DNA of 14,748 nucleotides from Candidatus Eiseniibacteriota bacterium (GTDB lineage: Bacteria; Joyebacterota; Joyebacteria; Joyebacterales; Joyebacteraceae): positions 1 to 14,748 of the forward strand of contig JBDRFG010000091.1 of assembly GCA_043819135.1 (NCBI GenBank), given 5' to 3'. A program made the translations under genes and the position numbers. Of the stretch, positions 1 through 14,748 are shown in pieces. The notes beneath the pieces were generated by a model. That model saw only the letters and a program-made list of their open reading frames with translations, was not told the origin of the DNA and did no database searches. Within the stretch, counting starts at the first letter, position 1, and every line of letters starts with the position of its first letter.

Positions 1-297
1 CCGGCTATAGGTCATCGTGCGGCTCAGCCGATCGGCCAGCACCTTGTCGTCCCCGAAAAGACCGCCTCGCTTGATTACCGAGAGCGCGACCACGCACTCG
101 ACCCGCAGGCCCCGCCCTTCGAGTCCCTGCTGGAGATTCGCGCCGGCCAGCTGCCTGGCGTCAAGAAGGAAGCTCGCCTCGACACTACCCCCCGTGCGCC
201 GACACGAAAGGGAGTCGATGACCGCCGCGTGGCATCGCTCCGCCGCCGGGAATGCCGCGAGGCAGATAATGAGCAGTGTGAGGACGAAACCCCTCAA
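1..297 (-). CDS. Secreted protein, DUF4390-like; 5' part only, runs off the left edge of the window
   Basis: Not in the ORF track. Manual translation from TTG at 297 (GAGGAG 7 nt upstream) gives MRGFVLTLLIICLAAFPAAERCHAAVIDSLSCRRTGGSVEASFLLDARQLAGANLQQGLEGRGLRVECVVALSVIKRGGLFGDDKVLADRLSRTMTYSR, open to base 1. It has an N-terminal signal peptide and starts 11 nt after the stop of the upstream gene. The DUF4390 resemblance is from memory. Confidence 0.65.
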   Translation of the reverse strand, partial: MRGFVLTLLIICLAAFPAAERCHAAVIDSLSCRRTGGSVEASFLLDARQLAGANLQQGLEGRGLRVECVVALSVIKRGGLFGDDKVLADRLSRTMTYSR

Positions 298-308
298 TTT
301 CCGTCTCC

Positions 309-2660
309 TCAGTCGAAGACGCCGAAAAGGGTGGCATGCCACCGCCACTCGTCTCCACCGTCCGGGTCGAGCGGGCGCGCGATGCTCACCGAGAGAGCGC
401 ACGGGATTCCGCGATCATCAAGGCCGAAGGCGCTCCCTAGTCCGATCTCCACATCGGCCCGCAATTGATGGGGCGTGTGGTGCTCGTCCCAGTGCCACGC
501 ATCGCCGGCGCTCAGTCCCACGAAGGGCCCGAATCCGCCGAGAATGTCAGGCGATCTCAGCCAGAGCTTCGAGCGTGCCAGGAACACCCGGTCTCCGACC
601 AGCTGGTTATCCTCGTATCCCGGCAGCGTGGCCTTTCCCCCTAGGAAGAACTGGTCCTGAACGGGCGCTGCCCCATTGACCAAGCCTGCATCCAGGCGGC
701 TGTCCCACAGGCAGGATCCGAGGACCTTCAGCCTGCTGGACAAACTGACCTCGGTCCGGACGAATTCGAAGTCCCCTCCGAGGGCGCCGCCGACCGCGCT
801 GGCCTCCGCTTCTACTCCCATGCCCGATTCTCGAGCCGGGCAGAACCGTTGGTATCCGTATCCGAGGGTGACCGCCCTGCGTCTCCCCCGTCCGACGCCC
901 TCGGTTCTGTTCGGTGAGTAGTTCCTCGCGCCGAAGATGCTGATGCCGTCCGCGTGTTCGATGGGCTTCTCGAAGTCAGACGTCATGCTCAGGGAGAAGC
1001 GGTGGCCTGCGTGGGCCGGCGGAGAGAAGCTCCATCTTAGATCCCACCCCTCTTGAGATACGTGGTCCACACCATCGTGACCAAAAGCGAGCATTGAGAG
1101 CCACGATTCGAAAGACAACGGCACCTTCTGCCCGCGAAATGGTGCTGGCCGGTCGTGATAGCTGACACTCGGCAACCAAGCGGAGGATGCGTCCAGCCGC
1201 ACACCGTAGAGCCACGCCCTGTCAAGGTCCGTGCCGTAGGTGCACCCGGCTGTCCAGACGTCCTCCCGCCGGCGGCTGCCGGCCGAAGAGACCGTTCCTT
1301 CCCGCTCGCGAATCACGCTCCAGCGAAGCGAGGATGAAGCTAGCCATATTGCATCGATCTTCGTGTAGTCGACGGGGAACGGCAGGCCTGCCAAGGGCTC
1401 CAGGCGAAGGACGCCGCCCCGCCGTGCGTCCCGCGACGGCTGCCACTCAAACGCCCCAACGAAGTTGAATCCCCCGACATGTCGAATCCCGTGCTGGCTG
1501 TACCTGGGCTCCGGTCGTTTCGCCGGGATCCTCACAACGCGATCAAGGAAAACTGACCTCTCGGTCCCGTCCCTGGAGCGGGCAACTGCCTCCACCCTGT
1601 CACCCGGTGCGAGACGCTCATACTCCTCCTGGAAGGTCTCGACCGAGTCAAGCCGTCTCCCTTCGAGCGTCATGAGCACGTCGCCCTGCTGCGAGCGCGG
1701 AATGTCCGCCTCGTCGTCCAGCTTCTCATCGAACCCCCAGGCGAAGCGCCCGGATGCTGTCGCGGCCGAGAAGCCCCCGAACCTCAGCTCTTGTTCCGAT
1801 CGGGGTCCCGTCCGCGTGGGCTGCGGAAGCGGGTCAACGCTCCGCACATAGAGCCCGCCGTCCACTCCCGAGACATCGAGGGACTCGACCTCGGCCACCA
1901 GGGGCGTGATCTTCTCCAGATTCAGGCCGGACGACGGAGCGGGAGGTCCCTGGGCACTGTAGCGCACGGTTCGCAGATCTCCACCTGCCAGGAAACCTAA
2001 GGACACCAGGTCTCCGATGCGAAGCGTCTGAAGAGCACTGCGCAGATCTGACACCGAGCGGACATCGCGGTCACCGACAGTGACGACCGCACAGCCGGCA
2101 CTGAGACCCGCATGACTGAGTTCGGGGATGCCGTGGTAGACCCAGCTCACTATCGGAAGGCTGTCGACGCGAGCGAACTCATCGGGCAGCGAATCACGGA
2201 GGGCTTCGCGCTCAAGAAGCGGCACGGTGTCAAAGCCGACGTAGCCCCGCGGCAGCTCGACCGCCTTGAGACGCGCCTCCCGCGCCGTTCCCTCTCGGAG
2301 AACTGTGAGCGTGACCTCTCCGCTGTTTGCCAGCCCCTCGAGGACCGAGTCGAGATCGCCCGGGCTCCTGATCGGGACGCCGTTGGCAGTGGTAATGACG
2401 TCGCCCTCGCGCAGCCGGGCCGAATCCGCCGGCGAGCCGTAGTCGACGCCGACGACGCGAACGCCAGGCCCCGTGGAGCAGAGGCCCTGGTCCTTCCAGT
2501 CACCGGAGCGCGCCTCGGTGACCAGGACTCCGATGTAGAGAGACTGCGAGCTGGATGAGGTGACGGCTTGTCCCGTGAAGCCTGGAGCCGCCTGAGAAGG
2601 AAGCACCAGAAGGGCAAGTGTCAGAACTGGAAGAAGCGCATGGTTCCGAAGGCGCGTCAA
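309..2660 (-). CDS. Signal peptide, about 3 PDZ domains and a C-terminal Omp85/BamA-TamA-like beta-barrel (outer-membrane protein)
   Basis: PDZ signatures GVRVVGVDYGSPADSARLREGDVITTANG, AGLSAGCAVVTVGDRDV and QQGDVLMTLEGRRL...LAPGDRVE. The C-terminus has the Omp85-like pattern GGDFEF...FFLGGKATLPGY...GDRVFL...AGDAW and ends in an amphipathic strand WRWHATLFGVFD. Start moved from 2816 to in-frame TTG 2660 because a GAGGAGG RBS precedes it and a signal peptide (HALLPVLTLALLVLPSQA) follows. Confidence 0.75.
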   Translation of the reverse strand: MTRLRNHALLPVLTLALLVLPSQAAPGFTGQAVTSSSSQSLYIGVLVTEARSGDWKDQGLCSTGPGVRVVGVDYGSPADSARLREGDVITTANGVPIRSPGDLDSVLEGLANSGEVTLTVLREGTAREARLKAVELPRGYVGFDTVPLLEREALRDSLPDEFARVDSLPIVSWVYHGIPELSHAGLSAGCAVVTVGDRDVRSVSDLRSALQTLRIGDLVSLGFLAGGDLRTVRYSAQGPPAPSSGLNLEKITPLVAEVESLDVSGVDGGLYVRSVDPLPQPTRTGPRSEQELRFGGFSAATASGRFAWGFDEKLDDEADIPRSQQGDVLMTLEGRRLDSVETFQEEYERLAPGDRVEAVARSRDGTERSVFLDRVVRIPAKRPEPRYSQHGIRHVGGFNFVGAFEWQPSRDARRGGVLRLEPLAGLPFPVDYTKIDAIWLASSSLRWSVIREREGTVSSAGSRRREDVWTAGCTYGTDLDRAWLYGVRLDASSAWLPSVSYHDRPAPFRGQKVPLSFESWLSMLAFGHDGVDHVSQEGWDLRWSFSPPAHAGHRFSLSMTSDFEKPIEHADGISIFGARNYSPNRTEGVGRGRRRAVTLGYGYQRFCPARESGMGVEAEASAVGGALGGDFEFVRTEVSLSSRLKVLGSCLWDSRLDAGLVNGAAPVQDQFFLGGKATLPGYEDNQLVGDRVFLARSKLWLRSPDILGGFGPFVGLSAGDAWHWDEHHTPHQLRADVEIGLGSAFGLDDRGIPCALSVSIARPLDPDGGDEWRWHATLFGVFD

Positions 2661-2871
2661 GCGAGGCCCCTCCTCATCAACCAAAGCCAAAGCGCTGCTT
2701 CCCGGTGTGACCGTCGCTGATTGTAGCACTGGCGCTGGACCACCGCAACCATGGGTACTGGGCCCACTAAGACCCGGCGACACCTGCGGCTGGGGCGCGC
2801 TGTATCGTGTTCGCATGCGCTGTCTGGACAGCGCCGAGTATGTTGCGACTCACCATGAGCGAACCACGCGG

Positions 2872-3451
2872 TCAGGGGCCCGCCGGGCCGGGAACGAACA
2901 TCCGAATCCCCATGTCGTACGCATCGTAGTCATCGTAGCTGCCATTCAACCACAGCACGCCCGGAGAGGTAATGCAGGGGCTGACCCGAGGGCCCCCTCC
3001 TTCTCGACTGCTTGTCGGGGAACGACGGACCGGCCGACGTGATCTCGTAGTCAAGCCACTCTGCGCCGTCCCACCGGGCGTACCGGTAGCGATGATCGTT
3101 AGCCGCTGGGAACACGGCATAGACCAACACCGGGCGAACCGATTCGTCCAGCGCGATGTCCCATATCCGCGAGCGCCCACCGGCTTCGGCTCCATCGTAT
3201 ACCTTGTCGGCATCACTCGGGCCGAACGGGAGCTCCACCAGATCCATGACCTCTGACCCGTCCGCCCTGAAGAACGCTCCTCCACGATAGCAGATATAGT
3301 AGATGCTGTTGGCCTCTTCTCCCCGCGGGTGCCCGTCGGTGAAGGCAATGTGGATCGTCTCGTGCCCGTCCGACGCGTACTTGAAGTACGGCTTGACGCC
3401 GGGTCCCTGCATCAGTGGCCTCTCGTCCGTCCAGCTGACCCCATCAAAGGT
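2872..3451 (-). pseudogene. BNR-4 (Asp-box) repeat beta-propeller family gene remnant, 5'-truncated, with an internal deletion/frameshift
   Basis: The 2930-3691 frame carries KPYFKYASDG..IHIAFTDGHPR..NSIYY, SRIWDIALD..PVLVY and DHRYRYARWDG.EW, typical of BNR_4 proteins. The typical C-terminus VLWLNGSYDDYDAYDMGIR lies in a different frame (2872-3348 ORF), with the switch near 2960. Sequence upstream of about 3451 shows no resemblance. Confidence 0.65.
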
Positions 3452-3543
3452 TGGCCGCTGACGCGGCCTCCATTGTGAGGGCGCGCTGTTCAGCGCGCAG
3501 GGCGGTCGAACCCGACGGGTGCGAAGTATCCGTCGGGCAGACA

Positions 3544-3577
3544 AACAGAGAGGCCAGCAAAAGCTGGCCTCTCTGTT
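3544..3577. terminator. Perfect 15-bp hairpin, probable intrinsic terminator downstream of a tRNA-like 3' end on the minus strand
   Basis: AACAGAGAGGCCAGC-AAAA-GCTGGCCTCTCTGTT; on the minus strand it begins 1 nt after ...GGGGACGCCA and ends in TGTTTG. Confidence 0.75.
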
Positions 3578-3578
3578 G

Positions 3579-3608
3579 TGGCGTCCCCTAGTGGACGTTA
3601 TTCGAACT
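3579..3608 (-). repeat. att-like site derived from a tRNA-Glu 3' end (copy 1 of a 27-bp direct repeat)
   Basis: The minus strand reads AGTTCGAATAACGTCCACTAGGGGACGCCA, versus the bacterial tRNA-Glu end GGTTCGAATCCCCTAGGGGACGCCA (recalled from E. coli). Positions 3582-3608 match 8117-8143 at 26/27 nt. Confidence 0.7.
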
Positions 3609-3892
3609 GCCACAGTGCCGTTCACACCTGAACTGACCGCATTCGCGAGTGCGTTGAGACACCAACAACCGAATCCAGCACCCGTGGTCACGCGGTGGGA
3701 TTGAACCCACGTGCGGTTCGGAAACTCGTGTCGCGGAAGGTCCCGTGGGAAGTACCTGCTTTGAAGCTTAGCGTCCCTGAGGTCCGCGGGTTTGAATCAC
3801 CTGTGAAACTGGCTAACCGAGATTGCTGGGCTGCGCTGTGGCGTCGGGCCGTCAGACTGGGCACCTCCGCTGTCCGCTGGCACCCCCTATTC

Positions 3893-3921
3893 TTGACATC
3901 GCGCGGCAAACCAAGTAGACT
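3893..3921 (+). promoter_or_regulatory. Sigma70-type promoter
   Basis: TTGACA (3893-3898), 17-nt spacer, TAGACT (3916-3921); 45 nt upstream of ATG 3967. Confidence 0.6.
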
Positions 3922-3966
3922 CGCAGATATTCTCAGCACACCCCCGCTGCAGGCTTGCGTGATTGG

Positions 3967-4317
3967 ATGTCCCCATTGAAGACGTCCCGGCTCGCTTGGC
4001 TTGCCATCTCAGCGCTGTTCGCTGTATGCGTCCCCGCAATCGCAAGCACCATCAACGTTCCGGGTGAGCAGCCCACAATCCAGGAGGGTATCGACGCCGC
4101 GTCTGCTGGTGACAGAGAAGCAAGAGCCCCAGAGCAGAGGAAGTCCCAGGTCCCTATGGTTGCCCAGACGTTCCTGAGACGAGCTGACTCGGATGTGTTC
4201 GCGAAACTCACACGGTACGCTGTCGCCATCGAGAGGAGTCTCTACCGGGTCGTCGCGGAGCTCAGAAACACCCAAGAGCGCAGAGAGCTACCCGACTCGA
4301 CGAGCACCGACTGCTAG
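3967..4317 (+). pseudogene. Chimeric remnant: signal peptide and start of a pectin-lyase-like parallel beta-helix protein, fused to the C-terminal helix of an unrelated hypothetical family
   Basis: Signal peptide, then STINVPGEQPTIQEGIDAASAGD, the stereotyped start of beta-helix proteins that normally continues TVLV.PGTY. Similarity stops at about 4113. It is followed by KLTRYAVAIERSLYRVVAELRNTQ, which resembles the L.RYE..LERSLYR...EL..LQ motif of a common hypothetical family. Confidence 0.55.
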
Positions 4318-4386
4318 TTGGGTTCGCTTCGCAAAGGAAGGACCTGCACACGCAGCGTTCGTCTGTACTGGGTGGAACGAGCGGCT

Positions 4387-5763
4387 CTAGGCCCGGCCGG
4401 CGGCCTCACGTAGAGCGCTCTCAATCAAGTCACTAGCGTCTCTTGAAGCGGCCTCTGCGTCTACGAACTTGCTCCAAAGCGATTTGACTTGCTCGCACGA
4501 AGGACTCGGAGGCGGCAGCACCACATCCCCCATGTCCGCTTCGAACGTCGAGTCAACCACTGAACCCGAGGCCTTGGACTTGAGCTGCACCTGCGCATGC
4601 CACGTCCGGATGGCTAGATACAGCCAGCCAGAGTCGATATCTGATTTCGGTACCAGCCTGCCGACATGACCGCTGGCAAGCCAGCCATCTCGGTCGGTGG
4701 TCACCAGGACAGGCGTACCAAGGCCGCCCTCAGCACGTCCATCAGCCTGATACGCAGTCCAGCCGCTTCGCAGTTCGTACCGTCCCACGTCCTTCAGGGC
4801 GCGCGGAGATATGTGCTGCAGGTTCACCGGGTTGAGCTGGAGGATCTGTCGCCCAGAGAGGATTGGTCGCCCATAGTCGGAATCGACATAGACGGTCTTG
4901 TATCGACCACCGGGTTTGCGGACCTCTGCGACATCGCGTACGCGGACTCCTCCTTCGGAGAGGAGCGCACTGCGCACCGCCTCCACCAGTGGGTCGTGGT
5001 AGGCCGCGTCAAGTCTACCGCCGAGGGCATGGTTCTGGACCGACCACCCGGCGCGCAGCGGTGACGTTAGCGTCGGATTCGGAAGAACGTCCTCGTATTC
5101 CGTCTGCGCCGCAGCTAGACCAAGTCTCGCTTCCTCACGGAGAGCCACAGCCCTCCCCATGGCTTCGGCCACTTCCCTGCGCAACCTCGTTTCCAGAAGT
5201 GGTACATGCTGCGCCTCCAGATGGCTCCCGGAGATATGGTCAATCACTGACCCAGTCTTGTCTCGACGCACCAAGTGCTGTGCTGTCTGCGTCTGGAGAT
5301 AAGCTAGGACGTTCAGCCGAACCTCTGCATCTGCGATGCGAACCCGAATCATGTCGTGGCTGAGAACGAACTTGGCCAGGTAGTCATCAACGATGCTCGC
5401 CGGGCCCAGGTTCCTCCCCGAGCAGGACTGCAGAATGAGACCGGCCTGCAGCTGGTACTGCCGGAGCTTCTTTGTCCTCTTCACAGAGAGATAGGCCGAG
5501 GCCAGCGGCAGATACTCGAACACGTCGTAGGGCTTCAGATAGGGAACCCCCACCTCTCCCTCTGCCGCGTACGACCGCTTGAATCGCTGCGGAGCCCAGA
5601 CCTCTGCGATGCCGTCAGAGTCGCCCAGCGTTCCGAAGGACATCCCGCCTGCCCTAGCTTCATCAAGAAGCTGCGCCGCCTGGACACCCGCCGAGAGGTA
5701 GTACATCGCGTCCAGGCGACTTGAGCGTCCCACCACACTAGATTTCACGCTTCTTGTCTTCAT
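4387..5763 (-). CDS. Restriction-modification specificity (S) subunit with two target-recognition domains
   Basis: Two repeated halves, each opening with RLDA.Y (RLDAMYY, RLDAAYH), with ILQSCSGRNLG, TGSVIDHI and SGSVVD..DMGDVVLPP motifs and helical spacers. ATG 5763 overlaps the methylase stop (ATGA), so it is preferred over 5781. Confidence 0.85.
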   Translation of the reverse strand: MKTRSVKSSVVGRSSRLDAMYYLSAGVQAAQLLDEARAGGMSFGTLGDSDGIAEVWAPQRFKRSYAAEGEVGVPYLKPYDVFEYLPLASAYLSVKRTKKLRQYQLQAGLILQSCSGRNLGPASIVDDYLAKFVLSHDMIRVRIADAEVRLNVLAYLQTQTAQHLVRRDKTGSVIDHISGSHLEAQHVPLLETRLRREVAEAMGRAVALREEARLGLAAAQTEYEDVLPNPTLTSPLRAGWSVQNHALGGRLDAAYHDPLVEAVRSALLSEGGVRVRDVAEVRKPGGRYKTVYVDSDYGRPILSGRQILQLNPVNLQHISPRALKDVGRYELRSGWTAYQADGRAEGGLGTPVLVTTDRDGWLASGHVGRLVPKSDIDSGWLYLAIRTWHAQVQLKSKASGSVVDSTFEADMGDVVLPPPSPSCEQVKSLWSKFVDAEAASRDASDLIESALREAAGRA

Positions 5764-7760
5764 CCTTGCGTGTCCAACCACTGTAGATAGGCATCGGCCA
5801 CTTCAGGTAGCTCATCGTCGATAACACGCTCCGCGATGGTCTCCTCGAAAACACGCTCCGCACCGGTCTCCGGGTCTACCTGGATGCTTGTCCGAGACTG
5901 TGATGCCAGAACTTCGTCGCCTTCCGGGGTATGCCGGTAGATGGCGTTCCCCCTCTTGTCGTGGCCGATACTCTCAGCAACCGCCATGAAGACCTCGTAG
6001 TCGAGCTTGCCCTCAGAGACGAGCGCTCGTTCCTTGGCATCGAGCCTCCGCATGAGCACCATCGAGGTCTGAGTGTCGTTTTTCGGCTGGAACAGGTCGC
6101 GAGCCATGTCCACCACAGCAATGACCTGAGCGTTCTGGAGAATCCACTCTCGGACATAGCCCAGCGCAGGGTTGTTCAGTATGCCATTCGGAATGACCAT
6201 CGCCATTCGCCCGGTACCCTCCTTGAGCAATTGCAGGCAACGCTCGATGAAGAGAATCTCGGGCGGCTGTGACTTCTGCAGTACCGGGTTCCCGTGTGAG
6301 GCGAGACGCATCGACCATCGCCCGTTGTCATGCTCGTCCCACCAGGCGGCGAGGTCGAATTGCTCGAGGACGCTCACATCATCGATGACGATTTTGGTGC
6401 CGAAGGGGGGATTTGTGAATAGCACATCTACAGTCCCGAGCTGGATCTTCTTGGTGATGTCCGGATTCCAGGCATGAGGGTTCGCCAGGCTGTCCGCCTG
6501 GAAGAGGTTCCCCTCGCCATCGTTGTTCATCACCATGTTCATCTTCGCTGCTCGGACAAGGGACGGATTCAGGTCAAGTCCAAACACGCACTCGCCCAAG
6601 TGCTCAGCCCGCTTCCGGAAGAGCTCTTGGCGCTCAGCTGCAGTCCCGTTGGTGGGGTCCTTCCACTTCTCTCGCTCACCCTCCTCAAGGATCGCGAGTG
6701 CGTTATTCATGGCGGTTATGAGGAAGCCACCCGTCCCGCAGGCGGGGTCAAGCAGCCGCTCCGATGGCTGCGGAGACAACATGTGAACAGCCATCCTGCA
6801 AGCGTTCCTCGGAGTGAAAAACTCCCCTCGGTCACCGCGCAGATTGGAGCCAACTACTTCTTCGTACGCGACTCCCTTGACGTCGACGGGAGAAGCCAAT
6901 AGGGAGTAGCCCTGAAGCTGGCTAACCACGTACGCCACGACGTTAGCCTTCAGACCGATACTCCCGTGCGCCCCCGTGAATATCTTCGGGTACTTCTTCA
7001 CGACCTTCTCGGCCATGAGCTTCTGTATCCTAGCTCTGGCCGGAGCTGCAGAAGTTGAGTTACGCAACTCCTCTGGCGTCACGTAGAAACCCAGTGAGTC
7101 GGAGCGCTCGTCTTCAATCTTGCAGAAGATGAGCTTCAGTAGCTCCCAAAACGCATCCTGCTTCTGGAGGCCCTCTGTTCCGGCGACGTAGTTGTGGCAC
7201 CGCCTGAACGCGAACAGCAGGTTGTCTGCTGTGGCAGGCATGAGGTCGCTTCGCTTCGGGCGAAACGCCTCCTGCTCGGACTGGCCGAATGCGGGGATGT
7301 CGACTATTGGCTCGAAGGTGTGCTGCCCTTTCGCAGTCCTCTTCGCGAAACAGAAGCGGTCGTCGCCGTTCGTCCAAAGACCGTAGCGCGCGTTCAGGCA
7401 CGCCGCCATGTACGACTTCAGCTGGCCGACGCCCTCCTTCTTGTCCTTGGGATTGGTACCAGCCTTCTTGGTCTCGATGAGGACCACTGCGTTCTCCTGC
7501 AGATGCTTCGCATCATGGTCGAACACGACAATGTCGACACGAGGTTTCGCGCTACCCATCTTGATGCGAAACTCTGGCTTGCAGTCCTGAGCCACATACT
7601 TGTACTGCCTAACAAGCGCCTTCTCGATGTTCTGGCGAACGTACTCTTCAGGAGTGTCCTTCACAGGCTTGTTCGTCAGGAAGTCAATGACGTAGCCCTC
7701 TGGTATCGCCTCGACGTGCACAGCGACCGGTGGAACGTTACTTCGTCTCTTGCGCGGCAT
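5760..7760 (-). CDS. Fused PD-(D/E)XK restriction endonuclease (HsdR_N-like) and N6-adenine DNA methyltransferase, BcgI-like type IIB/IIG RM subunit
   Basis: N-terminal PEEYVRQ...RVDIVVF...LIETKK...QLKSY...WTNG nuclease pattern. Methyltransferase motifs GEFFTPR, LDPACGTGGF (motif I) and NPPF (motif IV), in gamma-class order. AAGGA RBS upstream. Confidence 0.9.
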   Translation of the reverse strand: MPRKRRSNVPPVAVHVEAIPEGYVIDFLTNKPVKDTPEEYVRQNIEKALVRQYKYVAQDCKPEFRIKMGSAKPRVDIVVFDHDAKHLQENAVVLIETKKAGTNPKDKKEGVGQLKSYMAACLNARYGLWTNGDDRFCFAKRTAKGQHTFEPIVDIPAFGQSEQEAFRPKRSDLMPATADNLLFAFRRCHNYVAGTEGLQKQDAFWELLKLIFCKIEDERSDSLGFYVTPEELRNSTSAAPARARIQKLMAEKVVKKYPKIFTGAHGSIGLKANVVAYVVSQLQGYSLLASPVDVKGVAYEEVVGSNLRGDRGEFFTPRNACRMAVHMLSPQPSERLLDPACGTGGFLITAMNNALAILEEGEREKWKDPTNGTAAERQELFRKRAEHLGECVFGLDLNPSLVRAAKMNMVMNNDGEGNLFQADSLANPHAWNPDITKKIQLGTVDVLFTNPPFGTKIVIDDVSVLEQFDLAAWWDEHDNGRWSMRLASHGNPVLQKSQPPEILFIERCLQLLKEGTGRMAMVIPNGILNNPALGYVREWILQNAQVIAVVDMARDLFQPKNDTQTSMVLMRRLDAKERALVSEGKLDYEVFMAVAESIGHDKRGNAIYRHTPEGDEVLASQSRTSIQVDPETGAERVFEETIAERVIDDELPEVADAYLQWLDTQG

Positions 7761-8116
7761 GACTGAGGTTCCTTTGCTGCTCAGAGGGCTCCTCGGTCAG
7801 GGTGCGTACCCCTGAGTCTTTGCTGGCATCACTCATGTAGCTGAGCCCTGCGGCCAGGTTCGAGAGTACTCGACTGCGCCGATAGCACGGCGGCTAGGGT
7901 ACACCATGCCCAGACGACTCGCAACAAGCGGCCCGCGACTCAGGAGTGGTGGAGGTGACGATGCAGGCGTGAGTGTAAGCTCCGTGCGGTACCTCGCGGG
8001 GCTCTCCTGACAACCACAGGGACGTTCAAGAGCTGTGCTGCGAAGGGGGTGTCCCCAGCTCACTTGCGGCCGCGCTCCCAGCCCTGCACCTCGACCTCGA
8101 CATCAGCCACGGTGTC

Positions 8117-8143
8117 CGTCCCCTAGTGGACGTTCTTCGAACT
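8117..8143 (-). repeat. att-like site (copy 2 of the 27-bp direct repeat)
   Basis: Plus strand CGTCCCCTAGTGGACGTTCTTCGAACT versus CGTCCCCTAGTGGACGTTATTCGAACT at 3582-3608. Confidence 0.75.
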
Positions 8144-8426
8144 CTCGGCTTCGGGGAGGTACGGGTGCGTCGCTAGAGCGCTCTGGACAGCTCCATAGGT
8201 TGCTGTTGCTGGTCAGGTGCTGCTTGCCGGGGTGCGCGTGTGACGATCCATCGGCGCCGGCTGACGGGGATCATCGCACTGATCCGAAGGGTGACGCAGG
8301 ACGGGCTGGCGACTGCCGCCGGGCCGAGGACCACGGGTATGCCACCGACCTTGACAATGGACAGAATGAGCAGTCGATGGAATCTGCCGCTGATCTGCCG
8401 CTGCTGTTAATCATCGCGAGCCGAAG

Positions 8427-8900
8427 CTACTCCGGATACTCACCGGAGCAGAAGCGATCGAGACCTATACCTATCAGAATAGCTGCAGCGAGTCCCGCGA
8501 TCCCAGCTGCTATTGCACCGGAAACACCAAGCACGACCAGCAACTCGGCTGCTACCGCATTGACAGCCACGCCGCCTGATCCAGACGCAAGGCTCCCGGA
8601 GATAGGCTTGGGAGTCCCCGACTCGCAGAGGGCCTCGCGGAGGATGGTCTTCATGTCGTCGATGTATCGGTGGGCTCTCTTCCGGAGGCCGCTGGCGAGT
8701 TCCTGCAGCTGGTGCCCAAAGAGCTCGTAGTCGTCAATCCCCTCAGCGCCAGCGAGCAGCCTCACGGCCGCAAGGTAATCATCGATGCCCTCAAGTCTCA
8801 AGATCTCGAGGCCAAGAGAGACCTCTTGTTCGGCCAGGCTCAAGCTCGCGGCCCTCTGGGCCACGGTGACTGCCCGCTCAATGTCTGCGTTGGCATACAT
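8427..8900 (-). CDS. Hypothetical protein with a C-terminal Gly/Ala-rich hydrophobic (membrane) segment, last gene of the operon
   Basis: ATG 8900 has GGGAGG upstream and lies 1 nt after the previous stop. The C-terminus is VAVNAVAAELLVVLGVSGAIAAGIAGLAAAILIGIGLDRFC. Confidence 0.7.
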   Translation of the reverse strand: MYANADIERAVTVAQRAASLSLAEQEVSLGLEILRLEGIDDYLAAVRLLAGAEGIDDYELFGHQLQELASGLRKRAHRYIDDMKTILREALCESGTPKPISGSLASGSGGVAVNAVAAELLVVLGVSGAIAAGIAGLAAAILIGIGLDRFCSGEYPE

Positions 8901-8901
8901 G

Positions 8902-9633
8902 TCACAAATCCCTCCCAAGAGACCTGAGCGCTGTGTTGACTACGTCCGTGAGCCAAGTCTTCCTGTCTGGTATCTCCATCTTCTCCTCCGGAGCTAGCAT
9001 CCCATGACTCTCCGCGATGTCGAAGCAGTCCTGAACGCGATGGCCGTGCGGAGGTTCGCCCACACCCAGTTCTCGCTTGTGGTGACGCTCGAACTCCTCG
9101 GGCGTCATCTTGGCGAAGTCGACGTGCCCTTCAGCAATGAGGTTACTGTATCGAATCTCGGCTGTCGCACGCAGCCCCATTAGCCGGAAACACCCCAGTG
9201 GTTCGAAGACCTCTGCCTCCCCAGGATTGCGAATCCCCCCGATGAGCAGCCTGTCGGCAGGAAGTCCGCATTCGACTACGTCTCTCCGGATGCGGTTCAG
9301 TGTGCGCTGCGCCAGCACTCTCCGACCCGCGTCAGCCCTCAGCGAGTCGCCGAGCTCCATCAGCGACCAACGGTCAAGCGGCCATCCGCAACGCAGGGCT
9401 TCGCGCCTCAAATCGTCGGTCAGGCTGTAGTACCGGAATCCCCACTCGCCGACGAGCCAATCGCGCGCAGCACCTCCCCCTGTACCCTTCAGGCTGGCAA
9501 GACCAACCATCAGGCCACACTCAAGCGGTACCAGGAACTGGAACTCCGGGTCCTCAGCGAGCTTGCTGAGTTCCGCCGTGACGCTGCCATCATACCGGCC
9601 ACTGTCCATCGTGCTTGTTCCTCGTCCTTTCAC
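8902..9633 (-). CDS. P-loop nucleoside-monophosphate/dephospho-CoA-kinase-like protein with degenerate Walker motifs (probable pseudokinase)
   Basis: GF.YYSLTDDLRREA, LMELGDSLR..AG..VLA, GIRNPGEAE, A.AEIRY and TPEEF...RE match the kinase domain often fused to dCMP deaminases. Walker A reads GLASLKGTGGG (no GK) and the usual IDGIR reads IGGIR. Start is GTG 9633 (GTGA overlap) or ATG 9609. Confidence 0.75.
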   Translation of the reverse strand: MKGRGTSTMDSGRYDGSVTAELSKLAEDPEFQFLVPLECGLMVGLASLKGTGGGAARDWLVGEWGFRYYSLTDDLRREALRCGWPLDRWSLMELGDSLRADAGRRVLAQRTLNRIRRDVVECGLPADRLLIGGIRNPGEAEVFEPLGCFRLMGLRATAEIRYSNLIAEGHVDFAKMTPEEFERHHKRELGVGEPPHGHRVQDCFDIAESHGMLAPEEKMEIPDRKTWLTDVVNTALRSLGRDL

Positions 9634-10145
9634 TCAGGCCCCAGGCGATGGAGCACCAGTTGTGCAATCCGCGCGCACGGATACAGGGCAATGGGAAGGG
9701 TGCCAACGTTGGCGAGTTCCAGCGTCAGGTTCCCCTTGAAGCCGGCCCTCGCCATAGTCGCAGTGGCGATGACAAGACCTAGCCGTCCCCAGGAAGAGCG
9801 GCCAATGACGTAGCCCATCAATTGGGGCGGCAGACACACATACTCCAGCGTGGAGGCGAGTGCGAACATCCGCGGGTGCAGGTAGAACGGCTGACCGAAC
9901 CGCTGGCGTGAGGATGTCTGGTACTCGGTAAGATCCCGACCCAGCTGACTCTCCTTCACAGGATCAAGCGCGACCAAGCCGGAACGGTTTACAGTGACGA
10001 AGTCATTGGCTAGTCGAAGGTCGACGGACCCCTCGCTTATCTGCAACTTAGCATCTAGTATGGGCGTGATACACAGGCGCTCCTCCAGTGGAGCCGCATC
10101 GTCCGTCAGGAGACCATAGATCTGGTCCTTCGTAAGGACGCTCAA
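9630..10145 (-). CDS. dcd: dCTP deaminase (trimeric dUTPase fold), divergent and lacking the C-terminal lid
   Basis: Motifs SVDLRL, FYLHP..FALASTLEYVCLP, GRSSWGRLGL, GFKGNLTLEL.N.G..PI.LYP..RIAQL. TTG 10145 overlaps the upstream stop (TTGA) and has GAGGAG 5 nt upstream. Confidence 0.9.
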   Translation of the reverse strand: MSVLTKDQIYGLLTDDAAPLEERLCITPILDAKLQISEGSVDLRLANDFVTVNRSGLVALDPVKESQLGRDLTEYQTSSRQRFGQPFYLHPRMFALASTLEYVCLPPQLMGYVIGRSSWGRLGLVIATATMARAGFKGNLTLELANVGTLPIALYPCARIAQLVLHRLGPE

Positions 10146-11644
10146 GGCTGCTCCTCTGGCGGCCACGCGCCTCGGCTCATCCGGCGCCTACTGTCTTCAT
10201 ACTGCCGCGCCAACTCAGCCTTCTCGACAGCCCTTAGCAGCCGCTCGTCGTAGCTGAACCGTTCACTCCACCCGGTCTCCTGCTTGTCCATCGCTCCTGT
10301 GAGCGGTACTTGCTGCGGCTCCATCAGCAGCCCTGCGTTGAGAATCGAACGCCAGTCAGCCATCTGGCTCGACTTCCTCTCCGGACCTGCAAGGAAGCCG
10401 ACCTCCAGTGGGATAATGCGAGCGGAGATCTTCTCGGCCAGATCGGGGACTTCTCGCGCGAACTTCTCCACTCTGTACTGGATTGTGCTCTCGGCGAAAA
10501 GTTGTGTCTTGAGACCCTTGGCTGCACTCAGAGCGTGCTCGTACACCGTCGCGTACGGTTCCTCCATCCGCTTGTAGTGCGTGCTGACAAACGCCTGACA
10601 TCGCTGGTGCAGGGCCCTCAGGCGCCGCCCAACCTCTGACAGGTGGTCCTCCCCAGCTTGCTCTGCGCTCGCCCACTCCACCTCCCAGAACTCCTTAAGC
10701 TCGTCGAGCATCACCATGACCCGGTACACAACGTGAGGATGCTTGGTGAACGGTGGCCGGGGAACATCCGAGTACATGGGTCGCTCGCCTGTGGCAAGGG
10801 CAACAGCCAGCAGGCTGCCGAGGGCGGCCGGACCCATGAGCCAGCAAGCCGCGATGTCCGCCAGCGTCTCCCTGAGCCACGCATCCCATACTTGTGCCGC
10901 GCTGGAAGCGTGCACTGCAAACTCGCCAACCGATAGACCCGGTCTGACTTCGTCTACGGCTTGCGTGATATCCGTGCCGCACTTCTCGAGCTGTCCCGCT
11001 ATGCGCTCGTCGCATTCCCTTGCTTCGATGAGGAAGTGTCCTAGCTCGTGGCCGATGCATGCGTGGTGTAGCAGGCCCGCTCGTTCCAGACTGGGAAACG
11101 AGATGACCACGAGTCGGTGACCGTGTGCGTCTAGGATCCCCTCAACATCGACAGGGTCAAGGCCAAACAGTCTGGACGTATTGTCCGCAGTGTCTAGAAG
11201 AGCTGGGATAACGTCGGGAAGTCGTGCGAGGCAGCCGTAGCCCAGATTCGGTTTCGGTCGCAGCAGTAGCTTGGCCCCGGGGTCTATTTGCTTCACGAGA
11301 GCTTCGACCGCGGATTGCAGTCCAACAGGAGCGCGTACCGACGTGGCACTCTCGACCATCGACACGTACGGTACGCAAGCAAAGAGGCTTCTGGTAATCG
11401 ACTGCAACTCCTCGTCTGCGGCGTCAGGATCGATGGATCCCTCACTGACGCCCTTCTTGACCTGACGTATGATCCTCGCCGCACAGCTAAGAGCCCTGAG
11501 CTGGGTCTCCACAAACAGAGCAGACCCCTCAGAAAGGGGCCTGCTCTGGTCTCTGATTTCAGTCAGCCGACGCGACGCCCATAGAGCAGTGAGCAGACCT
11601 GCACTAGCCTTCGCGTCGATCACGGAGCAGCGCGGATCAGCCAC
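10142..11644 (-). CDS. Zincin-like (HEXXH) metallopeptidase-fold protein, 500 aa
   Basis: IGHELGHF, a downstream third-ligand helix WLRETLADIAACWLMGPA, and KHP...YR resembling the M48-type HP....R motif. No signal peptide is apparent. Confidence 0.7.
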   Translation of the reverse strand: MADPRCSVIDAKASAGLLTALWASRRLTEIRDQSRPLSEGSALFVETQLRALSCAARIIRQVKKGVSEGSIDPDAADEELQSITRSLFACVPYVSMVESATSVRAPVGLQSAVEALVKQIDPGAKLLLRPKPNLGYGCLARLPDVIPALLDTADNTSRLFGLDPVDVEGILDAHGHRLVVISFPSLERAGLLHHACIGHELGHFLIEARECDERIAGQLEKCGTDITQAVDEVRPGLSVGEFAVHASSAAQVWDAWLRETLADIAACWLMGPAALGSLLAVALATGERPMYSDVPRPPFTKHPHVVYRVMVMLDELKEFWEVEWASAEQAGEDHLSEVGRRLRALHQRCQAFVSTHYKRMEEPYATVYEHALSAAKGLKTQLFAESTIQYRVEKFAREVPDLAEKISARIIPLEVGFLAGPERKSSQMADWRSILNAGLLMEPQQVPLTGAMDKQETGWSERFSYDERLLRAVEKAELARQYEDSRRRMSRGAWPPEEQP

Positions 11645-11659
11645 CTGTCACCCTCGAAG

Positions 11660-12184
11660 TCAGGCCGTTGTCATCTGATACTGAAGCTCATCCAACTCAG
11701 GCATCAAGACACGTTGGATGAGGGATTCCAGAAAACTCTCAAGCTCGGTCAGATTCTGTGAGACGGTTAGCCGTTCGGGAGATGGGATCTTCTCCAGTTG
11801 CTGGTACTCGATCATGGCCCCCAGGGCCCGACAGTATTTCTCTACTCTCGTAGGAATGTCCTCGTCCATTCCCTCACCTGCCGCAGAACTAGCCAACACG
11901 CTGTTCGCTCGGCTCGCCACGAGCATCGCCTTCACCGTTGGGAGCCGCGGAGTAGCTTCGCCGTTACCGACAGACAACAGCTGACAAGGCGGCGAGCCCA
12001 TCAGGGCCCCCGCCTGGATGTCGGCCACGAACTCAAGGCCTCGGTAGACTACAGGAACCGCGCGCGGCGCAAGCTCACCGCCACTGAGGAATTCGCGCAC
12101 CAGGCGACGAAGCACCCCTGCGACTGAAGCCATGCGAGTCACGGAGCCTGCGATTCCTGCGTAGTCCTCAACCGTATATACCAT
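11660..12184 (-). CDS. Hypothetical protein, predicted alpha-helical, 174 aa, first gene of the operon
   Basis: ATG 12184 is preceded by GAGGTTAAGGAGA; the stop is 15 nt before the next start. No recognisable motif. Confidence 0.65.
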   Translation of the reverse strand: MVYTVEDYAGIAGSVTRMASVAGVLRRLVREFLSGGELAPRAVPVVYRGLEFVADIQAGALMGSPPCQLLSVGNGEATPRLPTVKAMLVASRANSVLASSAAGEGMDEDIPTRVEKYCRALGAMIEYQQLEKIPSPERLTVSQNLTELESFLESLIQRVLMPELDELQYQMTTA

Positions 12185-12362
12185 TCTCCTTAACCTCTTG
12201 TGGTGCCCCGTTAGAGGCGTTCGTGCTGTGCGCTGGACTCCCTCTGAGATCGCCGGCTCCGTCCGCACGCAATTGACACTTCGCGCGTGGCCGAGGTCCA
12301 AACCGCAGAGCAGTCAGCTTCTCATATGTGACTTCAGGGTCCACTCACCGCAAGTGCTCACC

Positions 12363-12436
12363 GTCGCGGTAGAACCGCCAGTTACCCGACGGCCCCCGCA
12401 CAGATCCCGGCGTGCGGGTTTCCCGCACCGGGCTCT
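12363..12436 (-). ncRNA. Group II intron catalytic domain V and domain VI
   Basis: AGAGCCCGGTGCGGGAAACCCGCACGCCGGGATCT (AGC triad, GAAA-type loop, AC bulge), then GGGGCCGTCGGGTAACTGGCGGTTCTACCGCGAC with a bulged A and a terminal AC. Confidence 0.88.
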
Positions 12437-12467
12437 TTAGTGGTTCTCGCTTCCGCATCAAGACCCA

Positions 12468-13754
12468 TCAGGAACTCGAAGCGCCCGCGGACGGCGCGAT
12501 CACGGGACGCGGAACCTGGAGGTGTTCCAACAACTCACGAAAGCCGGCCCAGTTATAGCTCCGGCGATCGCTCCGTCGGTTGAGCCACTTCTGAAGGATC
12601 CGCATCGCCGCGAAGTGGAACTGCCACAAGCTCCGGGAGTTGCCATAGATCCCGAAGTACCGGTAGTAGCCGCGGAGCTTCTGACTCACCTCGGCGAGAA
12701 GTCGGCGTACAGGAGTATGCCGGTGTTCCCGGCACCAGAGGGTGAACCGCGCCAGCGACCTGCGCAAGCTCTTCCGAGCCGTCCGCCGCTTCAGGTGCGG
12801 TCGCCCCTGCCGGTCCCGACCCCAACGGAACTCGAAGCCGAGGAAGTCGAACGCCTCGCGCCCGTCTCCCTCCCGATCGAACCCTAACCGGCGGGTCTTC
12901 GTCGGGGAGAGCTTCAGCCCGAACTTCGACAACCTCACTTCGAGCTCGATCAGGAATCGGCCGGCCTCCTCCGCGTGCTCGAACGCGCAGACGACGTCAT
13001 CCGCATAGCGGATGAGGCACGCCTCGCCTCGACAGGCACGCACCACCTTCCGGTGAAACCAGAGATCCAGGACGTAGTGCAGGTAGACGTTGGCCAGTAC
13101 CGGGGAGACAACGCCTCCCTGGGGGGTCCCCGTCGCCGGGTGTACCACCTGACCGTCGGTCTCCAGCACTCCGGCCTTCAGCCACTTCCGGATCAACCGC
13201 AGGAACGGTTCGTCGTCAATCCTCTCTTTCAGCATCCGCCCGAGCCAGTCGTGGTCGATCGTCCCAAAGTAGTTCTCCAGGTCGATCTCGACGACGTGAT
13301 GGTACCTCCCGAACTGCAGCTTCACCGTCAACTTGTCGATCGCATCATGAGCACCGACCCTGGGCCGGTACCCGTAGCTGCAACGCAGAAAGTCCTGCTC
13401 GTAGATGGCTGAGAGGATCCGCGCTACCGCCACCTGCAGTAACTTGTCCTCCACCACCGGGATCCCCAGAGGACGCTCCTTGCCGTTCTCTTTCGGGATC
13501 CAATGCCGCCGCACCAGCTTCGCCCGGTATCGCTTCTCCTTCAGGCGCTCCACAAGGCTTCGGATGTTCGTCGCCAAGTCGCGCTCGTACTCCCGCGCGC
13601 TGACCCCGTCCACCCCGCTGGCCGCGTTCTTGCGCACCCAGCGCCAGCTCTCCGCCAGAAAATCCTCGTTGAGCATCCCGTACAGATTGCGGAACCGGTG
13701 CTTCGATTCCTTCCGCGCCTTGTCCGCTATCCCCTGCAGGGAGGTTGACAGCAC
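12468..13754 (-). CDS. ltrA: Group II intron reverse transcriptase/maturase without a C-terminal endonuclease domain
   Basis: Motifs ASGVDG, IPKENGKERPLGIP..EDK, SYGYRP, D...YF..IDH, GTPQGGVVSPVLANVYLH, RYADD and FDFLGF, plus the domain X motif LRGYYRYF. No HNH. The frame is open to 13901; GTG 13754 (before STSLQGIA) is my preferred start but is uncertain. Confidence 0.93.
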   Translation of the reverse strand: MLSTSLQGIADKARKESKHRFRNLYGMLNEDFLAESWRWVRKNAASGVDGVSAREYERDLATNIRSLVERLKEKRYRAKLVRRHWIPKENGKERPLGIPVVEDKLLQVAVARILSAIYEQDFLRCSYGYRPRVGAHDAIDKLTVKLQFGRYHHVVEIDLENYFGTIDHDWLGRMLKERIDDEPFLRLIRKWLKAGVLETDGQVVHPATGTPQGGVVSPVLANVYLHYVLDLWFHRKVVRACRGEACLIRYADDVVCAFEHAEEAGRFLIELEVRLSKFGLKLSPTKTRRLGFDREGDGREAFDFLGFEFRWGRDRQGRPHLKRRTARKSLRRSLARFTLWCREHRHTPVRRLLAEVSQKLRGYYRYFGIYGNSRSLWQFHFAAMRILQKWLNRRSDRRSYNWAGFRELLEHLQVPRPVIAPSAGASSS

Positions 13755-14261
13755 TACGTCCGGTCCGTCGTGCCCGGCGGCTGTTTCCTTTGCAGGCTGC
13801 GAACCCCTGTCCACCGCTTCCCCCTGTGGGCGGCTCTCCCGCCCTCCGAGTACTACCAGTGGATCTGACTCCCGAGAAACCATCGCCAGCCCTTTCGGCA
13901 CTGCCTACCCGGATCCCTCCGGGAGTCCCTCGGGTCTCCCAAGTTCCTGTCGCCTCTCTCCACGCATGCCGCGCTCTTCGTGGACCCCGGCAGGCCCTCC
14001 GGGACCTCGCCCTGGCGGTCCCTTCGTCTTGGCTTCCGGCACGTTAAAACCGTCGCCACCTGCTTCACTGACGAGGCTGTATCAAGCTTCAAGGAGTGCG
14101 GTCTCCCCTACGGCCTACGTGGTTCCCTGTGTACGCTTCGGATGCTTCGTTCGGTAATGCGTACCTCCTGACATCCGCAACACTCGGTACGAGTGGTTGG
14201 CTAGACCTTACTCGGCAGGGACTCTCACCCTGCAAGAGACGCCAAGCTTCGCTTGGCGCAC

Positions 14262-14290
14262 TAACGTGCGCGTCACCTGCGGGCGCAGGC
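14262..14290 (-). other. 3' half of an integron attC-like site interrupted by the intron
   Basis: Removing the intron gives GCGCCCGCAGGTGACGCGCAC-GTTA|GGT, i.e. an L'-like box, a spacer and a GTTRRRY core. Only a degenerate partner arm (plus strand GCGCAGCCTCCCAGGT, about 14361-14376) is seen, with no RYYYAAC. Confidence 0.5.
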
Positions 14291-14421
14291 TGGCGCGGCC
14301 CTGGCCCACTCCGGCTATCACGAGACGCCGGACGCTTCCTCCTCCGTAGGGGCGGCACGTGCGCAGCCTCCCAGGTCATTTCGCTCACCCTCACGCTCAT
14401 CACAGGCTCACGCGCGCACCC

Positions 14422-14450
14422 AGTCTATGCGGCCGTTCCAGGGCGGTCAA
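14422..14450 (-). promoter_or_regulatory. Sigma70-type promoter firing toward the intron and the downstream operon
   Basis: Minus strand TTGACC, 17-nt spacer, TAGACT. Confidence 0.55.
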
Positions 14451-14748
14451 GTGGCATGGCGGATCGGCCGGCACGCTGCATCATCACTCCGAACGCGACG
14501 CCGCCTGAGAACATCGGGCAACCGCGTCCACCCACCGATCTGCACGGCCGAACTACGGCGGCACTTCGATTCAGGAGGTTGCTGCCTCACAGTTCTCCGC
14601 GGCTCCACCCCGTCCAGGAGCGAATCAGCAGCCCTCCACCTCATTGACCGCCGCGTTACAGTTCCCAGGTCCGGTCTGTACGAGGGCCGTTTGGGTTTTC
14701 GGGAAGGACAATGGCCCGTCCTGCCCCTCACCCGAGCCCGAAGATAAC

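Follow-up and report, generated by a model that had tools for sequence, protein, structure and literature searches.

Four adjacent genes (g1–g4) in a 14,748-nt stretch of DNA from a Candidatus Eiseniibacteriota bacterium, the whole of which is referred to here as the window, are tentatively interpreted as a gated dCTP deaminase: an accessory, probably anti-phage module for nucleotide depletion. The putative module joins a small helical protein, a gluzincin-like protein, a dCTP deaminase (Dcd) core and a kinase-like protein that carries the missing Dcd tail. The sequence-only reading of this DNA knew no named system of such composition and none was matched in PADLOC 2.0 or NCBIfam 20; the zincin-partnered split-Dcd module is apparently undescribed so far. 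All five minus-strand reading frames of that reading are present with the junctions it described: a 15-nt gap between g1 and g2, a TTGA overlap between g2 and g3, a GTGA overlap between g3 and g4, and a 1-nt gap between g4 and g5. A codon-position GC pattern is common to g1–g5 (GC2 0.44–0.47, GC3 0.65–0.70). The features are listed below.

12184-11660, minus strand: g1, 174 aa, with an ATG start preceded by AAGGAG; the longest ORF extends to 12301.
11644-10142, minus strand: g2, 500 aa, GTG start.
11036..11050, minus strand: HELGH zinc-binding motif, g2 residues 199-203, an invariant HExxH column block in the g2-family alignment.
10145-9630, minus strand: g3, 171 aa, core of a dUTPase-fold dCTP deaminase, lacking the C-terminal tail.
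9777..9803, minus strand: GRSSWGRLG motif of the g3 Dcd, invariant columns G122-G130.
9717-9719, minus strand: invariant Glu of TLEL in g3, column E150.
9633-8902, minus strand: g4, 243 aa, begins with a Dcd C-terminal tail and continues with a domain of NMP-kinase fold that is related to the kinase domain of AvcD.
9514..9603, minus strand: Dcd C-terminal tail motif, g4 residues 11-40, tail-profile match at E 9e-7.
9472..9504, minus strand: degenerate Walker A loop of g4, with Gly in place of both Lys and Ser.
8900-8427, minus strand: g5, 157 aa, hydrophobic C-terminus; module membership doubtful.
12363-12437 and 13975-14225 (Rfam matches), with an RT ORF at 12468-13901: group II intron directly upstream of the operon.

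The identification of g3 as a dUTPase-fold dCTP deaminase was borne out by matches to PF22769 (3.7e-31), TIGR02274 (123 bits; cut-off 92.8) and phrog_1663 (2.6e-35). Its GRSSWGRLG and TLEL motifs, which are invariant in 35 sequences (columns numbered from a 178-aa ORF), align to GKSSLGRLG and TLEL of the solved Dcd chains 2qlp/2qxx (E 5e-23). This alignment stops at residue 154 of the 190-residue chain, and full-length relatives of g3 are 40–60 residues longer than g3. A profile built from 70 tails of full-length Dcd relatives found g4 as its only match below E 1 among 224 six-frame ORFs of the window, and it also matched 8 of 9 other g4-family N-termini at E<0.01. The Dcd tail of g3 has been relocated to the start of g4; this arrangement, the most unusual feature of the operon and one absent from the sequence-only reading, is newly recognised here. 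The segment has low pLDDT in the monomer model of g4, and an alternative g4 start, an ATG at 9609 with GAGGA ahead of it, is present. Structural work on E. coli Dcd suggests that the tail acts as an active-site lid. Since the tail is encoded at the start of g4, a complete enzyme would need g3 and g4 together. The Dcd/tail-kinase split recurs in 7 genome and 13 metagenome loci (five near-identical), with overlaps of 0–20 nt in differing frames, and two further loci encode Dcd-tail-kinase fusions of 441 and 437 aa. Dcd lies directly upstream in 13/13 of the tail-kinase metagenome loci, and g2 is also found in all 11 that have enough sequence.

The remainder of g4 fits its earlier description as a P-loop pseudokinase, having an NMP-kinase fold and a degenerate P-loop. 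The AF2 model (pLDDT 84) retrieved adenylate and UMP-CMP kinases in Foldseek (E 4e-7, TMt up to 0.84). Among profiles, g4 matched PADLOC dCTPase at 4.4e-10 and NCBIfam antiphage_deaminase at 1.2e-5, the latter far below cut-off (NF041025, 24 bits against a cut-off of 400). PADLOC dCTPase is matched by 8 of 10 g4-family members, with a best value of 2.8e-21, whereas the generic AAA_17/18 families reach just 1e-8. Judged by these matches, the kinase-like domain is a homologue of the one in AvcD-type anti-phage deaminases. The earlier proposal that such a domain is paired with a dUTPase-fold deaminase holds, and the pairing recurs. The Walker A motif G-x-x-G-x-x-x-x-G-K-S is kept in 9/9 g4 relatives and has lost Lys and Ser in the window copy alone; from its sequence, this g4 should no longer be able to act as a canonical kinase, and the loss may reflect decay rather than specialisation. 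A distinctly unlikely reading takes the whole window copy as a decaying remnant, not a working system in its host genome. The loss of the Walker A residues (1/10 members), the long branches or strong divergence of the window Dcd and g2 (the closest g2 relative is 27% identical), and flanks made up of a group II intron and an R-M insertion agree with this. However, the five ORFs are intact, with translational coupling and Shine-Dalgarno-like sites, and all invariant alignment residues of g2, g3 and g4 are kept, bar Walker A.

The HEXXH protein is g2, which carries the HELGH motif. A search of 1.84e9 representatives returned 237 relatives at E<=1e-3; in the recurrent module the protein has ~480 aa. 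In an alignment of 40 sequences H199, E200, H203, E259, D263, R308 and P412 are invariant, and HExxH is kept in 38/50 g2-family loci and in 15/15 kinase-type loci examined. Neither Pfam nor PADLOC holds a family matched by more than one of 40 members, and no NCBIfam family was matched; the PADLOC capP model was met by 1/40 (E 0.0099). From its sequence we describe g2 as a gluzincin-like protein. Its AF2 model (pLDDT 86.7) aligns over residues 94-313 to ZMPSTE24 (Z 7.4, rmsd 3.4 over 148 residues), a Z value that the tool gives as common for helical models. The nearest named Atlas clusters contain Peptidase_U49 (Lit family) in 20–23% of members, which at a score of 0.79 is a lead only.

These features could also belong to a conflict module with the zincin as effector and Dcd-kinase as sensor or trigger, where a nucleotide signal would activate the protease against a host target in the manner of abortive-infection proteases; or to a toxin–antitoxin (TA)-like addiction unit, with g1/g2 neutralising a toxic Dcd. 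We regard both as unlikely. The invariance of HExxH, E259 and D263 across 40 diverse sequences, the Lit-family lead, the ZMPSTE24 alignment and the tight g1-g2-g3 coupling, like that of TA operons, speak for such a role, but no Pfam peptidase family is consistent across the 40 g2 members and the ZMPSTE24 value is within the common range. In addition, the catalytic motifs of the g3 Dcd are invariant, and it should therefore be an enzyme, not merely a sensor.

The proposed tie between the HEXXH protein and the deaminase is supported by gene order and by modelling. In 50 of 80 Dcd-subfamily genome loci a g2-family ORF immediately precedes Dcd on the same strand, usually overlapping it by 4 nt; in two of these 50 the genes are fused (746 and 700 aa), and about 9 of the 150 g2 relatives listed are 705–746 aa long. 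The modelled g2-g3 complex scored 0.70 (best of three controls 0.00), with at least 82% contact agreement between runs and a partner pLDDT of at least 79; the calibrated mark for this score is reached by 116/157 solved complexes and 2/215 mismatched pairs, a calibration that holds roughly here, where our own alignments were used. The predicted interface comprises g2 residues 404-422 and 474-485, where the conserved motifs IPPNE and KAIE are located. The HExxH protein is a constant and, on this model, probably physical partner of Dcd.

The slot upstream of g2 is filled by a same-strand ORF of 148–192 aa in 26/50 g2-bearing genome loci and in 3 metagenome loci. Homology of g1 to these ORFs is marginal: with a combined profile g1 was the best of 234 sequences (E 0.002, 12 bits), and with a profile of kinase-type ORFs only the match was not significant. 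No family was found for g1 or g5 in Pfam, PADLOC, NCBIfam or PHROG. The gene g5 has GGGAGGGA ahead of its ATG, a coding-like GC pattern and a hydrophobic C-terminal stretch of ~40 residues (Kyte-Doolittle >1.6 over residues 108-152). No relative was found by tblastn in 80 loci and no same-strand counterpart in the 5 kinase-type metagenome loci with downstream genes listed; its Atlas look-alikes are unnamed. Consequently, the five-gene unit proposed earlier, with g5 as its membrane protein, is reduced to four genes: linkage of g1–g4 is above chance and recurs elsewhere, but that of g5 does not, and g5 is probably either a gene added in this lineage or one unrelated to the module.

The operon does lie between an att-like repeat with R-M genes and a group II intron. 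A 27-nt direct repeat (26/27 identical) at 3582-3608 and 8117-8143 brackets a methyltransferase and S subunit resembling MAD2 and MAD5 of MADS; both are below NCBIfam cut-offs (608 vs 720 bits, 231 vs 400 bits), and the mad models are unmatched by any of g1–g5. This pair, with a repeat bracket of its own separate from the operon, is a neighbour and not part of it. The expected conserved neighbourhood was found, g1–g4 recurring together, and the expected enrichment near defence genes was present but modest: specific defence or mobile neighbours occur within 5 kb in 4/14 other kinase-type loci (AbiEi+AbiEii; IetA, 1e-65, with an integrase; a DNA methyltransferase, 3e-36; BilC, 4e-17) and in 0/12 controls. 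These counts, in which the loci are related to each other, follow removal by Pfam of generic matches (ClpB-like, NHL repeat, subtilase, HTH, ABC); raw PADLOC matches at E<=1e-6 number 8/14 vs 4/12, and the seven control-locus matches are all ABC ATPases. No module relatives were found in phage collections, plasmid collections or viral contigs.

A vertically inherited dcd is ruled out by the relatives searched, as a Dcd above cut-off occurs in 0/7 same-genus and 0/11 same-family genomes. Likewise g2 occurs in 0/30 relatives of the window genome, with no four-gene module among the 30, in 0/60 genomes of the family of G031, and as one weak match among 60 genomes of the family of G033. The 14.7-kb contig may be mis-binned, because none of the three contig genes tested (Dcd, g2 and an 835-aa protein) has a same-genus ortholog, and this possibility weakens the comparison with genus and family relatives.

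The main rival, which we find somewhat doubtful, is that the genes encode a regulated dCTP deaminase of several subunits serving the normal supply of pyrimidine (dTTP). Here g2 would be a regulatory subunit docking on Dcd and g4 a nucleotide-sensing or channelling kinase-like subunit, and the patchiness would stem from replaceable routes to dUMP rather than from immunity. It draws on a near-universal set of g2-family partners in one Asgard class (10/11 genomes), where the g2-Dcd loci sit among housekeeping genes in conserved order (ribosomal protein L10e, DRG-type GTPase, PEP synthase). The linked Dcd is the sole Dcd over cut-off in 5/5 host genomes tested, and dNK kinase and dCMP deaminase are neighbours in 2/50 loci. 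Bacillota and Synergistota members of the Dcd clade follow taxonomy in the tree, and their upstream partners share C-terminal motifs only (weakly; hhalign E 0.004, 0.0007). Yet the core-like versions are those without HExxH, which is missing from 9 Asgard and Thermoproteota loci, one fusion and all Bacillota and Synergistota partners, whereas HExxH-bearing versions are sporadic. It is not obvious what dTTP supply would gain from a strictly conserved metalloprotease site, and the profile closest to the kinase domain is that of defensive AvcD rather than one of a metabolic kinase family. The window copy also adjoins an R-M pair and an intron, in a lineage whose relatives live without Dcd. Nucleotide-depletion defence by kinase and deaminase, as first proposed, gains from the recurrent pairing and the AvcD-kinase homology, but loses from the core-like versions without HExxH in the wider g2-Dcd family.

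Compared with housekeeping Dcd and bifunctional Dcd:Dut (TIGR02274; 2qlp/2qxx, 1xs1, 1ogh), g3 shares the fold and catalytic motifs. Unlike them, it falls in a clade of its own, which a long branch separates from the canonical Dcd of distant relatives, has a g2-family partner ahead, ends ~35 residues early with its tail supplied by the next gene, and is missing from the 18 genus and family relatives searched. AvcD/DcdV (PADLOC dCTPase, NF041025) similarly couples a P-loop NMP-kinase-like domain, homologous to that of g4, to a (d)CTP-deaminating domain, has an accessory distribution, and has dCTP depletion as the expected output, which requires both domains (Tal et al., 10.1101/2021.04.26.441389; Hsueh/Severin et al., 10.1101/2021.03.31.437871). 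However, the dUTPase fold of g3 is unrelated to the zinc-dependent CDA fold of AvcD (PMC3239186). The order here is deaminase then kinase, the reverse of AvcD; usually each has its own gene, and the kinase carries the Dcd tail. The module further includes a zincin-like partner and a small protein encoded upstream, and an AvcI-like RNA is not known for g1–g4. In CBASS with its metallopeptidase regulator CapP (10.1101/2022.04.27.489752) and in nuclease-protease pairs (PMC12799240), a peptidase-like protein is likewise reported beside an effector enzyme that would be harmful if unregulated, but the partner here is a nucleotide deaminase and proteolysis by g2 is putative; g2 resembles CapP in arrangement, and in sequence the only link is the one capP match among 40 g2 members (E 0.0099).

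We return to the gated deaminase as our preferred, though tentative, reading. While the cell is at rest, g2, perhaps together with g1, would hold the Dcd core inactive or unassembled, through the predicted contacts of the g2 C-terminal module. An infection cue would switch the zincin, either through a change of conformation or through cleavage of g1, of g2 itself or of a linker. Assembly of the g3-g4 complex would follow; there the tail would complete the active site, and the kinase-like domain of g4 would serve as a nucleotide-binding regulator. Conversion of dCTP to dUTP or dUMP would stall phage DNA synthesis, the same outcome as with AvcD reached via an unrelated deaminase fold. If this is true, the module would starve viruses of a DNA building block.

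Five co-oriented genes lie in the right half of the window: g1, a small protein; g2, a 500-aa HExxH protein; g3, a dCTP deaminase (Dcd) of the dUTPase fold; g4, a kinase-like protein; and g5, a protein with a hydrophobic C-terminus. The sequence-only reading took them for a kinase-plus-deaminase defence system, and the gene boundaries that it described are reproduced here: a 15-nt gap between g1 and g2, a TTGA overlap between g2 and g3, a GTGA overlap between g3 and g4 and a 1-nt gap between g4 and g5. Its description of the flanks also holds, with a methyltransferase and S-subunit pair of restriction-modification (R-M) type and a repeat on one side and a group II intron on the other. The window is one complete contig (14,748 bp) of an assembly of 2.69 Mb in 174 contigs, and its features are as follows.

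309-2816, left end of the contig: 835-aa PDZ and ShlB/Omp85-like protein
2930-3691: BNR_4-like ORF, matching profile positions 134-270 of 272 only
3582-3608 and 8117-8143: 27-nt direct repeat, 26/27 identical, with a short hairpin inside
4387-7760: MAD2/MAD5-like methyltransferase and S subunit (NCBIfam, both below cut-off)
12184-8427, minus strand: the five ORFs g1-g5 (ORF calls)
12363-14225: complete-looking group II intron (Rfam D1-D4 and D5/6 matches)

The intron RT/maturase scores 354 bits over its cut-off, and because the intron ends ~180 nt upstream of the g1 start codon, the promoter region of the operon is intron-adjacent. On the other flank, the methyltransferase scores 608 bits (cut-off 720) and the S subunit 231 bits (cut-off 400), and the window holds no R subunit or further mad gene beside them. 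Only these two neighbours resemble mad2 and mad5, below the NCBIfam cut-offs; g1-g5 match no mad1-mad8 model, and the module is not MADS. The repeat copies enclose the pair together with three small ORFs that have no family. A genome-wide element was ruled out, as the assembly holds a single extra copy of the repeat, with 3 mismatches, on contig C120; the repeat may be an att-like site left by insertion of an R-M islet, or else a short element that occurs repeatedly. Given the partial profile match, the BNR_4-like ORF looks N-terminally truncated near the left repeat copy.

By profile g3 is a Dcd (PF22769, E 3.7e-31; TIGR02274, 123.1 bits against a cut-off of 92.8; solved Dcd chains, E 5e-23), yet it is truncated and partnered. 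Its GRSSWGRLG and TLEL motifs are invariant in an alignment of 35 relatives and align with the solved chains. Full-length relatives run 40-60 residues past the last core strand in a conserved tail; for E. coli Dcd, structural work describes the tail as an active-site lid. The g3 ORF ends ahead of this tail, where the 190-residue chain 2qxx has residue 154, and is thus not a complete Dcd polypeptide. A profile built from 70 tails of full-length Dcd relatives, none from loci with a g4-family gene after Dcd (kinase-type loci), matched residues 11-40 of g4 at E 9e-7, the sole match below E 1 among 224 six-frame ORFs of the window. The same profile matched eight of nine other g4-family N-termini at E<0.01.

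For the g3 subfamily the best 80 genome loci were retrieved, and a g4 relative directly follows Dcd in nine of them. Seven are split like the window, with a short Dcd and then a kinase ORF that opens with the tail, overlapping by 4-20 nt; in the other two, Dcd, tail and kinase make up one protein (441 and 437 aa). Scanning metagenomes with the g4 alignment gave 45 loci, 13 of the tail-kinase type (five of the 13 near-identical), with Dcd directly upstream in 13/13 and g2 in 11/11 of those with enough sequence. A frameshift or assembly error at the g3/g4 junction was ruled out by the recurrence of the split, with varied overlaps and frames, in seven genome and 13 metagenome loci, and the arrangement is therefore inherited. 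In a maximum-likelihood tree the Dcd of the window groups with eight kinase-linked Dcds (support 92/92, with a long-branch caveat). There is, then, a subtype with a kinase gene whose product, an AvcD-type kinase-like protein, bears the Dcd tail.

No Pfam family matches g4. Its kinase part matches the PADLOC model dCTPase (AvcD-type) at 4.4e-10 over profile positions 205-312 of 630, and it folds as an NMP kinase (AF2 pLDDT 84; Foldseek matches to adenylate and UMP-CMP kinases at E 4e-7), so that it corresponds to the kinase-like (PLK) domain of AvcD/DcdV. Eight of ten family members match the AvcD model, at best at 2.8e-21 compared with 1e-8 for the generic AAA_17/18 families. The other AvcD/DcdV domain, a CDA-fold zinc deaminase placed C-terminal to the kinase in the same polypeptide, has no counterpart in g1-g5; here, unlike in AvcD/DcdV, the deaminase is a separate gene upstream of the kinase and has the dUTPase fold of PF22769/TIGR02274. 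The AvcD model NF041025 gives 24.4 bits against a cut-off of 400. AvcD/DcdV systems also encode a small RNA antitoxin, AvcI, upstream. Rfam at gathering thresholds returned two group II intron matches only, which says little on AvcI, for which the library is not known to have a model. With CDA fold, domain order and single polypeptide all lacking, the module would act in the manner of AvcD/DcdV but falls outside that class.

Two reports on AvcD describe an intact Walker A motif as needed for activity (10.1101/2021.04.26.441389; 10.1101/2021.03.31.437871). In this motif g4 of the window has Gly for both Lys and Ser; all nine g4 relatives have canonical GKS, and only the window copy departs from it. 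This copy may be decaying, an explanation that we consider very unlikely. All five ORFs share one codon-position GC pattern, and Shine-Dalgarno-like sites lie upstream of the g1, g3 and g5 starts and of an alternative g4 ATG at 9609.

Kinases related to g4 also occur as stand-alone proteins of ~185-205 aa that have no Dcd tail and no adjacent Dcd or g2 (L089, L091, L092, L094, L095, L097, L099-L101, L107, L108, L111-L117, L119, L120, L122, L123, L125, L126, L128-L130), and as longer fusions of 390-444 aa (L127, L131-L133). In three Solirubrobacterales loci a small DUF4325 (STAS-like) ORF and a 243-330-aa partner converge on the 3' end of the kinase gene (L057:9399-10768, L070:9267-10571 and L078:9277-10418); among these partners there is one weak HATPase_c_2 match and one DrmA-like match. 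Small opposite-strand ORFs fill the same spot in four more loci.

The last gene does not share this conservation. g5 ends in about 40 hydrophobic residues and had been proposed as a conserved membrane effector, a proposal that did not stand: tblastn gave no match in the 80 loci, and in five long kinase-type metagenome loci the operon ends at the kinase, with no same-strand downstream counterpart. It is outside the conserved unit.

Searches with g1, g2 and g5 gave no match in Pfam, PADLOC, NCBIfam or PHROGs, save a chance-level PHROG match for g5, and word-index protein searches with g2 and g4 returned the window's own proteins only. Exhaustive phmmer over 1.84 billion representatives found 237 relatives of g2 at E<=1e-3, mostly of 450-520 aa, with about nine of 705-746 aa. 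The HELGH motif of g2 lies within a set of residues invariant in 40 aligned sequences (H199, E200, H203, E259, D263, R308 and P412), and the first four make up, at motif level, the gluzincin signature of HExxH plus a downstream Glu as third zinc ligand. No Pfam or PADLOC family was matched by more than one of these 40 members. Foldseek with the g2 model against the PDB gave nothing at E<=0.001, and a PDB sequence profile search nothing below E 0.029. VIA-align placed residues 94-313 on ZMPSTE24 (6bh8, Z 7.4); its matches to residues 1-181 were discarded as generic helical bundles. In Atlas the nearest named clusters carry Peptidase_U49/M48 (score 0.79), which is a lead only.

When the 80 loci were searched with a g2-family profile, a family member was found directly upstream of Dcd on the same strand in 50, mostly with a 4-nt overlap, in bacteria and archaea alike. 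Two of the 50 are natural g2-Dcd fusions.

L018:6318-8558: fusion of 746 aa
L041:6507-8609: fusion of 700 aa, without HExxH

An ORF of 148-192 aa precedes g2 in 26 of the 50 loci, and the homology of the window's g1 to the upstream ORFs of other loci is marginal. A recurrent g1-g2-Dcd module exists. Modelled as a 1:1 pair, g2 and g3 gave a complex score of 0.70, compared with 0.00 for the best of three controls; among solved complexes 116 of 157 attain this score, and among mismatched pairs 2 of 215, figures that apply only approximately because the alignments used here were our own. Model runs share at least 82% of contacts, with partner pLDDT of at least 79. The predicted interface comprises g2 residues 404-422 and 474-485, which hold the conserved IPPNE and KAIE motifs, and the HExxH site lies outside it. 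g2 is therefore predicted to dock on Dcd, and the natural fusions support this.

Some g2-Dcd modules have further neighbours. ThiF-family E1-like genes adjoin them on the opposite strand in L020, L067 and L075, with a Prok-E2_E gene also present in L020, and in L045 (Acidimicrobiaceae) a second, partial DCD-like gene lies downstream of the pair at 8952-9716 (PF22769, 3e-11).

HExxH is kept in 38 of the 50 loci; the 12 without it are nine Asgard/Thermoproteota loci, a fusion and two ORFs truncated where their contig stops. It is also kept in all 15 kinase-type copies examined and in the window. The zincin could itself be the effector, or the genes a toxin-antitoxin-like addiction module, either of which we regard as quite unlikely. 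The copies that look like core genes are those without HExxH. In one Asgard class 10 of 11 genomes have a g2 relative, placed in conserved order among L10e, a DRG-type GTPase and PEP synthase. A further set of Dcds from the same clade has shorter upstream proteins.

L012, L015, L019, L021-L023, L025-L027; G156-G165: g2 partner without HExxH before the sole Dcd, set among conserved housekeeping neighbours; Asgard (Jord/Frey-type) and one Thermoproteota genome
L043, L046, L048-L054, L058, L059, L068, L069, L072, L079, L082-L084, L087: Bacillota Dcds of the same clade, preceded by 200-290-aa proteins

The HExxH-less Asgard/Thermoproteota partner may represent a Dcd subunit that annotation has missed. 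The 30 loci that gave no g2 match belong to Bacillota and Synergistota, where the upstream ORFs encode 200-300 aa and show a weak likeness to g2 confined to C-terminal motifs; in Bacillota, VVPHE-like and KAIEG-like motifs are common to these proteins and the predicted Dcd-docking C-terminal part of g2 (hhalign E 0.004). In five of five host genomes tested the linked Dcd is the sole Dcd over the cut-off. The main rival to a defence function is that Dcd, as a regulated enzyme of several subunits, serves ordinary dTTP supply; this reading is favoured by the core-like members without HExxH, and we consider it somewhat unlikely.

Among relatives of the window's lineage, Dcd over the cut-off occurs in 0/7 same-genus and 0/11 same-family genomes, so a vertically inherited housekeeping Dcd is not seen there (the contig may be mis-binned), and g2 occurs in 0/30. 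The 835-aa PDZ and ShlB/Omp85-like gene likewise has no ortholog in the seven same-genus genomes. Either the contig is an island specific to this strain, then, or it has been mis-binned, and the second possibility weakens the comparison with relatives. Elsewhere, 60 other genomes from the family of a Nitrosotenuis host gave no g2, and 60 Solirubrobacteraceae genomes gave one weak match.

ORFs within 5 kb were scanned against PADLOC at E<=1e-6. At 14 kinase-type loci 11 of 125 ORFs, in eight loci, matched a model, compared with 7 of 128 ORFs, in four of 12 loci, in the Bacillota and Synergistota control; all seven control matches are ABC ATPases by Pfam. Kinase-type matches to a ClpB-like ATPase, an NHL-repeat protein, a subtilase and HTH proteins were judged generic by Pfam. 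Several PADLOC labels of neighbours were overturned by this check (PDC-M37B/DolB, a ClpB-like ATPase; PD-T4-6, an NHL-repeat protein; mad3/mad8, ABC transporters). After this filter specific defence matches remained at 4/14 kinase-type versus 0/12 control loci, namely AbiEi with AbiEii, IetA (1e-65) next to an integrase, a DNA methyltransferase and BilC. The excess is suggestive rather than strong, and it comes from loci that are mutually related. Around the wider 50 loci the neighbours range from R-M, toxin-antitoxin, integrase, IS66 and ThiF/E2 genes through to ordinary metabolism, with dNK kinase and dCMP deaminase genes in two. Plasmids and phages gave no tblastn match to g2, and viral contigs searched with the g4 alignment gave no confirmed relative; these absences are weak evidence because the searches were single-sequence or pattern-limited and the family is very divergent.

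Taken as a whole, we tentatively favour a defence function, at somewhat less than even confidence, in which g2, perhaps with g1, would gate Dcd, g4 would complete and regulate it, and the output would be dCTP depletion during infection. A more elaborate form of this proposal is a three-way gated immune enzyme. Here the Dcd core would be held by the new zincin-like family via its C-terminal docking module and would become active only once the AvcD-type kinase-like sensor supplied the missing C-terminal active-site segment in trans; kinase-coupled dCTP depletion would then have been invented a second time, independently, and the system would be derived from, or ancestral to, a zincin-dead regulatory partner of housekeeping Dcd in Asgard archaea and some Bacillota. 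We consider this full scheme unlikely.

A full-text literature search, limited to main texts outside subscription journals, turned up no account of a module that joins Dcd to a zincin or to a kinase. Two mechanisms for which we found no description can be tested: an enzyme that has its final segment on a separate, regulatory subunit, and the docking on Dcd of an HExxH family that has 237 relatives among 1.84 billion representatives and no Pfam, PADLOC or NCBIfam family. If the module serves metabolism, the Dcd of a whole Asgard class and of several bacterial lineages would have an obligate, unannotated partner subunit, and the annotation of dTTP synthesis in those organisms would change. If instead it serves defence, kinase-coupled dCTP depletion would have arisen twice, on unrelated deaminase folds, and nucleotide starvation would be a convergent solution rather than a one-off.

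Follow-up and report, generated by a model that had tools for sequence, protein, structure and literature searches.

The trimeric enzymes dCTP deaminase (Dcd) and dUTPase depend on a C-terminal arm that must close over the nucleotide. In the stretch of DNA analysed here (14,748 nucleotides from a Candidatus Eiseniibacteriota bacterium, contig JBDRFG010000091.1; hereafter, the window) a Dcd gene on the reverse strand (9630..10166, product P0001) stops before this arm, or lid, is encoded, and the next gene on the same strand (8902..9633, product P0002), which encodes a protein resembling NMP kinases, begins with what looks like the missing lid. An earlier note on this DNA had offered three readings of the arrangement: an ancestral fusion interrupted by loss of 1 nt or by faulty assembly, a recoding site, or a lid supplied in trans by the kinase. 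The question is how the deaminase came to be separated from its lid and what the separation may be for.

Comparison of P0001 with Dcd profiles gave scores above the curated cut-offs for both PF22769 (E 3.7e-31, 108.7 bits, cut-off 27; positions 14–152 of 153) and TIGR02274 (123.1 bits, cut-off 92.8), the latter being covered only at positions 13–154 of 180. Alignments with PDB entries spanned residues 15–154 of the 190-aa M. tuberculosis Dcd and 14–160 of the 193-aa E. coli Dcd. The reading frame ends with QLVLHRLGPE and a stop, three residues past the last core strand, and the profile and structure alignments stop before the lid, so the earlier statement that Dcd stops early was accurate; the lid sits on the next ORF and not on the polypeptide of the core. 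The core itself keeps GRSSWGRLGL and LTLE motifs, of which GRSS..R and LE are invariant in the family. In P0001, residues R123, S124, S125, R128 and E150 occupy the positions of R110, S111, S112, R115 and E138 of the E. coli enzyme (numbers counted from the profile-structure alignment), which we take to be its active-site residues. P0001 has Arg (R140) in place of the Asp of the canonical IDPG motif (D128 in E. coli), and close relatives carry E, Q, N or G in this column. P0001 had no match in PADLOC. The core is 178 aa long when read from GTG at 10166 and 171 aa when read from TTG at 10145. The latter start is more likely; the 171-aa gene call P0004 begins there, within a TTGA stop/start overlap (10142..10145, reverse strand) with the upstream gene for an HExxH protein.

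The ORF downstream of the core begins VKGRGTSTMDSGRYDGSVTAELSKLAED, and its residues 9–38 (MDSGRYDGSVTAELSKLAEDPEFQFLVPLE; 9520..9609, reverse strand) contain the lid motif [KR]Y...S[KR][IL]..D. When residues 1–40 of P0002 alone were searched against 354 collected proteins, they matched C-terminal cis tails of Dcds, with the best match to residues 611–645 of P0206 (E 1.2e-5, ...KYSGSVHAEVSKLHRDPDW...). The resemblance to the Dcd tail described in the earlier note was thus recovered, and the E. coli tail that it had quoted, DAKYRNQQGAVASRIDKD, was seen in the structure alignment to be the last 18 residues of that protein. A profile of 24 cis-tailed Dcds aligned through the lids of 4xjc, 2qxx and 2j4h/1xs1. 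An HMM made solely from 86 cis tails ranked the kinase ORF first of 295 six-frame segments of the window; the score over residues 11–39 was weak (E 0.0026, 11.5 bits), and the match was lost at E 0.01 in the larger database of all loci. Judged by sequence, the N-terminus of the kinase ORF is a canonical Dcd lid. It is also the most conserved stretch of the lid-kinase protein: its 23 residues hold 8 of the 29 invariant columns of the lid-kinase alignment (A2), and all 26 lid-kinases share Y14, D28 and P36. The lid is under selection. AF2, applied to the protein on its own, left residues 1–22 disordered, as would be expected of a docking arm.

The lid of the window departs from most others in having Ser in place of Gln ([KR]Y.GQ), a substitution also present in some cis tails, and split lids lack the first of two tyrosines conserved in cis tails. 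Together with the Arg at the canonical Asp position of the core, these changes are in favour of a reading in which the split is real but the peptide leaves the active site incomplete and is a tether or a relic, the core having become a nucleotide-binding or regulatory subunit or an enzyme of altered chemistry, or in which the module serves pyrimidine metabolism. The conservation of the lid above every other part of the lid-kinase speaks against this reading, as do the invariant catalytic motifs of the core; the genomic evidence that bears on it is given below.

The remainder of P0002, which is 243 aa long from GTG and 235 aa long from ATG, was predicted to have an NMP-kinase fold. The AF2 model (pLDDT 87.4) was best matched by Foldseek to 3lw7, an adenylate-kinase-related structure (E 3.4e-7, TM 0.84 by target), with UMP/CMP and adenylate kinases ranking next. 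The PADLOC dCTPase model (PDLC02373) matched P0002 at E 4.4e-10 and 22 of the 26 lid-kinases, with a best E of 5.5e-21. Following the published order of domains, we assign the matched positions (205–312 of 630 in PDLC02373 and 63–206 of 437 in NF041025) to the kinase half, which makes this part of P0002 a homologue of the N-terminal domain of anti-phage dCTP deaminases. The likeness does not extend to the zinc-dependent deaminase domain of that family, the deaminase here having the dUTPase fold, and P0002 scores 24.4 bits against the NF041025 cut-off of 400, so that it is not a member. The Walker A loop (GLASLKGTGGGA; 9469..9504, reverse strand; residues 44–55, alignment A1) is degenerate: the consensus GxxxxGK[ST] is replaced by ...KGTGGGA, both the Lys and the Ser/Thr being Gly. 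In relatives the loop reads G..G....GK[ST]. The Lys is kept in 20 of the 26 lid-kinases and the loop is degenerate in the other six; P0210, the closest relative, shares the GGG with P0002. Because Gly-Gly stands in place of the Lys and Ser, the protein of the window is probably not a kinase, and with the Walker A lysine lost this subunit would probably sense or scaffold and not phosphorylate. The degenerate loops also count in favour of the tether or metabolic reading. A word-based homologue search with P0002 returned only the window's own protein, and a metagenome scan with an alignment of P0002 and P0210 returned no relative.

The two ORFs meet at TGAGTGA (9630..9636, reverse strand), where a kinase-frame TGA (9636–9634), a GTG (9633–9631) and the Dcd stop (9632–9630) follow each other and the ORFs share the four nucleotides GTGA (9633–9630). 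The TGA directly before the candidate GTG start is where the earlier note had placed it. Further on, GAGGA at 9623–9619 is followed after 9 nt by an ATG at 9609–9607 (9607..9623, reverse strand); the 235-aa database gene call P0003 starts at this ATG, and P0210 starts at a Met aligned to it. This ATG is probably the real start of the lid-kinase. As had been calculated, inserting a single base at GAG|TGA would bring both frames together in a protein of 414 aa, provided that the 171-aa Dcd is used. This length falls among those of natural fused homologues (392–472 aa), which are colinear with both ORFs, and the assembly is fragmented (174 contigs). These facts would suit the recent loss of 1 nt, or an indel introduced during sequencing or assembly, with the true gene being the 414-aa fusion or the locus a fresh pseudogene. 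Against it stands the tidiness of the junction: a random indel would rarely yield a GTGA overlap, stops of both frames inside 7 nt and a Shine-Dalgarno-like GAGGA before the ATG. The closest kinase homologue, P0210, is moreover a stand-alone protein.

The relatives of the two proteins bear directly on this point. P0002 aligned to 44 of 86 longer Dcd-containing proteins (313–923 aa, E down to 1.6e-24), and these alignments begin at residue 2–20 of P0002 and just past the Dcd core of the partner. Fused Dcd-lid-kinase proteins of about 390–470 aa, colinear with P0001 plus P0002, exist; they include P0167, P0126 and P0212, which are annotated only as 'dCTP deaminase' and carry core, lid and kinase in this order. 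In contrast to these natural fusions, the window and 25 other loci are cut between core and lid. Split loci make up 26 of the 87 examined (the window, all six genome loci and 19 of 80 metagenome loci, which were picked by the Dcd core alone) and three of the 87 are fused. The lid goes with the kinase in 26 of the 26 split loci, and an arrangement of core plus lid with a separate kinase was found at none of the 87. The downstream frame relative to the upstream one is −1 at 13 split junctions and +1 at nine, and four have an in-frame stop. The genes meet at ordinary overlaps (GTGA, ATGA, TTGA) or are separated by gaps of 1–9 nt, with no junction sequence conserved among the split loci. For two split sequences, identical assemblies came from two samples each (L011 and L012; L054 and L055). 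A tree built from 85 cores placed 24 of the 25 split rows, the window included, in one clade (SH-aLRT 96) with long internal branches; in the clade around the core of the window, every member that could be classified (24 of 24) is split. Stand-alone lid-kinases accounted for 28 representatives among the best 149 in an exhaustive HMMER search. A scan of viral contigs gave 31 loci with only distant Dcds (34–48% identity, partial matches) and no member of the subfamily. Truncated gene calls, considered as an explanation of the short Dcds, were rejected, because a lid-kinase gene lies downstream at their loci.

The split is old and conserved. Since 25 other loci share the split point but differ in junction sequence and frame, and since the core of the window belongs to a clade of split members, we consider a recent deletion or an assembly error highly improbable. 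Of the first reading in the earlier note, the ancestral fusion is thus upheld by the colinear fused homologues, and the recent deletion or assembly error is not. A programmed −1 frameshift, or other recoding at GAG-TGA yielding a fused Dcd-kinase beside the short Dcd, would agree with the downstream frame being −1 relative to Dcd and with the lid resuming where the core stops. However, the junction sequence ...CTG GGG CCT GAG TGA contains no slippery heptamer of the form X XXY YYZ. The TGA at 9636–9634 in the −1 frame leaves only one codon on which slippage is possible, and that codon would have to re-pair onto the stop triplet. The frames vary among the relatives and the junction sequence is not conserved. 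Recoding, the second reading of the note, is therefore supported neither by the junction itself nor by its relatives, and we hold it to be extremely improbable.

The third reading fared best. As the lid is found with the kinase in every split locus, never on the core, and is the most conserved part of the protein that carries it, we infer from these sequences that a lid supplied in trans by the kinase-like subunit fits the conserved architecture best. The explanation that we favour, and regard as probable when taken as a whole, is an ancient fission of a Dcd-lid-kinase fusion, with the lid acting in trans within an antiviral four-gene module. The two ORFs would be the inherited, intact products of this fission. 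The break would have fallen in the linker between the last core strand and the C-terminal arm, by which the lid became the N-terminus of the NMP-kinase-like protein. The Dcd core would form the usual trimer, its active sites open and incomplete; the kinase-like subunit would then dock, insert its flexible N-terminal arm and complete them. If the lid is provided in this way, dCTP deamination would depend on the kinase-like subunit and may be gated by it. Prediction of a complex of three P0001 chains with P0002 scored 0.38, compared with 0.26 for a control, and speaks neither for nor against binding.

To our knowledge, no dUTPase has its arm encoded by a separate gene. The Dut of the source genome keeps its C-terminal arm, as in L002. 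According to PMC5519681, the flexible arm of trimeric dUTPases (motif V) leaves its own subunit and covers the active site of a neighbouring one, and its removal nearly abolishes activity. The arm thus already serves the site of another subunit, which makes its donation from a separate chain plausible.

The Dcd core and the lid-kinase are the third and fourth genes of a module whose order (small protein, HExxH protein, Dcd core, lid-kinase) is conserved. The first gene (11660..12301, reverse strand) is a 213-aa ORF when read from TTG. Its product matched nothing in Pfam, PADLOC or NCBIfam; homologues collected by iterative search are ORFs of about 155–180 aa that immediately precede the HExxH gene, and the family is present at 24 loci, the window included. 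The true start of the small protein is probably an internal ATG rather than the TTG.

The second gene (10142..11644, reverse strand) encodes a 500-aa protein with HELGH at residues 199–203. H199, E200, H203, E259 and D263 are invariant in 29 homologues, which provides the HExxH motif together with a third ligand (E259) expected of a zinc metallopeptidase. An HExxH homologue lies immediately upstream on the same strand at 75 of 86 related loci, and nine of the remaining 11 have no upstream sequence. It also precedes the fused Dcd-lid-kinase genes at L014, L023 and L024. The HExxH protein of the window matched no family in Pfam or PADLOC. Its AF2 model (pLDDT 84.9) gave nothing at E <= 0.001 in a Foldseek search of the PDB, and a wide fold search with VIA gave helical-bundle matches at Z of about 10 (residues 1–200), ZMPSTE24 at Z 7.2 being one among many of these. 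The nearest named clusters in the Atlas were Peptidase_U49 (0.79), a lead only. The M48 profile was matched by two of 29 family members (E 9.5e-4), and the Dcd-fused relative P0209 carries PF10463. We refer to the protein as a putative zinc metallopeptidase-like partner. The invariant HExxH and downstream Glu liken it to Lit/Peptidase_U49 and M48 proteins, which act in abortive infection or regulation; unlike these, it has no family-level match, and the likeness is that of a candidate.

The four genes would be co-transcribed, and translation would probably be coupled through the TTGA and GTGA overlaps. Between 8500 and 12600 no promoter or terminator signal rose above those of shuffled sequences. 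A group II intron and MADS-like genes flank the module on its two sides, and its restriction-system neighbours resemble MAD2 and MAD5 by PADLOC and NCBIfam profiles. A genome search found it in none of 30 other genomes of the phylum, and this absence argues against a housekeeping role. Both the location and the absence tell against a tether or a part in pyrimidine metabolism, and so does the fact that the kinase module is the same as in the anti-phage dCTP deaminases. On the other hand, the genome search found no other Dcd in the source genome, only a classical Dut, which makes a metabolic role possible, and housekeeping genes often flank related loci. PADLOC matches occurred in 13 of 86 scanned flank ORFs of other loci, a raw count without background control. 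On balance we find the tether or metabolic reading rather unlikely. The module is probably an antiviral nucleotide-depletion system, which would run parallel to the kinase and zinc-deaminase pairing of the anti-phage dCTP deaminases but with a deaminase of unrelated fold.

One metagenome scan returned 516 relatives of the module of HExxH protein and Dcd, with or without the kinase, and the module has no name in PADLOC 2.0, Pfam or NCBIfam. The literature searched, subscription journals lying outside it, described no dUTPase-fold Dcd with a kinase or HExxH partner and no split lid. More tentatively, and as a possibility only, the locus could belong to an undescribed, widespread four-gene antiviral system that is switched by its lid. 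In the off state the trimeric dUTPase-fold Dcd would be inactive, its active-site lid being held on a separate pseudokinase sensor. Upon infection the sensor would insert the lid in trans, and dCTP would be destroyed. The HExxH peptidase-like partner and the small protein might in turn govern the sensor. Such a system would be a second, independent pairing of the kinase-like module with a deoxycytidine-nucleotide deaminase, and a natural instance of an enzyme regulated by being split from its lid.

Canonical Dcds, such as the E. coli enzyme (1xs1, 2j4h) and M. tuberculosis Dcd:dUTPase (2qxx), which is bifunctional, share with the window the core with its GRSS..R and LE motifs and a recognisable lid motif, [KR]Y....G...S[KR][IL]..D. 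The window differs from them in that a second polypeptide carries the lid, Arg replaces the IDPG Asp of the core, and the gene is an accessory one in linkage with genes for HExxH and kinase-like proteins, in contrast to a stand-alone housekeeping gene. An arm of Dcd has here been moved onto another protein and kept there over long divergence. For annotation, this means that members of the family named 'dCTP deaminase' are not housekeeping Dcds and that the short ones are not truncated. If the favoured explanation is true, the deaminase would need a second subunit for activity, which would be a mechanism of regulation.

A parallel also exists with the anti-phage dCTP deaminase described by Tal et al. 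and with DcdV/AvcD, described by Hsueh et al., in which an N-terminal P-loop kinase is joined to a C-terminal zinc-dependent deaminase of the cytidine/dCMP type; two reports state that defence requires both domains (10.1101/2021.04.26.441389; 10.1101/2021.03.31.437871). In the window, too, a homologous kinase-like module is paired with a predicted deoxycytidine-nucleotide deaminase in a defence-island setting. In contrast to those proteins, the deaminase has the trimeric dUTPase-like beta-barrel, unrelated to the zinc CDA fold; the order of the two parts is reversed; they are encoded by two genes; and there are the additional HExxH and small-protein partners. The module of HExxH protein and Dcd, with or without the kinase, is a candidate for a new nucleotide-depletion defence system. 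The combination of one kinase-like module with two unrelated deaminase folds suggests that the module, and not the deaminase, carries sensing or control.

The Dcd core is encoded on the minus strand, as are all genes of interest in the window, by an ORF at 9630-10166 (P0001) that specifies 178 aa from a GTG and ends in ...IAQLVLHRLGPE*; the database gene call (P0004) starts at a TTG at 10145 (minus strand) and gives 171 aa. The second ORF, at 8902-9633 (P0002, the lid-kinase; minus strand, 243 aa from a GTG), begins with VKGRGTSTMDSGRYDGSVTAELSKLAEDPEFQFLVPLE. As read from the window sequence, the two ORFs overlap by GTGA, and a TGA stands directly 5' of the kinase-ORF GTG in the kinase frame. 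An ATG at 9609-9607, eight codons past this GTG, has GAGGA 9 nt before it and serves as the start of the database gene call for the lid-kinase (P0003, minus strand, 235 aa); the aligned Met is the start of P0210, the closest homologue of P0002. The statements of the earlier note about the sequence (ORF ends and starts, overlap and frames) were all correct when checked on the window.

P0001 matched PF22769 (E 3.7e-31, positions 14-152 of 153) and passed the cut-off of the dCTP deaminase model TIGR02274 (123.1 bits, cut-off 92.8), of which only positions 13-154 of 180 were covered. Since its structure alignments with M. tuberculosis and E. coli Dcd comprise residues 15-154 of 190 and 14-160 of 193, respectively, about 33-36 C-terminal residues are missing from P0001. 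The GRSSWGRLGL and LTLE motifs are retained and were aligned to E. coli R110, S111, S112, R115 and E138 (residue numbers counted from the alignment of a profile of cis-tailed Dcds, with lid and core on the same polypeptide, with solved Dcds). In canonical Dcds and dUTPases the IDPG motif has an Asp where P0001 has Arg140 (9747-9749, minus strand); close relatives in the subfamily have E, Q, N or G here, and the substitution possibly alters sugar or substrate specificity of the core. The source genome (92% complete) yielded no canonical Dcd. The only other dUTPase-superfamily gene in the genome, at locus L002 (G000 contig C72, ORF 1399-2004, minus strand), encodes a classical Dut that keeps its own C-terminal motif V (...GGFGHTG).

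Among the 120 homologues of P0001 listed (of 596 found), 89 continue for at least 30 residues past the core, most of them with a conserved tail of consensus ..EYKGRYACPTGPEFSKIYEDKEIEFW.. A profile of 24 cis-tailed Dcd proteins aligned end to end with solved Dcds, lids included, matching the stretches ...YQGKYLFQKGATMSEIYKD of 4xjc, ...SKYQGQRGPTPSRSYQ of M. tuberculosis Dcd and ...DAKYRNQQGAVASRIDKD of E. coli Dcd. The 193-aa E. coli chain ends in DAKYRNQQGAVASRIDKD, and the alignment bore out the E. coli tail given in the earlier note. With an HMM of 86 cis tails, no split protein included, the kinase ORF came top among 295 six-frame segments of the window; the match was weak (E 0.0026, 11.5 bits; kGrYacpTGPeFSkIyeDkEiefwgp aligned to SGRYDGSVTAELSKLAEDPEFQFLVP) and no longer reached E 0.01 when every locus was added to the database. 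Residues 1-40 of P0002 alone matched cis tails at the correct position (E 1.2e-5 against 354 proteins), for example KGSAPAAIHASKYSGSVHAEVSKLHRDPDWDVLEP at 611-645 of P0206. Judged by sequence, the second protein opens with the Dcd lid, as supported by four tests, one of them weak, and the subfamily's own tails support this assignment better than the E. coli tail alone.

Two tyrosines (..Y..GRY..) are retained in cis lids, and only the second of them in the lids of stand-alone kinases (alignments A1 and A5). Ser replaces the usual Gln of RY.GQ in the window lid and P0210, and also in some cis tails (P0206, P0190). Selection on the lid is indicated by its conservation: an alignment of 14 lid-kinases with 40-55% identity has 29 invariant columns, 8 of them inside the 23-residue lid, and Y14, D28 and P36 (numbered as in P0002) never vary across 26 lid-kinases of wider diversity. 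AF2 modelled P0002 with pLDDT 87.4 and a confident kinase body, but residues 1-22 scored less than pLDDT 50-60; the lid looks like a docking arm.

Full-length Dcd-kinase homologues, for which the earlier note had proposed a search, do exist. The search for longer P0001 relatives found 86 proteins, many of 390-470 aa with P-loop kinase Pfam domains, and 44 of the 86 aligned to P0002 (best E 1.6e-24). On the P0002 side these alignments begin between residues 2 and 20, and on the other side at the first residue past the Dcd core; P0001 and P0002 taken together are thus colinear with a Dcd-lid-kinase fusion that occurs in nature.

With P0002 as query, exhaustive HMMER searching produced 827 matches at E <= 1e-3. 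The best 149 representatives comprised 28 stand-alone lid-kinases, which open with the lid motif followed by the kinase, 11 fusions with a Dcd core and 110 lid-less plain kinases. The tail HMM used for this count was made from P0002 and 25 of the 28, 26 lid-kinases in all; the independent cis-tail HMM confirmed 19 of the 28. Six genome loci were collected with lid-kinase queries and 80 metagenome loci (the best 80 of 516 relatives) with short Dcd cores as the only queries, and the resulting 87 loci, window included, were classified by core, tail and kinase HMMs. Core and lid-kinase are split at 26 loci (the window, 6/6 genome loci and 19 of the 80 metagenome loci), with a weak kinase match at L042 and an ambiguous junction at L019. 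Three loci have a fused core-lid-kinase, 37 have a core with cis lid and no kinase (as do 6 more close to a contig end), and 9 have a core only; 5 are cut by the contig end and 1 is doubtful. A core-lid gene beside a separate kinase was seen at none of the 87.

In the split loci the lid ORF lies in the -1 frame (13), in the +1 frame (9) or in the same frame behind a TAG (4), and core and lid ORFs meet in ATGA, GTGA or TTGA overlaps, in 8-nt overlaps, at TGATG, or across gaps of 1-9 nt. Two split sequences were assembled identically from two samples (L011 and L012; L054 and L055). In a tree of 85 cores (quick search, 145 columns, many forks unresolved) one clade (SH-aLRT 96) holds 24 of the 25 split rows, window included, with path lengths exceeding one change per column; two fused forms are the sister group of the remaining row, L031. 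The split is thus, by these comparisons, conserved and old across loci, junctions, assemblies and tree, which excludes both an assembly error and a fresh frameshift as its origin in the window; a fusion broken by deletion or misassembly, as the earlier note had considered, does not fit. The recoding site that it had also considered fares no better, because relatives are split in -1, +1 and the same frame, and a programmed frameshift is excluded. The parsimonious history is fission of a core-lid-kinase fusion, since a lid-kinase gene can hardly arise otherwise; the direction comes from parsimony, the tree giving no proof of it.

The body of P0002 has an NMP-kinase fold (best match 3lw7, E 3.4e-7, then UMP/CMP and adenylate kinases). 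The Lys-Ser/Thr of Walker A is replaced by Gly-Gly in P0002 and P0210, and the Lys is present in 20 of 26 lid-kinase relatives. From its sequence, the lid-kinase of the window's lineage is probably not a phosphotransferase.

Upstream, a gene for a 500-aa HExxH protein (10142-11644, minus strand) overlaps the Dcd start by TTGA. The HExxH motif, E259 and D263 are invariant in the homologue alignment, and, irrespective of Dcd architecture, 75 of 86 related loci have a homologue directly 5' of the Dcd gene; 9 of the other 11 have no upstream sequence to judge. HExxH protein and Dcd core share one open frame at L067 (2348-4546), L079 (1412-3508) and L080 (2549-4645), and proteins of 630-746 aa (P0127-P0209) may be HExxH-Dcd fusions; such one-frame proteins would be Rosetta-stone fusions. 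One of them, P0209, carries Pfam Peptidase_U49 (Lit protease family). The window's HExxH protein had no Pfam match, M48 matched 2 of 29 family members, fold searches gave no clear family assignment, and the nearest named Atlas cluster, Peptidase_U49 at 0.79, is a lead only. Farther upstream lies a small gene (11660-12301, minus strand, 213-aa ORF) whose family of ~160-aa proteins has the same position in 23 other loci.

The four-gene module is flanked directly upstream by a complete-looking group II intron (12363-14225, minus strand), with Rfam matches to D1-D4 (13975-14225) and domain V/VI (12363-12437) and an RT/maturase ORF (12468-13901; TIGR04416 354.5 bits, cut-off 300), all on the minus strand. 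It is also flanked by genes for a MAD2-like methyltransferase (5760-7760, minus strand; NF047738 608 bits, below the cut-off of 720) and a MAD5-like specificity subunit (4387-5781, minus strand; 231 bits, below the cut-off of 400), components of the methylation-associated defence system (MADS). The gene at 309-2816 (minus strand), for an 835-aa protein that contains PDZ domains and weakly matches an Omp85/ShlB-type beta-barrel, is unrelated to the Dcd finding. Flanks of other loci are mixed, with transposases, integrases, HTH-M78 regulators (6 loci) and also housekeeping genes; PADLOC matched in 13 of 86 flank ORFs scanned, a raw count. HTH plus Peptidase_M78 (CapP/ImmA-like) regulator genes adjoin the module at L010 (628-1524) and L043 (1073-2041), in both on the same strand and directly upstream, and also at L058, L071 and L082. 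At L065 the first Dcd-domain ORF is followed 1.5 kb downstream by a second (5887-7149, plus strand, 420 aa, PF22769 E 1.2e-6). The module was absent from 30/30 other genomes of the (small) phylum, and the Dcd subfamily was not seen in viral contigs.

The window carries, in a conserved gene order with overlaps, a lid-less, motif-intact Dcd core and a kinase-like protein that bears the lid. The active sites of the core trimer would be complete only with the lid-kinase, and dCTP deamination would thus be conditional on this protein. A lid supplied in trans, the remaining reading of the earlier note, fits the conserved split and the place of the lid on a kinase-like protein; its functional donation we infer. 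The degenerate P-loop body would be a sensor or a scaffold, sensing or regulation may fall to the HExxH and small proteins, and the output would be nucleotide depletion against phages. The module is probably a dCTP-deaminase-based antiviral system, and its lid-on-another-subunit architecture is directly testable. A search of the literature outside subscription journals found no description of such a system.

In structural work on the E. coli and M. tuberculosis enzymes, the Dcd tail is reported to behave like the dUTPase arm. In dUTPases the C-terminal arm reaches out of its monomer and covers a neighbouring active site; without the arm the enzyme is nearly inactive (PMC5519681). The N-terminal half of the PADLOC dCTPase model was matched by 22 of 26 lid-kinases, including P0002 (E 4.4e-10), and P0002 matched the NCBIfam anti-phage dCTP deaminase faintly (24.4 bits, cut-off 400). 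In anti-phage dCTP deaminases the P-loop kinase and zinc deaminase domains are both needed for dCTP depletion and defence (10.1101/2021.04.26.441389; 10.1101/2021.03.31.437871). The window's system has the same kind of kinase module, whereas in place of the zinc deaminase it has an unrelated deaminase of the dUTPase fold.
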